Positions 1 through 64,000 of a stretch of 64,000 nt of DNA are shown piece by piece. The notes below the pieces were generated by a model. That model was not told the origin of the DNA. It saw only the letters and a list, made by a program, of their open reading frames with translations, and did not search any database. The position numbers were made by a program, and so were the translations under genes. The DNA is from Ostreococcus lucimarinus (lineage: Eukaryota): assembly GCA_000092065.1 (NCBI GenBank), contig CP000585.1; one strand, written 5' to 3'. How positions within the stretch are numbered: the stretch's first letter is position 1; the number at the start of each line of letters is the position of its first letter.

Positions 1-1714
1 GGGGAGGCACTCCAGTAATAATAGGTTGAAGTACCCCACACCGCTCCATTTGAAGGTATAGTCGAGTTGAACGTAAAATCGCGTCGATTTGCAGACACCT
101 CAACTGGCACTTGTCCAGCAATATGATTAGGAACAGCGCATCGAATCTCACGACCGTGCACGTAGCTCGCTGTAACGGGGCCCAAGGTGCCAAATCTGCA
201 TCCGAGCTCAGAGGTATCGGAGAACCCTTCACCAACCAGAGAAACGCTCATAGTACCCGTAGTGGGTCCTAAGCTCGAGCTAATGCTCGTCAGATCTATA
301 CCATCGATATAATCAAGACCAGTCGAGGTGAAAGGGCCGATGCCGACGCCACTGGAATCTGTCCGACTGCCAAGTTGAGCTTTTATAATTGAGCCTCCAG
401 AAGCGTGGTTCGGCGTTTGAATGACGATCAAAGCAGACGAGACAATGTTGTAGTCGACGTTCGCATCATCAACGCTGAGTTTAAGAACTTCACTCTTTAA
501 ATCTGTGCCTGAAATCCACACTTGGCTGCCTCCTGCAGCGGGTGTGACTCGTGGGTTCAAACCAGTTATCGTCGGCACCGGTTGCACCATGACTTGATCG
601 AAAGAAACACCTCCAACTTCGTCTATGGCTGAGACTGTAGTGAAGCCTCCAGGTAGTTGCGGCGCGATATACACGCTGACTATGGTGCTCGACATTGTCG
701 CGTTTCCTCGACCGAATTCGACGAAGGACAAAGTAGGAACTAGCAAGTAGGACGCCGAGCTTCTCCACAAGAAGAAGTAACCGCCTTGCTTGCTAGAAAC
801 GCCGTGATCCAAAATAACTGGCGGATCTACTGGCGCAACGTAAGTCATGGGGCTTGACGCACAGCTTTTCGATGGCGACAATGCGCTATAAACACTCGCG
901 CATACACTCGAACTCGCCGATGAAACACCAGCCGGGGACACGCACGTCACAACCAGTGAACTGACGTACTGCGCAGCGATGGGACCAATTGAACCAAACG
1001 AACACACGGCAGAGTTGTCTATGAGAGGAATGTTCGTGCCTGTGAGCGTAACCAACGTCCCTCCAATATCACCGCTCGACGATGGCGCGATGCTCGAGAC
1101 CACCGGAGCAGCTTGTCGAGACAGTGGGTAAGCGCCATCGCCACCCTCGATGGTCAAGCGCGTCGACACTTTTGTCGTCGCGACTGACTCGCACCGGATC
1201 AAACTAGAGGAGATTATGTGTGGCGCAACCGCGCTCGTGGCGTCAAATAAACAGTGGAATTGATCGGCATCATCAGCGATAAAGTGCTGCACGGTCAACG
1301 TGAATAGCTCACCAGGCATAGTTGACGCGCCAGGAGGGGAAACGCTCAGCAATAGTGGCGTCTCTTTGATCAAATACGAAACGCTCATCGTCTGGCCGCG
1401 CGAAATCACGCTCACGGCAGTGTAACCAACGCCAACAGGGTCGAGCGTGCACGCAAACTCGGACGCCCAAGTAGAGTTGAGCGAGAGAGCGATCCCATCG
1501 CAAGATGCGCTCGCCAACCAAGCGCCGAGAATAGTCACCGACGCTGGCAACTCCGTGGCACTCAAGCTCGGTGGCAGCGTCTCGGTGATTTCAGAAGTGG
1601 ACACGTACGTTATGTCTTTGGATGTTGTCGATGATAGGCCATCGGCGTGCACCCTAAACTTCGTACTGGTGCTATCGACCAGATGAGCGGGACTCACACA
1701 GTTTGCCGCTGTGC
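1..1714 (-). CDS. IPT/TIG-repeat protein coding continuation (partial, runs off the window start); either the true 3' part of the 1672..6702 gene or a 5'-truncated paralog/pseudogene
   Basis: Minus-strand translation from 1714 down to 1 has no stop codon (571 codons) and encodes IPT/TIG-like repeats (e.g. VTPAAGGSQVWISGTDL, GPTTGTMSVSLVGEGF, CRFGTLGPV). Positions 965..1714 are identical to 2814..3563, which is coding in the large gene. The frame is +1 relative to the 1672..6702 ORF, so it is not joined to it as the sequence stands. Confidence 0.5.
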
Positions 1715-2679
1715 ATGCCGACAGCGGCGAAGCCTTCTTCACCGGCGGGATTCGCGCATTCAACTTCACCAAAGCGGCTAATCGTACCAGCTACCGCAGC
1801 ACCACTCATCACGCAATCATAGCTATCGCCTACACTGCCAGCCAAACCAAAGAGGCTGATGGCAGTACCACCAGCTAGAGGGCTTGTAGGAGGAATGATG
1901 GCGACTACGTCAACACCCGTGCTGTACACGAATGACTGCGCCGTGTCCGCGTACACATTGCCCAGGATAGCGACTTGAATATCAACCGTTTCATCGTAGT
2001 ACGACGGAGCGGTACACTCCACTTTCTTATCGTGTATAGTTCGTGCTTCGATGTACGAAACCGTACCTATGCGACAGTAGACAACGCCGCCGCCCTCAAA
2101 ACCAGTTCCCGTGACGGTGACGACGGTGCCGCCAGCCAATACTCCTCGTGTCGGACTGACACTACTCATCGTGAGTATGTCGACCACGCTCAGCGACATT
2201 ACCGTTCGACTCCACACGCCGTCGTCACTCGCGCTACCAAACCCGACTTGTGCATCCGTATTGCCGACGGCGCCCACCAAATGGGAAGCGCACTTGACCA
2301 AAGCAGATGACACGAAAGTCGCGTCTACGGCTTTGTCACCAAAGGAGCAGAGTACATTCGCCTCGTCGACAAAGTCTGAGCCTAGCATATAAACGACAGT
2401 TGGAATGAAGTTCTGGAGAACGACGGGAATCGAGCCTGACACAATTGGAGACGTGTAGTAAGCAAACGCCGCAGGTTCGCTCACGCGCTCGTCGCTTGCA
2501 AAAGTGTACGAGTAAACCTGAACGAAACCCGGTGTCGTGCTACCTGAAACGGTACATGGGTCGAGTAGAACACCACCGACTTTGCACCCTGTACCGCCGC
2601 TGTAGACAACCGACCAGACCAGGCTCAGAGATGTTGATCCGACGTTGTTCACGACAGACGGCATGACGGCGCCGAGAAT
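965..2679. repeat. Lower copy of a ~2.2 kb intragenic segmental duplication (segment A 965..1714 + segment B 1715..2679)
   Basis: 965..1714 equals 2814..3563 (offset 1849) and 1715..2679 equals 4013..4977 (offset 2298), with one mismatch seen near 2659 (gac vs gat). Six-frame ORFs 1309..1521, 1447..1686, 1975..2310 and 2111..2392 give proteins identical to 3158..3370, 3296..3535, 4273..4608 and 4409..4690. Confidence 0.9.
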
Positions 2680-5600
2680 GTCCGATCGCTGAAGCGCGTG
2701 TGTAGTATTGCAGCTTCTGGACGGTGATGCAGTGCTGAAAACGCTCACACAGATATTTGCCGATGAACTCACCACACCTGCAGGAGACACACACTGTACT
2801 GTCGTAGTAGTGGCGTACTGCGCAGCGATGGGACCAATTGAACCAAACGAACACACGGCAGAGTTGTCTATGAGAGGAATGTTCGTGCCTGTGAGCGTAA
2901 CCAACGTCCCTCCAATATCACCGCTCGACGATGGCGCGATGCTCGAGACCACCGGAGCAGCTTGTCGAGACAGTGGGTAAGCGCCATCGCCACCCTCGAT
3001 GGTCAAGCGCGTCGACACTTTTGTCGTCGCGACTGACTCGCACCGGATCAAACTAGAGGAGATTATGTGTGGCGCAACCGCGCTCGTGGCGTCAAATAAA
3101 CAGTGGAATTGATCGGCATCATCAGCGATAAAGTGCTGCACGGTCAACGTGAATAGCTCACCAGGCATAGTTGACGCGCCAGGAGGGGAAACGCTCAGCA
3201 ATAGTGGCGTCTCTTTGATCAAATACGAAACGCTCATCGTCTGGCCGCGCGAAATCACGCTCACGGCAGTGTAACCAACGCCAACAGGGTCGAGCGTGCA
3301 CGCAAACTCGGACGCCCAAGTAGAGTTGAGCGAGAGAGCGATCCCATCGCAAGATGCGCTCGCCAACCAAGCGCCGAGAATAGTCACCGACGCTGGCAAC
3401 TCCGTGGCACTCAAGCTCGGTGGCAGCGTCTCGGTGATTTCAGAAGTGGACACGTACGTTATGTCTTTGGATGTTGTCGATGATAGGCCATCGGCGTGCA
3501 CCCTAAACTTCGTACTGGTGCTATCGACCAGATGAGCGGGACTCACACAGTTTGCCGCTGTGCTTGATGACCACTGCGCCGAAACAAGAATCGTGCCGAA
3601 GGAACAATATAGAGTGTTGTCGTTTGGCATGTTCGAGCCCGTCACGTACACGACGCTCCCGCCCGAAATAGCAATCCCAGTCGGAGTCACAGAGCTCAGC
3701 GTGACGGCAGCGCGTGACGCAAACGTCAGCGCGTTACTCACCAAGTTGCCATTTTGCTTCACACTAGCGCTGAACACGGCTGCGGTCGAAATTGGGAGCT
3801 CTGTAACGACTAGCGCTGAGCTGACAAAGTGACTCGAAGCGCCGGCGTTAGCTTCAAGAGACAGGTATGCAGAGTCACGCATGTGTGAGCCTGAAGTGTA
3901 AATCAACGTGCCACCCGACGTTGGGCCGTTCAGAGGGTAAACAGATGATATCACCGGTGCCCGCGCGTATTCGATGGTTTGCTGATCAATCTCGTCATCG
4001 ATGATGCTCCCAATGCCGACAGCGGCGAAGCCTTCTTCACCGGCGGGATTCGCGCATTCAACTTCACCAAAGCGGCTAATCGTACCAGCTACCGCAGCAC
4101 CACTCATCACGCAATCATAGCTATCGCCTACACTGCCAGCCAAACCAAAGAGGCTGATGGCAGTACCACCAGCTAGAGGGCTTGTAGGAGGAATGATGGC
4201 GACTACGTCAACACCCGTGCTGTACACGAATGACTGCGCCGTGTCCGCGTACACATTGCCCAGGATAGCGACTTGAATATCAACCGTTTCATCGTAGTAC
4301 GACGGAGCGGTACACTCCACTTTCTTATCGTGTATAGTTCGTGCTTCGATGTACGAAACCGTACCTATGCGACAGTAGACAACGCCGCCGCCCTCAAAAC
4401 CAGTTCCCGTGACGGTGACGACGGTGCCGCCAGCCAATACTCCTCGTGTCGGACTGACACTACTCATCGTGAGTATGTCGACCACGCTCAGCGACATTAC
4501 CGTTCGACTCCACACGCCGTCGTCACTCGCGCTACCAAACCCGACTTGTGCATCCGTATTGCCGACGGCGCCCACCAAATGGGAAGCGCACTTGACCAAA
4601 GCAGATGACACGAAAGTCGCGTCTACGGCTTTGTCACCAAAGGAGCAGAGTACATTCGCCTCGTCGACAAAGTCTGAGCCTAGCATATAAACGACAGTTG
4701 GAATGAAGTTCTGGAGAACGACGGGAATCGAGCCTGACACAATTGGAGACGTGTAGTAAGCAAACGCCGCAGGTTCGCTCACGCGCTCGTCGCTTGCAAA
4801 AGTGTACGAGTAAACCTGAACGAAACCCGGTGTCGTGCTACCTGAAACGGTACATGGGTCGAGTAGAACACCACCGACTTTGCACCCTGTACCGCCGCTG
4901 TAGACAACCGACCAGACCAGGCTCAGAGATGTTGATCCGACGTTGTTCACGACAGATGGCATGACGGCGCCGAGAATATCGGTTGAGTCGTAAACGAACA
5001 ACTTATCACCCCAAAATGAATGCGATATACCATCGCGGCGCCCGACACCTACGGGAATACTACCTATCATGTGCGCTGGGGTGACGCACTGTACTTGTGT
5101 GGTTGAGTAATAACTTGCCAACACGGATATTGATCCATATCTACAAAGCAAGTCATCTGTATCCTTGAAATTTGCCCCACGAACTCTGACCGCAGTCCCG
5201 CCCTCGAGGCCTCCCGTGCTCGGTAAAACGGAGCTAATCTCCGCGAGTGCAGTAAAATACACGCTAGTGATTTCCACACTCGCGCTTGGTGCACTATAAA
5301 GATACTCCTCGCCTTCAGTATGCGGAGGAATCTCACATTGAATGAGAGAGGAAGATACAAAGTGAACCGGAGCGGATGCATCCGAGCCGACTCTACATAA
5401 CGATGCAGTAGAGAGGCTGATACCGCTGAGTGATATCACCGATCCTCCAGATGTGGTGACGTATGTCGGTACGGCAGAAATATTTGTCCCAGTGTACACC
5501 ACTGTAGTTTCATCGCCAACCACTTCTGTGTACGTGTCTTCGCTGTCTGCGGGATACGCAAATGTCGGGAACGTGGTGCAAGGCTTGAAAGAGTCTATAT

Positions 5601-6702
5601 TTGGCCCGGTCCAAAGTTCAACGCTCGTGCTCGGATGTTGCGAAGCCGGAGAGATGCACGTAACAGTCCTATTGATCGTCAACGTGTCCATCACCGCGCT
5701 TACCGTGATTGTGCCGAAATGACATGAATAACCAAACATGTTATTCGGCTCGACGAGATCTTCGTTCCCACTTCCCTGAAGCACGACGGCGACGCCTCCG
5801 TATTCAGCCTTGGTAGAATTCCACGTGGTGAAAATTTCTATCGAGCATGGCTCTCGCCAAACTTCGAATGCCCGACTACCGCTGAGAGATCCCGAGTCTC
5901 CCCAGGAACGCAAAGACGTGTCGGTCATCCCGACTGTCGAAAAAGCCGGCGTCTCGCACTTCATAAATGCACTGGAAACGACCTCTGAGGGCGCTAACCC
6001 GCTCACAGCCGGCACTGTGCCGGTACTTCCGGCCCCAAACGCGCATTTGCTCGATCCGGGCACAAAGTTTGAACCGCTCACTCGCAACACCCCGCCCCCA
6101 CCTATATCCCATCCGTACGGAAACACTTGCTCGAGCTTCACCGGCTCGTGCAGCGTAAATGTGATCCTATCGCTAGTAAAATCTAATCCATTCATCGAAA
6201 CCTCGACGTAGGCATATCCTTTACTCAACCGTAGACTCGGTGACACCGTGCACCGCACTAACGTCGAGCTGACGTGCGTGAGCGGCACCACAAAGTCCCC
6301 GACTCGACACGCCGACACGTTCGTCGAAAAGAACGACGCGCCGTGCACGTCTACGGTTAAATTATTCTGATTCAACTGCGACGAAGGCCACACTCCCCAA
6401 TCCGCGGGATCCAGCATCTCCACTCCCGCGTTCGTCGTTCGCGCCACCGACGCGACGAGCGCGACGAGCGCCCACACACCCCGTCCTCGCGCCGTCGTCG
6501 TCCTCGCCCGCCCTCGCGCTCGCCCGTTCAAACGCCGCGACGTCGTCCCCGCGCCCACCCCATCGTCGTCGACCGTTTCGATCGTCCTCGACGTCGTCCC
6601 GCGCGACGTTTCCAACGTCCACCACCGCGTCATCGCTCTTTCGCCGCCGTCCCGCGCGTCGTCGACGCTTCGCGCGCGCGTCATCGCGCTCGAATCAATC
6701 AA
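1672..6702 (-). CDS. Giant secreted/surface IPT/TIG-domain repeat protein (1676 aa ORF; N-terminal hydrophobic segment; real ATG probably at MTRARS or MTRWW a few codons in)
   Basis: Continuous 5 kb ORF. Reiterated TIG-like units (PTSGPLAGGTAISLFG, GGTVVTVTGTGF, SPTRGVLAGGT, C[RS]FG[ST]I motifs). A hydrophobic stretch VWALVALVASVA near the N-terminus. The protein contains an internal ~330-aa perfect repeat. Confidence 0.8.
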   Translation of the reverse strand: MIDSSAMTRARSVDDARDGGERAMTRWWTLETSRGTTSRTIETVDDDGVGAGTTSRRLNGRARGRARTTTARGRGVWALVALVASVARTTNAGVEMLDPADWGVWPSSQLNQNNLTVDVHGASFFSTNVSACRVGDFVVPLTHVSSTLVRCTVSPSLRLSKGYAYVEVSMNGLDFTSDRITFTLHEPVKLEQVFPYGWDIGGGGVLRVSGSNFVPGSSKCAFGAGSTGTVPAVSGLAPSEVVSSAFMKCETPAFSTVGMTDTSLRSWGDSGSLSGSRAFEVWREPCSIEIFTTWNSTKAEYGGVAVVLQGSGNEDLVEPNNMFGYSCHFGTITVSAVMDTLTINRTVTCISPASQHPSTSVELWTGPNIDSFKPCTTFPTFAYPADSEDTYTEVVGDETTVVYTGTNISAVPTYVTTSGGSVISLSGISLSTASLCRVGSDASAPVHFVSSSLIQCEIPPHTEGEEYLYSAPSASVEITSVYFTALAEISSVLPSTGGLEGGTAVRVRGANFKDTDDLLCRYGSISVLASYYSTTQVQCVTPAHMIGSIPVGVGRRDGISHSFWGDKLFVYDSTDILGAVMPSVVNNVGSTSLSLVWSVVYSGGTGCKVGGVLLDPCTVSGSTTPGFVQVYSYTFASDERVSEPAAFAYYTSPIVSGSIPVVLQNFIPTVVYMLGSDFVDEANVLCSFGDKAVDATFVSSALVKCASHLVGAVGNTDAQVGFGSASDDGVWSRTVMSLSVVDILTMSSVSPTRGVLAGGTVVTVTGTGFEGGGVVYCRIGTVSYIEARTIHDKKVECTAPSYYDETVDIQVAILGNVYADTAQSFVYSTGVDVVAIIPPTSPLAGGTAISLFGLAGSVGDSYDCVMSGAAVAGTISRFGEVECANPAGEEGFAAVGIGSIIDDEIDQQTIEYARAPVISSVYPLNGPTSGGTLIYTSGSHMRDSAYLSLEANAGASSHFVSSALVVTELPISTAAVFSASVKQNGNLVSNALTFASRAAVTLSSVTPTGIAISGGSVVYVTGSNMPNDNTLYCSFGTILVSAQWSSSTAANCVSPAHLVDSTSTKFRVHADGLSSTTSKDITYVSTSEITETLPPSLSATELPASVTILGAWLASASCDGIALSLNSTWASEFACTLDPVGVGYTAVSVISRGQTMSVSYLIKETPLLLSVSPPGASTMPGELFTLTVQHFIADDADQFHCLFDATSAVAPHIISSSLIRCESVATTKVSTRLTIEGGDGAYPLSRQAAPVVSSIAPSSSGDIGGTLVTLTGTNIPLIDNSAVCSFGSIGPIAAQYATTTTVQCVSPAGVVSSSANICVSVFSTASPSRSCNTTHALQRSDILGAVMPSVVNNVGSTSLSLVWSVVYSGGTGCKVGGVLLDPCTVSGSTTPGFVQVYSYTFASDERVSEPAAFAYYTSPIVSGSIPVVLQNFIPTVVYMLGSDFVDEANVLCSFGDKAVDATFVSSALVKCASHLVGAVGNTDAQVGFGSASDDGVWSRTVMSLSVVDILTMSSVSPTRGVLAGGTVVTVTGTGFEGGGVVYCRIGTVSYIEARTIHDKKVECTAPSYYDETVDIQVAILGNVYADTAQSFVYSTGVDVVAIIPPTSPLAGGTAISLFGLAGSVGDSYDCVMSGAAVAGTISRFGEVECANPAGEEGFAAVGMHSGKLCESRSSGR
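2814..4977. repeat. Upper copy of the segmental duplication (A' 2814..3563, unique segment C 3564..4012, B' 4013..4977)
   Basis: See the lower copy. Segment C (449 bp, not a multiple of 3) is present only here; its absence between A and B in the lower copy shifts the reading frame. Confidence 0.9.
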
Positions 6703-7017
6703 TCGCGCCTTCGCGTCGTCGTCGCGTCTCCGCTCGCGTCTCCGCGCGTCGTCGCGCGTCGTCGCGCGTCGCGGCGTTCATCGGCGTTTCGTTCGCGCGT
6801 CGCGCGTCGCCGCGTCGTCGTCGACGCGCTCGTCGCGCTCGCGCGCGCGCGTCTGGTCGCGCGCGTCGCCCCGCGGCTCGCAAACGGCCGGACGATCGCG
6901 CGGTGCGCGAGGTGCGCACACGAGGACGGGATTCGATAGTTTGCGATGACACGAACGATGGATGGATGCGGCGCGGTGCGATTCGCGACGCGCGAGACGG
7001 CGACGCGCGGTTGAGCG

Positions 7018-7899
7018 ATGTCGAACGGCGATGACGACGACGCGCGCGCGAACGACGGCGCGGACGACGCGAAGGCGACGGGAGACGCGACGGGAGACGC
7101 GAACGCCGGCGACGGGGACAATCGGCGGACGGCGCGAGACGGCGCGCGAGCGACGCGCGAGGGCGACGACGGCGAGGACGCGCGACCGCGAGGGAAGAGG
7201 CCGGACATCTCGAACTTGGTGTCGGTGAAGATCGATAACGTGTCGTACGAGCTGCGGGAGGAGGATCTGCGCGAGGCGTTCGAGAAGTTTGGGGACGTCG
7301 GGGACGTGTACATTCCGAAGGAGCGCGGGAGCTATCGCGCGCGGGGGTTCGCGTTCGTGAGGTATCACTCGAGAGAACACGCGGAGGCGGCGGTGAGCGC
7401 GATGCACGAGACGGAGTTGGGCGGGAGACACATTCGAGCCGCCATCGCGGAGCGTGGACGCCCGGAGGGAGGGTACCAAGCGAACAATAACCGCGGTAGA
7501 TACGAAGCCAGACGGCCGTACGACGACGATCGAAGAAGGGACGATTACAGAGACCGTCGCAGAGACAGCGACGGGTACCGCAGAGACGATTATCGCAGAG
7601 ACGATTATCGCAGAGACGATTATCGCAGAGACGATTATCGCAGAGATGATTATCGCAGAGACGACTACAGAGACCGTCGCGACGACTACAGAGACCGTCG
7701 CGACGACTACAGAGATCGACGCGACGATTACAGAGATCGACGACGAGACGATTACAGAGACCGACGAGACGATAGCAGACGGAGCGGTTACTCGGGTCAC
7801 GATGACCGACGTGGCTACGACGACCATCGAGGACGTGACGATAGATACGACGGGCGTCGGGACTCTCGCTCGGCTCCGCCGCCGCCGTCGCGCGAATGA
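7018..7899 (+). CDS. RRM-domain SR-like RNA-binding protein with a C-terminal Arg-Asp-Tyr repeat tail, (RDDYR)n and (YRDRRDD)n
   Basis: ATG at 7018. RNP-2-like VSVKIDNV and RNP-1 RGFAFVRY. An acidic N-terminus and a C-terminal tail of RDDYR units. The 378-aa ORF on the opposite strand (6778..7914) is a repeat-driven antisense artefact. Confidence 0.8.
   Translation: MSNGDDDDARANDGADDAKATGDATGDANAGDGDNRRTARDGARATREGDDGEDARPRGKRPDISNLVSVKIDNVSYELREEDLREAFEKFGDVGDVYIPKERGSYRARGFAFVRYHSREHAEAAVSAMHETELGGRHIRAAIAERGRPEGGYQANNNRGRYEARRPYDDDRRRDDYRDRRRDSDGYRRDDYRRDDYRRDDYRRDDYRRDDYRRDDYRDRRDDYRDRRDDYRDRRDDYRDRRRDDYRDRRDDSRRSGYSGHDDRRGYDDHRGRDDRYDGRRDSRSAPPPPSRE
7579..7770 (+). repeat. Coding tandem repeats: 15-bp unit cgcagagacgattat (~6 copies) followed by 21-bp unit gactacagagaccgtcgcgac (~4 copies)
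   Basis: Seen directly in the sequence. They encode the RDDYR and YRDRRDD repeat tail of the RRM protein. Coordinates are approximate (+/- a few nt). Confidence 0.7.
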
Positions 7900-7952
7900 T
7901 TCCTTATCGCGCACTAAATCTACTCAAATAATCAATACAATCAAACAAGTTG

Positions 7953-10900
7953 CTAATTTTTTTTCCCAAACTTTGCTTGCAAAGCCGCGAGACTCGAGGC
8001 AGACGAATCAGTCGCGGGCGTTGCTGGTTTTGAGTCTGATGGCGTGGCGCTGGGCAAAAAGCTTTGTTTTTTGCCCTTCTTCTTCTTTGACACCGTCTTC
8101 TTGCCCGTGCTCGCCGACCCACTGATTTCCACGGTGTGCGCTGGAGCCAATATTCTCTGTGCTCCAGCTTGAACGGTGAGCAAACCATCTTCGTCGTCGA
8201 TGACTTTGCCTCGGAACCCCGACTTTTTGACGACGACGACGTCTCCGACGGTGGCTTGCATATCATCCTCTGAGAGCTCAAAGTCTCCGAAGGAGCTTTT
8301 CGTGTTCCCAGTCGGGGTCGGTTTTGACACGCGAGCAGACGATGCGAGTAAGTCATCTGCGCGTCTTGCGGCTTGGGATGCGCCACGAACCTTTTTAATC
8401 TTCATCTTTGGCGGCGCCGTGGTCGCAACGAAGGCCTGCGACACGTCTTCGAGGCCCACCTTCACTTGCATGATCCCAGCCTGAACTGTCACCGTCGATC
8501 CGTCAACGGAAACAACTTTACCGCTCATGCCTGTCGACGCTATTTTCACATCTTCTCCGGAGGAAGGAATCCAGTTCGCGAGAAGTGCATCCTGCTCCGC
8601 TTTCAGTTGCTCCTCTGCCTCTCTCGCCAATCGCGCGGCGCGCTCGCGATCCGTCTCACCCGACGCTGCTGCGGAAATCTTGGACGGTGCGATGGCGTTT
8701 TTCTGCTTTTCTACTCTCGCTACTTCCGCAACTCGTGCCTTCGCATCTCGCATCATTGTCATTACCGTACTCGCTTGCGCATATGCGGCAGCCTCTCTCG
8801 CAGAGCGAATGAAGCCCATCGCGTTTTCGACTCGTGGCAAAGTGGCATCGATTTCATCAAGCATACCGATTGCGGTCGCAATATCCGCGTCTGCATCGCG
8901 GCGTGCGGTTTCAAGTTTAGATATTGTATCATCTAAGCTCACCAAACCTTCTCCAAGTAATTCTCGAGCTTCGTGAACGACGTCCGCATCCAATTTATAT
9001 CTCGTAGCGATTTGCAGCGCGCTTGAACGCCCGGGCACTCCCCACAAGAGCTTGTAAGTCGGTCGTAAGTCCGCTTCATCGAATTCGACAGCAGCGTTTT
9101 CGAACTCCTCGTGTTCGTACTTGAGCGCTTTCAACTGCCCGTGATGCGTCGTCGCAAAAGTGAGGCAAGCGCCCAGTTGGCCGGGAATAATTCCAGCGAG
9201 CGCTTTGAGCAACGCATAACCAATCGCGGCGCCTTCGGCTGGTGACGTGCCCGTACCGACCTCGTCCATCAACACGAGTGATTCTGGCGTGCTCTGCTCG
9301 AGAATTGCTTGAGCTCGAGTGAGACGCCCACTAAAAGTACTGAGACTCGTCAAAAGGCTTTGATCGTCACCGATATCCACGAGCACCTTGTCAAAGAATG
9401 GAATGACGGCGCGCTCTGCAGGGATGAATATCCCGGATTTCGCCATGAGCGCGGCGAGGCCTACGGCCTTCATCGCCGCTGTTTTACCACCAGTGTTTGG
9501 ACCTGTAATGACGACGACCTTTGTTCGCTTAGATGCGAAAATATCTACAGGAATAGGTCCCTTAAGCTTTGGCGCGCCATCTTCTTCGACTTCGTCAAAA
9601 TCGTCAAAGAAATCATCAAAAATAGCATCTTTCGTGGTTGAAGATTTGATGGACCCTCGCGTCGCGACTTTGTACCCCGTTGAACTACTGCCTCGTGAAT
9701 TTTGCGACTCCACGGCTTCTGCAGCGGCCTGGCGCCTCTCCGCGGCGGCTTCGATGGCTTGAGATGCCAATACGGGCTGTCGCAAACCGACAAGCTCGAG
9801 GAGTAAAGAAGATTTTTCTATCGGTGGTTTCTTCGTCTGTTCTCGCGCTTCATCGAATCCTTCGTCGTCTTGCTCTTCAATGTCCTCATCTTCATCTTCA
9901 TCTTCATCTTCATAAGCTTCGTAGAAGCCGTCATCGTCATCAGCAAAGACAGAAAACTCGGGGCGCACACCGTTGAGAGCTTGACTGTATCTGCACTTGG
10001 CCGCGATGACGTCCAACTTGATGACGATTTCTAAACACGCGAACAACTCCTCCACCACGAGCGCGATATCGTTCGATAGTTCGCGCTTGATGGCGTCTAT
10101 CGCACTCTTTTCCGCGTCCACAGCTTGTGCTAGCTCTCTATTCAACGTCACAATCCCCGGTGGCTCGATGAGCACAAGCGCGCCGCCAGCCATCGTACCG
10201 ACGACGAGCACGTCAGGCGGCGCCGGCGCCGGGATAGCGAGCACCATACGACCTTGGTGCGTTGTTGGCGTTCCTTTTCCTTGCATTGCCTTCTTAAGCT
10301 TTCCTTCCGCCGCTCCCTTTTGCGCTCGCGCGCGACGCAGTTCCGGACTCGCATTGTCGCGAAATTCGCCCGTCTCCTCCACCGCGCCTCGAATCTTCTC
10401 CGCTAGTTCGGAGTGCGTGATCATCTCGCCCGAAATCGCACGCAACGGTACCAAGGCCCGCGGTCGTCGCCCACTCTCCGTCACGCCTTCTATGGATGTC
10501 TTCAATCTCTTCGCGCTCTCCAAGAACGCCGCCGTCGCCGCGAGTTCGTCCCCGCCCAGCGGCGACCCTTGCCTCGTTTTATAAAATCCTCGTCGCACCT
10601 CCGCCGTGAGCATGCCTCCGAACTCGAGCGATACGCCGTGTTTACTCTCCATCGCCATCGCCGCTTCGGTCTCATCCAGCGCCTTCCGCGCCTCTCTCGA
10701 CGTCGTCGACGCCTCCAGCGTCTCGCACGCCGCCTTCCCCAGCGCCGTCGACGCGCGCTTCGCCAAGAACATTCGCGCGTCGTCCCATCCCGCCGAAGCT
10801 AGCGACTTTTCCAGCAAGTCTCGTCGCACCGCGTCCGCGTCCTTCCGCGACGGCCCGAACGACGCTTTCCGCGCCGACGTCACGACCGCGCCGGCCGAGT

Positions 10901-11036
10901 CCGAGTCGTCTTCTTTATCCGCGTCCGCGCGCGCGCGCGTCGCCGCGCCGCGCGTTCGACGCCCGACGCGCGTCGTCGCGCGACCTCCGTCGACGCGCGC
11001 GCGCGGCGCGACGACGCGTCCCGATGCCGTCGCCAT
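7953..11036 (-). CDS. MutS2-like protein (MutS domain V ABC ATPase) with an Arg-rich N-terminal presequence; no clear Smr motif, C-terminal KOW-like repeats
   Basis: Walker A ITGPNTGGKTAAMKAVGL, LVLMDEVGTGTSPAEGAAIGYALL and TTHHGQLK motifs. The listed ORF start 11105 is a GTG; the first in-frame ATG (MATASGRVV) is at 11036. Confidence 0.8.
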   Translation of the reverse strand: MATASGRVVAPRARVDGGRATTRVGRRTRGAATRARADADKEDDSDSAGAVVTSARKASFGPSRKDADAVRRDLLEKSLASAGWDDARMFLAKRASTALGKAACETLEASTTSREARKALDETEAAMAMESKHGVSLEFGGMLTAEVRRGFYKTRQGSPLGGDELAATAAFLESAKRLKTSIEGVTESGRRPRALVPLRAISGEMITHSELAEKIRGAVEETGEFRDNASPELRRARAQKGAAEGKLKKAMQGKGTPTTHQGRMVLAIPAPAPPDVLVVGTMAGGALVLIEPPGIVTLNRELAQAVDAEKSAIDAIKRELSNDIALVVEELFACLEIVIKLDVIAAKCRYSQALNGVRPEFSVFADDDDGFYEAYEDEDEDEDEDIEEQDDEGFDEAREQTKKPPIEKSSLLLELVGLRQPVLASQAIEAAAERRQAAAEAVESQNSRGSSSTGYKVATRGSIKSSTTKDAIFDDFFDDFDEVEEDGAPKLKGPIPVDIFASKRTKVVVITGPNTGGKTAAMKAVGLAALMAKSGIFIPAERAVIPFFDKVLVDIGDDQSLLTSLSTFSGRLTRAQAILEQSTPESLVLMDEVGTGTSPAEGAAIGYALLKALAGIIPGQLGACLTFATTHHGQLKALKYEHEEFENAAVEFDEADLRPTYKLLWGVPGRSSALQIATRYKLDADVVHEARELLGEGLVSLDDTISKLETARRDADADIATAIGMLDEIDATLPRVENAMGFIRSAREAAAYAQASTVMTMMRDAKARVAEVARVEKQKNAIAPSKISAAASGETDRERAARLAREAEEQLKAEQDALLANWIPSSGEDVKIASTGMSGKVVSVDGSTVTVQAGIMQVKVGLEDVSQAFVATTAPPKMKIKKVRGASQAARRADDLLASSARVSKPTPTGNTKSSFGDFELSEDDMQATVGDVVVVKKSGFRGKVIDDEDGLLTVQAGAQRILAPAHTVEISGSASTGKKTVSKKKKGKKQSFLPSATPSDSKPATPATDSSASSLAALQAKFGKKN

Positions 11037-11116
11037 CGCGGCGTCGCGCTGTGTCGGCTTCACATCGCCATCTCTGCGTGCGCTCGATGACGCCACCGTC
11101 CTCACTGACGCGCGCG

Positions 11117-11542
11117 ATGCCGGACGAGCGCCCCGCGAGCGCGGGCACGCACGCGATGACGAGCGCGCAGGCGTCGTCGCGGATCGTCGTGCGACCCGGG
11201 TACTCGCAGATGGATTGGTTGCGACGCACCAAGCGCGAGCGCGTGGACGGCGGTGACGCGGACGCGAAACCGCTGGACGCGTCGCGCGTGATCTCGCTCG
11301 AGGAGCTCGCGACGCACGCGACGGTGAATGATTGTTGGATCGGGTTGCGCGGGAAGGTGTATAACTTGACGGCGTACGTGGAGTATCACCCGGGCGGCGC
11401 GGCGGTGCTGGAGGAGGCGTTCGGGAAGGACGCCACGGCGCTGTTCGACAAGTATCACAAGTACGTGAATGGGGAGTACATCATGCGAGCGACGCGCGTG
11501 GGGGTGATGCCGGGATACGTGGGCGATAGCGACAGCGATTAG
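11117..11542 (+). CDS. Cytochrome b5-like heme-binding domain protein (start uncertain; candidate ATGs at 11117, 11156 and 11210)
   Basis: Core LEELATHATVNDCWIGLRGKVYNLTAYVEYHPGGAAVLEEAFGKDATALFDKYH with the HPGG motif. The ORF frame begins at 11024 and overlaps the MutS2 start codon, so a downstream ATG is more likely. Confidence 0.65.
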   Translation: MPDERPASAGTHAMTSAQASSRIVVRPGYSQMDWLRRTKRERVDGGDADAKPLDASRVISLEELATHATVNDCWIGLRGKVYNLTAYVEYHPGGAAVLEEAFGKDATALFDKYHKYVNGEYIMRATRVGVMPGYVGDSDSD

Positions 11543-11644
11543 CGGACGAATTGATGAAGTGTACAGTAGACTAATTTATTTAATTCTCAGACTCGGGCGA
11601 CGGCGCGTCGCGCGCGCGCGCCGCGTCGGCGCGCCGTGGTTTCA

Positions 11645-12097
11645 TCATCGCCCGCGCTGATCTTTGGGTAAGTACACGTCGTCGTGGAGTGCTTTGTCGT
11701 ACGCGTCGATGCGCGGAAGTCGCGCGAGGTCCTCGCGGTCACCAGCTAAATAGTAATACGCCTCCTCTGTCGCGCGCGGTTCCTCGCGGCGCTCCACCTC
11801 TATTGTTTCTCGCGTATACATGCCGGTCGACACCTCCTCGAGTTCGTCCAAAAGTGTCAACGTGTCATCGTCGACGGAATACAGTTCGCCGTCGATCACG
11901 CGCGCGTCATCCGTCGTCGATTTGACGAGGTATGGATACCCAGCGTCGGCCAGGAGCATCACGTGCTGCGCGCGTTTCGTGCGCACTTCACCCATGAAGC
12001 GCGCGTTGCCGCGCTCGAGAAGGCGATGGTTGTACAAGCCTCGCTTGAGCGTGCCGTAGACGAACACGTTGTGCGCGCCCGAGGTCGACGGCGACAT
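11645..12097 (-). CDS. Gamma-glutamylcyclotransferase / AIG2-like family protein
   Basis: VFVYGTLKRGLYNHRLL ... GYPYLV ... GELYSVDDDTLTLLDELEE pattern of GGCT/AIG2-like proteins. The listed start 12130 is TTG; first ATG (MSPSTSG) is at 12097. Confidence 0.75.
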   Translation of the reverse strand: MSPSTSGAHNVFVYGTLKRGLYNHRLLERGNARFMGEVRTKRAQHVMLLADAGYPYLVKSTTDDARVIDGELYSVDDDTLTLLDELEEVSTGMYTRETIEVERREEPRATEEAYYYLAGDREDLARLPRIDAYDKALHDDVYLPKDQRGR

Positions 12098-12177
12098 GCG
12101 AGGCGAGAGATGAAGACGCGTCGCGTCCAACTACTTTTACAAGTCGTCTTTGCTTACTTTTCAATTACAATTTCTCT

Positions 12178-13141
12178 TCACTTTCTCTTTAAGAGCTTGA
12201 TTGCGTTCATATACGCCGGTGTTGTCGGCGGTTGCACCGGTTTTAGTCTGACTTTGGTGTCATCCAACGCATAGCTCTGATCGGCGTCGTATCCCGACAA
12301 ATCGCCGCACGCCAAAAACGGCACGAGCACATTGTTCGGCCAGGACTTGGTTCCCACGGCCGCGCCCTCGTCTCCAGCGGCGTGAGACGTCGCACGCGCT
12401 TCTAAAATACGAGTCAATTGATGTGGTTCGAATCCCTCTGGAGGGGAGTAACCCTGACACACTATGAATGCTTCTGCGAGCGGTGCAAAACGAGACATGG
12501 TTAGTTTCTCCAAAACGTGCGCGCGGCTCCATCATCGTCGTACCTATGCTAGAATTCCGGCTACTTTTCGGCTTGGCGCACGTGACTTCGGGGAAGAAAA
12601 TTTTCAGTTGTGAGTAGAGCAAACTGATGTCTTTCCCCCGAAATATCTTCGCTATGAACGTTCCGCCTGGTTTCAATATGTGCGTCGCCACCGTCAAGCC
12701 GGCGAGTATGAGCTGCGCCTGCATAAACTCATCCAAATCGTGCAAACCCGTGACGTCGGGCGCTCCATCGCCGACGATCAAATCCGCGTGTTTCCCATCG
12801 AAATGCGACAGGACCTCGCGCACTTTGTCCATCGACGTGATATCGCCCTGTATCGTCGTCACGCCCTCGATCGGCGCCATCGGTTGCAAGTCGATGGCGA
12901 CAATCTTCGGCAGCTCTTCCTCCTCGACCCCTCGCGCCAACGCGGGTAGGTACAACTTTCGACTCAAAACCTGCGACCACGACCCGGGCGCCGCGCACAG
13001 ATCCACGACGTGTCGCACGTCTCGAAAAATATCGAACGACTCGTCAATTTGCAGCAACTTGAACGCCGACCTCGCGCGCCATCCCTCCTCTTTCGCCTTG
13101 CGGTAGTATATATCGCGCTTATCCTTGCTCGACTTCCCCAT
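12178..13141 (-). CDS. FTSJ1: tRNA 2'-O-ribose methyltransferase TRM7/FTSJ1 (FtsJ/RrmJ family), two exons: complement(join(12178..12473,12544..13141))
   Basis: N-terminus [34 protein letters not shown], then [12 protein letters not shown] and [17 protein letters not shown] motifs. The reading frame switches between ORF 12260..13417 (ending ...[10 protein letters not shown]) and ORF 12178..12513 ([15 protein letters not shown]). Removing a 70-nt GTACGA...CTAAC...CGCAG intron restores the conserved ...SSRNSSIEAFIVCQ... sequence. Confidence 0.85.
12474..12543 (-). other. Spliceosomal intron (70 nt, GT-AG, phase 1) in TRM7/FTSJ1
   Basis: Minus-strand sequence gtacgacgatgatggagccgcgcgcacgttttggagaaactaaccatgtctcgttttgcaccgctcgcag. 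Boundaries were checked by ORF-frame arithmetic. CTAAC branch-like motif ~30 nt upstream of the AG. Confidence 0.85.
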
Positions 13142-13173
13142 CGCGCGCGCCGCGCCGCGCGCGATCGATCGGT

Positions 13174-13205
<32 letters not shown>

Positions 13206-13431
13206 TGGCGTAAAAGCGTCGCCGCCGCCGCCGACGGCGCGACGCGACTCGGCAGAGGACGACGCGCGCGATCGACGCACGGACCGCGCGCGCGCGAGCG
13301 AGGGAACCGCGCGATCGGTAATCGTCCGCGCGGTGCGCGACGGTCGAAGCGCACGCGACGCGCGCGAGGAGGCGCGGGGACGACCGCGTCGATTGCGACT
13401 CGACCGAGTGGTGCCATCGAACGCGCGCGCG

Positions 13432-16392
13432 ATGCGGAAGAAAGTGGACGCGCGCATACGCACGCTCGTGGAGAATGGGGTGAAGAACAACGAACGCACG
13501 ATGTTCGTGCTCGTGGGCGATCGAGGACGAGATCAAATCGTCAACTTGCATTACATGCTGAGTAAAGCGGTGGTGAAGTCGAGGCCGAACGTGCTGTGGT
13601 GCTATAAGAAGGATTTGTACCTGTCTTCGCATAAAAAGAAACGAGCGAAACAGATCAAGAAGATGCAAAACTCTGGCTTGATGGATTCGGAGAACGAGGA
13701 TCCGTTCTCACTGTTCGTGGCGTCGACGAATATTCGGTACTGTTATTACGCGGATACGCAGAAAATTTTGGGGAACACGTACGGGATGGCAGTGTTGCAA
13801 GATTTCGAGGCGCTGACACCGAACTTACTGGCACGAACGATCGAGACCGTGGAGGGTGGAGGGTTGATTGTGCTGCTGTTGTCGAACATGGAAAGCTTGA
13901 CGCAGCTGTATAACATGACGATGGACGTGCACTCGCGTTTTCGCACAGAGGGCCACCAAGACGTGGTCGCTAGATTTAATGAGCGATTCACGTTGAGTTT
14001 AGGGGCGTGTCAGACGTGCATCATGATGGATGATGAGTTGAATATTTTGCCAACGAGTTCGCATATTAGAGGCATAGAACCAGTTGAAGAAAAGCATGCG
14101 GGAGAGGCCCAAGAGCTTACCGATCTGAAGGAGAGCATGGAGGAAGTTGAGCCGGCTGGCCCGCTTGTGAAGTGCTGTAAGACTATGGATCAAGCCAAAG
14201 CAGTGGTGACGTTTCTCGACGCTGCGAGTGAGAAGACCCTCCGATCAACAGTTGCGCTCACCGCCGCGCGCGGTCGCGGTAAATCTGCTGCCATGGGTAT
14301 AGCTGTCGCAGGAGCCGTCGAAATGGGTTATGCAAACATTTTTGTCACTTCTCCCAGTCCTGAAAACTTGAAGACATTCTTTGAATTCATTCTCAAAGGC
14401 TTCGATGCGCTTGGATACAAAGAGCACTTGGATTACGATCTCGTAGAGTCCACCAACCCCGCGTTTGGAAAGTGTATTGTGCGTGTCAACGTCACGAGAC
14501 GTCATCGACAAACGATTCAGTACATTTTGCCTCAACACGCAGAGCGTGCGACGCAAGCCGAGTTACTCGTCATCGATGAAGCAGCCGCCATTCCGCTGCC
14601 TACGGTAAAAGCGTTGCTCGGGCCGTATCTCGTGTTCCTTTGTTCTACAATCAACGGTTACGAAGGCACAGGGAGGGCGTTGAGCATCAAACTCATCGGT
14701 AATTTGCGAAGGGAAGCGGCAACGTCACAACAGGCGAACAAGGATGGGAAGCTGGCGACAGGTGGATCTCGATTGCTCAGAGAAGTAGCTCTTGCTGAAC
14801 CTGTTCGTTACGCTGCTGGAGATAGGATCGAAAAATGGTTGAATGATTTGTTGTGTCTCGATGCGGCGGATGCATTAACGCCGCTCATCCACGCGCTGCC
14901 TCCGCCCAGTGCATGCGAACTTTATGAGGTGTCGCGTGATACCTTATTCAGTGCGCACGCCGCAAGCGAGCAGTTCTTAAAGAAAATGATGGCACTATAT
15001 GTTTCTAGTCACTACCGCAACACGCCGAACGATTTGCAGCTCATGTCTGATGCGCCGGCTCACCGCCTCTTTGTTCTCTTGGCGCCGGTGGATGAAACAC
15101 GAAACATGTTGCCAGAGATTCTTTGCGTCATTCAGGTAGCTTTAGAGGGTGCGATCTCGCAGAAGAGTGCGCACGCAACACTGGCTGCGGGGTTATCTCC
15201 ACAAGGTGACCTCATTCCGTGGACCATGGCATCGCAATTTCAGGATGAAGGCTTTCCTTCCTTCACGGGGGTGCGCATTGTTCGCATCGCCGTGCATCCG
15301 GACTTGCCTCGTCAAGGTTACGGTTCTCGTGCGTTGCAGCTCATCCACGATTATTACGAAGGAAAATTGGCTGATTTACGCGAAGAAGAAGTGTCGAACA
15401 TCGACGCCAAGACGAATACTGAGCACTGGCAGCACACAGGCAAGCTCACAGAGGAGACACTCAAGCCTCGCGAGAATTTGCCGCCGCTTTTGACAAACCT
15501 CTCAGAGCGCAAGCCAGAGAGGGTGAACTGGATCGGCACCGCATTCGGACTCACGTCCGAACTTTACAGCTACTGGAGCAAGGGTGGCTATAAGCCTGTG
15601 TACCTGAGACAAACGTCAAGCGAGACTACGGGCGAACACTCGTGCATCATGTTACGCCCTTGCTTTCCAGTTGGCGAGGAGGAAAGCCCGGATGGTCACT
15701 GGGTGGATGCGTTCTACGAAGATTTCCGCGTGAGATTCACTTCTTTGATGGGATCTGCTTTTAGAGACCTTGCTCCAGGTCTATGTTTGTCTTTGATGGC
15801 GCCAAAGCTAAACTGGGACGAAAAACAAGGCGCGGGGCGCGACTCCGTCTTGAAGGCGGACAATGAGATTTTGAGCCCGCACGATTTACGACGCATCCAG
15901 AAATACTCAGCCGCTTTGGTGGACCATCATTTGATTGGTGATTTGGTCCCCCCACTCGCGCGCGCATACTTTGCAAAACGCATTCCCGTGACGCTTTCGT
16001 ACACGCAAGCTGTGATTTTGCTCATCCTTGGTCTGCAACTGAAGACCATCGACGACGGAATGAAAACTTTGGACTTGCCCGGACAACAAATAATGGCATT
16101 ATTCAACAAAGCTATTCGTCGGATACACGGCTCACTTCTCAAGGCACGCGAAGCCGATATCGAGAACTCGCTGCGTTCTGTGAGTATGCCAGATTTGAGA
16201 CCCCATGCGGTTGGATTAGATGAAGAATTAGATGAAGGGTACGTCGACTTCAACTTTTTTTCGCGTTCGCCCGACTCGTGTCTCGCTCCAAAGATGATGG
16301 AAGTGATCGAAAACAATATAGTTCCAGAATTTCACGCTCTTTGGCGCCACCGTTTAGGCGGGGTTATAAGTCATAGAGTTCTATGTTGGTAA
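13432..16392 (+). CDS. NAT10: RNA cytidine acetyltransferase NAT10/Kre33 (ac4C in 18S rRNA and tRNA)
   Basis: [47 protein letters not shown]-terminus. Helicase and GNAT regions follow ([49 protein letters not shown]). Intron-less 987 codons from the ATG at 13432. Confidence 0.9.
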
Positions 16393-16523
16393 CTAAGCTC
16401 AACAGGCCTGATCCATCACTTTGGAGCGCACTTCAAGACTGGAGACGACCGAGCAAGGCGATGACCGCACGACTGACCTAACATTACTTTTTTGATGACA
16501 GTGCCGCCGCGGTGAACGCCGAA

Positions 16524-17023
16524 ATGGCCGCCAAGCGTAAAGAACTCTTAGAGGTGCGTCCTTTTCGCGACCCACTCGTGCGCGATACCACCTCGTTCGG
16601 CGATGACGAATCGAATATCAACCAGGTAGCAGAACATCTCCATGTTGAGAAAAATATCGCTGCGTTCTTACCGAGCCGAGCGAGGTGGTTTCTGCGCGAA
16701 TCGGTTTCTCGCGACGCGGTCGTAATTCAAACACTGACCCCGAACTGTTTTTATCACTTTAATAGGATGCTGCACTCGAGCGATTCGCCATCGCTGGTAC
16801 GGACGAAGAGTGGGCCGGTGCTCTGAAAGGCGCGGCCAATCGCTCCAACAAACTGCTTAGCGTGAAGAGAAAAGCCGGTTCCAAGGACAAACACGCGTTC
16901 ACGCCGTCGAAGCCAAACACCGACAAGTCTTCCGAAGTCAAGGATAACAAGAGCGAAAAGAAGCACAAGAAGGATAAAAAGTTCAAAAAAGCGTCATCTT
17001 CCAAACGCTTGAAAGGAACGTGA
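16524..17023 (+). CDS. Small Lys-rich protein of unknown function, two exons: join(16524..16625, ~16766..17023), ~119 aa
   Basis: Exon 1 MAAKRKELLEVRPFRDPLVRDTTSFGDDESNINQ ends at a GTAGCA donor (16626). A 140-nt intron contains CTGAC ~30 nt before a TTTAATAG acceptor. Exon 2 is an ATG-less open frame DAALERFAIAGTDEEWAGAL...KKHKKDKKFKKASSSKRLKGT* ending at a stop at 17021-17023. Acceptor position read by eye (+/- 2 nt). Confidence 0.55.
16626..16765 (+). other. Spliceosomal intron (~140 nt, GT-AG, phase 0)
   Basis: gtagcagaac...cactgacc...ttttatcactttaatag. AT-richer than flanking exons. Confidence 0.55.
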
Positions 17024-17089
17024 GACAGGACGAGATTTTAATACGTAGAAACCCGTTCAGAAACACGCCACTTCGCGCCGTGAGTCATC

Positions 17090-17713
17090 ATGTTACGCAT
17101 GGCGACGCTCGCCTTATCCGTCGTCGCCAGTACCGCGAATCGCGCGAGTGCTTTTCGATCGTCACCGACGCCGCTCGTCGTCCGCGCGCGCCGATGCGTC
17201 GCATCGCCGCGACTAAACGTCGGATACAGTTGCGACGGACCGAAGGCGTTGCACGGAGACGACGACGCGGGAGCCGTACAGTGGGAGGTGCACGAAGTGA
17301 AAGGGGACGGTCGATGCTTGTTTCGTTCAGTTTCTGTCGCACGGGCGCTGTCAAAGAGCGGTCGACGTCAGAGTGAAGTCGACGAGCTTGCGAGCGCCGA
17401 CGAATTGCGCGCAGCGGCGGTAAATGAGCTCCTCGAACGACGCGAGGAGACAGAGTGGTTCATCGAAGGCGATTTCGATGATTACGTCGCGCGCATGCAG
17501 CAGCCGATGGCGTGGGGAGGTGAACCAGAGATTATTATGCTCACGCATGTGCTCGCGAGCCCGATAAGCGTGTATATGGCCGAAGGCGTGGGCATGCGTT
17601 CCATAGGGGTGTACGGCGAAGACTATGCGGATAGCGCTCAGTACGACGATTTGGCGGTGTTGTTCCATGGCGCTGGACATTACGAGGCGCTTCGCGTGTT
17701 CGGGAGGGCGTGA
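17090..17713 (+). CDS. OTU-domain cysteine protease (deubiquitinase-like) with an N-terminal presequence
   Basis: HEVKGDGRCLFRSVS catalytic Cys motif and C-terminal HGAGHYEAL His motif. N-terminus MLRMATLALSVVASTANRASAFRS looks like a targeting peptide. Confidence 0.8.
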   Translation: MLRMATLALSVVASTANRASAFRSSPTPLVVRARRCVASPRLNVGYSCDGPKALHGDDDAGAVQWEVHEVKGDGRCLFRSVSVARALSKSGRRQSEVDELASADELRAAAVNELLERREETEWFIEGDFDDYVARMQQPMAWGGEPEIIMLTHVLASPISVYMAEGVGMRSIGVYGEDYADSAQYDDLAVLFHGAGHYEALRVFGRA

Positions 17714-17781
17714 TGCGATGGATTGTCGAAACGCATCTTTTCGCGCCAAAGGTGAATGTTGAATGTTTGTAATACTGTTAT

Positions 17782-19005
17782 CTAAACCGTGACTTTGTCG
17801 CACGGCACGCAGAATGACTTTTGAATGTCGGTCAACTTTGAACGATCTCGCGCGCAACAAGATTTCGAGCACGCGCCGACGCTTTCTTCTCCCATCATGA
17901 ACACGGGATTGCGCTCGCACTCGTGACCTTGCGCCCAGACGGGGCACAATTCTGTTTCATCCGTGCAAGTCGGCGTTTTAGCCGTGCCAGTTTCGAACGG
18001 ATTTTCGTGAATCCACTTCGTCGCTGTGTATTTCGTGCCCCCAAGCGTCGGACACGACGCGTGATTGGCGAATGGATCATTCGTACCGTTGATGTGAAAC
18101 GAAAAGAACAACACGGCTTCGCCTTTCTTCGGTATCACGCTGAAACCGTTTCCATCGTTCCAACCACACTCGCTCAGCTTATCTTTGTTTGCTAAAAATG
18201 CTGCTTTTGTCTCCGGGAGCGGCGTTCCTTGTGGAAAAGACGTCTCACCACCGGATGTTGGCTCTCGTAGAAACATCAACACCGTCGCGATGCGCTTGCC
18301 TCCGTTCTCACTAATAATCCCATCGTGATGCGCCACGTATTCTTGTCCATCCCGATATCTCAGTAACTGTAACTGTTCTTGATGCTCCCACGGAATTCCA
18401 CTGTATTTAGCCACGCGATCTTCCACCCTTTGCAGCGTCTCTGTCAACCGCCGCGTCACAAACGTCCCAAACGACGTGCGCGCCGTCGACACCGCCCCCG
18501 ACTCATCGGAGTTCACCACCGTCGATCGCTCTAATTTTTTCTCCCCGAGCTCGATCAAATGCTCACACTCTTCGTCGCTGAGAAAGTTTTTAAGCAAAAA
18601 CACCCTCGGCGACCAGCTCAGCGTCTCCACTACTTTCGACCTTTCGACGTCGTCTTCGTCGCCGCCGCCGCCGCTCGTGCTCGTCCGCGGCGCTTCTTCC
18701 CCGGACGTCGTCGTCGTCGTCGCGAACGTCGTCATCGACGACGACGACGACGCATCGTCGTCATCGACGCTCGCGCGTCCCGCACCGGCGCCGTCCGCGA
18801 CGTCCGGCGCGGGCGGTCGCGCGACTTCGCCGAGCCATCCGATGAGACGCTGGTCATCGTCGACGACGACGTCCCCGTCATCCGCGCGACCGCGCGACGC
18901 GAGCGCGGCGATGACGCACGCGACGAGCGCCGCGCCACCGATCCGTCGCGCGCGTCGTCCGCTCGCGCGCGTCGTTCGCATCGTCGCGCTCTGCGGTGTC
19001 GACAT
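17782..19005 (-). CDS. Prolyl 4-hydroxylase alpha-subunit-like 2OG-Fe(II) oxygenase with a C-terminal ShK-like (ShKT) cysteine module; type II signal anchor
   Basis: P4H core (YVAHHDG...GGETSFP...NHASCPTLGGTKYTATKWIH). ShKT module CTDETELCPVWAQGHECERNP...CSKSCCARD. N-terminal hydrophobic GAALVACVIAALA. Listed start 19008 is TTG; ATG at 19005. Confidence 0.8.
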   Translation of the reverse strand: MSTPQSATMRTTRASGRRARRIGGAALVACVIAALASRGRADDGDVVVDDDQRLIGWLGEVARPPAPDVADGAGAGRASVDDDDASSSSSMTTFATTTTTSGEEAPRTSTSGGGGDEDDVERSKVVETLSWSPRVFLLKNFLSDEECEHLIELGEKKLERSTVVNSDESGAVSTARTSFGTFVTRRLTETLQRVEDRVAKYSGIPWEHQEQLQLLRYRDGQEYVAHHDGIISENGGKRIATVLMFLREPTSGGETSFPQGTPLPETKAAFLANKDKLSECGWNDGNGFSVIPKKGEAVLFFSFHINGTNDPFANHASCPTLGGTKYTATKWIHENPFETGTAKTPTCTDETELCPVWAQGHECERNPVFMMGEESVGACSKSCCARDRSKLTDIQKSFCVPCDKVTV

Positions 19006-19085
19006 CAATCAATCAATCAAATCAATCAGTCATTCATTCATCATCGCGTCGTCGAGCCGCTCGGGACACCGACGCGCGCGGATCG

Positions 19086-20717
19086 ATGGGGTGCGCGTCG
19101 TCCAAGGCGGTCGACGGCGCGCCGTTGGGTTCGGAACCGTCGACGGCGACGCGCGCGGACGGCGATGTGGCGCGGCGAGAGACGCCGGAGGCGTCGTCAC
19201 CGAACGCGCGCGCGGTTGCGAACGCGAACGCGAACGCGAACGCGAAACCGACGCGGTTCGAGGACGCGTACGAACTCCTGGACGAGATGTCGAGCGGAGG
19301 GTTTAGTTTGGTGCATCGCGCGCGATCGCGCGTCGACGGACAGGTGCGAGCGGTGAAGGTGATTCGCATCAGGGACGAGGAGAGCGTGGACGAGCGCGAG
19401 GACGAGACGGGGAGCGAACGGAGCGACGAGAGCGGGGAGAGTAGTGGGACGCGATTCGGGAGCGATGAAGAAGATGATGACGAGGATGTGAGTTCTGTGA
19501 GCTCCAAGAATGTCGTGAGACAACCGAAGCGGAGCATGCGGTTACGAGAGGCGCGCGCGGAGTACGAGCTCGCGCTAGAGGCGGAACATTCGAGCGTGGT
19601 AAAGGTGTACGATTTTTATTACGATGCGCCGAGCGCGTACGTGGTGATGGAGTTGTTAGAGGGTGAAGAATTATTGGATGATTTGCTCGCGCGAGGTGAA
19701 TACGAAGAAGAAGACGCTAGGGTTCTCATGCGACAAATTTTACAAGCGTTGCGAGCGTGTCACGCAAAACACATCGTGCACAGAGACGTAAAGCTGGAGA
19801 ACATGTCTTTCGCACGCAAGGGCGATCTGAATTCATTGCGACTGGTAGATTTCGGGCTTGCACAGAGATTAGGAGACGGGAGTAACAAGTGCCAGTGCAA
19901 TTGTGGCTCGTCTTCATACGTCGCGCCGGAAATTTTGGGCAGTAAAAATTATAACGCCGCCGTGGACATGTGGTCGGCGGGCGTCATAATGTACCTCCTT
20001 TTGTGCGGCGAGTTACCGTTTTACGTCGAAGATGAAAACGATGAGCAGCAACTTTTTGCGCAAATTAGTCTTCGACGCATCGCGCCGATGTCGTGTGACG
20101 TATCGGACGAGGCGTTGGATCTCATCGATCGCTTGCTTATCATCGATCCCGCAAAGCGGTTGACGGCGGAAGAAGCCTTGTTGCATCCATGGTTCAAAGG
20201 GAACGATACCGTGCATCAGGACGATCTAGGACGATTTCGACTGGCTCGATATATCAGGAAGCAACCGAAAGGAACATTCAAAGAGCGGACGTACGCCAAA
20301 GGTGAAGTTTTGTGTCATCGAGGCGATAGAGCACACGAACTTTTCGTCATACAATCAGGAGTGTGTGAAGAATACATCGAGAGTGCGGAGGGAATCAAGC
20401 AGCGAGTGAAGCGGCATTACGTTCATGACTATGTTGGAGATCGTGGATTATACATCCCAGCTGGTGTAGTGGTGCACAACGATGAAAACGAAGACGAAGA
20501 GGATGTCTCCGCGCCTTGCGCACAATTTGTACAATTGGCGCGGCGCGTATCAACGCTCATTCGAATCAAAAATATTTGGCTTCGTGGACGAAGGCAAGTG
20601 AGCCTGAGGGCACTCACTGAGACAATCGTCACCATCGTCACGAGCGCGCAGCTCCGCCAAATAGTCGCCGAAGATTACGGCGTATACGACGAAGTCATGT
20701 CGCAACGGGCAGATTGA
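19086..20717 (+). CDS. CaMK-family Ser/Thr protein kinase with an N-terminal MGC acylation motif and a C-terminal cNMP-binding-like segment
   Basis: MGCASSK start (N-myristoylation/palmitoylation consensus) at 19086. Kinase motifs HIVHRDVKLENMSF, VDFGLA, SSYVAPEIL, DMWSAGVIMY. After the kinase: FKERTYAKGEVLCHRGDRAHELFVIQSGVCEEY. Confidence 0.85.
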   Translation: MGCASSKAVDGAPLGSEPSTATRADGDVARRETPEASSPNARAVANANANANAKPTRFEDAYELLDEMSSGGFSLVHRARSRVDGQVRAVKVIRIRDEESVDEREDETGSERSDESGESSGTRFGSDEEDDDEDVSSVSSKNVVRQPKRSMRLREARAEYELALEAEHSSVVKVYDFYYDAPSAYVVMELLEGEELLDDLLARGEYEEEDARVLMRQILQALRACHAKHIVHRDVKLENMSFARKGDLNSLRLVDFGLAQRLGDGSNKCQCNCGSSSYVAPEILGSKNYNAAVDMWSAGVIMYLLLCGELPFYVEDENDEQQLFAQISLRRIAPMSCDVSDEALDLIDRLLIIDPAKRLTAEEALLHPWFKGNDTVHQDDLGRFRLARYIRKQPKGTFKERTYAKGEVLCHRGDRAHELFVIQSGVCEEYIESAEGIKQRVKRHYVHDYVGDRGLYIPAGVVVHNDENEDEEDVSAPCAQFVQLARRVSTLIRIKNIWLRGRRQVSLRALTETIVTIVTSAQLRQIVAEDYGVYDEVMSQRAD

Positions 20718-20827
20718 GCTTACAATATCTATACATTAGCTACCTAGACTTCCTAGACTTTTCTAGAATATAGGCTACAGTTACTAGCGTTACCGTACAT
20801 CCTGTACATCTTTTTTTTGCTGTATGC

Positions 20828-21991
20828 TCACGCGTTGGCACGAAGCGTTCGTCTTTCGAACGCTCCAGTGAGCATTCCGCATGCGGCGTTTGTGTCCAAG
20901 CCACGCGTGCGTCGTATGGTATGCGTCACACCGCCCTCTAACTGCGCACAGAATCGATGAATGGCGTTTCCGGATGGCCTTGTGTGATTAATACCATCGA
21001 TGTTATTCCAAGGAATGATGTTGACGTGTGCGCCGGTACCAAACTTCCGTTTTAACATTCGGCTCAGCGCTTTTGCTTGAGATGGGGAATCGTTGACGCC
21101 GGCGAGCAAGGTGTACTCGAACGTCACGCGTCTCCCTGTCTCCTTAAAGTAAGCGCGTGCGTCATTCAATAAGTCCTCCATTGGATAGTACTTCGCGGAT
21201 GGCACTATTTTTGCCCGCGTGTGTTGATCAGGGGCGTGCAAAGAGATTGCAAGCGTGATTGCGAGCTTTTCCTTCGCCAGTTTCTTCAACGAATTCGGGA
21301 TGCCAACGGTTGAAACTGTTATGTGCCGTCCACCAATCCCAACATCTTCGTTCAGGCACCTTATCGCTTGAACCACGGATTTGATATTCAGCATCGGTTC
21401 ACCCATGCCCATAAAGACCACCTGCGAGACGCGTTTACCGTACAGCTCCTCGAGTTCGATCACCTGAGCCGTGATTTCCGCCGGCGTCAAATTTCGCTTG
21501 TATCCTTGCATCCCTGTCGCGCAAAACGTGCACTTCATCGCGCATCCGACTTGACTGCTCACACACGCCGTCAACCGATTCTTATCCCATCCCTGCACGC
21601 TTTTGAACACCTCAGATGCGTTCTCTACCTCCACCTCAGCCTCCGCGCTCGCGCGCCAACAACTCGCGTCTGGAATCCCCACCGCCTCGATCACCTCTCG
21701 CTCGCCCACGCGCAAGGAGACCTTCCCAGTGCCGCACCCACTCACGCTCGCCGACTCCACCGCCAATCTTCCGGTTCGATACCCCCCCGCGACGAGCGCG
21801 TCCCGCATTTCACGCGGTATCAGCGAGAAATCTTCAATCCTTCGACACCGCCGCGCGCCGTACAGGTGTTCGCGAATCTGCGTCGCTCGATACAAAGGTT
21901 GCCCGCACTCGTCGACGACGATCGATTTAAGCGCGCGCGCGGACATTCCGAGCAAATCCTTCGCGACGGCGCGCGCGGTGGCCGCCGCCAT
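20828..21991 (-). CDS. rlmN: Radical-SAM RNA methyltransferase RlmN (bacterial-type; nuclear-encoded organellar)
   Basis: CxxxCxxC radical SAM cluster (VGCAMKCTFCATG), GMGEPMLN, the conserved Cys region, and C-terminal TRRTRGLDTNAACGML. The upstream part of the 680-aa ORF is antisense to the neighbouring gene; ATG (MAAATARAV) at 21991. Confidence 0.85.
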   Translation of the reverse strand: MAAATARAVAKDLLGMSARALKSIVVDECGQPLYRATQIREHLYGARRCRRIEDFSLIPREMRDALVAGGYRTGRLAVESASVSGCGTGKVSLRVGEREVIEAVGIPDASCWRASAEAEVEVENASEVFKSVQGWDKNRLTACVSSQVGCAMKCTFCATGMQGYKRNLTPAEITAQVIELEELYGKRVSQVVFMGMGEPMLNIKSVVQAIRCLNEDVGIGGRHITVSTVGIPNSLKKLAKEKLAITLAISLHAPDQHTRAKIVPSAKYYPMEDLLNDARAYFKETGRRVTFEYTLLAGVNDSPSQAKALSRMLKRKFGTGAHVNIIPWNNIDGINHTRPSGNAIHRFCAQLEGGVTHTIRRTRGLDTNAACGMLTGAFERRTLRANA

Positions 21992-22066
21992 CGCGTCGTG
22001 GAGCGCGCGCGAGTGCGGCGTCGCACTTACTCGCACGCGCGCGACGACGACGCGCGGGCGAGGTCG

Positions 22067-22903
22067 ATGGCGACGACGACGACGGCGACGACGACGAGCA
22101 TGAAAATCACGCCCACGTACGTCTCGCCGTTCGCCGCGAACGACGCCGCGACGACACCTGTACCGGTGACGAAACCGGCGGCGGCGAAACCGGCGGCGAA
22201 ACCGACGACGACGGAAGCGAAAGCGAAGGCGAAACCGACGGAAGCGAAGCCGAAACCGACGGGTGCTAAACCGTCGAACGCGAACGCGAACGCGAACGCG
22301 AACGCGAACGGGACGCGCGCACCGTCGAACGCGGGGATGGGGAAGAAGAAGCGCAAGCGTAAAGACAAGGATGGTCAAGCCGCCGGCGCGGAGGCGAAGA
22401 AGAAGTTGTTCACGAAGAAGGATTGGACGTGTGCGTGTGGATTTCTGAATTATTCGAAAAATAAGCTGGCGTGTCATAAGTGCAAAGCCGCGAGACCGGC
22501 TCGGGTGGGTAGGAACGCGGCGGAGGATTACCTGTCGCGGTGGGCGGTGATGGAGACTACCGAAGTCAATGCCATCCACCATCAATTTTTGCTGAAGCAA
22601 GTCGGGATCGATAACGAGCTCCGGGATGAGTTTTTTGATTTCTTCGTTGAGTATTGCGGTAGTTTGCCGGACAGTCGTCGAAGGAAGATCGTTTCGGGGG
22701 CGAAAAAGGTCCGGGCACGTTTGGACGCGATTTTGCAAGCGTGCGACAATAGAAAAGGCGCCGCGAGCGAGAGCGATGAGGGCGAAGACGAAGACAAGGC
22801 GCCGGTCACGGCGAATGTAGCACAAACAAAAAAACGCGGCAATCGAGGGAAAAAGGGCCGAGGCAAGCAAGCTGCCAAGGCTTCTCCAACGCCCGCAATG
22901 TAG
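22067..22903 (+). CDS. RanBP2-type zinc-finger protein with an (NA)n repeat and a Lys-rich region
   Basis: WTCACGFLNYSKNKLACHKCKAARP fits the ZnF_RBZ pattern W-x-C-x2-C-x3-N-x6-C-x2-C. ATG at 22067, only 75 bp from the divergent RlmN start. Confidence 0.65.
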   Translation: MATTTTATTTSMKITPTYVSPFAANDAATTPVPVTKPAAAKPAAKPTTTEAKAKAKPTEAKPKPTGAKPSNANANANANANGTRAPSNAGMGKKKRKRKDKDGQAAGAEAKKKLFTKKDWTCACGFLNYSKNKLACHKCKAARPARVGRNAAEDYLSRWAVMETTEVNAIHHQFLLKQVGIDNELRDEFFDFFVEYCGSLPDSRRRKIVSGAKKVRARLDAILQACDNRKGAASESDEGEDEDKAPVTANVAQTKKRGNRGKKGRGKQAAKASPTPAM

Positions 22904-22961
22904 TATAGCAGTTGAATTCGAAGTTAATTCAGTTAAATCTAACGCTAACAGTCGCTAAAAA

Positions 22962-24506
22962 CTACCACCCACCGAGATCAATACTTCCTCTCGGTGTCGT
23001 CAAAGGTGATTTCGCGGGTGAGTTCGTCGAGAGGAGGATGACAGCGCGTTGTCGTGCCTTTCGACAGCTCTCCAACAGCTCGCTCATCGGGGTGTTGCCG
23101 AGCACGGGCGTGTGCATGGGCGTCCGAGGAGTGCTCCCTATATCCGGAGTCATCGCCAGCTGCGAAAACGCGTGTGATTCAGGCGTCGCTTGTTTCAAAG
23201 CTTCGTTTTCTCCATGGAGAACGTTCACTAACATTTCCAACTGTGCGATCCTCTCCGTCGCTGCGTCCAACTGTCTCTTAAGCTTGAGCTCAGCTTTGGT
23301 GGATTTTTCAAAGTTAACTGCAACTCTGTTCCGAATGCTTCTGGCCCGATTGGCATACTTGAGCGTGTTTAGCGTCTCGTCCGCGTTCGTGTCGGCTGGT
23401 GATACGCAAGCAAACATCACCGTTCGACTGTTACCTCCGAGCGAATCTTGCAGTAACCTCGTGAGCTTTGAATCTCGGTACGGCACGTGACCCCACTCGC
23501 GCCTATTCGCATCCGTCAACGCAGATATGCAGTTTGAAAGCGCGAGCAACCCCATATTAATCTGTACGCCTTCTTTGAAACGTTGACCTCTACTTTCATT
23601 GAGTGTCACGCGCTCAGAGCCGGCGAGATCCACCAGGTGAAGTTTTGCCAGTGTCGCCTTGGCATCGCCAACTTTTGTCTCGACGTTTATTGTCAATATC
23701 GCGTGTGAGCGACTCGACCGCACATTCATCGTACTCTCCGCCGTTGCTCTGCGAAGAATACCTTCCTCTAGCACGTCTAAACAACCTTGAACATCGCTCA
23801 CTTGTACGATTCGAGCTCCGTTCAAGTACACACCTCCCTCTTTGGGATTTTCCCGAATCGTCACCGCCGTCGCCGTCGCCGTCGCTTCTGGATCCTCACT
23901 ATCGAGCAATAAATCCCGAATTTCGTCCTTATAAATCTCTATGAACGAAGTACACACCTTAACCGTCGTCATCGCCTCGCAGTCGGCGATGCTCGCGAAG
24001 ATCGTGTCAAAAACTCTTCGAGCCATGCCCGCGCCGGCGTTGTCGCCACCCATGCCCATCGTGTGCGTCTTCCCCGAACCCGTCTGTCCGTACGCCATGA
24101 CGCTCCCATTATACCCTTGCAATACCCCACCCACTATTTCTTTTACGTGCGCGTCGTACGTCACCGCCAGCTCGTCTTCGTTTCCTCTCGAGACGCCGTC
24201 GTACGTAAACTGATGCCCGCTCTTCGTCGCCACGCTGTCCTCGGCGATGACCAGAGCCTCGCTCGATCCCAACGCGAGTTCGCGCGCTATGAGCGGTCGA
24301 ACGACAGCGATGACTTTGACGCAATCACTCGTCGCGCTTCGCGTGGACATCGCGCTCGGCGACGACGAACGCTGCGACGCGGCATCGCCAGCCGTCGGTC
24401 GCGACGCGCGTCTCGGCGTCCTCGGCGCGCTCGGCAGAAAGGATTTCGACGGCGATGGGGCACCCACGGACGACGTCGTCGATCGATCTTCGCGCGCGTC
24501 GTCCAT
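22962..24506 (-). CDS. Kinesin-like motor protein (N-terminal motor domain)
   Basis: P-loop GQTGSGKTHTM, switch motifs SSRSH and LVDLAGSE, and neck/coiled-coil after the motor. Confidence 0.85.
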   Translation of the reverse strand: MDDAREDRSTTSSVGAPSPSKSFLPSAPRTPRRASRPTAGDAASQRSSSPSAMSTRSATSDCVKVIAVVRPLIARELALGSSEALVIAEDSVATKSGHQFTYDGVSRGNEDELAVTYDAHVKEIVGGVLQGYNGSVMAYGQTGSGKTHTMGMGGDNAGAGMARRVFDTIFASIADCEAMTTVKVCTSFIEIYKDEIRDLLLDSEDPEATATATAVTIRENPKEGGVYLNGARIVQVSDVQGCLDVLEEGILRRATAESTMNVRSSRSHAILTINVETKVGDAKATLAKLHLVDLAGSERVTLNESRGQRFKEGVQINMGLLALSNCISALTDANRREWGHVPYRDSKLTRLLQDSLGGNSRTVMFACVSPADTNADETLNTLKYANRARSIRNRVAVNFEKSTKAELKLKRQLDAATERIAQLEMLVNVLHGENEALKQATPESHAFSQLAMTPDIGSTPRTPMHTPVLGNTPMSELLESCRKARQRAVILLSTNSPAKSPLTTPRGSIDLGGW

Positions 24507-24735
24507 GACGTCGCCGCGGGGCGTGTCACGACGGCGCAGTGTGCGGCACTCGGACGCGAATTGTTGGATTACGTGTCATTTGTTTGGATTGGCGTTCGCG
24601 CGCGCGTCGAAGCGGTTCAAAGCGTGATTTGGAGATCTATTACCAGTGTCGACACTGAGAACTAAGGAAAACTACCGCGGATCGATGATTGACTAGTGTC
24701 TCCGATGCCCCGCGCGGTGAGGACGAAGTCTTTGG

Positions 24736-25068
24736 CTACTTTTTTGTTTTGTCGGCGTCCGCCTTTGCTCGCCTCGCTTCTTCCTCCGCGCGTTGCTGCG
24801 CGAGCACAGCCTGGGGATCGTGCAACTCGAAATTCCTTCGCGCGTCCTTCAATTTAGCGTTCATCTCCAACAACTCATCCACGCGAGCAAACTTTTTCCG
24901 ATCGTTTCTGATGACGTACAGCAAGTCTTCCGTCTGCATGCGACCGCGTCGTTCCGCCACCTCCATCGCTCGATGCGCGACGTTGGTGAGATAATCCACC
25001 AGCATGTCCTCCATGAGCTCGATCGAATCTGGATCGGGTTCCTTCGCGTCACCGAATCCGTACATCAT
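24736..25068 (-). CDS. TAF13: TFIID subunit TAF13 (histone-fold)
   Basis: MMYGFGDAKEPDPDSIELMEDMLVDYLT...EDLLYVIRNDRKKFARVDELLEMN matches the TAF13 core. Listed start 25155 is GTG; the first ATG is the MMYGFGD Met at 25068, which is also where the conserved TAF13 core begins. Confidence 0.7.
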   Translation of the reverse strand: MMYGFGDAKEPDPDSIELMEDMLVDYLTNVAHRAMEVAERRGRMQTEDLLYVIRNDRKKFARVDELLEMNAKLKDARRNFELHDPQAVLAQQRAEEEARRAKADADKTKK

Positions 25069-25667
25069 GTACGCCACTGTCGCGTCGACGGTCGCCCGCG
25101 CGTCAGTCTCGCGTTCGTTTCGCGCTTCGAGCGTTCGTTCGAGTCCATCGACCACCCCTCGCCGCGCGCTCGCTCGATCGGCCCGTCATCGCTCGCATTC
25201 ACCACGCACAATCTTTCGCGAACGCGCCGCGCTTCCTCGTGAACGCCTCGTCCTCGCCCTCGTGTTCCCGCTCGTCCTCCAGCTCCGCCGGTCCTCGTCC
25301 CGGTCGCGACGACGGAAAGCTCGCGTGCGTCGTCGTCTCCGTCGTTCGCGCGCGTTCGGCGACGTCCGCGGCGTTCGCTTTCGCGACGTGCACGGTCGTC
25401 GGCGCGCGCTCGGGCACGACGATCGGGAACGCGCTCATGATTCGACGCGATTCGACGCGATCGCGCGCGGGCGTCGTCGCGGTGTGCGGGACGCGGTCCG
25501 CGGACGAACGCGGGATTCGACGCACACCGCGACGACGCCGGCGCGCGCGCGAGCGAACGCGAGCGAACGCGAGCGGTCGCGGCGACCCGGCGCGCGGTCG
25601 AGCTCGAGCGAGTCCGACGACGCCGCGCGGCGAGCGAACGAACGCGCGCGCGCGCGGCGGCTCCGCC

Positions 25668-27053
25668 ATGGCGACGACGGGCGAGACGGACGACGGCGCG
25701 ACGGCGCGACGACGAGGGGCGCGGACGATGCGAGTGGGTGATGTGGTGTTGATTGAGATCAACGAAGGCGAGCGAGCGACGTTCGCGACGCTCAAGGAGG
25801 GGAAGAGCGTGGACGTAGGGAAGAGACAAAAAGTACCCGTCGAGGCGCTGTTGGGGGCGCCGTTCGGGTCGCGGTACGAGATCGTGCATAACACCGGCGC
25901 GTGCGTGCGATTGGGCGCGGAGGGGGTGGATGATGATGTCGCGCATGGTTCGGCGCCGGTGGAGGACGAGCGGTCGAATAAGCACGTGTCGAATAAACAC
26001 GAAGGCGCGCAACGGCTCACGGACGCCGACATCGCGGCGTTGAGGAGAGAGTTTACCGGCGAGGAGATGGTGGAAATCATAGCGGCCAATAGCAAGACTT
26101 TCGACGAAAAGACGGCGTTCGCGCAAGAAAAGTATCGAGCGAGAAAGATGAAGAAGCACATGACGAGAATTTTGGTGAGATTTCCGTCGCCGAGGCAAGT
26201 TTGCGAGCAGTACTTTTACAGCAATCCGTACAAGACATCGCACATGCGCTTCGACGCGCTCTCGATGTTGCTCAACGCGGGGAACGTGGGCGCACACGCG
26301 CAAACTTTAGTGTTAGACACGTGTGGTGGCATCGTCCTCGGAGCCGTCACCCACCGCATGGGAGGTATGGGGCGCATTTGCAACGGATTTATAGGCCAAA
26401 ATCCAACCGCGATGGATGTGTTGCTGCAGATGAATTTGGAAGACGCACACTTCGATTGCATGCGACACGCGGCGCTTTCGAAGCTTATCGAGAGGCGAGA
26501 GGGAAGAATGGATGAAGATTCGAAGATGGATGAAGCGAATGGGTCAAAGGATGGCGAAAAACTGTCGACGACGGAGAAACAGGAGCGAAAGCACATGAAA
26601 GTCAAGTACGCCGCCGAAGACGACTTTGCCAACTTTGCCCGCCAGGGCTTCAGCTCACTCATCGTCTCCTCCCTTTCAATCGAGCCAAAATCTACGCTTG
26701 AACAATTGCTACCGCTGTGCGCGTCCTCAGCGTCGTTCGCTATATGGTTCAACGCCGCCCAACCTTTAGCCGAGGCGTTGCATCATCTGAGAAACACGAA
26801 CACTGCGATTAATCTTTCCTTGGTCGAACCATTCATGCGAGCCCAGCAAGTACTGCCTGGGCGGACGCATCCCGTGATGACTACTGATGCTGGCTCAGGC
26901 GGGTGGATTTTGAGCGGCACCTACGTCGGTGTTGGCAATTCAGTACACGAAAACTCCAAGCCAGAGGCAGAGATGGCGGAGACAGCGAAGACGGCGGAGA
27001 CGGCGACGCCAAAAGACGAATCGAACAAAAAGGCAAAATTGGAGGATGAGTGA
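25668..27053 (+). CDS. TRMT6: tRNA (adenine58-N1)-methyltransferase non-catalytic subunit TRM6/GCD10
   Basis: MRVGDVVLIEINEGERATFATLKEGKSVDVGKRQKVPVEALLGAPFGSRYEI N-terminal region and LVLDTCGGIVLGAVTHRMGG core. ATG (MATTGETDD) at 25668 by frame arithmetic. Confidence 0.8.
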   Translation: MATTGETDDGATARRRGARTMRVGDVVLIEINEGERATFATLKEGKSVDVGKRQKVPVEALLGAPFGSRYEIVHNTGACVRLGAEGVDDDVAHGSAPVEDERSNKHVSNKHEGAQRLTDADIAALRREFTGEEMVEIIAANSKTFDEKTAFAQEKYRARKMKKHMTRILVRFPSPRQVCEQYFYSNPYKTSHMRFDALSMLLNAGNVGAHAQTLVLDTCGGIVLGAVTHRMGGMGRICNGFIGQNPTAMDVLLQMNLEDAHFDCMRHAALSKLIERREGRMDEDSKMDEANGSKDGEKLSTTEKQERKHMKVKYAAEDDFANFARQGFSSLIVSSLSIEPKSTLEQLLPLCASSASFAIWFNAAQPLAEALHHLRNTNTAINLSLVEPFMRAQQVLPGRTHPVMTTDAGSGGWILSGTYVGVGNSVHENSKPEAEMAETAKTAETATPKDESNKKAKLEDE

Positions 27054-27162
27054 ATTTTATCGGTTCGGCTAGAATACTACAATAGCGAGAGAATCGCGGG
27101 CGACGTTCTCAAACTACTACTACCGCTATTTAATGCTACCCCTAGATGATAGACGAGTGTCC

Positions 27163-27984
27163 TCAACGCGAGAAGAACATCCAAACGATGAAAAGAATGA
27201 GCACCGTTGCGAACATCCCTCCATACACTAAGATGGCATCCAGTCTCTGTCGCCGATCAATGACTCGCAACAAACTCGATGACACGCCCATTTTGTCGAG
27301 CAAACTGAAGACCTTGCGCTTGACGTTTCGCAAGGTGGCGCTTTGTTCGCTCAAATTGCCAAGCACGCTCGCCCCTTGCTCGAGCAATTCATCCACCATC
27401 GAACCCGACCGCCGAACTGATTTCATCGAGCCAGATTCCGCGTCGTACTCTCCCACGAGCGAACGAAACCCCTCGTCGTCGGTCACTCTGCGCATTAAAT
27501 CTTCGCGCTCCTTTTGTTCGTTTAACCGACGCTCCTCTCGCGACCCAAATCTATGCAACGACATCTCCAGATGATCCGTTTCCTCGATCACGTGTTCAAC
27601 TTTTCTCTGTTTACGTTTCGAGTCGCGCGATATTCCCGTCAGTCGTTATGTTCGCATCGGCGCGCCGTCGTTCGTCGCGAGGGGCACCAAGCGTTTGCGA
27701 CGTCGCCGAGAATTACACCAACGTCTCGTCTCTCATCCACATCACCGTCGCACCTTCCACGTATCGCTCTTCGCGATCGACGCCGTCATCGCCATCGCTC
27801 TCCACTGTCGCTCCATTTCGCTCGTAATCTTCTTCAGCTCTCCCATGCGCGTCCGCATCTCTCTCGCCAATCCATCGTTCACGCCGTGTCCGCGTCCCTC
27901 GTCGCGCTCGAGCTTGGACAATCCCTCGGTGACGTCGAAGCACAGGCGACGGGAGACGGCGTAGAGGTCTTCCAAGCTCGCCAT
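27163..27984 (-). CDS. GOSR2: Golgi Qb-SNARE membrin/GOSR2 (Bos1 family), two exons: complement(join(27163..27606,27754..27984)), 224 aa, C-terminal TM anchor
   Basis: Exon 1 MASLEDLYAVSRRL...SDTWK. Exon 2 RKVEHVIEETDHLEMSLHRFGSREERRLNEQ...LRNVKRKVFSLLDKMGVSSSLLRVIDRRQRLDAILVYGGMFATVLILFIVWMFFSR aligns to the membrin SNARE motif and tail anchor. A stop at 27742 lies inside a 147-nt GTGCGA...CTGAC...TAAACAG intron. Boundaries checked by frame arithmetic; the GTGCGA donor is non-consensus. Confidence 0.7.
27607..27753 (-). other. Spliceosomal intron (147 nt, GT-AG, phase 0) in GOSR2
   Basis: gtgcgacggtgatgtgg...cgactgacgggaat...cgtaaacag on the minus strand. Confidence 0.65.
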
Positions 27985-28235
27985 GCTCGACGGCGTTCGC
28001 GAACGGGCGCGTGTCCACGACGCGCGCTGACGAGTGCGGCTCGGCGCATAAAGTGTCGTTCCCAGCGCGGATAGCGATGCGCGGCGAGGCGCGGCGAGGC
28101 GAGGACGACGGCGCCACACGCCCGCGCGCGCGAGCGACCGCGAGCTCGGACGACGCGGACGAACGCGTGGACGCGGACGAACGCGCGAGGACGTCGACGA
28201 ACGCGCCGAACGCTCGATAAAAGAACGCGAGCGTC

Positions 28236-29792
28236 ATGGTTTTCACCCTGACCGCCGCCCAGCGAGAAGATCTCGTCGCGCGCGTGGATGCGTCGCTGAG
28301 CGCGATTGGATTCCATTGTCACGGAAAGACGGATCAATTAAACGCTCGAGCGAAGGCCGAGGAGATCGAACAGCGCGCGTTCAGCGCCGCGGACGTGTCT
28401 TCGAGCACGACGAGTGGGGACAGACCTCTGATCGAAGTCATGCGCTTGTACGTCAAGAAGGCGGCTGAGCTCATGAAGGAAGTCGTCGAATCTGGAGCGC
28501 AGGAAGGCGACGGCGACGCCGCTGGTGACGTGGAGATGGATGGTGATGAATTCGACGTCGGTAAAACGAGTAAGGATCGGGAATTCTACACCCAACAGCG
28601 CGCGGAACAAGTGTTGGCGCCGTTGTTGAATAAAGGCGCTTCGTACTCCAAGGTTCGACTGAGCACGAAGAGTTTCGGTATCGATGCCGCCAAGGTGGCG
28701 AGCCGAGCTTTTGTGAATTTGGCGTCAACGTTGAAGGAAGTGGACTTAAGCGACACCATCGCGGGGCGTCCCGAAGTCGAAGCATTGAAGGCAATGGAAA
28801 TTTTCAGCGAGGGCTTGCTCGCGGCCAAGTTGACGTCGGTGGATTTGAGCGATAACGCGTTTGGTGAAAAGGGTGTTCGTGCGTGCACGAAGCTTCTTCA
28901 AGGACAAACCGAGTTGACTTCTATCGCGTTTTTGAACAACGGAATCTCTGAACAGGCTGCGCGTGCCATTCTTGAACTGCTTGCGTGCCCAGAAAAGCTC
29001 ACTCGTTTCCATTTAGACAAGAACATGACGGGCAACGAAGGCACCGTGCACATCGCCGCCATCGTCGCGAAAGCGACAGGTATGAAGGATTTCAAGATGG
29101 CGGGTTCTCGTTTCTTCTGCGAGGGCGCGATTATGCTTGCTGAGGCGCTTTCGCACGGGAATTCTCTGGAGAGACTCGACTTGAACGATAACAACGTCAA
29201 CGAGGAGGGCGCAGAAGCGCTCGTCAAAGTGTTGCCAAAGCATCCGAACCTTCAGTTCTTGAACCTCGAAGCGACGGCATTAGGACCGGACATGGGTGGA
29301 ACTCTTCTCATGGCCGTAGCCAAGGGTTGCCCGAAGCTCGAAGTTCTCCACGTTAGCAGTAATGACTTTGAGCGAGAAGGCGCAGAAGCCGTCGCCCACG
29401 CCATCGCAGAGATGAAAAACCTCAAGGTTTTGACAATCGGTGATAACATACTTGGTGACTATGGGTTTACGCAAGTGTGCATGGCTTTGAGTCAATCGAA
29501 CGCGCCTCTCGTGAGACTCGATGCGAGCTGCAACGAACTCCAAAAGTCAGGCGCCATCGCGGCGGCGCAACTCGCGGCGAGCAAGCCAGGATTTGAGCAT
29601 CTCAACCTCGACGGTAACATGATTCCTGAAGACACCGTGGAAGAAATTCGCGCTATTTTGTCGGCGGCCGGTATCGAACACGCACTCGCACCGATGGAAG
29701 ATAACGATCCCGAGGGTGAGGCGGATGATGAAGAAGCGGGCGCCGATATTGGAGATATGCTCTCTACTCTTGCCTCGCGCTGGAAGCTCTAA
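28236..29792 (+). CDS. Ran GTPase-activating protein (RanGAP1-like), RNI-type leucine-rich repeats
   Basis: ATG at 28236. Repeated LxLxDNxxGxxGAxAL LRR units (DLSDNAFGEKGVRACTKLL, LDLNDNNVNEEGAEALVKVL, LHVSSNDFEREGAEAVAHAI) and an acidic C-terminal tail. Confidence 0.8.
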   Translation: MVFTLTAAQREDLVARVDASLSAIGFHCHGKTDQLNARAKAEEIEQRAFSAADVSSSTTSGDRPLIEVMRLYVKKAAELMKEVVESGAQEGDGDAAGDVEMDGDEFDVGKTSKDREFYTQQRAEQVLAPLLNKGASYSKVRLSTKSFGIDAAKVASRAFVNLASTLKEVDLSDTIAGRPEVEALKAMEIFSEGLLAAKLTSVDLSDNAFGEKGVRACTKLLQGQTELTSIAFLNNGISEQAARAILELLACPEKLTRFHLDKNMTGNEGTVHIAAIVAKATGMKDFKMAGSRFFCEGAIMLAEALSHGNSLERLDLNDNNVNEEGAEALVKVLPKHPNLQFLNLEATALGPDMGGTLLMAVAKGCPKLEVLHVSSNDFEREGAEAVAHAIAEMKNLKVLTIGDNILGDYGFTQVCMALSQSNAPLVRLDASCNELQKSGAIAAAQLAASKPGFEHLNLDGNMIPEDTVEEIRAILSAAGIEHALAPMEDNDPEGEADDEEAGADIGDMLSTLASRWKL

Positions 29793-29836
29793 ATTTGTCG
29801 TTGTCATGACATTCATCATCTACTAAAAACTCTAAA

Positions 29837-30892
29837 TCATGCAGCTGTACTCATCGCATCGTCCTCCATGTACTCAATCAGCGCGTCAGGAACCATAAGG
29901 ACAGGAACATGCGCGTATTGAAGAATGTATTGCGCCGTGCTGCCAATGATGTTCCTCGACAGAACTGCTCGTCGTGTTCGGTTGCCGATGACGAGTAAAT
30001 CAATGGCCTTGCTAGACATGCGCTCGTCCACGTGCTCTAAAACTTTTTCTCGTATGTCACCGGTGAAATCGAGTAGTACGCTGTCGAGTTGATTTTCATC
30101 GTCTAAAAACGTCTTGAGCTCCTCGCGAATCTCCTCCAGCTCTGCAGAGACGCGAGCGAGTGTAGAGGCGTTTTCGTCAGCCGCGCAGTGCACGATTTGC
30201 ACGATATCGGTCTTTCGCATTATTTCTCTCATGACGTAGTGTACGAGCGATTTGACGTGCGCGCCGTCGACTGCGATGCATATCGATCGACCGCAGCCGA
30301 ACTCCTTGCCTTCTTCTCGCAACCCGAGATACGCTGATCCTACGGTGTCCTCGCGCAAATCGGAAACGTCTTTGAACAAGCGCGTGCGTATCAACAACAC
30401 AGGATGAGAATCAATTTTCGCCGTGACATCACTGCTTACAGATCCCATCAAGAATCGAGGAATAATGCTCGGCGTGTGATGCCGCGATCCCAACACGAGC
30501 ATGGCGTGTCTCGGGGCGTCGTATCTCATGTAATCGAGAATGCTTTTTGAGATTCCAATGTTGGTTTGCAGCAGAACGACTTCGTGGTGCGGATACTTGT
30601 TCCGACGCAACGAACGCCAAACGTCGTACGGTAAAAAGCGAGACGAATCTTCCAGGCTGATGTACCTATACGACGTGAGCTCGAGTTTCGCGGGGTCTCG
30701 CACTGTTTCGATGTGCAACAGCGTCAAGTTGATGGAGCTTGGATCGAGAAGAAGCCATTTTTCCAGCCATCTCCAGCACGCCTTGTCGTGAATTTGGTAT
30801 CCAAAATCGAACGCAACGACGACTGTCAACCGAGATTCGTCGAAACCTGCCATTTGAGGCAGTTGGTGCACGGTCAGACGGTCGTCGAGCAT
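29837..30892 (-). CDS. Tandem universal stress protein (UspA) domain protein
   Basis: Two Usp-like halves (VVVAFDFG...LVLGSRHHT...GSVSSDVTAKIDSHPVLLI and ICIAVDGAHV...LLVIGNRTRRAVLSRNIIGSTAQYILQYAHVPVLMV). ATG at 30892. Confidence 0.8.
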   Translation of the reverse strand: MLDDRLTVHQLPQMAGFDESRLTVVVAFDFGYQIHDKACWRWLEKWLLLDPSSINLTLLHIETVRDPAKLELTSYRYISLEDSSRFLPYDVWRSLRRNKYPHHEVVLLQTNIGISKSILDYMRYDAPRHAMLVLGSRHHTPSIIPRFLMGSVSSDVTAKIDSHPVLLIRTRLFKDVSDLREDTVGSAYLGLREEGKEFGCGRSICIAVDGAHVKSLVHYVMREIMRKTDIVQIVHCAADENASTLARVSAELEEIREELKTFLDDENQLDSVLLDFTGDIREKVLEHVDERMSSKAIDLLVIGNRTRRAVLSRNIIGSTAQYILQYAHVPVLMVPDALIEYMEDDAMSTAA

Positions 30893-30920
30893 CGCGTTGT
30901 GAAGACGTAAAGCTCGAGCA

Positions 30921-30922
30921 TT

Positions 30923-30962
<40 letters not shown>
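30921..30962. repeat. (CGT)n trinucleotide microsatellite, ~13 units
   Basis: Seen directly in the intergenic region 3' of the Usp gene and the hypothetical gene. Confidence 0.9.
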
Positions 30963-30965
<3 letters not shown>

Positions 30966-31063
30966 GCTTCAACTCAATCCGCCGCCGCTATGATTATAAC
31001 GAAGCTAATACTAACTGCTAGTGTTATTACTTTTTGTATCAGTCGGCCCTTTCAAGAAACGAA

Positions 31064-32017
31064 TCATGTGCGCTCGAAAAGCTTGACTTTAATTTGCGTG
31101 ATGCGTAGACCCAACGAAACATCCTCGTTTACGTCGACGAGCTTCGGCGCGTCGGATAAATTTCCAGTCGTTTGAAATTTCTTCAAGCCGTCTCGAATGC
31201 GCTTCAAAACGCTTTCATCTGCGTCGGCTGCGTCCAAACAAGCCGTCAGCTCATCCATGCTCAGCGCGTCTAGCTTGTAACCGACGCCGCGCACCGCGTC
31301 TGATTCGGCGCTTCCGCGCCTTTCTTCGTGCGTTTCATCGTCACCGGCACCGTCGCGCGCGCGCGAATCGCTCGGAATCAATATCCAATCTTCTGCAACA
31401 ATTCTTTTCTGCGTCTCGATCAGTTTTTCAATCTCTTCCTCGACCGTTCGTGGCGTCGTTTGCGCCCTCGATTCTTCCCCGTTTCCCGCGTTTCCCGCGA
31501 GCGCCTCCCGCGCGCTCCCGCACGCTCGCGCGAACAACTCTCGCACGTGCGCCCTGAGTTGTCGTCGCGTCATCTCGGCCAATTTCTCCGGTACGTGTAT
31601 ATCTTTCGTTTTGAACGCCATCTCGAACCCTCTCTTCTTCATCGCCATCTCCAGCGCCCGCGGATCGGCGCTCGCGTACGCGCCTCGTCCCTCGCGTTCG
31701 CCCCGCGCGTCCGGCGCCACCCATCGTCGCTTCTCCCCGTCCATCGCCAGCACGTATCTCACCAGCAGCGCTCGCGGAAAGTGTGCGTTCACCCCCACGC
31801 ACCGTCTTCGAGGCATCAGCGCCAGCCTCGCCCCGTGCGTCGTCCCGTCGAGCGCCCACGCGTCGTCGCATCGCCGCAGCGCCCGCTTCAATCGCTCGCC
31901 CGTCGCGTCGTCGTCGTCCCGCGTCGCCGTCGCCGTCGCCGTCGACGTCGTCGCGACGGCGCGTCGCGCGACCTCACCGCCGCGCGTCGCGCGCGCGATC
32001 CCTCGCGCGCGCGACAT
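31064..32017 (-). CDS. Hypothetical protein (unrecognised; start uncertain)
   Basis: Long ORF with plausible composition in its C-terminal two thirds (...ALEMAMKKRGFEMAFKTKDIHVPEKLAEMTRRQLRAHVRELF...YKLDALSMDELTACLDAADADESVLKRIRDGLKK...). Listed start 32083 is TTG; first ATG at 32017. I recognise no family. Confidence 0.4.
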   Translation of the reverse strand: MSRARGIARATRGGEVARRAVATTSTATATATRDDDDATGERLKRALRRCDDAWALDGTTHGARLALMPRRRCVGVNAHFPRALLVRYVLAMDGEKRRWVAPDARGEREGRGAYASADPRALEMAMKKRGFEMAFKTKDIHVPEKLAEMTRRQLRAHVRELFARACGSAREALAGNAGNGEESRAQTTPRTVEEEIEKLIETQKRIVAEDWILIPSDSRARDGAGDDETHEERRGSAESDAVRGVGYKLDALSMDELTACLDAADADESVLKRIRDGLKKFQTTGNLSDAPKLVDVNEDVSLGLRITQIKVKLFERT

Positions 32018-32426
32018 CGCGCGCGTCGCGACGTGCCGCGCATCCGTCGTCGCCCGAACAACCGACCGCTCGAGCGCCCACAACCCTAATTCTAACGAAC
32101 GGGCGATCGATCGGGCGATCGATCGGGCGAAAACACGAACGGCGCGGGAAACGGAATGCCGCGGTGGCGTCGACGGCGAAGCGCGACGCGAGCGACGACG
32201 CGCGACGCGAGCGAGACGACGGGTCGACGGCGCGCGAACGCGCGCGTGGAGAACGCGCGTGCGATGCGCGCGCGGACGACGCGCGTCGCGTCGACGCGCG
32301 CGAGAAGAGGACGGGAAGGAATTGCATCGTTTTGAGACGACGCGCGATATGGATGCGCGCGCGCGACGCGCGGACGGGGGAAACGGACGCGCGAGGGAGA
32401 CGAGACGGGAAAAAAGTGTGACGACG

Positions 32427-35400
32427 ATGCGATGGAGGACGAGCGGAAGGTTATGGACGGCGGTGGTGTGGACGCTGGCGACGATTGCGCGAGGGAGGAC
32501 GGCGACGGCGCAGTATCAGACGACGGCGACGACGCTGACGTTGGAGCACGTGTGGCCGGATACTGGAGCGGTGTACGCGTCGACGGTGGTGTCGTTGTAT
32601 GGGAGTGGATACGCGAACGCGTTGCCGCCGATGGGGTGTCGGTTCGGGGAGATTGTCGCGAATAAGGACTCGGCCGCGAGCACGACTTCGAAAGTCGTGT
32701 GCGCGACGCCGACCAACGTCTTCGCGGGTTTCGTCGCCGTTGGGTTGGCGCAGGCGACGGGAAAGAGATACGTTCCCGGGTCAGATGATTTAGTCGTGGA
32801 CAACGGGCAGCATTCTTTCGAATTCGTCGTGCCTTGGAAACTATCCAAAGTGAATCCAGAGTACGCGTACAAGAGCGGCGGCGAAGTTCTGCGACTTTCA
32901 GGGACACATTTTCGTCCAGGAATGCTGTGCACGTTCAAAGACTCTTCGCTGACATCCGAGTACAGATTCATTTCTTCTGCGTTAGCCATGTGTGAGACCC
33001 GTGCGTCGAGCGAAGCGGAAGGAACGGTGGATTTGAATCTCACTCCAACTCACGCCGTCGGAGGCGGCGGCGCGAGCGTCGAGTACCAAACCGCGCCCAT
33101 CATAGATGGGCCTTTAGTGTCCACCACCGCAGTTGGTGGTGACGTAGTGATACAAGCATCAAGTAGTACTCCGCTGAGCGGCGCCATAGCATCGTTCACG
33201 GCGAGTCCGATTCGTATCGGATGCTGGTTTGACGGCATTTGGGTGGCGGCGACTCTGCGCAGCGAAAGAGAGTTGGTGTGCAAAGCGCCTTTGCAGTCAT
33301 TCGGCACTCCATCGCTGAGTGTCGTGGATATGTATGCTCAAAGAATGTTTCCGACGAATGCAACTCAGACTGGTTGGTTCACCTCATTCACCGTGAGCAA
33401 AGACGAAGTTGTCGACGTCGTGTTGCCTTCGGTTGGCAATGCGATGCGAAATACGGTGGCCGATTCTTCGACTCTGGTCGACTTTTTCGGCCGCAACCTT
33501 ATTGCTGGCTCGGGTTCTGTTGGTGCACGCATTTGCCAAGCCTTGAACCCGGTTACATCTCCCGTTTTAGTGACGAATCAGGTCCAAAGCAAATGTGATT
33601 TTCCGGCGACACCATCCGAGACAGCGGCGCTGTCCACGCTCAGATACGGCTTTCACGCTGTGAGTGCAGGAGCCGGTGCAAGTGCCTCAGCGCAATTTCT
33701 GATTGTCTCGCCACCACAAATTACGTCGGTGGTACCGGGATTTCTTCGTGCGGGTACTGTCGCGACATTTTCGGGACAAAATCTCATGGACCCGTTTCGG
33801 CAAACATGGTGTGGGCACGACGGTATAGCTCTCGTCGCGCACGCGGTGTCGAGCGCGCTCATCCGATGCTCAGTCCCGTACCATCATCAGCTGCCTTCGG
33901 GTTCCTCTAGTTCTGCGCACGATCTAACCATAGACGTGCTTTCTGATTTATCGTCGCCGGGGGCCGGAGGAACCACCATGGGCTGGCTACCAGTAGCGAA
34001 TGATTTAGAGAGCATCACGCCAAACGTCGGAGCGACGAGCGGTGGCACTCGAACGGTGCTGAAACTCACGGGTGGAACTATCCCAACTTCATCTTATTAC
34101 ACACCCACGTGCAGATTTGGCACGATAGTAACGTCGGCGATACACGTCCCTGGAGGTGGAGTTGCGTGTAGCTCTCCTGCATACGCCGCGCGTAACGTGA
34201 CGGTGGGCATTGACGTCGAGTCGACGATAGAATTTCAGTACGTCGCACAGATTGGTGTGAGTGCCATAGTACCAGGAGCTCTTCCACAGAATGGGGGCTC
34301 GATATCTGTGTACTTGGATGCGGCACTTTCGTCTTCGTATTCAGCTGACTGCGTTTTCGTCACCAGCGGCGGGGATAAATTAAAGTCTTCTCTCGCCGAT
34401 TCCTCGGGAACGCTCAAGTGCGCCTCGCCGCAGACTGGTATTGGCTTTGCAACGATGGCGATCGTCGTATCTGCGGCTAGCACGAACAACACTGCGTTTA
34501 TAGACGAAGCAGCTGGGCAGTACTTCGACCTTGAAGTTCAAACCAGAACGCCTGGGGTGGAAGTTTTCCTCCCAACGGGCGCGAATTGGGTACAGGCGGA
34601 GGAAGTCATACACGCTGTGACGTCTGATGGATCTCTTCTCGGCGACAATTCGGGAGACGACGATTTCTGGTGTGTGTTCGGAAAAGCTGGAATATATGGA
34701 GGGTCAATATATTTGAGTGCGGCGAGTAGAGTATCGGGAACTATCCTGAAGTGCACCGTACCAGACCTCGATACGCTAATAGTTTCTGGGCAGAGTGGAT
34801 TTGAGATTGTCATCGGTATTTGTTCTTCGACTGAAGTTTCGGCGAGCAGTTGCACCAGTTACGCGGGAACACGCGTGAGATACGAGAAAAAGCTGGGAGT
34901 TTCTTCAGTACTTCCAGTGAACGGTACGCAAGCAGGAGGCGATGTTGCAGTTCTCGTTGACTCTGCATCCGTGAAAGGTTTCGGCGCAAACGTGCCAAGC
35001 TGCAGATTTGGCACAATCTATCCCGTTGCGGGAACTTCGGTAACTGGAACGGGCGAGATAAATTGCGTGACACCGGCGCATGCTGCGGGTGTCGTTCCTG
35101 TGAGTGTTCCTCCGCTCGATTTGGGGTTGACGGCTTTGACATTTGAGTATATTTCCGTGTCCACTTCGCAATCGGTCTTGTCCACGACGTACGGCGCCGA
35201 TCCGTACGTCGTTGCATACCTGATTGAACCGACACCAATGATCACAGAGGTCGTGCCTTGGGTTGGTTGGAGTGGAAGTGTTGTCACCTTGCTAGGCACA
35301 AACTTTCCAACTGGATCCGCCGTCAAGTGCAGATTCGGATCTGTCTCCGTCGATGCTCAGGTTGTTTCTACGGCTGTGATACAGTGCGGCGATACTTCGC

Positions 35401-35828
35401 CGATTACCTCTGACGACGTCGAAGAGCAGCGCGTCGCTGTCACGACGAGTTCGGGCGATTCAAATCCGAATGTGACGACGTTAGCACACTATGTCATTAC
35501 TCAAGGAGATATCAGCGCCATTGATGCCGCTGACGGTTGGCAACAGGGTGGAAACGTAGTCGGCGTCACCGTTGCCAAGTGGGTCCCTGAAGGCTACACA
35601 TCCTGTCGCTTTGGCACGATAACCGTTCAGAGTAGAGGCGGAGACGGCTTCGGTGCGATTGGCAAGGCGTCGGTATCGCAGTCATCGCAGTGGTGGTCAG
35701 ATTCGACTGATGGCAAGAAAATAGAGTGCGTATCTCCAGCAGGAGCGCAAGGAAACGTAAATTTGGGAGTATCCATCCTCGGAAGCACTGCATCGTCTTT
35801 CATTGGTACTACGTTTACCTACATTTAG
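32427..35828 (+). CDS. Second large secreted IPT/TIG-domain repeat protein (signal peptide; 1133 aa), paralogous in type to the 1672..6702 gene
   Basis: MRWRTSGRLWTAVVWTLATIARG signal peptide at 32427 (frame arithmetic). Repeated TIG-like units with C[RS]FG[TE]I motifs (CRFGEIVANK, CRFGTIVTSA, CRFGTIYPVAG, CRFGSVSVD, CRFGTITVQS). The listed ORF start at 31611 lies inside the neighbouring minus-strand gene and is an artefact. Confidence 0.8.
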   Translation: MRWRTSGRLWTAVVWTLATIARGRTATAQYQTTATTLTLEHVWPDTGAVYASTVVSLYGSGYANALPPMGCRFGEIVANKDSAASTTSKVVCATPTNVFAGFVAVGLAQATGKRYVPGSDDLVVDNGQHSFEFVVPWKLSKVNPEYAYKSGGEVLRLSGTHFRPGMLCTFKDSSLTSEYRFISSALAMCETRASSEAEGTVDLNLTPTHAVGGGGASVEYQTAPIIDGPLVSTTAVGGDVVIQASSSTPLSGAIASFTASPIRIGCWFDGIWVAATLRSERELVCKAPLQSFGTPSLSVVDMYAQRMFPTNATQTGWFTSFTVSKDEVVDVVLPSVGNAMRNTVADSSTLVDFFGRNLIAGSGSVGARICQALNPVTSPVLVTNQVQSKCDFPATPSETAALSTLRYGFHAVSAGAGASASAQFLIVSPPQITSVVPGFLRAGTVATFSGQNLMDPFRQTWCGHDGIALVAHAVSSALIRCSVPYHHQLPSGSSSSAHDLTIDVLSDLSSPGAGGTTMGWLPVANDLESITPNVGATSGGTRTVLKLTGGTIPTSSYYTPTCRFGTIVTSAIHVPGGGVACSSPAYAARNVTVGIDVESTIEFQYVAQIGVSAIVPGALPQNGGSISVYLDAALSSSYSADCVFVTSGGDKLKSSLADSSGTLKCASPQTGIGFATMAIVVSAASTNNTAFIDEAAGQYFDLEVQTRTPGVEVFLPTGANWVQAEEVIHAVTSDGSLLGDNSGDDDFWCVFGKAGIYGGSIYLSAASRVSGTILKCTVPDLDTLIVSGQSGFEIVIGICSSTEVSASSCTSYAGTRVRYEKKLGVSSVLPVNGTQAGGDVAVLVDSASVKGFGANVPSCRFGTIYPVAGTSVTGTGEINCVTPAHAAGVVPVSVPPLDLGLTALTFEYISVSTSQSVLSTTYGADPYVVAYLIEPTPMITEVVPWVGWSGSVVTLLGTNFPTGSAVKCRFGSVSVDAQVVSTAVIQCGDTSPITSDDVEEQRVAVTTSSGDSNPNVTTLAHYVITQGDISAIDAADGWQQGGNVVGVTVAKWVPEGYTSCRFGTITVQSRGGDGFGAIGKASVSQSSQWWSDSTDGKKIECVSPAGAQGNVNLGVSILGSTASSFIGTTFTYI

Positions 35829-35859
35829 GACTAAAAGCTAGATTTGTAGAAAAGATCAA

Positions 35860-38379
35860 TCAATATCTTGAGTAAAATTCGTTCGAGTCACCGAAAGGCG
35901 CACGTGCATACGTTGGCGACTCGTTGCAAGGCCGCGACGATTTGTACTGCGCTCGCACTCGCGCGTTTTCCCACTTAATGACGGCGTTGTCATTGTTCAG
36001 GATGTTGTATGCTTCGCTGATCAAGTTGAAGAGCTTACTGGAGACAACAACACGAGCCTTTGCAAGTGTTGCGGATGCACATCCACGTGATGCTTTGTCC
36101 GGATGATGATTCAGTGCGAGCTGCCTGTATTTCTTCTTTAACACGTCTTTCGACGGCTTTGGACCTACGCCGAGCAGTTTGCGCCAATTTACGGGCGTCT
36201 CGGCGTTCACTCGCCCAGTGATCGTCATCAAGTACGACTCAACTTTCACACGCTCATCCTCTGATAATCCCATGATGAGAAGTGCCTCGTAAGTTTGTTG
36301 GGCGTCGGAAACCATGTCGAGTTCAGTGTAGATTGCAGCAAGTCGTGCGTGCGCTTTGGCATACTTTGGTGCAAGTGCACACGCCGCACCTGCTGAAGCC
36401 AATGCATCGACATAGCGTTCCGTGGCTTGTTCGCATGCGCAAATGTTTGATAAAAACAGCGCTTGGAGCGTGTCTGAATTTTTACACAGACCCAACGCCT
36501 CGGTGTATAGTGAAATTGCCTTGTCGTAATTCGCGTCGCCAAACGCTTCTTTTCCTCGCTCTTTCAATTCATTTATTTGACACACCTGCTCTAGAATCTG
36601 AAGCAGTGATGCCGGATTTGGTATCTGCTTCAGTACTTCATCAGGCGTCAACACTTCTTCGAAGGTCACGCAATGAGAAGCATCGCGTCCAGCATACAGG
36701 TCAAGCGCGGGAATCAATGGTTTCAAACTATCTAAACAATCGGATACATTCGCCAACTCAAAGGCGATTCTCGCCCGTACGCACAGCCCGCGAACATCTT
36801 GAATTGGAGCGTCTTTGACGAGTATCGCGGCGGCGGCAATTTCTCCGATAAATCGCAAACCTTCAGCTCTGAAAGTTTTAATCATGGTCGAATGCGGCGC
36901 GAAGACTTTAGCTTCGTCGAGGACTCGCAAGACGCTGTGTGCGTCGACACTTTCGTCGCCGTTGTCTTCAATCTGCCACAGTTGCTCTGCGCTATCGTTG
37001 ACGAGCTCTTGCGTGCGATCCACGTCATCTATCACTTGCTGCGCATCAACTTGTTGCTCCGCAGTGGACACGCCGTTACTAAGAATATCGGACGCCTCTT
37101 GACGCGCCTCGTCGAATTGACCGAGCTGTAACAAACATCTCGCCAGACGAACTTGAGCTTTGAGGTGCGCTTTGTCGATCTTCAACGCCGCACAACAGTC
37201 TTCAGCGGCCTGAAGAGGGTTACCCAGCATCATCAAAGCCGCTACTCTATTCGATAACAAGCCAACCTTGACCTTTGCAACGTCTGAAAGATACATCGAG
37301 TCCAAGGAATCCAACGCCGAAGAGTACAATCGCGCCGCGGTGTGGAAATCGTCGTCTCGAAACGCTTCGTTACCAGCCACTTTGTCTCGCTCAACGAAGG
37401 CGCGAATGAGTGTAGATTTTTGCGACAACGCGTCTTTCAAATCTGCTGAGTCTGCTGCCGGAGATAACGATATGAACTCTATGTAGCGCTCCGCTCGCTC
37501 TAACTCCTCAAGGTTCAAACAACATTTCGCAGCGCGCGAAAGCGCTCGAATGTGATTGGAGTCAACTTTCAGCACGAGCTCGCATTCTGAAAGCGATTCA
37601 CGAACGTGACCGAGCGCAAATAGAGCCGTCGCGCGATTAATTCGTAACCAAAGATGAGATGGGTCGACCAACGTTATCCCGCTCACTTCGAGCTCTGCGA
37701 TGGCGTGAGAATACAACTGTTCTGCCTCGCCGATGTCGCCGCGTTTGAACGCGGCGTCTGCGCGTTGGCGGCACTCGTCCGCACGCTTGATCGCAGCCGC
37801 CTGCATCGACGCCATTTGTAACGCTTTTGCTTCTTCTTCCCTTCGCTCGAGCTCTTCGTACACCAGCTCTTGCTGCTCTTCAAACTCTTTCTGGGCGTCT
37901 TCGAATTCAACTTTATACATTTCGTGAATCGCTCGCGCTTCCTCCAGCGCGCGTCTCGCCAACTCAACCTTCTCAAAGCTGTTCGCTAATTTCAGCTCTA
38001 AATCCACCTTCCGCAGCTCCGCTCGACGTAGCCGCACCTCCATGTCCGCGTCGACTCGCACGCGCGCGTACTCGCTCGTGCCGCTCGTCGCGTCGCTCGT
38101 CCGGTCAACGCCGTCGACGCCGCGCACGGCGACGGAGACCACCGCGCTCGCGCTCGCGTTCGCGCTCGCGCTCGCGCTCGCGCGCGGCGTCATCGCCTCG
38201 TCCTCTTCCTCGCTCGTCTCGCTCTCTTCGAGCGACGCGCGTTCCCCCCCCCCGCCTTCCGTCGCCGCCTCGTCCACGCGCCATCGCGACAGCTCGCGCT
38301 GCAGCGCGCGCAGCGATTCCCCGCGCGTCCTCGCCGCGTCCACGGCGTCGTCCGCGTCGTCCGCGCGCGCGGGCGTCAT
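35860..38379 (-). CDS. TPR-repeat plus C-terminal J-domain co-chaperone (DNAJC7/TPR2-like)
   Basis: Several TPR units (...ALGHVRESLSECELVLKVDSNHIRAL..., ...GNEAFRDDDFHTAARLYSSAL..., ...KEAFGDANYDKAISLYTEAL...). C-terminal J domain NWRKLLGVGPKPSKDVLKKKYRQLALNHHPDK with HPD. Listed start 38475 is GTG; ATG (MTPARADD) at 38379. Confidence 0.8.
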   Translation of the reverse strand: MTPARADDADDAVDAARTRGESLRALQRELSRWRVDEAATEGGGGERASLEESETSEEEDEAMTPRASASASANASASAVVSVAVRGVDGVDRTSDATSGTSEYARVRVDADMEVRLRRAELRKVDLELKLANSFEKVELARRALEEARAIHEMYKVEFEDAQKEFEEQQELVYEELERREEEAKALQMASMQAAAIKRADECRQRADAAFKRGDIGEAEQLYSHAIAELEVSGITLVDPSHLWLRINRATALFALGHVRESLSECELVLKVDSNHIRALSRAAKCCLNLEELERAERYIEFISLSPAADSADLKDALSQKSTLIRAFVERDKVAGNEAFRDDDFHTAARLYSSALDSLDSMYLSDVAKVKVGLLSNRVAALMMLGNPLQAAEDCCAALKIDKAHLKAQVRLARCLLQLGQFDEARQEASDILSNGVSTAEQQVDAQQVIDDVDRTQELVNDSAEQLWQIEDNGDESVDAHSVLRVLDEAKVFAPHSTMIKTFRAEGLRFIGEIAAAAILVKDAPIQDVRGLCVRARIAFELANVSDCLDSLKPLIPALDLYAGRDASHCVTFEEVLTPDEVLKQIPNPASLLQILEQVCQINELKERGKEAFGDANYDKAISLYTEALGLCKNSDTLQALFLSNICACEQATERYVDALASAGAACALAPKYAKAHARLAAIYTELDMVSDAQQTYEALLIMGLSEDERVKVESYLMTITGRVNAETPVNWRKLLGVGPKPSKDVLKKKYRQLALNHHPDKASRGCASATLAKARVVVSSKLFNLISEAYNILNNDNAVIKWENARVRAQYKSSRPCNESPTYARAPFGDSNEFYSRY

Positions 38380-38486
38380 CGCGAACGATCGCGATCGCGA
38401 TCGTTCGCGATGCGCGCGCGTCGCCGTGTGCGACGCGACGCCGCCGACGTCGAATCGGTCGAAATCGACATCCACGAAATCAAATC

Positions 38487-38557
38487 AAACCGAACCGAAC
38501 CGAACCGAACCGAACCGAACCGAACCGAACCGAACCGAACCGAACCGAACCGAACCA
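38487..38557. repeat. (AACCG)n pentanucleotide microsatellite, ~14 units, in the DnaJ/BCCIP bidirectional promoter
   Basis: aaaccgaaccgaaccg...cgaacc seen directly. Coordinates +/- 3 nt. Confidence 0.85.
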
Positions 38558-38736
38558 CCGCTCGACCGGATGCGCGCCGGCGGCGGTGTCGCGCGGCGAG
38601 CGCGCGCGACGGAGGGCAGTTCGAGACGCCGAAGCGCGTGAAACGCGCGAACGGGCGAAGCGAACGACGAACGAATCTTCGCGCGCGCGACCGACCCGAC
38701 GACGACGCGCGACGAACGACGCCGACGAACGACCCC

Positions 38737-39730
38737 ATGGCGCCGGGAAAACGAACCACGACGAAGAGGAAGGACGACGGGAAATCGACCGAGGCGGTGC
38801 GGGACGACGACGAGTACGAACACGCGGCGTCGGACGACGATGAAGACGAAGATGAGGAGGATTTGGACGGGGACGATGGGGACGAGGACGTGTTAATGGT
38901 GCGATGGTGAACGACGCGAAGACGCGCGCGAAGGCGACGAAGGCGCGGCGCGTAAAGCTGACGACGACTGCGATTCTTGCATCGATAAACAGGTTGATTT
39001 TGATTTTTGTGACGTTCAAGAGGGTGATTTTCATGGCTTAAAGGCGCTTTTGAGTGGATATTGCGATGGGAACGAATACGCGTGCTCGGACTTGTGCGAC
39101 TTGCTCATTAAACAAAAAGCCGTCGGCACCGTGGTGAAGACGGAGGCAGACTCGGAGAACGTGCTCGGCGTGACTTCGGTGGTGAGCTTGGCGCGACACA
39201 AGGATGAGAAGTGCGTGAAGGATATTAAAAAGTTTCTGCTGGGCAAGGTTCCGGGTAAGAGTAAGAAGGACTTTGAAAAGGTGCTCAACGACGCCGCGAC
39301 GGGTTTGCTCATCAACGAACGCATCATCAACGTCCCACAAGATGCCGGAGAGCCACTCATCGACGGTGTGTTCGACGAAATACGTTGGGCGACAAAAGAT
39401 GAAACCACTGAAGAGGCGCGGAAGTCGTACGAATTCAAACACTACATTTTAGTGAGTACTTTATTCGAGGAAGACGGCGAAGAAGAGGCCGAACCGGCGG
39501 CGGGCAAGAAGCGAAAAAAGGGACAACCGACCAGGCAAAAAATCTTCCCGCGACTGGAAGAGGAAATCTTGCTCGAGCACTCGACGAATTCTTTCTTTTG
39601 GCGGGGTAAGCAGAACGAAGAAAACGACATCGCTGATTTCCTTCCACACCGTTGCTGCATGGTCGTCGAGGCCAGGGTGATCGACGCTTTCCGCAAAGAC
39701 GTGAAAGATTTGTTCCAAGACTTCAAATGA
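38737..39730 (+). CDS. BCCIP: BCCIP/Bcp1 (BRCA2- and CDKN1A-interacting protein) homolog, two exons: join(38737..38898,38993..39730), 299 aa
   Basis: Exon 1 is an acidic N-terminus ending ...DEDVLM. After the intron the frame continues VDFDFCDVQEGDFHGLKALLSGYCDG...DLLIKQKAVGTVVKTEADSE...LLINERIINVPQD...KHYILVSTLFEE, matching conserved BCCIP blocks. Boundaries checked by frame arithmetic. Confidence 0.8.
38899..38992 (+). other. Spliceosomal intron (94 nt, GT-AG, phase 0) in BCCIP
   Basis: gtgcgatggtgaacgacg...aagctgacgacgactgcgattcttgcatcgataaacag, with CTGAC ~32 nt before the AG. Same GTGCGA donor as the GOSR2 intron. Confidence 0.75.
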
Positions 39731-39787
39731 ATGTGATGTATAATGACAAGTTCCTAGCATACGTATCGGCGTTGTTCTTCTATTTCG

Positions 39788-40867
39788 CTATCCCAATCCG
39801 AACGATTTCTTCGTTCTCTCCTCTACGCGCGCCCGCGCAGCTTCTCGGCGCTTCAACGCCTCCGCCTCCGCTTTGTCAACCTTCTTACTAATCGACGAAG
39901 CTGGACGCTTACGAGTCGCATCGGCGCCCAAACTAGCGGTGACATACCCACCTACTAGTTTAGCTTCAAAATTGCGACCCCCAGACGCTGCAATTGCCCT
40001 CGACGCCGCGGTTTGCGTCTTCGCCTTCGCCGCCTCAAAGTTTGGATGGTTTGCTCCAAAACCCAAATTAAATATACTCGTTGTCGTTGTTGGCTTCGTA
40101 GACGCTGCAGCTTTGCCCACCACTGTTGATGGTTTTGAACTCGTCGTCGTTTGATTGAACGCCTTCGCCGCCGCTATGGCTTGCTTCGCAGTCGGCATTT
40201 GCTGCCCGTGAGTTGCCGCCTGAGGAGTTGCCGCAGTCGGCACAACTTTACCTGTCGCGTAAGGTCCAAGAGCGTACTGTTCCGTCGATTTGGCCGGAGT
40301 AGTAGTTGTAGAGGGAGGTGGGGGCGCGCCTTCGGGCGCGGTTTTTGACCACACCTTCGTTCCGTTGTTGAAGTACATCTTCGTCTTTGGGTCGAAGTAA
40401 CACGACGACTTTGCGTGCCAGTAATACTTCGATCTTTCATCAAACTTCCAAGCCCCCAGGACTTGCGTGGCGCGATATTCTGCTTCTTCGCGCGCATGAA
40501 GCTCGCGCTCAATTGCAGTCTCTAGCTCTCTCTTTGCGTTCGCCTCTTGCTCCCTTGCACGCGCTGCTGGGGTGAGCGAATTGGGCATCAACGCCGCCGC
40601 TTCTGATAGTCTACCAGCCGCTGCAAGATCCGCTGCGTACGCCTCCGCCGCCTTTGCCTCGATCTCTGCCATCTCTTTTTGCAATTTATCTGATTCCTTC
40701 TTCTCATTCGCTTCTTTGTGCCTGATATCCTTCAACTTTCTTTCGACGTTCTTCTTGTGCTTTTCGCTCCGTTCGTGCATGCGCTTGGCGTTCCCGTGCG
40801 GCTGTACGAAACATTTGCACAGCGCGCACCAATCCGAGCGAGACGATGAAAAGTATTCACTCGCCAT
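39788..40867 (-). CDS. WBP4: WW domain-binding protein 4 (WBP4/FBP21)-like: U1-type (matrin) C2H2 zinc finger + WW domain + Pro/Thr-rich tail
   Basis: MASEYFSSSRSDWCALCKCFVQPHGNAKRMHERSEKHKKNV parallels the WBP4 N-terminal U1 zinc finger. A WW-like segment AWKFDERSKYYWHAKSSCYFDP follows. Confidence 0.8.
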   Translation of the reverse strand: MASEYFSSSRSDWCALCKCFVQPHGNAKRMHERSEKHKKNVERKLKDIRHKEANEKKESDKLQKEMAEIEAKAAEAYAADLAAAGRLSEAAALMPNSLTPAARAREQEANAKRELETAIERELHAREEAEYRATQVLGAWKFDERSKYYWHAKSSCYFDPKTKMYFNNGTKVWSKTAPEGAPPPPSTTTTPAKSTEQYALGPYATGKVVPTAATPQAATHGQQMPTAKQAIAAAKAFNQTTTSSKPSTVVGKAAASTKPTTTTSIFNLGFGANHPNFEAAKAKTQTAASRAIAASGGRNFEAKLVGGYVTASLGADATRKRPASSISKKVDKAEAEALKRREAARARVEERTKKSFGLG

Positions 40868-41134
40868 GGCGACGAATCAATCTTCTTGAGCGCCCCAGCG
40901 GGCAGTGGAACCGTGCGGCGCGCGCACGACTGAGGTACTGTACAAATCGGACCACGGCTCGCCCCAGAGACGCACTCCCGGCGTGGGCGAGCGCACCCAG
41001 TGCAAAAACGCGAACTTTGATTCGTGGGGGTCGAACGATCCGTCGGATCGCTCAGGCGTTAAATCAAACCTCTTTACAGCCATATTTGCGCTCAGACGCG
41101 AGTGTTGAGTCGACGCGCGCGAGAAGTCGCCGTC

Positions 41135-41665
41135 ATGGCGAGCGTCTCTGGAGCACTTCACCGCGTTCCAAAACTGTCTCCGAGAAACCTGGCCCCCGGA
41201 TCGCGCGAGGCGTCGAAGAACGTTGCGGGGCGTCAAAGCGTTGTCGCGAACATCTTCAAGAAGAATAAGGTACGCATTATCTCGATTTGTGATCATCACG
41301 GCGATTGGAAGCGTAACAACCTTGACAACAGGAACCTGACTGGGATGCGATGGAACGCCGACCGAGAACCGTTTCGGAAGAGATAGGCCGACGCCAATTT
41401 GCTAATCGACGGGCGAACAACGGGAAAGATAGGAAAGATCTGTACACAGACAATTGGGACGGGTAAGACAACTTTGGCAGCCAGCATTCACTTGCAGCCG
41501 CGGCGCTTGTTCAATTAAATAAAACTTGGTATTAAATCTTTTTGCAGGAGTGAATACAAGGGCAGTTCCTTCAATATTTTGAGCCTCGTCGCTGCGCTCT
41601 TCGTGCTCGTCCCGCTCGGGTTATTAATATTCGCGTACACATCGTACGGTACACTTTGGGGGTAA
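41135..41665 (+). CDS. Candidate small single-pass membrane protein with a presequence-like N-terminus, two exons around a ~290-nt AT-rich intron; acceptor ambiguous
   Basis: Exon 1 (frame of ORF 41102..41386) MASVSGALHRVPKLSPRNLAPGSREASKNVAGRQSVVANIFKKNK ends at a GTACGC donor (41270). Downstream is a polypyrimidine tract plus TTTTTGCAG (41541-41547). The first AG would give an immediate stop (gag tga). A second AG 13 nt later (caag, 41559-41560) opens in phase 0 onto GSSFNILSLVAALFVLVPLGLLIFAYTSYGTLWG*, a clear TM helix, with the stop at 41663-41665. Exon-2 coordinates read by eye. Confidence 0.3.
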
Positions 41666-42800
41666 TGAGACACTGGAGTAATTACTTGTGCGAACGGATA
41701 TCAATTTTGTAATTAAATGAAAGCATGCGTGCGTAAATGGGACAGCATCGAAGCGTCCATCCACATAGATGTACTCTGCTCGAGACATTTGTCGTTCGTA
41801 TTCGACGCTTTTCTCGCCGCGACGAATGATAACATTCTACGACGCGCTGCGACTAACACACATCGTAAGCGTGCCTGAGAGTGGAATTAAATTAAATTAA
41901 ATTATTTATCGTAAGTTTCTCGCACACTTCGCGCGTGATATCGACGTATGATGTTTGTGCACCGATGATTACGTGACTCGACCGCGCGCGTGTCGAATTT
42001 CGCCCAAACTATTCGACGAATGCTCTTTTTTGTGATTTGGGATTAAATAATTAAATCAGTAGATATTTCGCATCGTCTGACATGGACGTGTTCCTTAGCG
42101 TCATGGCGTGCGATTCGCGCCAGAGTCTCTGAGTTCGTGCATGGTACTGTCTGTGTCAATCTTGACGTGCTCAGAGCGCGATTAACGCGCTTTTTGACGA
42201 TGAAGTCTTGAGCTTTGTTCGAGTTTTGCAATATTCATTTAATTGTTTATGTGACGAACCATGAAGCAAGACAGGCGTTGATTGAATCGTTTTCCAAATG
42301 TATGGTCGTCGTAAAATAAATAACTGATCAGTCACTCACTTCTGCGATGCTATTTCTTAACGTGCGCGCGTGTATCGCTGTTTTTCAATGTTGCCCGGGT
42401 GAAATAAATAGACATTCGCTTTGCAGAGCGAGCGCCGCAACGCGAAATGTTGACGCCTCAGGAGCGCGCGATTCGATATGCGAACGACTTCTGTATTTAT
42501 TTCAAGTTGATTTGAGTGTTCTCGACCGATTTCGTCGGCCGTGTCGTTTTCGTTCCGACGTGCCCCTCGAGGCCAAGGCGAAAGAAAAACTATCACGAGA
42601 GGAAGATGAAGTGCTGATCGATCGGCGACTACAGATACAGCCTCGCGCGCGACAAAAGACGCGCGAGTTGAGTGGTGAACGCGCCCTACTGTTTGGCAAG
42701 CATGGTTGCTCGCGCCGTTGACTTTTGAACTTGCATTCCTGCACACACGTCGGCTATTCGAAGCGTGAATCGTACGTAGAAAAGATTTGGCGGGAAAAGA
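41400..42800. other. AT-rich island (~1.4 kb, visibly lower GC than the rest of the window) containing an (AATTA)4 repeat near 41887; no convincing ORF
   Basis: Seen directly. It includes the putative intron and 3' end of the small TM gene and the whole upstream region of the HA-repeat gene. It is the only extended non-coding stretch in the window. Confidence 0.6.
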
Positions 42801-42810
42801 TTTAGCGGGA

Positions 42811-44505
42811 ATGAGTGCAGCGCTGCTCAGCGGCGTGATGTTTCCTCGACGTTGCGCTGGCGTGCGATTTGATCGTAGATGTGTCGCATCAGCGCGTACT
42901 CGCGTGGCGCTTCTTCCGCTTGCGTCCGCGCACGGCGACAAATCAAATTCACCCGACAGGCGCGCAAGGATCAAGCGCATCATCAACGTGCGGCGTCCTC
43001 GCAGACAACACGCGATAACCGATTTGGTCGAGATGGAGTCAATAGAGACGGCCGAAGATATCCTTGCGACTCGTCAACCCGCTGAATTTCAGAAAAAAGC
43101 CTCCGTTGGTAGACTTGAGGAGCTGGTCGCGTTTTATGAGCTGTACGGGCATTCGACGCCGCCCGCCGGAACATCCCTCTCCAACTGGGTTAAAAAGATG
43201 CGCACGATGAAACGCCGTGGTGAGCTTGGGCAGGACGTCATACTATCATTGAATGCGCTCGAAATGGACTGGGAACCGCTGCAGAAGCGGAGATTCGCTC
43301 GATTAGAAGAATTACAAGCGTTCAAGGCGAAGGAAGGCCACGTTCAAGTTCCAGTCGGCGGCTCGCTAGAGCGGTGGGTCAGACGCATGCGCACACTCAA
43401 ACGCCAAGACAAATTGGCTGAAGACATTGTACAAGAATTAGATAAGTTGGGAGTGATTTGGGAGCCGAACGTTACCAAGAAGAATCATAGCGACGAAACG
43501 TTTGAGTCTCGCCTTGATGAACTCAAGGCGCTCGTCGCTTCAGATGGCAAGGTGAAGAGGACAAATCAGTATGAACCAGGAATGAAAACGTGGTTGTATC
43601 ATCAGCAACGGTGCTTTCGAGAGGGAAAGCTAAGTAAAGATAAGATTCAGGCGCTGAGAGACGTGGGTGTGACGCTCAAGATGACGCAGCGCGTCTCTTG
43701 GGACGCGCGACTGATGGAACTCATCGAGTTCAAGCGAATTCACGGTCACTGCAACGTCCCTGCCACATGGCGACACAATAAAGAATTAGGTTCGTGGGTG
43801 GGCACGCAGCGAAAGTACAAGCGCACCGGCAAATTATCTGATGAGCGCATCTCGGCGCTCACGTCCGTCGGCTTTGAATGGGAGCCAAAAAAGGCGCTTT
43901 CGCGCGGTGTGCGAAGCAAGGTTTCTCCGTGGACTGTATCGAGCATGTCATCCCAAAGAAAGGGTCCAAACGTGCAGATCAACTGGATAGGCGGTGAGGA
44001 TAAGAAACCACCGAGCAATGAAACGTTCACGTGGGGGCGCGCTTCGGTGAACTACGAAGAGAAGCAACAAATTGTGTTCAATGAAATCGAGAAGTGGTGG
44101 AAAGACGGTGCTTCCGAGAAGTTGAGCCCGCAAACTAGCATACGAGGGATGCGCTTAAATCATCGTTTGAAGATTGGCAAGAACGTCAACTTCAAGCCGG
44201 ATATATTGTTGGAGATTGTCTCGGTGACGGATGAACAGACGAGCACGTGGGGCCTAATTGTCGAGGTCGACGAGTTCGGTCATCGAAGAGGTAGCAAGAG
44301 CTACGTTAACGAGGAGTCGAGAATGAGCGAACTTCAAAAGGCTTTGGACGTGCCCATCAAATTCGTGCGATTTAATCCAGATCCGACCGAGGAAGATGAT
44401 CGTGAACTCGAAAACCGCATGGGAGGACTTCTTCAACACCTGAACGAAGCCGTCGCGCATCCGCCCATCCGTGATTTAGAAGTCTCTTATATCGCGTACG
44501 ATTAG
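42811..44505 (+). CDS. Helicase-associated (HA, PF03457-like) repeat protein (4 repeats) with a C-terminal Vsr/DUF559-like restriction-endonuclease-fold domain
   Basis: Four ~65-aa units with the HA signature W..F..L..L..F....GH..VP....LG.WV..QR......L......L..LGF.WEP (e.g. LQKRRFARLEELQAFKAKEGHVQVPVGGSLERWVRRMRTLKRQDKLAEDIVQELDKLGVIWEP). C-terminus PDILLEIVSVTDEQTSTWGLIVEVDEFGHRRGSKSYVNEESRMSELQKALDVPIKFVRFNPD resembles the D...EVD..H...R...RF core of Vsr/DUF559-type nucleases. Listed start 42787 is TTG; ATG at 42811. Confidence 0.75.
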   Translation: MSAALLSGVMFPRRCAGVRFDRRCVASARTRVALLPLASAHGDKSNSPDRRARIKRIINVRRPRRQHAITDLVEMESIETAEDILATRQPAEFQKKASVGRLEELVAFYELYGHSTPPAGTSLSNWVKKMRTMKRRGELGQDVILSLNALEMDWEPLQKRRFARLEELQAFKAKEGHVQVPVGGSLERWVRRMRTLKRQDKLAEDIVQELDKLGVIWEPNVTKKNHSDETFESRLDELKALVASDGKVKRTNQYEPGMKTWLYHQQRCFREGKLSKDKIQALRDVGVTLKMTQRVSWDARLMELIEFKRIHGHCNVPATWRHNKELGSWVGTQRKYKRTGKLSDERISALTSVGFEWEPKKALSRGVRSKVSPWTVSSMSSQRKGPNVQINWIGGEDKKPPSNETFTWGRASVNYEEKQQIVFNEIEKWWKDGASEKLSPQTSIRGMRLNHRLKIGKNVNFKPDILLEIVSVTDEQTSTWGLIVEVDEFGHRRGSKSYVNEESRMSELQKALDVPIKFVRFNPDPTEEDDRELENRMGGLLQHLNEAVAHPPIRDLEVSYIAYD

Positions 44506-44670
44506 TGCGCATGTGTACTTAAGCAAGTTGTAAATGACGACAAGAAATTGTGTAATGTGTCGCGTAGAACGTCTTTTAAAGTATTACATGTGTCAGTGCT
44601 GATTTGCGATCTCGGCGACCGGTGGCAGCGTGTACAGCGAGCGTGTTTTGTTCGGAGTCCTCTCGGTAAC

Positions 44671-45534
44671 TTAATCAAGGCAAGCGGCGGCGATAAAGAG
44701 CGACAAAATGCCAAACTCTGAGACAATGGTTGATGGAGAAGAGATCCCGGCGAAAGGAACGATGTCTACGCGTAGCCACCCCTGCACGGCGCCGCCGACG
44801 ACGGAGCCGACGACGAGGGCGCCAAACGCCAAAGCCGCGGCGCGTCCTATGCTCACGCGCTTCTGGTTCATGAACCACACCGTGGCGCCGAGCGCGGCGG
44901 CTATTTCAAGCCCGGTCGGGTTCTCTACGCCTTCCGGCTGCGCGAAACCTTGCAACAACGTCACGAGCGCGAGAGCGCCAAAGAGTGCGCCCGCTCGAGT
45001 CGTCGTCTCTCGCGACGGCGCCGCGAACCGCGGTCCCGCGGGAAGAGACTTCCCAGCCTCGCGCGCCCACGGCGGTAACGACGCCTTGATCTTATCAACC
45101 GCCGGCACCACATCGGCGTATTTCACTTCGTTCTTCACGCTCTCTCCCTTCGTTCGTCGGTTGAAAGACTTCATGAGCAGCACGTCGTACGCCGCCTCGA
45201 CTTCGCCTCGCTTGATTTCGTCTTCCGCGTATTTTTCGAGCATGTCCTTGTGCGCGCGCACGAGTTCATCGCTCGACGCGTCGGGTCGTAATCCGAGCAC
45301 CGCGTTCGCGCGCTGCGCGTCCATCCCCACCGACGGGTTCGGGTTCTCGTTCGACGCTCGCACCGCGATCGTCGACGCGCGTCGCGCGCGATTGCCGCGA
45401 TGGCGTTCGACGCGGTGCGCTTTGGTCGCGTCTCCGGCGTCGCGGCGGCACCGCGCGTGGCGATTGACGCGCGAGGACGACGACGACGACGACGACGTCG
45501 CCGCGCACGTCATCGCGCGCGACATCACGAGCAT
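44671..45534 (-). CDS. CPP1: CPP1/CDF1-like protein (chaperone-like protein of POR1): J-like domain without HPD plus C-terminal transmembrane helices; Ser/Arg-rich transit-peptide-like N-terminus
   Basis: NAVLGLRPDASSDELVRAHKDMLEKYAEDEIKRGEVEAAYDVLLMKSFNRR J-like domain, then hydrophobic helices (ALFGALALVTLL, AALAFGALVVGSVVGGAV, FGILSLFIAAACL). ATG (MLVMSRAMT) at 45534 by frame arithmetic. The longer listed ORF is antisense artefact upstream. Confidence 0.75.
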   Translation of the reverse strand: MLVMSRAMTCAATSSSSSSSSRVNRHARCRRDAGDATKAHRVERHRGNRARRASTIAVRASNENPNPSVGMDAQRANAVLGLRPDASSDELVRAHKDMLEKYAEDEIKRGEVEAAYDVLLMKSFNRRTKGESVKNEVKYADVVPAVDKIKASLPPWAREAGKSLPAGPRFAAPSRETTTRAGALFGALALVTLLQGFAQPEGVENPTGLEIAAALGATVWFMNQKRVSIGRAAALAFGALVVGSVVGGAVQGWLRVDIVPFAGISSPSTIVSEFGILSLFIAAACLD

Positions 45535-45861
45535 GGTCACGGCGCGAACGTCGCGCGTCGCGATGCGCCGCGCGCGCCATCGCGATCGCCCGATCCTCGG
45601 CGCGAGTCCGATTTCGCGCGATTTCGCCGGTCGCGACTCGCGCGCGCGTCGGTTGGAAAATATCGCCGGCGTATCGCCCGTCGAGAAGAAGAGACGAGAC
45701 GCGACGGCGGACCGGCGGTCGGCGGTGCGGTCGGTCGGCGCCCCAGTCGACGACGACGACGACGACCGATGGCGCGCGCGCGGCGTGGGTGAGCCGAACG
45801 ACGAGACGAGACGACGCGACGACGAGACGACCTCGGGGCGGACGAGGCGACTCGTGCGACC

Positions 45862-47445
45862 ATGGCGTCGAGACCGGCGATGGAGAAGCTCATCAAGCGA
45901 TGCTGCGACGCGAGCGCACCGAGCGTGGACGCGGTGGCGCTGAAAACGCTGAAGAGAACGGTGAGGAATAATGATGACGGTCTGCGGTGCGCGCACGAGA
46001 TACTGATGAAGACGATGCAATCGTCCAGGGCGAGCGCGGCGACGCGAGCGCGAGCGGTGACGACGACGAGCGAACTCTTCGAGCGTTCGCGACTGTTTCG
46101 AGAGCTCACGCTCGATCGATTGGAGGTGCTGATGAAATACACGATAGGGACGGATGATGATATTCCACTTCCCGACGTTCCCAAGGGCGAGGGCGATCGA
46201 TTGCGACAACACGCGATCGACGTTTTAGAGGCGTGGGAGGCAAAATTTAAGACGCAATACAAGCAGCTCACGTTGGCTCGCAAATTCGTCACCGAGCGCC
46301 TCGGTGATGACGCGCCGGAGGCGCGCGCGGAGCGCGCGCAGCGACTCACCGCTGAGAAAGAGCGCGAAGTGCAGTCGAAGCTTCAAAATCGATGGCTGGC
46401 GATAAAAACAGAGCTGCCCGCGTTGCTGGATGAAATCGACGACGCACGAAACGCCGCTTGCGAGTGCTTTCGTTTGCTCTTCGGTGATCGATTCGTGACG
46501 GAATTCAACGACGAATCATCGTTTGCGTCTAAAGATCGAAGTGCCTCGACGAGTACAACGGTCAATGACACGATACAATCGATGCGGGAAGACGAATGCG
46601 AAGACGACTGGGAAGACGTCGTCGACGGCGCCGTCAAGGATTGGCGGTTCGCGCAAGGTACTGACGAGCATACCACCGCGTCTTCATCCGTGACGAGCAT
46701 TGAGTTGAGAGAGACGAGTGAAAACGCACCAATCATAGAGCAACTCCGCGGTCTGTATCGCTCCACCAAGGCTCGGTATCTTCCGCGTCTCACAGAGACG
46801 CTTCAAATTTTGGGTCGAATTCAACCCGAGAACAAAGACGACGATGGAAACGTCGTGATCACTCAGACTGAGCGTTCGAGAGTGGTGAACGCCGTGAGCG
46901 AATTTAAGCAGACCTTTTCTGCGTTCGTGGAGCGATGCGAGGCGCTGAGATTGATTAAGCGTCGTCAAACCGGCGACGAGCCCGCAAACGCGAATGCGAA
47001 AGAGTCTTCGCCGACCGCCGCTGATCCGCCCCACGCGGTCGAAGAAGACGAGGATGACATAGAGTCACGTCGTGGAGCATCCAGTCGTGCCGTCGAGGCA
47101 CTTCTTGAGCGCGCGGCGAAGCGTCGGAAACGCGGGTCGAATGATGCGCGTCGCGCCAAGGAAGAAGCCGCGAAACGAGACGTTGACCGCGACGGCGAGC
47201 GACGGTCTCAGAAGATGCTGGCGAGCGAAATCAAGGCGCACAACGACGAAGTGCTCGCTGAGGCGGGATTAGACTTTTTCGAACTCGAACGAAGGCGTCA
47301 AAACGCCGCGTCTGAGACTTTGGCGAGCGATTTGATGGAGGAAGAAATTGAACGCCACAACGAGTTGACGGCGCGAGGAGCGACGCCGCGACAACGCATC
47401 GAGCGCAGCTTGAAAGAACTCAAGAGAGGAGGTAGGAATAGATAG
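45862..47445 (+). CDS. UVSSA: UV-stimulated scaffold protein A (UVSSA)-like, transcription-coupled repair factor
   Basis: N-terminal VHS-like region with LEVLMKYTIGTDDDIPLPDVPKGEGDRLRQHAIDVLEAWEAKFKTQYKQLTLARKFV and ACECFRLLFGDRF, paralleling UVSSA blocks (LELTLGTD...PLPPP...RLRQ...WNEKFG..YKKL; ESCFRLL). Basic C-terminal region. Confidence 0.75.
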   Translation: MASRPAMEKLIKRCCDASAPSVDAVALKTLKRTVRNNDDGLRCAHEILMKTMQSSRASAATRARAVTTTSELFERSRLFRELTLDRLEVLMKYTIGTDDDIPLPDVPKGEGDRLRQHAIDVLEAWEAKFKTQYKQLTLARKFVTERLGDDAPEARAERAQRLTAEKEREVQSKLQNRWLAIKTELPALLDEIDDARNAACECFRLLFGDRFVTEFNDESSFASKDRSASTSTTVNDTIQSMREDECEDDWEDVVDGAVKDWRFAQGTDEHTTASSSVTSIELRETSENAPIIEQLRGLYRSTKARYLPRLTETLQILGRIQPENKDDDGNVVITQTERSRVVNAVSEFKQTFSAFVERCEALRLIKRRQTGDEPANANAKESSPTAADPPHAVEEDEDDIESRRGASSRAVEALLERAAKRRKRGSNDARRAKEEAAKRDVDRDGERRSQKMLASEIKAHNDEVLAEAGLDFFELERRRQNAASETLASDLMEEEIERHNELTARGATPRQRIERSLKELKRGGRNR

Positions 47446-47510
47446 AAAGCAACCCTACGCAGACCATAGATAGACTAAACGTCAATAGTGCTACAACGAC
47501 TAGCTAATCA

Positions 47511-48158
47511 CTAATTTTCCTTTGCCTTGCCGAGCTTTTTCCTTCGTTGGGCGAACATGTACCGATAGAGCGTGTAAAACAGGAACGGGTACGCCACCAA
47601 GAGCGCGTTCAGGAACGTGACGTAATCGAACGCAAAGTTGTATGCATTTGGCATCGTTACCGCGTACATTTTAGTCTTCCGCGCGTGCGCTCGCGCGTCG
47701 TACATGAGTTTCATCTCCGCCGCCGCTCCGAGCGGGTACAGCGGCACGAACACCGTGTACCGCGACCACGTCAACCACTTGGGCGAACGTCCGATCAAAC
47801 CGCCGACGTAGGACGGATATCGCACCACTTCCGTCAGCGCCCACGCGAACACCAGCGCCGTCGCCGCGACGCTCGCGTGTGACGTCTTCACCGCGTCCAG
47901 CGCGCACTTCAGGCAGTGCGTGCGTCCGCTCCACTGCGCGAGCGCCGCCGCCGCGGGCGTCGGCGTCAATCCCGCGACCGCGTGCGCGATTTCCGCGAAC
48001 GAGGCGAGTTGAAACACCATCAGCGTCGATCGGCACGCGTCGTACGCCCCCGTGGCGTCGTCCAACGACGCCCGGGACGCCTTCGCGAGCACCGTCAACC
48101 ACCCGCACGCCTGCGCGACGTTGTACAGCACGAGGTATCGCCGCGCGAGCGCGCCCAT
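47511..48158 (-). CDS. Very-long-chain (3R)-3-hydroxyacyl-CoA dehydratase (HACD/PHS1/PTPLA family)
   Basis: RYLVLYNVAQACGWL, LYPLGAAAEMKLMYDA, YNFAFDYVTFLNALLVAYPFLFYTLYRYMFAQRRKKLGK are family hallmarks. ATG at 48158. Confidence 0.85.
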   Translation of the reverse strand: MGALARRYLVLYNVAQACGWLTVLAKASRASLDDATGAYDACRSTLMVFQLASFAEIAHAVAGLTPTPAAAALAQWSGRTHCLKCALDAVKTSHASVAATALVFAWALTEVVRYPSYVGGLIGRSPKWLTWSRYTVFVPLYPLGAAAEMKLMYDARAHARKTKMYAVTMPNAYNFAFDYVTFLNALLVAYPFLFYTLYRYMFAQRRKKLGKAKEN

Positions 48159-48460
48159 CGTCGTCGTCGAGGCGCGCGCGAGAGAGGGCGCGAGCGGCGA
48201 CGCGAGCGGCGCGATGTCGGCGTCGAGTCGAGTCGCGCGCGCGCGTGTCGCGCGTCGCGCGCGGCGTCATCCCGGACGAGTCGCGTAAACCCTGGACCTC
48301 TGAGACGACCCATATCGACTTTCTCGACTTTCGCGTCCCGGACGGTCGGCGCGGCACTCGACGCCGCGGGACGCGTCGCGCGTCCGTCGAGCGCGATCGG
48401 CGCATCGACGACGCGATCGAGCGCGTCGATCGCGTCGATCGCGTCGAAGCGCCGTCGTCG

Positions 48461-51034
48461 ATGGTCGCGCGCGCACCGCGCGACGACGACGACGACGACG
48501 AGAGAGACGACGACGACGACGAGGAAAAGTTGTTGGGACGGACGCGAAGCGATGGGACGGGGACGACGGCGCGCGAACGAATCGCGAGCGGAGATGACGA
48601 GTGGGATGAAAGAGACAGCGCACGCGCGGAATCGACGGGGCGAACGCGCGCGCGGGACGAGGACGCGTCGAGAGGGACGAAGACGGTCAAGTTGGCGATA
48701 GATGGGATGACGTGCGCGGCGTGCGCGGGAGGCGTCGAACGCGCGCTGCGAACGGCGAAAGGGGTGACTTCGGCGAGCGTGAGCTTGATTCCCGAGGGCG
48801 TGGCGGTGGTGGATTACGATCCCGAACACACGGGGGCGCGAACGTTGATAGATGCGGTGGAAGAGATCGGTTTCGGGGCGAGCGTGTATCGCGGCGGCGG
48901 CGACGAGCGCGCGAAGTCGAATCGAGAGCAGTCGAAATATAGAGAGGATTTGAAGGTGAGCATCGCGCTCACGGCACCGATCGTGCTGACGAACTTGATG
49001 CTCGAACGTATTTGGAGCCCTAAAGTGATGCGCGGGCTCTCGTTTTGGGTGTTCGTCAAGTGCGCGCTCGCCACTCGCGTGCAGTTTGGCGTCGGCATGC
49101 GCTTTCATCGCGGAGCTTTGAATTCGCTCAAACGCGGCGCTAGTAACATGGATGTCCTCGTCTCTCTGAGTACGAACGTCGCGTACGGGGTGAGCGTATT
49201 CAGTATGTTATACTGTCTCTTCTTCGGTTCTATGTTTGCGCGAGACTATTTCGACACGAGCGCCATGTTGATCACGTTCATATTGATTGGCAAGTATCTC
49301 GAAACGTCGGCGAGAGGGAAGACGAGCGCGGCGGTCACCAAACTACTCGAGCTCACGCCTCGCAACGCGACTTTGCTCAGGCCGACGAAAGACGATGCTG
49401 AGTTTAGTGAGAAAATCATCGCGACCGAGCTCATACACGTGGGTGATCTGCTGAAGGTTTTTCCGGGAGCGCGAGTGCCCGCCGACGGCGTCGTCGTGCG
49501 AGGCGAGGCATTCATAGACGAGTCCATGGTGAGTGGAGAAACGATGCCGGTGACGCGAAAAGTCGGCGCACGAGTGATAGGTGGTACAATTAACGAAGGA
49601 AACACCTTTGTCATACGTGCTGAAAAGGTGGGCGCAGACTCTACGCTCCACCAAATTGTCCATCTCGTCGAAAACGCCCAACTCGTCAAGGCGCCGATTC
49701 AAGCCTTTGCGGATCGCATTTCGAACATCTTTGTACCCGCTGTTGTGGTTTTGGCCTCGATAACGTTTTTATCTTGGTTGATCGCGGGGTGGGTGAACTC
49801 TTTCCCCACCGTGTGGGTGCCGACGAACGAAAACAAGACCCTCTTTGCAATGATGTTTGGCATCTCCGTCCTCGTTACGGCTTGTCCTTGCGCTCTCGGC
49901 CTCGCAACACCGACGGCGATCATGGTTGGAACTAGTGTCGCGGCAACTAGCGGTATCTTGGTTAAGGGTGCTGATGCTCTGGAACGAGCCGGTGCGCTGG
50001 ACGTAGTTGTGTTCGATAAGACTGGCACGTTGACTACGGGCTCGCCCACTGTCACCGCCTTCATAGCGTCGCAAGTTGAGACTCTCGATCAAATCATCAG
50101 TTTGGTGGTTTGCGTTGAGAAAGACAGCGAGCATCCGATTGCAAAAGCCGTGCGAGATTATGCCAGACGTCAAAGTCCGTCCGAAATACCTTCGAACTTA
50201 AAGTCGGACGTTCAAAACATCCCCGGCCAAGGCGTCTGTTGCGTGGTGAACGGCAAATCCGTGGCGCTGGGAAACGAAAAGATGATGCAGGAGCGAAACA
50301 TGCGGCAACTGTCCGAAGAAATCTCAAAGTTTGTGACAGAACACGAAGAGAGTGGAAAGACAGTGGTTTACGTGGGCGTTCAAGGTGTCGTCGAGGGAGC
50401 TTTCGCGGTGTCTGACGAGTTGAAATCCGACGCCAGAGAGACGGTGACTGCTTTGCGAGAGCGAGGCATCGAAAGCATCATGGTCACCGGCGACAACTTG
50501 AAGACCGCGCGCGCGATTGCACGTGCGTGCGGAATCGAGATTATCCATGCAGAGGCTTCACCAACGGATAAAGTGAACATCATCAAAGAATTACAATCAA
50601 AACGTTCGCCTCGAGCGAAGGACGAGTTCAAACCGACTTCAGTGGCGATGGTCGGCGACGGCGTCAATGACGCCCCATCGTTAGCATCCGCGGATGTTGG
50701 GATGGCAATCGGTGCTGGAACTGATATTGCGATCGAAGCGGCTGATTTCGTGCTCATGCACGCTGATTTGTACACAGTCGTCCGAGCCATAGATATTGCG
50801 CAGAAAACGTTTCGACAAATACGCCAAAACTACGTCTGGGCTCTGGGATACAACGCGGTCACGCTACCCCTCGCGGCGGGTGCGTTTTACCCGAGCATCA
50901 AAGTTTCACCATGGCTCGCGAGTATATTGATGGCGTCCAGCAGCATTTCCGTCGTCTTGGCCTCGTTATCGTTGACGAACAAGTGCGCAGCGCCGAGTCG
51001 TTCTCCGTTGCGAGCGATCAAGTTAGGTCAATAG
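48461..51034 (+). CDS. Cu+-transporting P1B-type ATPase (HMA/ATP7-like), single N-terminal heavy-metal-associated domain
   Basis: HMA motif GMTCAACAGGVE, TM CPC motif (TACPCALGLATP), DKTGTLT, GDGVNDAPSLA, and the HP/ATP-binding region. ATG (MVARAPRDDD) at 48461 by frame arithmetic. The upstream part of the listed ORF overlaps the HACD gene. Confidence 0.85.
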   Translation: MVARAPRDDDDDDERDDDDDEEKLLGRTRSDGTGTTARERIASGDDEWDERDSARAESTGRTRARDEDASRGTKTVKLAIDGMTCAACAGGVERALRTAKGVTSASVSLIPEGVAVVDYDPEHTGARTLIDAVEEIGFGASVYRGGGDERAKSNREQSKYREDLKVSIALTAPIVLTNLMLERIWSPKVMRGLSFWVFVKCALATRVQFGVGMRFHRGALNSLKRGASNMDVLVSLSTNVAYGVSVFSMLYCLFFGSMFARDYFDTSAMLITFILIGKYLETSARGKTSAAVTKLLELTPRNATLLRPTKDDAEFSEKIIATELIHVGDLLKVFPGARVPADGVVVRGEAFIDESMVSGETMPVTRKVGARVIGGTINEGNTFVIRAEKVGADSTLHQIVHLVENAQLVKAPIQAFADRISNIFVPAVVVLASITFLSWLIAGWVNSFPTVWVPTNENKTLFAMMFGISVLVTACPCALGLATPTAIMVGTSVAATSGILVKGADALERAGALDVVVFDKTGTLTTGSPTVTAFIASQVETLDQIISLVVCVEKDSEHPIAKAVRDYARRQSPSEIPSNLKSDVQNIPGQGVCCVVNGKSVALGNEKMMQERNMRQLSEEISKFVTEHEESGKTVVYVGVQGVVEGAFAVSDELKSDARETVTALRERGIESIMVTGDNLKTARAIARACGIEIIHAEASPTDKVNIIKELQSKRSPRAKDEFKPTSVAMVGDGVNDAPSLASADVGMAIGAGTDIAIEAADFVLMHADLYTVVRAIDIAQKTFRQIRQNYVWALGYNAVTLPLAAGAFYPSIKVSPWLASILMASSSISVVLASLSLTNKCAAPSRSPLRAIKLGQ

Positions 51035-51106
51035 TTACGCTTTAGCAGCTCTATATTTTAGTAGTACAACGCTCGCTCTATCGACGAAATTATCGCCAGA
51101 TATCGT

Positions 51107-52030
51107 CTACGCGTCCGCGGACGCCTCGGCTGCGGCGTCTCTCTTTTCCTTTTGCTTGGCCGCGACTCGAGCGCGCTGCTTTTTCGTCTTTTTTGGAATT
51201 TTTAAATCGAGCAAACCTCCCGGAGGAGTGATTTCCATGAATCCATTCGTCGCGTCGACGAGAGGGACTATCTCTTTCACGAAAGGAACGTATACGTAAT
51301 ACTCCGCATCGATCCCAGTCTCCTCATCGAGCGCGATGAATGCGACTTTGAGCAAGTCTTGCGTTCCGGCGCCGCGAACGACATCCTCCACCACGCCGAT
51401 CACCTCCCCCGTGTCGCGCTCGACAACTCGTAATCCCTCGAGCTCTTGGGCGTAAAACTCGTCGTCGCCATCACTACCTTCGGCGCCCTCATCTTTTCGC
51501 AAAGGCTCTCGATCGCTCGGTAACACGAACAATCGCGTGCCCACGAGCGCCTCGGCGGCGTTTCTATCGTCGCACCCCGCCAATTTCACAATCACGTCGT
51601 TTCTTCCCTTGCTCGTCACCCATCGCCCGCTTCGCACTTTCACCGCTCTCACTTCTCCCGGCGGCGCGTCGAACTCGCCGCTCTTGGTCGATTTCCCCTG
51701 CGCTTCGAGCTCGACCCGCAGCGTCGATCCCGTGCGCATGAGGCGCTCCTCGATAAAGTCCGTCATCGGTTTCACGCGCACCTCTCCTCGCAAGCTGTGC
51801 GCGCCCACGATGGCGCCCACTTGAATCAGCGACTCCGACGCGCTCGCGTCGTCCATCGACGCCTCGCGCGACGCCGACGCCTCGGCGCGCGTCCGCGGCG
51901 TCGTTCGCGTCGCCGTCGCGCGCCGCTCGAATCTTCGCGCGCGTCCGTCGCCGCGCCGAAGCGCGTCCACGCGCGCCGAAGCTCGCGGCGCGCTTCGGCG
52001 CGTCTCCGCGCGCGCCGTCATCGCTCGCAT
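51107..52030 (-). CDS. rimM: 16S rRNA processing protein RimM (bacterial-type; nuclear-encoded organellar) with an Arg/Ala-rich presequence
   Basis: LIQVGAIVGAHSLRGEVRVKPMTDF (RimM N-terminal beta-barrel) and a C-terminal PRC-barrel-like region. ATG (MRAMTARAE) at 52030. Confidence 0.8.
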   Translation of the reverse strand: MRAMTARAETRRSAPRASARVDALRRGDGRARRFERRATATRTTPRTRAEASASREASMDDASASESLIQVGAIVGAHSLRGEVRVKPMTDFIEERLMRTGSTLRVELEAQGKSTKSGEFDAPPGEVRAVKVRSGRWVTSKGRNDVIVKLAGCDDRNAAEALVGTRLFVLPSDREPLRKDEGAEGSDGDDEFYAQELEGLRVVERDTGEVIGVVEDVVRGAGTQDLLKVAFIALDEETGIDAEYYVYVPFVKEIVPLVDATNGFMEITPPGGLLDLKIPKKTKKQRARVAAKQKEKRDAAAEASADA

Positions 52031-52123
52031 CGCGCTTCGACCGCCGCTCGAATCGTCGCGCGCGCCGCGACGAGGTGTGCGGAAGCGCGCCGCCGCCGCC
52101 ACCGCACTCGACGACGCGTCGCG

Positions 52124-55100
52124 ATGGGACGCTCGAACGGCGACGGCGCGTCGGACGCGAGCGCCGCGCTCGTGTTCCTGCCCAAGCGCAAGGGCACGAG
52201 CGGGCGGGACGGCGCGAGCGCGATCGAGGCGCGCGATCGGCGACGCGCCGAGGCGCACGCCGCGCGCAGGGTGACCAAGCTGAGCAATTCGCAAAAGCGC
52301 AAACTGAAGAAACTGGCTGAGGAGGAGCGGAAACGAAGCGAAAGGGCGAGCGTGATGGCCATGCTGGAGGCAAACGTGGCGGATGAACGCGCGCTGGGGC
52401 TGATGCGGGCGACGACGTCGTTGGGGGCGAGAGAGACGGCGAAGGAGAAGATGCGGCGCGCGCTCAAGGCGGAACGCGCGGGGGTGACGCTGGACGACTT
52501 GGACGACGCGCGGTTGACGAAGCGACCGAAGGCTGTGGGAAGAGAAGATGAAGAACAGAGCGAGGACGAGAGCGAGAGCGAACGGGAAGCGGCGGTTGAG
52601 GTCGGAGGGGTGCGAGATGTCTCGACGGGGAAGATGGAAGACGACGTCGATTCGGAGGACGACGAACGCGCGGAGGACGACGCGTTGACTCGAGCCGCCA
52701 TTCGCGCGGCGGAGGCGGCGGGCATGGCGTCACTCGATGACGCCACGCGCGAACTAGTGAGATCATTGCGCGCGCGAGCTGGGGTCGGGGATGACTCAGA
52801 TAAGCCGAAATCGAACGAGTACAAAGGCTTGCATCACGAAGTGTTTCGAGGATGTTCCTTTGTCGTTCCCGTTCAACGGACCGGGAAGATTAACGATTCG
52901 CGCGAGGGGCTTCCGATCGTTCAAGAGGAACATGAAATCGTAGACGCGATTAATACCAATCCCGTGACCGTCATCTGTGGCGCCACGGGTTGCGGTAAGA
53001 CGACGCAAGTGCCGCAGTTCTTGTACGAGGCTGGTTACGGCGATCCGGATTGCGACAGTCACCCTGGGGCGGTGGCGGTGACACAGCCTCGACGTGTGGC
53101 GGTGACCTCCACGGCGCGTCGTGTGGCAGAAGAGCTGAACGTTCCTCTCGGTGGTGATGTCGGATATCAAGTGCGTTACGACAAGAACGTCGGCGACAAC
53201 CCGCGTATCAAATTTATGACGGATGGCATCTTGCTTCGAGAAGTACAGGCAGACTTCCTTTTACGCAAATATTCGGTGGTGATCATCGATGAAGCGCACG
53301 AACGGAGCGTAAATACGGATATTCTGTTGGGTCTTCTCTCACGAATCGTTCCTCTTCGAGCCGCACTCGCGGCTGAAGGGAAAGCTGTGACGCCGCTTCG
53401 ATTGGTCGTGATGTCCGCGACGTTGCGAGTCGAAGAGTTCGTGGAGAACAGGAAGCTATGTCCGACACCTCCAGCGTTGCTTCAAGTCGCCACGCGTCAG
53501 TTTCCAGTCACTGTGCACTTTTCACGGAAAACGGAACACGCTGATTACGTCGGTGCGGCGACGAAGAAGGTACTCGCGATCCATCGCAAGCTTCCACCTG
53601 GCGGCATTCTCGTCTTTCTGACTGGTCAGCGAGAGGTGGAGATGGTCTGTCGCAAGCTTCGAGACGCGTACCCGCTTCACGGGAAGCGCGTCAACGCGGC
53701 GGAAAGTTCGGATGATGAAGATGAAGATAGCGGCGACGCGATGGATGACACATACGACGTCGACGCGATCGACGCGGGGGGGGAAGATTTGGGCGGCGAC
53801 GACGACGAACCCGATTTCGACGGCGAGGACGATATGTCGGACGCCGCGAGCGACATCAGCGAAGAGGACGAAGTCCTAGTCATGGGTGGTGAGGGCGTTG
53901 GAGAAGAAGAAGCCGCAGAAGCCGAAGCAGCTTGGACTCGAGCGAATGCTCCATCTACGGGTTTGGGCGCCGATAAGACGGCGGACGGACCGGGAGGTTT
54001 AAATGTGCTTCCGCTCTACGCGCTACTGCCCCCGAATTTGCAGCAGCGCGTGTTTCAAGCTTCACCCGACGGCTCTAGAATGGTCATCGTCGCTACAAAC
54101 GTCGCGGAAACATCTTTGACGATTCCAGGGATACGGTACGTCGTCGACGCCGGGAGAGCAAAGGAGCGGGTGTACGAGCGAGACGCAAGTTTGTCGCGGT
54201 TTCAAGTCGGATGGGTGAGCAAGGCTAGCGCCGATCAACGCGCCGGGCGGGCCGGGCGTACGAGTCCAGGGCACTGTTATCGTCTGTTTAGTAGCGCACA
54301 CTTCGTGGATGAGATGAAAGCGCACGCAGATCCACAAATCCTGGGTGTACCCGTCGAAGGCGTCGTGTTGCAAATGCGTGCCATGGGCATCGACAAAGTG
54401 GTCAACTTTCCTTTTATTTCGCCTCCCGAAAGATCGGCTCTCGCGGCAGCGGAGAAGACTTTACAGATTCTCGGAGCGGTAGAGAAGAGTAGGCATGGCG
54501 AAGAGATCGGGCCTTTGACCGATTTAGGGCGCGCTATGGCGGTTTTGCCAATCAGTCCACGGCACTCGAGAATGTTGTTCGCCGCCGCTCAAAGCGGCGT
54601 GGGAGGTTGCCTCTCACCGGCGATTGCCATCGCTGCCGCGTTGAGCCTCGACAGCCCATTCCTGCGAAATAGCAGCGAAACTGTGGAAGACGACGAAGAA
54701 GAAGGAGAGGCGAAGGCGACACCCAAAGGTCCGCCACCGCACGTTCGATTTCACCACCCGGCGAGCGACGCTCTCTCGGCGGCGCAGGCGCTCTTGGCGT
54801 ACGACGCCTGCAAGAGCTCGGACGCGGTGACGTTTTGCTCTACGAATAGGTTGCACGAAAAGACCATGCGAGAAATGTCCGATTTGCGGCGACAATTGAA
54901 ACGGCTCGTCGTCAATCTCGCGACGACATCCAAGTTTGGCGACGACGTCTTTCCCAACGCCGCAGTGCTGAACGAACTCGACGATTCAAACCAGGCTGCT
55001 TCGTCGATGATTTCGCTTCCTCCCGGGGGCGATGTCGAGCGCACGTTGAGACAGGCGCTGTGTGCGGGTTGGGCGGATAGAATTGCCCGTCGATCAAAAC

Positions 55101-55834
55101 ACAAAGAGATGGAGCAAGCGTCTCGAGCGAACGAGAAATCGACCAAGGCGACGCGATACGTTCCGGCGCTCCTCGACGCCGCGGTGTTTCTTCATCCAAC
55201 GTCTTCGTTGCATCGAAGCTCTCCGGATTACGTCGTCTACACCGACTTACTACAAACGGACAAGCGCGCCTACATCGTCGGCGCCACCGGGATTGAGCCC
55301 GAGTGGTTGATTCAGCACTGCGACGCACTCGTGGATCAAGGCGCTATGCTCGCCGACCCGGCGCCGAGATACGTCTCGCGGGAGGACCGCGTCGTCGGTT
55401 GGACGGCGCCGAGATTCGGACCGCACCGCTGGGATTTGCCGCTGAATCCAATTGCTGTTAATGATGTGGATACCAAATGCGCCGTCTTCGCCACCGCGCT
55501 TTTGTCGGGGGCGGTGTCGCCACCTATGGCGGATTTGCGAGAGAAGCTCGCCGCCAAGCCGCTCTTGGCGTCTCGACCTGAGGGACGAGCTCAAAAGCGC
55601 GTCGTCGATTTACTCGGCGCACTGAAACGTGTCGGTGGTGGCATTTGTACTCGGGCACAATTACGACAAATCTGGATGACTCGTGGGAACGACCGGTACT
55701 TGTACCCAGAGCTCAAGGCGTGGATGCGGGCGGGCAAAGGTTACGCGCTCGAACAGGCGTGGTTAAAAATAGTTCAGGGCGTCGTGAATTACGACGAAGG
55801 CAAGGAGCGAAAGAAGAAGAAGGGAAAGAAGTGA
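52124..55834 (+). CDS. DHX37: DEAH-box RNA helicase DHX37/Dhr1 (small-subunit processome)
   Basis: TVICGATGCGKTTQVPQFL (motif I), IIDEAHERSVNTD (DEAH), FLTGQREVE, ATNVAETSLTIPGIRYVVD, QRAGRAGR, plus HA2/OB C-terminal regions. The N-terminal basic region matches the Dhr1 type. ATG at 52124. Confidence 0.9.
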   Translation: MGRSNGDGASDASAALVFLPKRKGTSGRDGASAIEARDRRRAEAHAARRVTKLSNSQKRKLKKLAEEERKRSERASVMAMLEANVADERALGLMRATTSLGARETAKEKMRRALKAERAGVTLDDLDDARLTKRPKAVGREDEEQSEDESESEREAAVEVGGVRDVSTGKMEDDVDSEDDERAEDDALTRAAIRAAEAAGMASLDDATRELVRSLRARAGVGDDSDKPKSNEYKGLHHEVFRGCSFVVPVQRTGKINDSREGLPIVQEEHEIVDAINTNPVTVICGATGCGKTTQVPQFLYEAGYGDPDCDSHPGAVAVTQPRRVAVTSTARRVAEELNVPLGGDVGYQVRYDKNVGDNPRIKFMTDGILLREVQADFLLRKYSVVIIDEAHERSVNTDILLGLLSRIVPLRAALAAEGKAVTPLRLVVMSATLRVEEFVENRKLCPTPPALLQVATRQFPVTVHFSRKTEHADYVGAATKKVLAIHRKLPPGGILVFLTGQREVEMVCRKLRDAYPLHGKRVNAAESSDDEDEDSGDAMDDTYDVDAIDAGGEDLGGDDDEPDFDGEDDMSDAASDISEEDEVLVMGGEGVGEEEAAEAEAAWTRANAPSTGLGADKTADGPGGLNVLPLYALLPPNLQQRVFQASPDGSRMVIVATNVAETSLTIPGIRYVVDAGRAKERVYERDASLSRFQVGWVSKASADQRAGRAGRTSPGHCYRLFSSAHFVDEMKAHADPQILGVPVEGVVLQMRAMGIDKVVNFPFISPPERSALAAAEKTLQILGAVEKSRHGEEIGPLTDLGRAMAVLPISPRHSRMLFAAAQSGVGGCLSPAIAIAAALSLDSPFLRNSSETVEDDEEEGEAKATPKGPPPHVRFHHPASDALSAAQALLAYDACKSSDAVTFCSTNRLHEKTMREMSDLRRQLKRLVVNLATTSKFGDDVFPNAAVLNELDDSNQAASSMISLPPGGDVERTLRQALCAGWADRIARRSKHKEMEQASRANEKSTKATRYVPALLDAAVFLHPTSSLHRSSPDYVVYTDLLQTDKRAYIVGATGIEPEWLIQHCDALVDQGAMLADPAPRYVSREDRVVGWTAPRFGPHRWDLPLNPIAVNDVDTKCAVFATALLSGAVSPPMADLREKLAAKPLLASRPEGRAQKRVVDLLGALKRVGGGICTRAQLRQIWMTRGNDRYLYPELKAWMRAGKGYALEQAWLKIVQGVVNYDEGKERKKKKGKK

Positions 55835-56051
55835 ATAGATACATATAGAGCAGTAGAGCAGTAGGATGGTAGATCGTTTGTTGTACAACATGAAAGTGAA
55901 TGAAGATTCAAAAACTTGTTCGCGCGCGCGTTTAGGGTTAGAGAATTTTCGTTTGAATCTTTCGCTGAGAGGTGGTGTTGAAATGAACACCATTTTGGTT
56001 TTTTGTTTGTTTGAGAGTGATACACCTTAGAAAGGATACGTCACCGGGCGC

Positions 56052-56570
<519 letters not shown>

Positions 56571-56727
56571 TCACGACTCGTCAAATGCGCGATTTCCGCG
56601 TTTCGCGCATTTAATAAAAAACAATTTTGTAAATTGAGAAATTTAACGATTCGTGAATCAAGAATATATGACTATGAGTTCGAATTACACAACGCATCAA
56701 TGTTAAAAGCGCGAAAGGGGAAAATCG

Positions 56728-58692
56728 CTAAAACGGCGCGCTCGGCAGCTTCCCAAACTGCATGTTCCACGCCAAGACGTCGGCGTGCGCGGCGTCTCGC
56801 AGGCGTTCCAAGCGAAACGCCCATCGCGAACGGACGGGAATTTCGAAAAATTCATCGTCATCGACGGAATCGGAGCGATCGGATTCCCGCGCCGTTTCTC
56901 CCGCGCCGTTTCTCGCGCGTCTCGCGCGAGCGCGCGAGAAAGCGCGCTCCTGCTCGCGGCGCTCGCGCTTCGTCGAGACGTAGTGCCAGCCGTCGGTGCT
57001 CCACCAGTACACGATGTTTTCGAGCGTCGCAAATAATTCTGCAAAACTTCCTGTGTTCGGCGCCATACGCGCCAGACTTCTACACTGATTTAAGATGAGC
57101 TTGAAGGCTTGGAACTTCCCGCGCTCGCCCCATCCGCCGTCAAGACTCGGAGCGTTGGGGCGCGAAGACGACGCGTTTCCTTTCATCGCCGCGTCGTTCA
57201 TGATTTGACTGATCAAAGCCTCACGCACGACAAGAAGTTGCCAATGATCCTGTCTGATTTGACAGCGCTGCATGGCGTGATAAAGCTGCAAAGGGGTATA
57301 CAATCCAACGTTCTTGACGCTGTATGCCTTGATGCGTTTTGAGCGCCAGCGCTCGTGCCATCGCAGGACGTCTTCGTCCTCGCTTCCGCTCGATTCGCGG
57401 TCGTATTCGTCTAAATCCACCGACTGGCACGAAGACGAATCAGATGAATCGCATAAGCCACTACTACTACCGCTCGCATCGGCTGCGAGTCCCAAGCCGC
57501 CAACGTGCAACTTGGCGCCGAATTCCGCGGCGACGCCGTCTGCGGCAGATTCAGACGTGTTTGCCCCGCTCGCGCTCGGTGAAACATTCGATCGAGACGC
57601 AGTCGCCGATTTCAGCGAGAGTAAGTTGCCTTCGCCGTCAAAGTGCGACTCGAATCCCGTGACGTAGTCGTGTGTGCAAAAGAACCATCGCGGATCTTGT
57701 ATGTCCCACGGTCGCGCCAAAGGCTTATCTACAGCTAATCCCGAGGCGACTTCCGCCTTGCACTGCGCGCACGCGCAATCAAAATACCAATCCCTGCGTA
57801 AAGCTTTCTTTCGACAGCGCGCTGGAAGCCAACGGAGGGAAGGCTTTCCGTACGCAATTGTTATCCCCTCTCCGCGCTCAATCGGGCGAAGCGAATACAA
57901 CGACACCTCACCCTCGTCGGACACGTGACTCACCTCCGCGTTCGGGTCACACGAGTGGTTGCACGCGCTAATTGCGTCAAACATCACCATTGAGCACTGC
58001 ACGTAGGCATCGGCGCCTATCATCGAGCCCGCGCTCGTCGTCGCCGGTCGACACGTTCTCGTCACGGCGTTATATTTGACAAACGCCGCAAACTTTAACC
58101 ACTCCTCTTCGTCCTCCACGCCTAATTTCGCCCCGAGCGCTAAAACCTCCTCTCTTTCTTCAGCGTTCGAGAGCAGTTTCTTCGCCATCTCCCTCGACGG
58201 CGCGCACGCTCGACTCGCGTCTTGCTCTCCGCGTTCTCGCAAGCGTTCCATGAGTCTCGCCAGGCACGCCCCTTGACTCCGAAACGTCCCCTGAATCGAC
58301 GTCACTCGCTCTCTGATCAGCACCTCACACGCCCGCACGCGTTCTTTCGCCACCAATCCCAGCCTCCCGCTCGTCGTCGTCGTCCCTCCCTCGCCGCCGC
58401 CGCCTCCAGCCGTCGCCGCCCTCGTCGCCTCGGTCGCCCCCGTCGCCCGCGTCCCGACGCGTCCATCGCACCCTCCCCTGCGCGCGACGCCGAACTTTGC
58501 CACCCACTCGCTCGCGTCGAGCGCTCTCGCGCCTCGTCCGCGCCGCGCCGACGCCGGTCGTCGTCGCTCGACGTCCGACGCCCCCGACCGCAGCGGGTCG
58601 TCGTCCACCGTCAGCGCCGCCTCGAGCGCGCGCGCGCCCGCCTCGAGGCGCCGCGCGTCGTCGTCGTCCCGCGCGTCGTCGCGCGCCGTCAT
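56728..58692 (-). CDS. SET-domain lysine methyltransferase (SMYD-like) with a large C-terminal extension
   Basis: NHSCDPN and a post-SET-like Cys cluster WYFDCACAQC. ATG at 58692. Confidence 0.75.
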   Translation of the reverse strand: MTARDDARDDDDARRLEAGARALEAALTVDDDPLRSGASDVERRRPASARRGRGARALDASEWVAKFGVARRGGCDGRVGTRATGATEATRAATAGGGGGEGGTTTTSGRLGLVAKERVRACEVLIRERVTSIQGTFRSQGACLARLMERLRERGEQDASRACAPSREMAKKLLSNAEEREEVLALGAKLGVEDEEEWLKFAAFVKYNAVTRTCRPATTSAGSMIGADAYVQCSMVMFDAISACNHSCDPNAEVSHVSDEGEVSLYSLRPIERGEGITIAYGKPSLRWLPARCRKKALRRDWYFDCACAQCKAEVASGLAVDKPLARPWDIQDPRWFFCTHDYVTGFESHFDGEGNLLSLKSATASRSNVSPSASGANTSESAADGVAAEFGAKLHVGGLGLAADASGSSSGLCDSSDSSSCQSVDLDEYDRESSGSEDEDVLRWHERWRSKRIKAYSVKNVGLYTPLQLYHAMQRCQIRQDHWQLLVVREALISQIMNDAAMKGNASSSRPNAPSLDGGWGERGKFQAFKLILNQCRSLARMAPNTGSFAELFATLENIVYWWSTDGWHYVSTKRERREQERAFSRARARRARNGAGETARESDRSDSVDDDEFFEIPVRSRWAFRLERLRDAAHADVLAWNMQFGKLPSAPF

Positions 58693-58786
58693 CGCGCGCG
58701 CGTCGTCGCGCGCCCGCGCCGCGCGTCGCGCCGCGCCGCGTTGTGAAGACGAATCGACACCGCGACGACGTCACATCTCGACGACG

Positions 58787-60742
58787 ATGCGCGACGACGA
58801 CGCCGCCGCGGGCGCGCCGCGCGCGCTGCGCGAGGCCAACGCGCGCGACGCGCCCGTCGCCGTGAGGTACGCGCGGAAACGGCGCGACGCGCGGCGCGGG
58901 ATGGCGGCGAAGAGCGACGGGGGGACGAAGCGCGACGCGACGACGGCGCGAGACGACGGACGCGCGGGGCGCGCGCGCGACGACGCGCGGGACGCGACGG
59001 ACGCGACGACGACGAACGACGCGCGAGCGACGACGACGACGGCGCGCGACGACGCGCGAGGCGAGGCGAACGCGCGAGGGTTGGAGATCGTGCGCGAGGC
59101 GCTGGAGGCGGCGGACGCGGCGACGGATGCGAAACCGACGACGACGACGACGACGGCGGCGACGGTCGGGAAGCGCACGTTCGTGTTCAAGTCGAGGAAT
59201 AAATTATTCAGGAACGCCAAGGCCGAGAGGGAGCATCGGGCGAGATTGGCGAAGTTGGCGGAATCGAGAGCGTTCTTCGACGACGTGGATGACGAATCGC
59301 TCGCGGAGGAGAGCGAGGAGGCGACGCCGAAACGAGGGGCGGCGATGGGAGATCGTTTAGTGATGAGCCCGAATGGATTGATAGAGGCGTTGCAAGGATT
59401 GGGATTGGTGGATAACGCCCCCGAGCTCAGGGCGAAGATGGAGACGAAGAGAAGGGAGCCTACGGCGTCGGCGCCGCGCGCCGAGACGCTGCCGAGCGGT
59501 CGCGAGAACGCGTTCGATCGAGTGTCCAACTGGGTGTCGTCGCTTCCCGTGTTTACGCCACTCAAGGAAGACGTCGCCGTCGAGTCGCGCGGGGAGAACC
59601 GAAAGGACGAAGAGGACGAGGAAGAGTCCATCGCCGAAACCGAGGACGAGCTGGAAAGCTTGAACGAGGACGTCGAACGACTCGTCATCGACGACGAATG
59701 CTCGCCACTCGCCGCACTTTTGCGCGCGTGCGATCAGAACGAACAAAACGTCGGCTCGATGTCGTCTCTCATCAAGTCTTACGTCAAGCACGGTGTGAAA
59801 AAGATTGGCGAAGGGACGTACGGCGAGGCTTACCGAGGAGAAGACGGCGTCGTGATGAAAATCGTGCCGATGGGCGGCGATGCCTTGGTCAACGGCGAGG
59901 TTCAGATGGGTCCAGGCGAGATTCGTTCGGAAACTTCCATCTTAAAGGCACTCACGGCGTTGCGTGACCACGAAGCGGATGAAAACGCGAAGAATTTCAC
60001 CGACGGTTTCATTCGTCTTCTCGACGCGTCGGTGTGCCGAGGTCCGTATTCAAAAAAGCTACTCGAGGCGTGGGACAAGTACGCATCCACGGGTGCGAGC
60101 GAGAACGAAAAGCCCGATGATTTGCCGAGTAATCAATTGTACATTTCGTTCGCGTGCGACGATGGTGGGACAGACTTGGAACATTTCGAGCTTCGATCGA
60201 TGACGGAAACAGTCGCCATGCTCTTCCAAATCGTCGTCGCCTTGTCCGTGGCCGAAGAGGCGAGTCAGTTCGAGCACAGAGATTTGCATTGGGGTAACGT
60301 TCTCATCAAACGTACTCGCACGAAGCAAAAACGCGCCAAACTGAACGGGGTGGAGCTGAACATCCAAACCTCTGGCTTGGACGTCACGATCATCGACTTC
60401 ACCCTGTCTCGCCTCACCACCGAAGACGGCGACGCGTTTTGCGACTTGAACGCCGACCCCGAGCTTTTCGCGGGACCGAAAGGTCACTGTCAATCGGAAA
60501 CGTACCGTCGAATGAAACGAGTCACCAAGGGCAAGTGGAACAAGTACTGCCCGAAGACCAACGCGCTGTGGCTGCACTACTTGGCGGATACGGTTTTGGA
60601 GCAAAAAGATTTCAACGTCACCGCGGAGGACAAACAGCGACTCGTCGCGTTCCGAAAGCGAGCGCTCGACTACAAATCTGCGGGCGAAATCGTGTTCGAC
60701 GAACTCTTCTCCGGCATCTGGACTTCTGGAAAGAAGAACTAA
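58787..60742 (+). CDS. HASPIN: Haspin-like atypical Ser/Thr kinase (histone H3 Thr3 kinase family)
   Basis: KIGEGTYGEAY, LRD...NFTDGFIRL, LLEAWDKY, EHRDLHWGNVLI and IIDFTLSR are Haspin-specific signatures. Long acidic/basic N-terminus. ATG at 58787. Confidence 0.8.
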   Translation: MRDDDAAAGAPRALREANARDAPVAVRYARKRRDARRGMAAKSDGGTKRDATTARDDGRAGRARDDARDATDATTTNDARATTTTARDDARGEANARGLEIVREALEAADAATDAKPTTTTTTAATVGKRTFVFKSRNKLFRNAKAEREHRARLAKLAESRAFFDDVDDESLAEESEEATPKRGAAMGDRLVMSPNGLIEALQGLGLVDNAPELRAKMETKRREPTASAPRAETLPSGRENAFDRVSNWVSSLPVFTPLKEDVAVESRGENRKDEEDEEESIAETEDELESLNEDVERLVIDDECSPLAALLRACDQNEQNVGSMSSLIKSYVKHGVKKIGEGTYGEAYRGEDGVVMKIVPMGGDALVNGEVQMGPGEIRSETSILKALTALRDHEADENAKNFTDGFIRLLDASVCRGPYSKKLLEAWDKYASTGASENEKPDDLPSNQLYISFACDDGGTDLEHFELRSMTETVAMLFQIVVALSVAEEASQFEHRDLHWGNVLIKRTRTKQKRAKLNGVELNIQTSGLDVTIIDFTLSRLTTEDGDAFCDLNADPELFAGPKGHCQSETYRRMKRVTKGKWNKYCPKTNALWLHYLADTVLEQKDFNVTAEDKQRLVAFRKRALDYKSAGEIVFDELFSGIWTSGKKN

Positions 60743-60827
60743 AATTCGTTCGTTCGCGTCGTTCAAGCGCTTCGGCGCCGCCGACACGACTCGAACGCGC
60801 GCCGTCTAATCACTACAACACAATCAC

Positions 60828-61262
60828 CTAACGCTCGCGTCGATCGACGCCTTTCCCCCACTGCCCCCCCCACTCGCGTTCGCCCTCGTCCTCTCCCCGG
60901 ATCCTTCGCGCCGTCACCCACGCGCTCGCGCCCGCCGCGTTCTCCGCTCGGCACCGCGCCTCCAGCGTCCCCCTCGCCCCCTCCGGCACCGTCATCTCGA
61001 ACCGTCGCCCCGTCCCGACGTGCACGTCCATCCATCCATCGCACGCCGTCCCTCGCAGCGCCTCCTCGCACGCCCCGTCGCGAAACCGCGCGCTCACGAC
61101 GTGCTCCTCCTCCTCGAGGTTGTGCCGTCCCGCGCTCGGGCCCGGCGTCCACGTCACGACGACGACGCCCGACGCGTCGTCGACGTCCATCGCGACGTCC
61201 GCGGGCGCGTTCGGGACGCGCGCGAACAATCGCGACGCGACGAACGCGAGCGCGGCGCGCAT
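60828..61262 (-). CDS. Hypothetical small secreted protein (signal-peptide-like N-terminus)
   Basis: 144-aa ORF starting at an ATG, with N-terminus MRAALAFVASRLFARVP. No recognised domain. Its position fits the alternating strand pattern between Haspin and Misato. Confidence 0.4.
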   Translation of the reverse strand: MRAALAFVASRLFARVPNAPADVAMDVDDASGVVVVTWTPGPSAGRHNLEEEEHVVSARFRDGACEEALRGTACDGWMDVHVGTGRRFEMTVPEGARGTLEARCRAENAAGASAWVTARRIRGEDEGEREWGGQWGKGVDRRER

Positions 61263-61343
61263 CTATCGGCCGCGCGCGGTCAACGCCGACGCGAAAAAGC
61301 GATGTCGACGGCGCGCGACGACGGCGGAGCGCGACGCGGCGCG

Positions 61344-63050
61344 ATGGCGCCGACGCGCGGCGCGGTGACGGTGCAGTTCGGCGCGTACGCCAACGCGGTC
61401 GGCGCGCACTACTGGAACGCGCGCGACGACGACGACGCGCGCGACGACGACGACGACGGGACGCGCGCGCTGGATTGGCGCGTCGAGCGCGCCGAGCGCG
61501 CGTCGCGAGGCGCGATGGGGACGACGACGACGACGCGCGCGCCGAGAGTGGTGATGTTCGACGTCTCGGGAGGGATGAAGACGACGACGACGACGACGAG
61601 GACGAGGACGGGGACGACGGAGGACGGCGCGGCGACGGCGACGTGGAGCGGGAGACGCGCGACGTATCGAGCGCCGACGACGAGGAAGAGTGGGTACGTT
61701 TTGGCGCTCGAACGCGAAGCGAGGGCGAGGGCGAACGAGGCGCGGGTGCGAGCGATCGTGGACGGGAGAGATGATGATGATGACGACGAGGAGCGCGCGC
61801 GACGCGGAAAGCTCGGCGGCGTCGGTCGGGCGCTGGAGACGGGCGGGACGGGAGGCGAACGAACGACGTTGGAGGATCCAGAGGAGATCACGAGAGCGTT
61901 AATAGAGGCTGCGAGTAAGTTGGACGTCGAGGCGAAGCACTGGAGCGATTACCTGAAGGTGGAACTGCACGCGCGAAACGCGTTTACGCTCGCGGGAAAG
62001 CGGGCCGACGTCGACGCGTTCGAGGGGTTCGGCGAAGGTCTGGAGTGGATGGACAGCGAAGACCGACGAGAGGACGTTCGAGACGCGGTGCGATATTGGG
62101 CGGAAGATTGTGACACCCTCGGTGGGTTTCGCGTCCTGTGCGATGACTCGAGCGGGTTCGGCGGCGTGTGCGCTCGGGCGTTGGAAGACATTCGAGACGA
62201 CTACGATAACCGCGCCGTGTGTTTTTTTTCCGTTCGTCCACCGGCGAACAAAGAGCGTAAGAGAGTCGACATGCTCAACGCTGCGTTTGCGTCGACGAGA
62301 ATCGCGGATATGTGCGACTTGTACTGCCCGCTCGCCGCGTGCGACGACTACCCGACGATGCCCGGCTTGCGTCGAAACGAGTGGTTTCACGCATCCGCCG
62401 TCGTCGCGCTCGCCGTCGATGGCATCACGACGCCGTGGCGTCTGAGTCAGAATGCGAACGGCGCGGTAAGCATGGATGAGATGGTCCGATTCATGACCAA
62501 TCGAGCGCCCGGATCGCACGCCTCCGCGCGCGCGTCTGTGCCCGCGCCGAATGTTCGCGGCGCCGCCGACGCCGCGGCGCTCGTCGCGTCGGAGCGCTCG
62601 ATGACGCCGTCGGTGCGGCCGAGCGACGCCGAAGATGAGACAGACGACGAACCATTCGCAGAATATTTCATCTCGAGAGGTCTCGCTCGCGGCGACGCCG
62701 CCATCGCGAACGTCGTCCTCGACGCCGCGTCCTCGCTCGCGCTCTATCGCTGTCCTCGCCGTCGATGCGTCGTCGACGCCCACATCCCCATCCCTCTACC
62801 TTTCCCCAAGCTCTTCCGTCCCCCCGCGCCGATCTCATTGGACGCCACGTTCCGTCTCACCACCAGCGCCGCCACCGCTCGCGTCTTAGACGCCACCGCT
62901 CGCGATTACCTTCGCGCCTCCGCCTCCGCCGCCGGCAAAGCCATCTTGCGCGCGTGGTCGCTCGACGACGCGTGCGAGAGCGCCGAGCTCTTGGAATCGT
63001 TGAGATCCAAAGCCAGGGCCTACGCCGGCGACGACGGCGATTTCGCGTGA
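61344..63050 (+). CDS. MSTO1: Misato/DML1 (tubulin-FtsZ-like) family protein with an acidic insertion
   Basis: N-terminal Misato segment MAPTRGAVTVQFGAYANAVGAHYWN (compare Misato ...TLQ[LF]GH[FY]...VG[AT]HWWN). Tubulin-like C-terminal region. ATG at 61344; an alternative ATG at 61302. Confidence 0.7.
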   Translation: MAPTRGAVTVQFGAYANAVGAHYWNARDDDDARDDDDDGTRALDWRVERAERASRGAMGTTTTTRAPRVVMFDVSGGMKTTTTTTRTRTGTTEDGAATATWSGRRATYRAPTTRKSGYVLALEREARARANEARVRAIVDGRDDDDDDEERARRGKLGGVGRALETGGTGGERTTLEDPEEITRALIEAASKLDVEAKHWSDYLKVELHARNAFTLAGKRADVDAFEGFGEGLEWMDSEDRREDVRDAVRYWAEDCDTLGGFRVLCDDSSGFGGVCARALEDIRDDYDNRAVCFFSVRPPANKERKRVDMLNAAFASTRIADMCDLYCPLAACDDYPTMPGLRRNEWFHASAVVALAVDGITTPWRLSQNANGAVSMDEMVRFMTNRAPGSHASARASVPAPNVRGAADAAALVASERSMTPSVRPSDAEDETDDEPFAEYFISRGLARGDAAIANVVLDAASSLALYRCPRRRCVVDAHIPIPLPFPKLFRPPAPISLDATFRLTTSAATARVLDATARDYLRASASAAGKAILRAWSLDDACESAELLESLRSKARAYAGDDGDFA

Positions 63051-63264
63051 CCCTCACTCTCGGCGCGACGCTCGCTCTTCGCGCTTCGAGTCGAGTCTTC
63101 GCGCGACGCGGCGACCCGAACCGACTCGACCCTCTCGCGCGAGCCTCAAAGACCTAGGGCGAATGGGGGTGTGAATGTGATGAATGAAATCTAATGTGAC
63201 AAAGACTACGCGTCGGCGCGCGACGCGCCTCGCGAAGCGCGAAACCTTGGGCGCCATTTTCGCT

Positions 63265-63630
63265 CTACTTCTTCTCCTTGTTCCACCCCCTGACCGCCCC
63301 CGCGGGCGCTAAAACCTTCCGACCCTTCGCCCGGCGGTTCTTGAGCACCTTGCGCCCCGACGCGCTCGCGATGCGCGTGCGAAACCCGCTCGTGCGCGCG
63401 CGTTTACGTCGCGTCCCGCCGAGCGTGCACCCGATAGATTTCCCCCCAGCGGTCACGACCAACGCCCCGCGCTGCGCGCGCATCGGCGCCGTCGCGCGCG
63501 GCGCGAACGCGACGACCGAGGCGACGGATTTCTTCGCCGCGAGGCGCGCCGCGGACGGGGCCTTGACGCTCGACGTCGACGTCGTTCGCGGAAGCGCGAG
63601 CGCGAGCGCGGACATGGTGAACGCGGGCAT
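63265..63630 (-). CDS. rpl34: Organellar (bacterial-type) ribosomal protein bL34 with a long Ala/Ser/Arg-rich presequence
   Basis: C-terminus [38 protein letters not shown] matches bL34 (...[29 protein letters not shown]). ATG at 63630 ([11 protein letters not shown]); an alternative start at MSALAL. Confidence 0.75.
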
Positions 63631-64000
63631 GACGTTCGTTCGTTCTCTGACGACTCGACGAGCGTGCGCGCGCGTGTGACGACGCCGCGCGCCGACGCGC
63701 GCGCCGACGCCCCTCGCGCCGCGAGGGTTTCGCGTCGGCGTCGGCGTGGGGGACGTCATCTGTTCACACATGGGAATTACGTGCATTACAATACGAGGAT
63801 TTAGTGCGACTCAAATAAAACCCGTCCGAGATCGCACGCGCGAACGACCGGGCGTCGAGTGACATACGACGCGCGCGCGGTCGGTCGGTCGGTCGCGATG
63901 GAGGATTCGATTCGCGCGCGACGACGATCGCGACGACGCCGCACACGTCGACGCGCATCGCACGTCACGCACGCACACCCAGCGCACGACACGCACCGTC

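What the first reader, a model, noticed from the sequence alone, without database searches (positions are those of the whole stretch)
965..4977. Near-perfect 2.2-kb tandem segmental duplication inside a giant IPT/TIG gene; the lower copy has a 449-bp deletion that breaks the frame
Segments 965..1714 and 1715..2679 match 2814..3563 and 4013..4977 essentially base-for-base (one mismatch noticed). The 449-bp segment C (3564..4012) is coding in the upper copy but missing between A and B in the lower copy. Because 449 is not a multiple of 3, the 5 kb ORF runs into a stop at 1672 just past the A/B junction (1714|1715). Such high identity over 2 kb implies either a very recent duplication or gene conversion, or a collapsed or mis-joined repeat in the assembly. 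If real, it shows how these giant repeat proteins grow by unit duplication and how one copy is being truncated.
Basis: seen in the sequence. Interest (0 to 1): 0.6.

Follow-up and report, generated by a model that had tools for sequence, protein, structure and literature searches.

The report
Real gene duplication, reference-only frameshift deletion
A giant surface-type protein gene of the marine alga Ostreococcus lucimarinus really does carry a 2.3-kb internal duplication that also occurs, unbroken, in wild populations. The 449-base deletion that breaks the gene is found only in the reference genome sequence, so it is either a sequencing or assembly error or a very recent change in the lab strain.

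Summary
Window 965-1714 equals 2814-3563 (0/750 mismatches) and 1715-2679 equals 4013-4977 (1/965). Segment C (3564-4012, 449 nt) is missing from the lower copy, and the minus-strand ORF stops at 1672. The window is Ostreococcus lucimarinus CCE9901. The break is already annotated there as two gene models, XP_001418053.1 and the 5'-partial XP_001418052.1.

The duplication is not an assembly artefact. Fifteen independent metagenome loci carry the same 134-nt linker s' (2680-2813) between the copies. The eight loci that span copy 2 all have C in both copies, with period 2298 nt (766 codons). Gene calls in these samples are intact ORFs of 3424 or 3513 aa. Single-copy alleles (2658 aa) also exist on near-identical backgrounds.

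Re-inserting C into the window gives a sequence that matches wild contigs with no gaps (5 mismatches in 21,512 nt; 0 in 6,212 nt). The deletion junction and the truncated protein were found nowhere else. So the frameshift is private to the reference record. I judge an artefact somewhat more likely than a real mutation in the culture.

The linker s' is anciently diverged from its counterpart s* (57/108 nt, synonymous sites saturated). The copies are therefore probably kept identical by recombination, not by recency. This is an ordinary kind of event; interest is low to moderate.

The parts
4013..4977 (-). B' : first segment of duplicated unit, copy 1 (965 nt)
   Evidence: Identical to 1715-2679 except 4957T/2659C. 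Present in all wild loci.
3564..4012 (-). C : 449-nt coding segment (about aa 802-951 of the 3424-aa protein). It covers one whole TIG module plus parts of its two neighbours. In the window it is present in copy 1 only.
   Evidence: Open in frame with B' and A'. Present in single-copy orthologues including O. tauri. Present in both copies of all eight wild loci that span copy 2. Domain map.
2814..3563 (-). A' : last segment of duplicated unit, copy 1 (750 nt)
   Evidence: 0 mismatches vs 965-1714.
2680..2813 (-). s' : 134-nt linker, the novel junction of the duplication. It encodes ATTTTVQCVSPAGVVSSSANICVSVFSTASPSRSCNTTHALQRSD, the C-terminal half of a TIG module.
   Evidence: Positional homologue of s*, but 57/108 nt identical and 14 of 19 conserved codons differ synonymously. 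Closest to the sister-clade s* (74/108). Exact or 1-SNP copies occur in 15 wild loci, always between A and B.
1715..2679 (-). B : copy 2
1705..1728 (.). Deletion junction 1714|1715. It is blunt (0 nt microhomology) and bracketed by an 8-bp inverted repeat, GCCGCTGT (1705-1712) / ACAGCGGC (1721-1728), with loop GCATGCCG.
   Evidence: junction; a stem of at least 8 bp occurs in 0.5% of 5000 simulated junctions. The 26-mer across the junction has 0 hits in JGI metagenome contigs.
965..1714 (-). A : copy 2, read in a different frame from B because C is missing
857..964 (-). s* : original sequence following the unit. It is the counterpart of s' and is shared by all single-copy alleles.
1672..1674 (-). 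Premature TAG stop, 14 codons after the junction (tail MHSGKLCESRSSGR)
1675..6417 (-). Reference gene model XP_001418053.1 (1581 aa), the truncated upstream part
   Evidence: Exact look-up, (P0187). Seen on 1 contig only, the 847,696-nt reference chromosome.
3..1742 (-). Reference gene model XP_001418052.1 (1716 aa, 5' partial). It holds the downstream part of the same gene and continues past the left edge of the window.
   Evidence: its N-terminus VKKASPLSAC maps to 1742; identical over the window part
6418..6684 (-). Possible N-terminal extension (ATG at 6684) containing the hydrophobic stretch VWALVALVASVA. It is used in the 3513-aa gene calls of wild scaffolds.
   Evidence: The role as signal or anchor is inferred from the sequence only.

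Best explanation
The locus is one giant gene of Ostreococcus lucimarinus. It encodes a probably secreted or surface protein built of about 30 or more IPT/TIG (Ig-like) modules.

The species carries a genuine in-frame tandem duplication of a 2,298-nt block (766 codons; seven clear and about two degenerate TIG modules). The structure is p-[B-C-A]-s'-[B-C-A]-s*. In nature this two-copy allele is intact (3424 aa, or 3513 aa from the upstream ATG). It coexists with a one-copy allele (2658 aa) on almost identical haplotypes.

The two B-C-A copies are kept identical by recombination between them (gene conversion or unequal crossing-over). The same process can collapse two copies to one. The linker s' has no partner and stays anciently diverged.

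The 449-nt out-of-frame deletion of C in copy 2 exists only in the CCE9901 reference sequence. It is not domain-phased, has a blunt junction, and lies in the interior of a perfect 2.2-kb repeat. Most likely it is an error introduced while sequencing or finishing the repeat, for example a deleted subclone or PCR product, or a mis-join. The deposited split into two gene models would then be spurious.

Shown: the duplication, its presence in the wild, the intact wild ORF, and the deletion being private to the reference. Inferred: homogenisation by recombination, and artefact rather than real mutation.
For: Identity of the window:
- It is CCE9901, by exact matches to XP_001418071.1, XP_001418062.1 and XP_001418068.1.

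The duplication is real:
- FtsJ- and MutS2-anchored scaffolds from several ENA projects run colinearly through A'-s'-B at 99.7-99.99% identity.
- Loci L014-L019, L022 and L023 span copy 2 and show period 2298 with C in both copies.
- MEGAHIT contigs L020 and L021 break 162 nt into B, as expected at a true repeat with k = 141 and the index-20 SNP.
- P0188 (3424 aa) contains B, C and A twice and s' once.

One-copy alleles exist:
- P0160 (2658 aa) is on 15 N-free contigs with 0-1 mismatches in the flanks.

The deletion is private to the reference:
- The window with C restored matches L017 and L018 over 21,512 nt with 5 mismatches and 0 gaps, and L023 over 6,212 nt at 100%.
- The junction 26-mer has 0 hits.
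- The truncated protein is on no other contig.
- The downstream 1716-aa ORF is fully open.

Homogenisation:
- The copies differ at 1 of 1715 sites, and that site lies 21 nt from the edge of the repeat.
- s' vs s* is 57/108 nt identical, with saturated synonymous change.
- The two-copy allele is also on a haplotype about 0.5% diverged, with the same SNPs in both copies.

Artefact reading (inference):
- The deletion sits in the part of copy 2 that is 965 nt and 750 nt from the nearest unique sequence. That is about one Sanger read length.
- A random non-homologous deletion would fall in this 4.4-kb repeat of a 13-Mb genome only rarely.
Against: - CCE9901 is a finished Sanger genome, so a blunt join without read support would be unusual.
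- The junction is bracketed by an 8-bp inverted repeat (P about 0.005). This points to a physical DNA event rather than a purely computational mis-join. Such an event could equally have happened in the alga.
- No reads of CCE9901 could be examined.
- Short-read assemblers may traverse a collapsed repeat twice. 'C in copy 2' and 'same SNPs in both copies' in wild scaffolds are therefore not fully independent observations. Two JGI scaffolds that look single-copy (L005, L010) are in fact collapsed: their N-run starts exactly at unit index 20.
- The sharp 100%-to-53% boundary at A/s' is not what graded conversion tracts predict.
Confidence: 0.55

Rival explanations
1. The structure is the same, but the 449-nt deletion is a genuine, very recent mutation of strain CCE9901. 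It arose at or after isolation and truncates the protein to 1581 aa. Loss of a large surface protein could be neutral or even favoured in culture.
For: - The genome is finished.
- The junction is blunt and bracketed by an 8-bp inverted repeat, which suggests a structure-mediated physical deletion.
- The downstream ORF is still intact and the background is identical to wild haplotypes, as expected for a very young mutation.
Against: - The deletion is absent from every other data set searched.
- Its position in the read-unreachable interior of a perfect repeat is what an assembly or cloning error predicts. A random deletion would be there only by coincidence.
Confidence: 0.35
2. The duplication is very recent, so no gene conversion is needed. 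The linker s' is filler copied at the time of the event from a divergent template: an introgressed or ancient allele, or an unsampled paralogue.
For: - The boundaries on both sides of s' are sharp.
- s' is closer to the sister-clade s* (74/108) than to the species' own s* (57/108).
- Two-copy alleles were seen only in O. lucimarinus proper. They were not seen in the 95% lineage (L003) or in other clades.
Against: - No donor was found. The s' 24-mer occurs only in the A'-s'-B context, and there is no better match in the window, in the rest of the gene or in the orthologues.
- The two-copy allele is shared by haplotypes 0.5% apart.
- The only difference between the copies lies at the edge of the repeat.
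Confidence: 0.3
3. The whole duplication is an assembly artefact of the reference, for example a mis-joined or falsely expanded repeat.
For: Near-perfect 2.2-kb repeats are error-prone in assembly.
Against: The same s' junction and the 2298-nt period are present in 15 independent metagenome loci from different projects and assemblers. MEGAHIT contigs also break at the repeat edge.
Confidence: 0.01
4. C is an insertion (mobile element or intron) in the upper copy, not a deletion in the lower copy.
For: Its length is not a multiple of three, and there is no microhomology at its ends.
Against: - C is TIG-coding and in frame with its flanks.
- It is present in all single-copy orthologues, including O. 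tauri.
- Its ends on the coding strand are TG...AA, not GT...AG.
Confidence: 0.01
5. The truncated allele segregates in wild populations, so one copy is decaying naturally.
For: None beyond the reference itself.
Against: None of the eight wild loci spanning copy 2 lacks C. There were 0 junction hits. The exact truncated protein is on 1 contig only.
Confidence: 0.03

Closest known systems
Ostreococcus tauri 'Immunoglobulin-like fold' protein (P0008, 2680 aa) and its orthologues in other Ostreococcus clades (P0004 2662 aa, P0007 2720 aa)
   Same: Syntenic orthologues lying between a MutS2-like gene and an ABC transporter. They share the all-TIG architecture and about 61-63% identity, and they contain p-B-C-A-s* once.
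   Different: They have one unit only. The O. lucimarinus two-copy allele adds 766 aa and the linker s'.
Intragenic tandem repeats and domain-block duplications in large surface or adhesin proteins, with length polymorphism generated by recombination between repeats (for example yeast FLO/ALS adhesins, bacterial Ig-like adhesins, titin super-repeats). Basis: general knowledge, not tested here.
   Same: The duplication is head-to-tail and in frame, involves Ig-like modules, shows copy-number polymorphism within a species, and has near-identical copies.
   Different: The unit is unusually long (2.3 kb, about 9 modules). Only 1 or 2 copies were seen. The function of the protein is unknown.
Concerted evolution or gene conversion between tandem paralogous segments
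   Same: The paralogous segments are 99.94% identical while the adjacent linker is saturated. The only difference sits at the edge of the repeat.
   Different: The boundary at A/s' is abrupt rather than graded. Evidence from wild scaffolds is weakened by possible repeat collapse.
Split gene models caused by frameshift errors or strain-private indels in reference genomes
   Same: One gene is deposited as two adjacent, overlapping models (XP_001418053.1 and the 5'-partial XP_001418052.1) at a frameshift that no other sequence shares.
   Different: Whether the indel is an error or real in the strain is not settled.

Membership tests
IPT/TIG-domain repeat protein (Pfam PF01833) | Multiple significant matches to the TIG profile | tested here: met
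   PF01833 E = 2.7e-84 with 9 stretches in the 1701-aa frame, and E = 3.4e-28 in the downstream frame. A self-built HMM finds 31 modules in the 3424-aa wild protein.
Tandem segmental (intragenic) duplication | Two head-to-tail copies in the same orientation with a constant period | tested here: met
   Offsets are 1849 and 2298 in the window. The period is 2298 in the six loci where it was measured, L014-L019. L022 and L023 show the same segment order.
Tandem segmental (intragenic) duplication | The novel junction is reproduced in independent assemblies, so it is not an artefact | tested here: met
   s' lies between A and B in 15 wild loci from ENA and JGI.
Concerted evolution / gene conversion between the copies | The copies are far more alike than the age of the duplication allows | tested here: inconclusive
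   There is 1 difference in 1715 nt between the copies, against 51 in 108 nt between s' and s*. This is consistent with conversion. It is also explained if s' came from a divergent template at a recent event.
Concerted evolution / gene conversion between the copies | Derived SNPs are shared by both copies within a haplotype but differ between haplotypes | tested here: inconclusive
   L024 has 9 of 9 SNPs in both copies, and L015 and L016 have the index-1712 SNP in both. Short-read assemblers may have written one consensus twice.
Pseudogene by frameshift | The reading frame is disrupted in the sequence | tested here: met
   The 449-nt gap shifts the frame, with a stop at 1672.
Pseudogene by frameshift | The disruption is confirmed in independent data from the organism, or there are further degenerative changes | tested here: not met
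   No other contig has the junction or the truncated protein. The downstream 1716 aa are fully open and 99.65% identical to wild alleles. CCE9901 reads are not available with these tools.
Spliceosomal intron or mobile insertion (for segment C) | Non-coding, with GT...AG ends, or absent from orthologues | tested here: not met
   C encodes TIG modules, has TG...AA ends, and is present in all orthologues.

The most novel reading that the evidence does not exclude
The one-copy / two-copy length polymorphism of this giant TIG protein could be maintained in wild O. lucimarinus by selection on a cell-surface structure, for example virus adsorption or cell-cell recognition. The linker s' would then be a relic of an ancient or introgressed allele from a lineage near the sister clade. 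In that reading the CCE9901 truncation is a real loss-of-function that arose in culture.
Probability: 0.1. Interest if true: 0.55.

Novelty: new member of a known kind. Interest (0 to 1): 0.3.

Why it matters
For users of the O. lucimarinus CCE9901 reference, XP_001418053.1 and XP_001418052.1 are two halves of one gene. Its wild form is a single protein of 3424 or 3513 aa with two units, or 2658 aa with one unit. The frameshift should not be read as natural pseudogenisation without read-level confirmation.

For evolution, this is a clean, population-level example of a giant Ig-like repeat protein changing length by a whole 9-module block. The copies stay identical and the array can collapse back to one unit. 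It also leaves one odd detail, the anciently diverged linker s', which could point to an old duplication or to exchange between lineages.

None of this is a new kind of biology.

Tried and rejected
- Homology searches did not return the 3424-aa wild protein. It was reached only through the exact look-up of the truncated ORF.
- A donor for s' was sought in several places: by blastn and tblastn against the window and fetched loci and by blastp against the fetched orthologue proteins, and in JGI metagenome contigs. None was found.
- A mosaic origin of s' from p and s* was rejected by three-way alignment.
- L003-type (95% lineage) and sister-clade sequences were tested as the source of s'. Neither is close enough.
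- An intron or insertion reading of C was rejected (see rivals).
- Chromosome-scale contigs of 837-841 kb that carry identical neighbouring proteins could not be displayed. MutS2- and FtsJ-anchored look-ups returned only metagenome scaffolds.
- Literature searches for Ostreococcus with TIG, for tandem duplication, and for the accession numbers found nothing relevant.
- Apparent single-copy scaffolds L005 and L010 were discarded as evidence because they have N-runs exactly at the copy-distinguishing SNP.
Full report
**1. The observation**

- 965-1714 equals 2814-3563 with 0 mismatches in 750 nt.
- 1715-2679 equals 4013-4977 with one mismatch in 965 nt (2659 C / 4957 T).
- Identity collapses to background outside these limits.
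- The 449 nt at 3564-4012 (C) separate A' and B' in the upper copy and are absent at 1714|1715. The junction has no microhomology.

The gene is on the minus strand. One frame is open from 6777 to the TAG at 1672-1674. A second frame is open from 1790 to the left edge of the window. Because the offset 1849 is 1 modulo 3, this second frame is the phase in which A' is read in the upper copy. Both products are built of IPT/TIG domains.

Between A' and the lower B lies a 134-nt linker, s' (2680-2813). The repeat period is therefore 2298 nt, which is 766 codons. Read on the coding strand, the structure is p-B'-C-A'-s'-B-A-s*.

**2. What the window is**

The neighbouring ORFs are eukaryotic: NAT10, DHX37, a WPP-domain RanGAP, SET, and a MutS2-like gene. 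Exact look-ups hit XP_001418071.1, XP_001418062.1 and XP_001418068.1 of Ostreococcus lucimarinus CCE9901, on an 847,696-nt chromosome.

The ORF 1675-6417 is exactly XP_001418053.1 (1581 aa). The downstream frame from 1742 is XP_001418052.1 (1716 aa, '5' partial'). The reference annotation therefore already records the break as two overlapping gene models.

**3. Relatives**

Orthologues in O. tauri (2680 aa) and in two other clades (2662 and 2720 aa) contain p-B-C-A-s* once, with C present. They lie in the same neighbourhood, between a MutS2-like gene and an ABC transporter.

*Two-copy alleles within O. lucimarinus.*
- Scaffolds anchored on the FtsJ and MutS2 neighbours run colinearly with the window at 99.7-99.99% identity, through A', s' and into B. 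These scaffolds come from several ENA sample series.
- In all, 15 wild loci carry s', exactly or with one SNP, always between A and B.
- Eight loci span copy 2 (L014-L019, L022, L023). All of them show segment C in both copies, and the period is 2298 nt where it was measured. The two copies are identical over 2164 nt apart from the same index-20 SNP seen in the window.
- The gene is called as one ORF of 3424 aa, or 3513 aa from an upstream ATG. The difference 3424 - 2658 = 766 aa is exactly one unit.
- MEGAHIT contigs L020 and L021 stop 162 nt inside B. That is where a k = 141 graph must branch if the repeat is real.

*One-copy alleles within O. lucimarinus.*
- The 2658-aa protein P0160 occurs on 15 contigs without Ns, from MEGAHIT and SPAdes assemblies.
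- These contigs have 0-1 mismatches to the window in the flanks.

The species is therefore polymorphic for one or two units on essentially the same haplotype background. Two JGI scaffolds that look single-copy (L005, L010) carry an N-run starting exactly at the index-20 SNP. They are collapsed repeats and I do not count them.

**4. The deletion**

If C is copied back into the window at 1714|1715, the result matches wild sequences closely:
- L017 and L018 over 21,512 nt with 5 mismatches and no gap;
- JGI contig L023 over 6,212 nt at 100%.

The deletion is thus the only difference from wild haplotypes. Further points:
- A 26-mer across the junction has no match in JGI metagenome contigs, whereas an s' 24-mer has three.
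- The exact 1581-aa truncated protein is recorded on one contig only, the reference chromosome.
- The 1716 aa downstream of the break are fully open and 99.65% identical to wild alleles.
- The deletion removes about aa 802-951 of the wild protein. That is one whole TIG module plus parts of its two neighbours, so it is not a domain-phased event.
- The junction is bracketed by an 8-bp inverted repeat (GCCGCTGT / ACAGCGGC, with an 8-nt loop). Only 0.5% of simulated junctions show this.

*Real or artefact?* This cannot be settled here because no CCE9901 reads are accessible.

For an artefact (inference):
- The missing piece is the interior of copy 2. It lies 965 nt and 750 nt from the nearest unique sequence, about one Sanger read length. 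This is the part that cannot be placed without mate-pair or clone information.
- A random non-homologous deletion would fall in this 4.4-kb repeat of a 13-Mb genome only by rare coincidence.
- Nothing else in the gene has decayed.

For a real event:
- The genome was finished.
- The inverted repeat suggests a physical deletion. That could, however, equally have occurred in a subclone or PCR product used for finishing.

I put about 0.55-0.6 on artefact and 0.35 on a real, very recent mutation of the cultured strain. Natural segregation of the truncated allele is unlikely (about 0.03).

**5. Age and mechanism of the duplication**

The linker s' encodes the C-terminal half of a TIG module and is the positional homologue of s*. 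The two are nevertheless very different:
- s' shares only 57 of 108 nt with the s* of O. lucimarinus.
- 14 of the 19 codons with a conserved amino acid differ synonymously.
- This is as deep as the divergence between Ostreococcus clades (59-66 of 108).
- s' is closest to the s* of the sister clade (74 of 108).

s' has therefore evolved as coding sequence, apart from s*, for a long time. Yet the 750 nt before it and the 965 nt after it are identical between the copies. The single difference between copies lies 21 nt from the edge of the repeat.

The two-copy allele also occurs on a haplotype about 0.5% diverged (L024). There, all nine SNPs in the comparable 909 nt are present in both copies. 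A caveat applies: the assembler may have written one consensus twice.

The reading I favour (about 0.5) is an older duplication whose B-C-A blocks are continually homogenised by gene conversion or unequal crossing-over. The same process would generate one-copy alleles.

The alternative (about 0.3) is a recent event whose junction incorporated a divergent template. Allelic recombination would later have replaced everything except the unpaired s'. No donor for s' was found. The abrupt boundary at A/s' remains unexplained under either reading.

**6. Function**

The wild protein is a string of at least 31 recognisable TIG modules with no other Pfam domain. The upstream ATG adds an Arg-rich segment and a hydrophobic stretch, VWALVALVASVA. 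This suggests a secreted or membrane-anchored extracellular protein, but that is inferred only. The duplication lengthens the array by about nine modules. What the protein binds is unknown.

**7. Comparison and novelty**

This is a case of a well-known phenomenon: intragenic tandem duplication of Ig-like module blocks, with copy-number polymorphism and homogenised copies. It is combined with a frameshift private to a reference sequence that splits a gene model. I found no paper describing this locus.

It is a new member of a known kind. The practical value is a correction of the reference annotation. The only real oddity is the ancient linker s'.

Interest 0.3.

Noticed in passing
window 7018-7899 (+), repeat array 7535-7773: A 293-aa RRM protein has a C-terminal (R)RDDY(R) repeat encoded by 15-nt tandem units. 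Its called length varies among wild scaffolds (254, 276, 283, 293, 298 aa), so this is a coding minisatellite polymorphism.
   Followed up: partly
window 31611-35828 (+): A second, shorter TIG-domain ORF (1405 aa; PF01833 E = 4.7e-22) lies in the same window. It is not the source of s'.
   Followed up: partly
L005 18473-18493; L010 18436-18442: Two JGI scaffolds that appear to carry a single-copy allele have N-runs starting exactly at unit index 20, the only SNP that distinguishes the copies. They are collapsed two-copy repeats.
   Followed up: yes
L020 and L021, contig ends at 16197: MEGAHIT k141 contigs terminate 162 nt inside B, at the point where k-mers stop being copy-specific.
   Followed up: yes
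P0185 (350 aa, on an 852,425-nt ENA contig): This fragment of the sister-clade orthologue runs out of frame after GSIGPISSQ. The cause is probably an indel error in a long-read assembly.
   Followed up: no
window 6418-6684 (-): Wild scaffolds are called either from the ATG at 6417 (3424 aa) or from the ATG at 6684 (3513 aa). Only the longer form includes the hydrophobic stretch VWALVALVASVA, so the reference model XP_001418053.1 may also be N-terminally short.
   Followed up: partly
tool behaviour: The word-indexed protein search did not return the 3424-aa cluster representative P0188, although it is identical to the query over more than 1500 aa. It surfaced only through the exact-sequence look-up.
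   Followed up: no

Follow-up and report, generated by a model that had tools for sequence, protein, structure and literature searches.

A giant IPT/TIG-repeat gene of Ostreococcus lucimarinus that is probably split in the reference sequence by a 449-bp deletion within an internal tandem duplication

The window, by which we mean the whole stretch of 64,000 nucleotides of contig CP000585.1 that was analysed, contains at its beginning two large overlapping open reading frames on the minus strand, here called ORF-A and ORF-B, both of which encode IPT/TIG domains (Table 1). A gene for MutS2 lies upstream of them at 7953-11105 and a gene for an ABCG-type transporter follows the TIG gene. Read from the ATG at 6417, ORF-A matched XP_001418053.1/ABO96346.1 (UniRef A4RXT8) exactly, an IPT/TIG domain-containing protein of 1581 aa, and exact look-up placed this truncated product on one contig only, namely the reference chromosome. 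ORF-B, when read from the GTG at 1742-1740, is identical to XP_001418052.1/ABO96345.1, a 'predicted protein, partial' of 1716 aa that starts with VKKASPLSAC and ends with DYTKIFKM. The GenBank model for this protein has no start codon and is flagged as partial. Both halves of the locus are already public as separate models, the second of which was re-discovered here, and the finding is to that extent an ordinary one. Two further ORFs in the window were exact matches to XP_001418062.1 and XP_001418071.1 of Ostreococcus lucimarinus CCE9901.

The annotated start of ORF-A, Met 96 at 6417, is probably placed too far downstream. In Ostreococcus clade B, the sister clade, both the MTRA... at 6684 and the hydrophobic stretch VWALVALVASVA are matched by sequence that precedes the equivalent Met, and gene calls on metagenome contigs begin at 6684 (3,513 aa). 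A protein cluster of 160 members holds the reference proteins together with intact alleles; it was missed by a word-indexed search despite queries that were 100% identical and was found by exact look-up. Upstream of the gene, low-complexity DNA rich in GCGACG (6700-6900) recurs as weak matches of 70-80% identity at ~58.6-59.1, 31.8-32.0, 61.3-61.5 and 10.9-11.0 kb, probably because intergenic or 5' regions typically have such a composition, and not because of a mobile element. A putative GC-rich ORF of 378 codons was also observed between MutS2 and the TIG gene, at 6778-7914 on the minus strand (3338-4474 in metagenome contig L002). It gave no Pfam match and is overlapped by an antisense ORF of 293 codons.

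The distal frame was described in the initial annotation as stop-free on the minus strand from 1714 down to 1, with further TIG-like repeats, and as lying in the +1 frame relative to the upstream ORF. In substance this description holds, and only its starting coordinate is off, by 2 nt. Upon re-inspection, no stop was found in the 570 codons of the frame with codon starts at 1712, 1709 and onwards as far as position 3, while the frame that starts exactly at 1714 contains 29 stops. The same open frame extends up to 1790 for a total of 596 codons, the upstream stop in frame being at 1793-1791, and the remaining two frames of the 1-1790 stretch contain 22 and 33 stops. Given a frequency of 0.025 stops per codon across the window, a run of 596 open codons would arise by chance with a probability of ~2e-7. 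The TIG-like repeats were recovered as four stretches by the Pfam TIG profile (PF01833; E = 3.4e-28, 97.9 bits at a cut-off of 20.9), and translation confirmed that ORF-B is in +1 relative to the ORF at 1672..6702. Beyond window coordinate 1 the gene runs on for ~1,135 further codons, which brings the part that is open but disconnected to ~1,730 codons in total.

Comparison of the window with itself revealed an in-frame tandem duplication of 2,298 bp (766 codons) inside the gene, with units composed of segments X-Y-Z-W. Along the coding strand, pre-X is followed by X1, Y1, Z1, W1, X2, Z2, W2 and then the rest of the gene (Table 1). The differences between X1 and X2 both fall in the first 24 bp. 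The units are offset by 2298 bp at X, which is in frame, and by 1849 bp at Z, which is 1 mod 3. In L002 the same 449 bp (Y) separate the bases that correspond to window positions 1715 and 1714. As 449 is 2 mod 3, the frame is shifted by +1 at the junction and a TAG at 1674-1672 comes into frame 14 codons on. The frame change is thereby accounted for by a specific lesion whose length is not a multiple of 3, that is the 449 bp equivalent to window 4012-3564 that are absent between T1715 and G1714. The earlier observation that the stop at 1672 exists only in the frame imposed by the junction was accurate, as this TAG is in frame only through the deletion. What went unseen at that stage is the cause, an internal 2.3-kb tandem duplication whose second unit has undergone an out-of-frame loss of 449 bp. 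No microhomology was found at the breakpoints; all that is present is an imperfect match at 8 of 11 positions, offset by 3 nt.

Table 1. Features of the IPT/TIG locus in window coordinates
Feature	Position	Strand	Description
ORF-A	1672..6702	-	Upstream ORF, 1676 codons from first TTG; 9 TIG stretches, E = 2.1e-84, 278 bits
X1	4013..4980	-	Unit 1, 968 bp; identical to X2 except at 2 synonymous sites, 4978 and 4957
Y1	3564..4012	-	Unit 1, 449 bp, ~1.5 TIG domains; absent from unit 2 of the window
Z1	2814..3563	-	Unit 1, 750 bp; 100% identical to Z2
W1	2683..2813	-	131 bp, tail of unit 1 and ancestral duplication junction into X2; diverged from W2
X2	1715..2682	-	Unit 2, 968 bp; from self-comparison
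Deletion junction X2 to Z2	1714..1715	-	..GTCGGCAT joined to GCACAGCGG..; blunt, T1715 to G1714
GTGAGT hexamer	1692..1697	-	Val-Ser of motif NCVSP; inside Z2, 17 nt past the T1715 to G1714 junction
Z2	965..1714	-	Unit 2, 750 bp, read in shifted frame; from self-comparison
W2	964-~834	-	Unit 2; strongly diverged from W1
ORF-B	3..1790	-	596 codons without a stop, continuing past the window edge; from translation, Pfam and public record

JGI metagenome contigs were scanned with an alignment of the open frame, and five contigs (L002-L005 and L011) of 99.4-99.98% DNA identity were obtained. Altogether, 12 independent marine metagenome assemblies of the species were 99.4-99.98% identical to the window, and 11 of these have one uninterrupted ORF with Y in both units. 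L002, L003 and L004, whose alignments to the window are 99.35-99.98% identical, align to window 11251..1715, continue with 449 extra bases and then align to window 1714..1 (X2-Y2-Z2); each contains a single uninterrupted ORF of 3,519 codons at 4550..15109, counted from the first TTG. A product of 3,424 aa that starts from the same Met (M96) as the reference model was located by exact look-up on eight further ENA scaffolds (L013-L020), and a product of 3,513 aa on JGI contig Ga0228649_1000003 and on one ENA contig of 71 kb. L005, in which the repeat is collapsed to a single unit (X-Y-Z-W2), is also intact with 2,778 codons from stop to stop, and L011 ends within the repeat. A 30-mer across the window junction was absent from L002-L005, L011 and L013-L020. 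The earlier proposal of a true gene far longer than 1676 aa is correct for the species, as the single ORF of 3,424-3,519 codons in 11 metagenome contigs spans both frames. Outside of the deletion, the window and L002 differ by 2 mismatches in 9,537 bp and are identical over 1714..1, and MutS2, the TIG gene and the ABC transporter follow one another in this order in all contigs.

Natural variation was in turn used to evaluate the distal frame. Within the ORF, L002 and L004 differ by 73 SNPs, of which 57 (78%) are synonymous and 16 nonsynonymous, where 25% synonymous would be expected at random. For the distal frame, synonymous and nonsynonymous SNPs number 5 and 1 within the window and 20 and 10 beyond its edge. 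This synonymous excess indicates that the distal frame is coding sequence under purifying selection in natural populations. An open frame due to chance is ruled out by the SNPs together with the TIG domains and the low probability given above.

The number of intact contigs has to be read with the nature of the assemblies in mind. In every short-read contig the interiors of the two units do not differ, and any SNP that separates strains recurs at the same offset in the other unit, which reflects either very efficient gene conversion or one path of the assembly graph that was walked twice. Since one loop may have been assembled twice, Y in unit 2 of the short-read contigs is weaker evidence than the count of 11 suggests. 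On the other hand, a branch corresponding to the window junction, if present at appreciable coverage, would normally be expected to break contigs at the end of X, and this did not happen. The units of L002, L003 and L004 lie at 6272-8438 and 8570-10736, and L002 and L004, for example, differ at 13 sites in both units; the same mirroring is seen in L013-L020. The 2.3-kb unit was observed once (L005 of O. lucimarinus; L008 of clade B, 5803-18433) or twice (L002-L004, L013-L020) in short-read contigs, as a result of either copy-number polymorphism or collapse by the assembler. Separately, the ABC transporter gene behind the TIG gene (~12300-14275 in L013-L020) is called at 645, 789, 810 or 823 aa, and a gap of 100 N is found in four of the eight loci (L013, L014, L016 and L020). 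The 5' end of this gene is either variable or poorly assembled.

On the basis of these results we consider, at a probability of roughly 0.9, that 1-1790 is the normal downstream half of one giant IPT/TIG-repeat gene that is split in the reference by the 449-bp deletion, whatever the origin of that deletion. The locus of O. lucimarinus would then comprise a single intron-free giant gene that encodes an array of IPT/TIG beta-sandwich domains. The comparisons show an in-frame tandem duplication of 2,298 bp, X-Y-Z-W1 followed by X-Y-Z-W2, and in the sequence of the reference strain the second unit has lost its 449-bp Y via the blunt junction between T1715 and G1714. Translation shifts by +1 there and terminates 14 codons later at the TAG at 1674-1672, and the distal ~1,730 codons stay open and disconnected.

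It had been proposed instead that a young 5'-truncated paralog adjoins the gene, and one might equally take the frame at 1-1790 for an independent gene with its own start, as GenBank lists it as a partial protein of its own. Z2, which makes up the first 250 codons of the frame, is in fact an exact copy of Z1 in ORF-A, as a paralog would predict. This copy is, however, unit 2 of an in-frame intragenic duplication, and the duplication junction from W1 into X2 is also found in clade B. Furthermore, the sequence below 965 is unique and collinear with a single gene in every other contig, the GenBank model is flagged partial and lacks a start codon, and in all other assemblies, as well as in the sister clade, the open frame carries on collinearly from the upstream part of the gene. 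A separate gene or paralog is therefore highly improbable, and the single split gene is retained as the preferred reading.

A further possibility is that the two frames are rejoined during expression, either by a short intron or by programmed +1 ribosomal frameshifting in the overlap at 1790-1675. The GTGAGT next to the junction had been singled out as the only donor-like sequence nearby, with no acceptor that would restore the frame. The hexamer is not a donor but encodes Val-Ser of the TIG motif N-C-V-S-P, and the identical bases in Z1 (3546-3541) are translated in frame within ORF-A. From GTGAGT, the nearest AGs are at 26, 32, 38 and 44 nt, none of which restores the frame. Contrary to the statement on acceptors, the frame is restored by an 82-nt GTGAGT...AG interval with its AG at 1617-1616, though not as a credible intron. 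Removal of this interval (1697-1616) from unit 2 alone gives a stop-free product, and many GT..AG pairs with a length of 1 mod 3 likewise give an open product; such a density of GT..AG pairs is nevertheless expected by chance. The 82 nt are also identical in unit 1 (3546-3465), where their removal leads to a stop at residue 958, and they are coding in all intact alleles. As the gene is a single uninterrupted ORF in all of these and the hexamer encodes part of a conserved CVSP motif, an intron at GTGAGT was rejected. No signal for frameshifting was recognised by eye in the overlap at 1790-1675. Since the lesion is absent from the wild alleles, no dedicated bypass could have evolved, and rejoining of the frames by either route is accordingly given hardly any weight.

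The duplication itself was followed into the sister clade using L001 (852 kb; ENA ERZ28548085), which judging from its contig name and PMC13558084 probably comes from Ostreococcus clade B and was probably assembled with Nanopore plus Pilon. L001 contains the same duplication with Y in both units (6247-8504 and 8537-10780, 98.1% identical), and its units are ~69% identical to the window. Many frameshifts occur all along its TIG gene, as is expected for residual Nanopore errors, and L001 is consequently silent on frame integrity. The long-read support for Y in unit 2 concerns the sister clade only and not O. lucimarinus. The alignment of the window to L001 is collinear through W1 into X2, and the peptides at the duplication junction correspond, ..SC-NTTHALQRS-DILGAV in O. 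lucimarinus versus ..SC-DFTHNTTYS-DVLGAV in clade B. In addition, a separate contig of 1.1 kb (L012) spans the clade B duplication junction. Because the junction is common to both clades, the duplication would be old and later homogenised and not a new gene copy, and from these alignments it most likely arose before the two clades separated. The identity between units, 99.9-100% in O. lucimarinus and 98.1% in clade B as compared to ~69% between the species, is to be read with the reservation that one unit may have been copied twice in short-read contigs.

In O. lucimarinus the tract of homogenised sequence ends at 2814/965, and in clade B it reaches ~100 bp further. The tail of the unit is strongly diverged in O. 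lucimarinus (2683-2813 versus 834-964) and ~98% identical in clade B (L001 8440-8504 versus 10715-10780). Contigs L006-L010 were considered as more distant relatives that lack the duplication. This was rejected, as L008 and L010 are 99% and L006, L007 and L009 ~90% identical to L001, and all five are short-read contigs in which the repeat is possibly collapsed.

Whether the deletion is a property of the strain or of its sequence was evaluated separately. No secondary decay was found downstream of the lesion, there being no stop in the 596 codons of ORF-B and complete identity of 1714..1 to an intact allele. The lesion is thus either very recent or not real. A real and very recent lesion fixed in strain CCE9901 is given about an even chance. 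It would result in a truncated protein of ~1,580 aa with the distal half untranslated, and a recent mutation fixed in a clonal culture of this strain, which we take to be haploid, would match the absence of decay.

The deletion may also be a cloning, assembly or finishing artefact of the Sanger reference, with an intact gene of 3,500 codons in CCE9901 itself, and this we hold to be a serious possibility that falls short of an even chance. The lesion is flanked by stretches of 944 bp and 750 bp that do not differ between the units, and no kind of site is harder to assemble. None of the 12 other assemblies of the species contains the junction, which is unique to the reference, while the remainder is virtually identical to wild alleles, as was seen for L002. 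What speaks against an artefact is the blunt joining of positions that are not homologous. Errors made by assemblers, or by repeat slippage in clones, normally fall at sites of homology, and it follows that the sequenced molecules must actually have carried this junction. The reference genome is, moreover, described as finished. The deletion could also be genuine and recent in haploid CCE9901, a natural knock-out of the distal ~1,850 residues, with the units being kept identical in every wild strain by intragenic gene conversion. Efficient conversion of this kind would account for the mirroring of strain SNPs between the units, but we regard the combination as unlikely. The probability that is left over beyond a real lesion and an artefact belongs to bypass or separate expression of the two frames.

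In practical terms, XP_001418053.1 and XP_001418052.1 should be treated as parts of one gene of ~3,500 aa whose reference sequence is broken; otherwise, comparative or metagenomic work based on this reference would arrive at wrong counts of genes and of domain architectures. With a real deletion, a widely used strain would be without the distal half of a large protein that is secreted or located at the surface. The locus furthermore serves as a small and clean example of how perfect tandem repeats are treated inconsistently by assemblers, being expanded, collapsed or broken. The main value of the finding is practical, and it has no bearing on open biological questions.

The intact ORF gave at least 15 Pfam TIG matches (560 bits), and no Pfam families other than those of TIG type were detected in the protein. 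A hydrophobic segment is found near the N-terminus and no transmembrane-like segment was seen at the C-terminus in a hydropathy scan. This combination suggests that the protein is most likely secreted or located at the surface. The best matches among solved structures were single IPT domains of plexin-A1 and the hepatocyte growth factor (Met) receptor, with E values of 3e-7 at best.

The locus can be compared with several known systems. The public records agree exactly with window 6417..1672 and, in the open frame, with the sequence from 1742 down, but whereas these records give two unrelated 'predicted proteins', the two are here shown to be halves of one gene that carries a 449-bp deletion relative to the wild alleles. 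The environmental alleles share the flanking genes and the duplication with the window and differ from it by Y in the second unit, and so they read through. Concerted evolution of long intragenic tandem repeats occurs, for example, in fungal adhesin or mucin-type genes. The TIG gene may resemble these, with units that are near-identical within a species and ~69% identical between species; it differs in having two 2.3-kb units only, and in that the identity observed in O. lucimarinus could partly reflect assembly. Finally, the algal protein has the IPT/TIG domain type in common with plexins, the Met/Ron receptors and fibrocystin-type proteins. In contrast to those, it is without non-TIG Pfam families, and the likeness lies at the level of single domains and not of the whole protein.

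What the first reader, a model, noticed from the sequence alone, without database searches (positions are those of the whole stretch)
41400..44505. HA-repeat protein fused to a Vsr/DUF559-like nuclease-fold domain, flanked by the only AT-rich island in the window
The 42811..44505 product has four helicase-associated (PF03457-like) repeats and no helicase core, followed by a C-terminal block whose pattern PDILLEIV...GLIVEVDEFGH...R...IKFVRFNPD fits the restriction-endonuclease-like fold. Directly upstream lies a 1.4-kb AT-rich stretch (41.4-42.8 kb) with an (AATTA)4 repeat and no ORFs, in a genome that otherwise has under 350 bp between genes. An HA-array plus nuclease-fold module next to a compositionally foreign spacer could be a DNA-processing or selfish-element-derived gene. 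The function of HA repeats is unknown.
Basis: partly seen in the sequence, partly recalled or inferred. Interest (0 to 1): 0.6.

Follow-up and report, generated by a model that had tools for sequence, protein, structure and literature searches.

The report
Ostreococcus HA-repeat protein with nuclease domain
A conserved gene of the tiny marine alga Ostreococcus joins four DNA-binding 'HA' modules to a Vsr-like nuclease domain otherwise common in giant viruses, and the 'empty' AT-rich DNA upstream in fact holds a small expressed, spliced gene plus about 1 kb of ordinary-looking spacer.

Summary

The motif D464...E485-x-D487-E488..H491...R504...R520-x-NPD is kept across 117 distant relatives. Many of these are zinc-finger-plus-nuclease proteins, and the same motif and fold recur in giant-virus genomes.

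The gene does not behave like a mobile element. It sits in identical synteny in five Ostreococcus lineages and is under strong purifying selection. An E2F-like site lies just upstream of the start codon in four lineages.

The AT-rich block is the GC minimum of the window (44% against 57%), but it is neither gene-free nor foreign. It contains two of the three exons, and the 3'UTR, of a transcript-confirmed 127-aa membrane-protein gene. The remaining ~0.95 kb carries AATTAA clusters about 180 bp apart, matching the published nucleosome repeat. A weaker form of this periodicity runs through the whole window.

Best reading: a domesticated, DNA-targeted nuclease. Activity, substrate and location are untested.

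The parts
42811..44505 (+). CDS of the HA-repeat/nuclease protein (564 aa plus stop)
   Evidence: ORF list. 99-100% identical proteins occur in many marine assemblies. Full-length orthologues at 57-96% identity occur in other Ostreococcus lineages.
42811..43080 (+). N-terminal leader, residues 1-90: basic, poor in acidic residues, disordered. Possibly an organelle presequence or a nuclear targeting region (inference).
   Evidence: AF2 pLDDT is below 50 for residues 1-90. The first 60 residues hold 8-14 R+K, 2-6 D+E (2-4 in the Ostreococcus orthologues) and 13-22 S+T+A in all orthologues. This is the fastest-evolving part, with pN 0.39-0.57.
43084..43257 (+). HA repeat 1 (residues 92-149)
   Evidence: Pfam HA, 4 stretches. 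Three-helix unit in the AF2 model.
43279..43449 (+). HA repeat 2 (residues 157-213)
43480..43665 (+). HA repeat 3 (residues 224-285), the most divergent repeat
43699..43869 (+). HA repeat 4 (residues 297-353), the best-conserved repeat (GHCNVPATWRHNK.LGSWV)
   Evidence: Best Pfam stretch is residues 294-355. It contains a run of invariant columns in the 13-sequence alignment.
43891..44046 (+). Linker, residues 361-412: low-confidence region with a short conserved SPW...W.G element
   Evidence: AF2 pLDDT below 50. Variable length between lineages.
44047..44502 (+). C-terminal Vsr/DUF559-like PD-(D/E)xK nuclease-fold domain (residues 413-564)
44200..44382 (+). Putative active-site motif: D464, E485, D487, E488, H491, R504, R520, N522-P523-D524
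   Evidence: These residues are invariant or at least 90% conserved in the alignment of 117 distant family members. Residue positions were checked.
42779..42808 (+). 15-bp tandem duplication (GAAAAGATTTGGCGG / GAAAAGATTTAGCGG) that abuts the ATG and carries an E2F-consensus-like site, TTTGGCGGGAAA
   Evidence: A TTTSSCGS site lies at -16 to -29 from the start in four lineages and at -249 in the fifth.
41135..41665 (+). Three-exon gene for a 127-aa protein with a single predicted transmembrane segment (exons 41135-41269, 41332-41462, 41548-41665; GT..AG introns of 62 and 85 bp)
   Evidence: Exon blocks are conserved against other lineages. The spliced translation is 100% identical to P0240 from O. 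'lucimarinus' (UniRef and MMETSP). An intron-free RNA-derived contig covers it. Coordinates were verified.
41666..41836 (+). Minimum 3'UTR of the small gene
   Evidence: RNA-derived contig L009 aligns at 100% identity up to 41836, where the contig ends.
41837..42778 (.). Remaining non-coding, AT-shifted spacer. AATTAA-type clusters are centred at 41515, 41713, 41892, 42051 and 42241, spaced 159-198 bp apart. The first two lie in intron 2 and the 3'UTR, outside these coordinates.
   Evidence: No Rfam or tRNA match. Not alignable between lineages. AATTAA is enriched 6-12-fold over dinucleotide shuffles in all five lineages. Cluster spacing.
41885..41904 (+). (AATTA)4 microrepeat, which forms one of the AATTAA clusters
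   Evidence: TRF. The O. tauri-type locus has AATTAATTTTAATTAATTG at the aligned position.

Best explanation
The ORF at 42811-44505 is a genuine, single-locus nuclear gene of Ostreococcus, with similar proteins in more distant, probably Mamiellales, algae. It encodes a modular DNA-targeted nuclease. A basic disordered leader is followed by four HA three-helix modules, which bind double-stranded DNA. A flexible linker then connects to a Vsr/DUF559-type PD-(D/E)xK domain, whose acidic-histidine motif (D464, E485-x-D487-E488, H491) would coordinate metal and cut or nick the bound DNA.

The nuclease domain belongs to an uncurated family that giant viruses and algae usually fuse to zinc-finger arrays. 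Here it has been joined to an HA array and domesticated. The gene is fixed in synteny and under purifying selection. It is probably expressed at G1/S through a conserved E2F-like site next to the start codon, which suits a role in DNA replication, repair or recombination in the nucleus or an organelle.

Shown here: the architecture, the fold, motif conservation, synteny, selection, and the viral distribution of the domain. Inferred: DNA binding by these particular HA repeats, catalytic activity, cell-cycle control and cellular location.

The AT-rich block upstream is an ordinary neighbour rather than part of the gene's mechanism. It holds an expressed spliced small gene, its 3'UTR, and about 0.95 kb of promoter or spacer DNA whose AT-rich motif clusters follow the nucleosome repeat.
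For: Architecture:
- HA scores E=4.2e-52 in 4 stretches, with no helicase family.
- The AF2 full-length model has a disordered 1-90, four three-helix units, a linker and a nuclease domain.

Fold:
- The C-terminal model has mean pLDDT 71, with a core at 74-93.
- BFVD Foldseek best hits are giant-virus C2H2 or 'Endonuclease' proteins at E 3e-7 to 1e-4.

Motif:
- E485, D487, E488, H491, R504 and R520 are invariant, and D464 and N522-P-D524 at least 90% conserved, in 117 distant relatives.

Family context:
- 450 relatives were found.
- Partner domains are EsV-1-7 cysteine motifs (36 of 117), C2H2, DUF4379 and BED fingers.
- Sub-threshold hits to DUF559 (8), DUF2726 (5) and NERD (2) were also seen.
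- More than 120 motif matches occur in IMG/VR contigs, many from giant-virus MAGs.

DNA binding and architectural precedent:
- HA is described as DNA-binding in the literature (PMC12191111, citing Mills 2013).
- PDB 2kta is the best sequence hit.
- A bacterial protein combines DUF4379, DUF559 and an HA array (P0056).

Domestication:
- Gene order is the same in five lineages.
- pN is 0.13-0.27 against pS 0.72-0.89.
- The exact protein occurs in 292 blocks of the assembly collection.

Regulation:
- An E2F-like site lies at -16 to -29 in four lineages, against a background of 45 sites in 64 kb.
Against: - No nuclease HMM reaches significance on this protein.
- Sequence matches to solved nucleases are not significant (E=0.8-0.9).
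- The canonical lysine of (D/E)xK is replaced (E-V-D). From memory, not tested here, this is typical of Vsr/DUF559 but also of non-catalytic RAP domains.
- The alignment behind the C-terminal model has only 12 sequences, and pTM of the full-length model is 0.32, so domain arrangement is unknown.
- The E2F reading rests on a consensus recalled from general knowledge, and the motif and window were chosen after seeing the data.
- No expression data for this gene were obtained.
- The cellular location is unknown.
Confidence: 0.55

Rival explanations
1. Organelle gene-expression factor of the 'helical repeats plus RAP-like domain' type, like FASTK or OPR-RAP proteins. The basic leader would be a transit peptide. 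The HA array would bind organellar RNA or DNA. The Vsr-like domain would act as an RNA-processing or purely binding module rather than a DNA nuclease.
For: - The N-terminal 60 residues are basic, poor in acidic residues and rich in S/T/A in all orthologues, and are predicted to be disordered.
- A conserved V/L-x-A followed by S/P-x-G-D/E lies 30-75 residues in. From general knowledge this resembles green-algal transit-peptide cleavage sites.
- The overall layout (leader, helical repeats, C-terminal Vsr-like fold) parallels the RAP protein families.
Against: - No Pfam RAP match even at E<=10.
- The better structural matches are DNA nucleases.
- HA is reported to bind DNA, not RNA.
- The domain's sequence relatives are giant-virus zinc-finger fusions, whose partner domains are typical DNA binders.
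- No targeting predictor could be run.
Confidence: 0.2
2. Non-catalytic DNA-binding regulator. The nuclease fold is retained only as a DNA-binding or dimerisation module, and the protein acts as a chromatin or transcription factor.
For: - Many PD-(D/E)xK domains have been exapted (general knowledge).
- The canonical lysine is absent.
- No nuclease HMM is significant.
Against: The complete acidic/histidine/arginine motif is invariant across 117 very distant relatives and across all orthologues, even though synonymous sites are saturated. That pattern is what a working active site would show.
Confidence: 0.15
3. Active selfish or homing endonuclease gene, or a recent viral insertion, with the AT-rich DNA as the scar or cargo of the element. 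This is.
For: - The nuclease family is abundant in giant-virus contigs.
- The flanking DNA is the GC minimum of the window.
Against: - The position between the OCRE-domain gene (and the small membrane-protein gene) and the CPP1-like gene is identical in five lineages that are saturated at synonymous sites.
- No extra copies at other loci were seen among the hits.
- No inverted or direct terminal repeats flank the gene.
- The AT-rich DNA contains a conserved chlorophyte gene.
- In one lineage the AT-rich DNA is separated from the HA gene by another gene.
Confidence: 0.04
4. For the AT-rich spacer only: it is a chromosomal element, either a short regional centromere or a replication origin, rather than promoter or UTR DNA.
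For: - It is the only GC trough in 64 kb.
- About 1 kb of non-coding DNA is kept at the same syntenic position in five lineages although the sequence is unalignable.
- AATTAA clusters are enriched 6-12-fold and spaced at about the nucleosome repeat (183 bp in bioRxiv 10.1101/2025.04.21.649811).
- Short AT-rich regional centromeres are proposed for other compact algae (PMC12636532).
- The papers found and read here give no centromere map for Ostreococcus.
Against: - The trough is shallow (44% GC).
- Part of it is transcribed.
- A roughly 180-bp AT periodicity is weakly present across the whole window, and the spacer tiles rank only 7th-21st of 126.
- The 145-200 bp spacing window was chosen after seeing the data.
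- Uniqueness per chromosome could not be tested.
Confidence: 0.1

Closest known systems
Vsr / DUF559 (PF04480) branch of the PD-(D/E)xK restriction-endonuclease-like superfamily
   Same: - Similar motif layout, D ... E-x-D-x-x-x-H ... R-F/Y, visible in the DUF559-bearing protein P0056 as 'VDILI...LIIEVDGRFHH...RVMRV'.
- 8 of 117 relatives give sub-threshold DUF559 hits.
   Different: - The window protein itself does not match the DUF559 model at E<=10.
- It has an extra conserved E488 and an R-x-N-P-D motif.
- It carries an N-terminal helix and a C-terminal helix-strand extension.
- It is a eukaryotic nuclear gene fused to an HA array.
Giant-virus and algal zinc-finger (EsV-1-7, C2H2, DUF4379) plus 'endonuclease' fusion proteins
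   Same: - Same nuclease domain by sequence profile: E down to about 1e-9 for the zinc-finger fusions read.
- Same domain by structure: Foldseek E 3e-7.
- Same invariant residues.
- Same logic of an N-terminal array of small DNA-binding modules followed by a C-terminal nuclease.
   Different: - The targeting array is HA repeats rather than zinc fingers. Only a handful of 50%-identity clusters in 1.84 billion proteins combine HA with this domain.
- The gene is a fixed, syntenic host gene under purifying selection.
I-Bth0305I homing endonuclease (PDB 3r3p)
   Different: No intron or intein context, no sign of mobility, and an unrelated DNA-binding region.
RAP-domain helical-repeat proteins (FASTK family, OPR-RAP, apicomplexan RAP proteins)
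   Different: No Pfam RAP hit. The repeats are HA, which is reported to bind DNA, rather than FAST, OPR or HPR repeats. Organelle targeting is untested.
Bacterial HA-array proteins (SF2 helicase-HA, PLD-nuclease-HA, DUF4379-DUF559-HA)
   Same: HA arrays attached to DNA-processing enzymes, including a DUF559-type nuclease in P0056 and PLD nucleases (PMC12191111).
   Different: - Domain order is reversed: the nuclease is N-terminal in P0056.
- The nuclease belongs to a different subfamily.
- These are bacterial proteins. In the case described in PMC12191111 the context is antiphage defence.
PvuRts1I / AbaSI modification-dependent restriction enzymes
   Different: The sequence match is not significant (E=0.9). 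Those enzymes use an SRA-like reader domain, and no such domain is present here.

Membership tests
HA (Pfam PF03457) | Score above the Pfam gathering threshold; repeated three-helix units | tested here: met
   174.8 bits against a 28.4-bit cutoff, 4 stretches. Four three-helix units in the AF2 model. PDB 2kta matched at E=0.0012.
SF2 helicase with HA tail | DEAD/ResIII and Helicase_C core domains | tested here: not met
   Only HA is found on this protein. Helicase families (PF00270, PF00271, PF04851) appear only in distant HA hits.
PD-(D/E)xK restriction-endonuclease-like fold | Alpha-beta-beta-beta-alpha-beta core | tested here: met
   [not shown]
PD-(D/E)xK restriction-endonuclease-like fold | Catalytic D ... 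(D/E)-x-K motif on strands 2 and 3 | tested here: inconclusive
   D464 and E485-V-D487 are conserved, but the lysine position holds Asp, with H491 following. From memory, not tested here, this matches the Vsr/DUF559 variant.
DUF559 (Pfam PF04480) | Score above the Pfam gathering threshold (20.6 bits) | tested here: not met
   No hit at E<=10 for the C-terminal domain. Among 117 relatives, the best hit is E=0.0031 in 8 members, all below threshold.
RAP domain (Pfam PF08373) | Pfam RAP match | tested here: not met
   [not shown]
RAP-type organellar proteins | Import into the chloroplast or mitochondrion | not testable with these tools
   Only composition and disorder of the leader are available. 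No targeting predictor or localisation data.
Giant-virus/algal zinc-finger-nuclease family (no curated model) | Significant profile match over the nuclease domain, with the shared invariant residues | tested here: met
   A profile of the Mamiellales-type orthologues finds 450 proteins at E<=1e-3, matching profile positions about 92-198. E, D, E, H, R and R are invariant. Structural match at E 3e-7.
Homing endonuclease / mobile element | Presence/absence polymorphism, multiple copies, or an intron/intein/terminal-repeat context | tested here: not met
   One syntenic locus in five lineages. Nine near-identical contigs show no indel at the gene. No flanking repeats.
Short regional centromere (for the AT-rich spacer) | A single AT-rich non-genic island per chromosome, bound by CENH3 | not testable with these tools
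   Only 64 kb of an approximately 840-kb chromosome is available. No ChIP or Hi-C data could be read.

The most novel reading that the evidence does not exclude
The roughly 1-kb AT-shifted, non-alignable but positionally conserved spacer could be a sequence-defined chromosomal element of chromosome 5. It has nucleosome-spaced AATTAA clusters and is about five nucleosomes long. It could be a short regional centromere or a replication origin. Centromeres have not been mapped in Ostreococcus in the papers found here. Separately, the HA-nuclease could be the first eukaryotic cellular example of an HA array used as the targeting module of a Vsr-like DNA nuclease, domesticated from a giant-virus-type gene.
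Probability: 0.1. Interest if true: 0.75.

Novelty: new variant of a known kind. Interest (0 to 1): 0.42.

Why it matters
- HA repeats are widespread but poorly understood. A conserved eukaryotic gene that attaches them to an apparently intact nuclease supports the view that they are DNA-targeting modules. It also offers a tractable test case, because O. tauri can be modified by homologous recombination (PMC12636532).
- The nuclease domain defines a large family with no curated model. The family links algal host genes to giant-virus zinc-finger nucleases, so this may be an example of host-virus gene exchange followed by domestication.
- The O. lucimarinus RefSeq model is a 146-aa fragment that lacks the nuclease domain. 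One O. tauri assembly annotates 493 aa against 567 aa in another. The reference annotation could therefore be corrected.
- The spacer result is a caution: 'ORF-free' DNA in this genome can hide small spliced genes.

Tried and rejected
- **HMM and sequence searches on the C-terminal domain.** Pfam, PHROGs and NCBIfam gave nothing significant. PDB sequence searches with single-sequence, 12-sequence and 117-sequence profiles gave only E=0.8-0.9 matches.
- **RNA genes and repeats in the spacer.** Rfam at E<=1 and a tRNA scan found no RNA gene. Repeat searches found no terminal repeats.
- **A hidden L-PSP gene in the window's spacer.** This was suggested by the lineage in L006. It was rejected because tblastn found nothing there.
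- **The small gene as PsbR or PsbM.** Rejected. Pfam PsbM scores E=1.5 and PDB PsbM E=2.4. The true homologues are 'hypothetical proteins' across chlorophytes.
- **Peptide-pattern scans of viral contigs.** Scans with P0118, A2 and A4 failed. A degenerate DNA pattern for the motif worked.
- **Foldseek against AFDB.** The library was unavailable.
- **Polymorphism among nine near-identical contigs.** Too low to say anything about selection on the spacer.
- **Periodicity as something unique to the spacer.** Toned down. A motif-agnostic AT autocorrelation reached its observed peak in 18 of 500 block shuffles. The same roughly 180/360-bp signal is weakly present window-wide.
- **Literature.** No paper was found that characterises HA-nuclease fusions or the EsV-1-7-nuclease family. 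No Ostreococcus centromere map was found.


Full report
**Identity of the window**

The 564-aa product of 42811-44505 is 99% identical to a protein cluster that includes a partial Ostreococcus lucimarinus CCE9901 RefSeq protein, XP_001417822.1. A small neighbouring gene translates to a protein 100% identical to a transcriptome-derived protein of Ostreococcus sp. 'lucimarinus'. The exact HA protein is listed in 292 blocks of the assembly collection. On contigs of 835-841 kb it lies at about 615 kb. The O. tauri orthologue lies on chromosome 5 (CAID01000005.2, 835,544 bp) at about 610 kb. The window is therefore a compact picoeukaryote nuclear chromosome, and table-11 ORF lists must be read with introns in mind.

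**Checking the observation**

The ORF, the quoted C-terminal pattern and the (AATTA)4 repeat at 41885-41904 are all present. Pfam HA (PF03457) scores E=4.2e-52, 174.8 bits against a 28.4-bit cutoff, in four stretches, and no helicase family is hit.

The upstream region is the GC minimum of the window. The lowest 1-kb window (41501-42500) has 44.4% GC against a mean of 57.4% (sd 5.9%), and the 12 lowest 1-kb windows all lie here. Positions 41297-42346 form the only internal stretch longer than 430 bp without a 100-aa ATG-ORF. The trough is real but shallow.

**The 'ORF-free' block contains a gene**

Alignment of the spacer with the syntenic spacer of an O. tauri-type lineage showed three blocks conserved at coding-like levels, bounded by GT..AG. 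Splicing 41135-41269, 41332-41462 and 41548-41665 gives a 127-aa protein with a C-terminal hydrophobic segment. That protein is 100% identical over its full length to UniRef A0A7R9T639 (MMETSP). It has 'hypothetical protein' homologues in Chlamydomonas, Volvox, Tetradesmus and Haematococcus.

A 1,970-nt Logan contig from run SRR28369158 carries the gene without the two introns. It continues to window position 41836. The gene is therefore expressed, and at least 171 nt downstream of the stop codon is 3'UTR. About 41837-42778 remains unassigned.

Rfam and tRNA scans find nothing there. Nothing there aligns between lineages. That is expected, because synonymous sites are already saturated between them.

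**The spacer is conserved in place, not foreign**

The gene order is DnaJ/TPR, BCCIP, OCRE, small gene, spacer, HA gene, CPP1-like, UVSSA, PTPLA, HMA-ATPase. It is the same in five Ostreococcus lineages. Each lineage has 0.9-1.2 kb of AT-shifted non-coding DNA after the small gene. In one lineage an L-PSP gene lies between this DNA and the HA gene. In a distant relative, whose contig carries a dynein heavy-chain gene and so is probably Micromonas-like, the HA gene sits 48 bp from its neighbour. The spacer is therefore not mechanistically tied to the HA gene.

The hexamer AATTAA is enriched 6-12-fold over dinucleotide shuffles in all five spacers. Its clusters are spaced 155-198 bp apart in 13 of 21 intervals, against 3.1 expected by random placement. 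The interval range was chosen after seeing the data. In the window the spacings are 198, 179, 159 and 190 bp.

A re-analysis of MNase data reports a nucleosome repeat of 183 bp for O. lucimarinus (bioRxiv 10.1101/2025.04.21.649811). A motif-agnostic AT autocorrelation peaks near 170 and 350 bp, and 18 of 500 block shuffles reach the 100-300 bp peak. The same periodicity is weakly visible across the entire window. The spacer tiles rank only 7th-21st of 126 at lag ~180, and 4th at lag ~350.

I therefore read the clusters as AT-rich linkers of a phased nucleosome array. This is a strong local instance of a genome-wide property. A centromere or origin function cannot be excluded, but it could not be tested.

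**The protein**

AlphaFold2 on a 13-sequence alignment predicts the following:
- a disordered leader, residues 1-90;
- four three-helix units (92-149, 157-213, 224-285, 297-353);
- a low-confidence linker (361-412);
- a compact C-terminal domain.

The C-terminal domain modelled alone has mean pLDDT 71. Most of its core lies at block means of 73-93, apart from a low-confidence loop at model residues 122-128. It has an alpha-beta-beta-beta-alpha-beta topology.

At the sequence level no curated model covers the domain.

**The nuclease domain belongs to a large uncurated family**

A profile of the Mamiellales-type orthologues finds 450 proteins at E<=1e-3 among 1.84 billion representatives. Most match only the nuclease core. 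Alignment of 117 of them leaves E485, D487, E488, H491, R504 and R520 invariant. D464 and N522-P523-D524 are at least 90% conserved.

Their N-terminal partners are EsV-1-7 cysteine motifs (36 of 117), C2H2, BED and WRKY19-type fingers, DUF4379 treble clefs, and ankyrin repeats. A few give sub-threshold hits to DUF559, DUF2726, NERD and AHJR-like, all of which are PD-(D/E)xK families.

A degenerate DNA pattern for the motif hits more than 120 IMG/VR contigs, many of them giant-virus MAGs. Twelve that were translated all show the motif. Foldseek against viral models is led by C2H2 or 'Endonuclease' proteins of Heterosigma akashiwo virus, klosneuviruses and pithovirus-like MAGs.

The combination with HA is rare. 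It appears only in the orthologue clusters and in one other 459-aa protein. A bacterial protein does combine DUF4379, DUF559 and an HA array, and PLD-nuclease-HA fusions are described in PMC12191111.

**A host gene, not a selfish one**

Between lineages, pN is 0.13-0.27 in the HA and nuclease parts while pS is 0.72-0.89. No second locus and no flanking repeats were seen. Nine independent contigs are 99.8-99.99% identical over the aligned ~9.7 kb around the gene.

A TTTSSCGS site lies 16-29 bp upstream of the start codon in four lineages, and 249 bp upstream, still within the intergenic DNA, in the fifth. TTTSSCGS is the E2F consensus as recalled from general knowledge. In the window the site sits inside a 15-bp tandem duplication. 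The background is 45 such sites in 64 kb. This suggests G1/S expression and a short 5'UTR. It is an inference and has not been tested.

**Mechanism**

The most economical model is a DNA-targeted nuclease. HA domains are described as DNA-binding (Mills et al. 2013, as cited in PMC12191111), and the solved HA domain 2kta is the best PDB sequence hit. In this model the HA modules supply affinity or specificity, and the tethered Vsr-like domain supplies metal-dependent cleavage or nicking.

The basic, acid-poor, disordered leader could be an organelle presequence. That keeps open a RAP-like organellar role. Activity, substrate and location all remain untested.

**Novelty**

Both parts are of known kinds. 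The eukaryotic HA-plus-Vsr-like architecture, its domestication in Ostreococcus and related algae, and the absence of any curated model for the nuclease family make it a new variant rather than a new kind of system.

Annotation is also deficient. The RefSeq O. lucimarinus model is a 146-aa fragment without the nuclease domain. One O. tauri assembly annotates 493 aa against 567 aa in another.

Noticed in passing
window 41135-41665 (+), 3'UTR to at least 41836: An unlisted three-exon gene encodes a 127-aa protein with one predicted transmembrane segment. It is conserved across chlorophytes as a 'hypothetical protein'. Its TM segment has a weak, non-significant resemblance to PsbM (E=1.5-2.4).
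   Followed up: yes
window 42779-42808; L002, L005 and L007 at -16 to -29 from the HA start: An E2F-consensus-like site (TTTGGCGGGAAA or TTTCGCGCC) is conserved immediately upstream of the HA gene's ATG in four Ostreococcus lineages. In the window it lies inside a 15-bp tandem duplication.
   Followed up: partly
window 41515, 41713, 41892, 42051, 42241; equivalent spacers in L002, L005, L006, L007: AATTAA/TTAATTAA clusters are spaced about 180 bp apart, matching the published 183-bp nucleosome repeat. A weaker 180/360-bp AT periodicity runs through the whole window.
   Followed up: partly
window 38488-38556: A perfect (AACCG)13.8 microsatellite lies in the GC-rich divergent region between the DnaJ/TPR gene and the BCCIP gene. 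It reads as EPNRT repeats in one frame.
   Followed up: no
whole window (for example 6.5-7.5, 10.5-11.5, 25-26, 31.5-32.5, 38-39, 45-46, 51.5-52.5, 58.5-59, 61-61.5 kb): Sharp peaks of 65-80% GC recur. At the places examined (38-39 kb and 45-46 kb) they fall at divergent gene starts and 5' coding ends, while gene bodies are about 50-55% GC. GC skew changes sign across each peak.
   Followed up: no
L006 4340-4672: One Ostreococcus lineage has a Ribonuc_L-PSP (RidA-like) gene between the AT-rich spacer and the HA gene. No trace of it is found in the window.
   Followed up: yes
protein XP_001417822.1 (P0078), compared with window 42811-44505; L139 compared with L140: The reference annotations truncate this gene. 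The O. lucimarinus RefSeq model is a 146-aa partial with an artificial splice and no nuclease domain. One O. tauri assembly annotates 493 aa, another 567 aa.
   Followed up: partly
proteins P0015-P0019, P0034: HA-repeat proteins labelled 'Chlamydia suis' carry eukaryote-type domains (for example UBA, PF00627). They look like contaminant sequences in those assemblies.
   Followed up: no
window 44671-45330 (-) and 45862-47445 (+): The gene downstream of the HA gene is CPP1-like and lies on the opposite strand, so the two genes converge with about 165 bp between their stop codons. UVSSA and BCCIP, both DNA-repair-associated, are near neighbours. This is probably coincidence.
   Followed up: no
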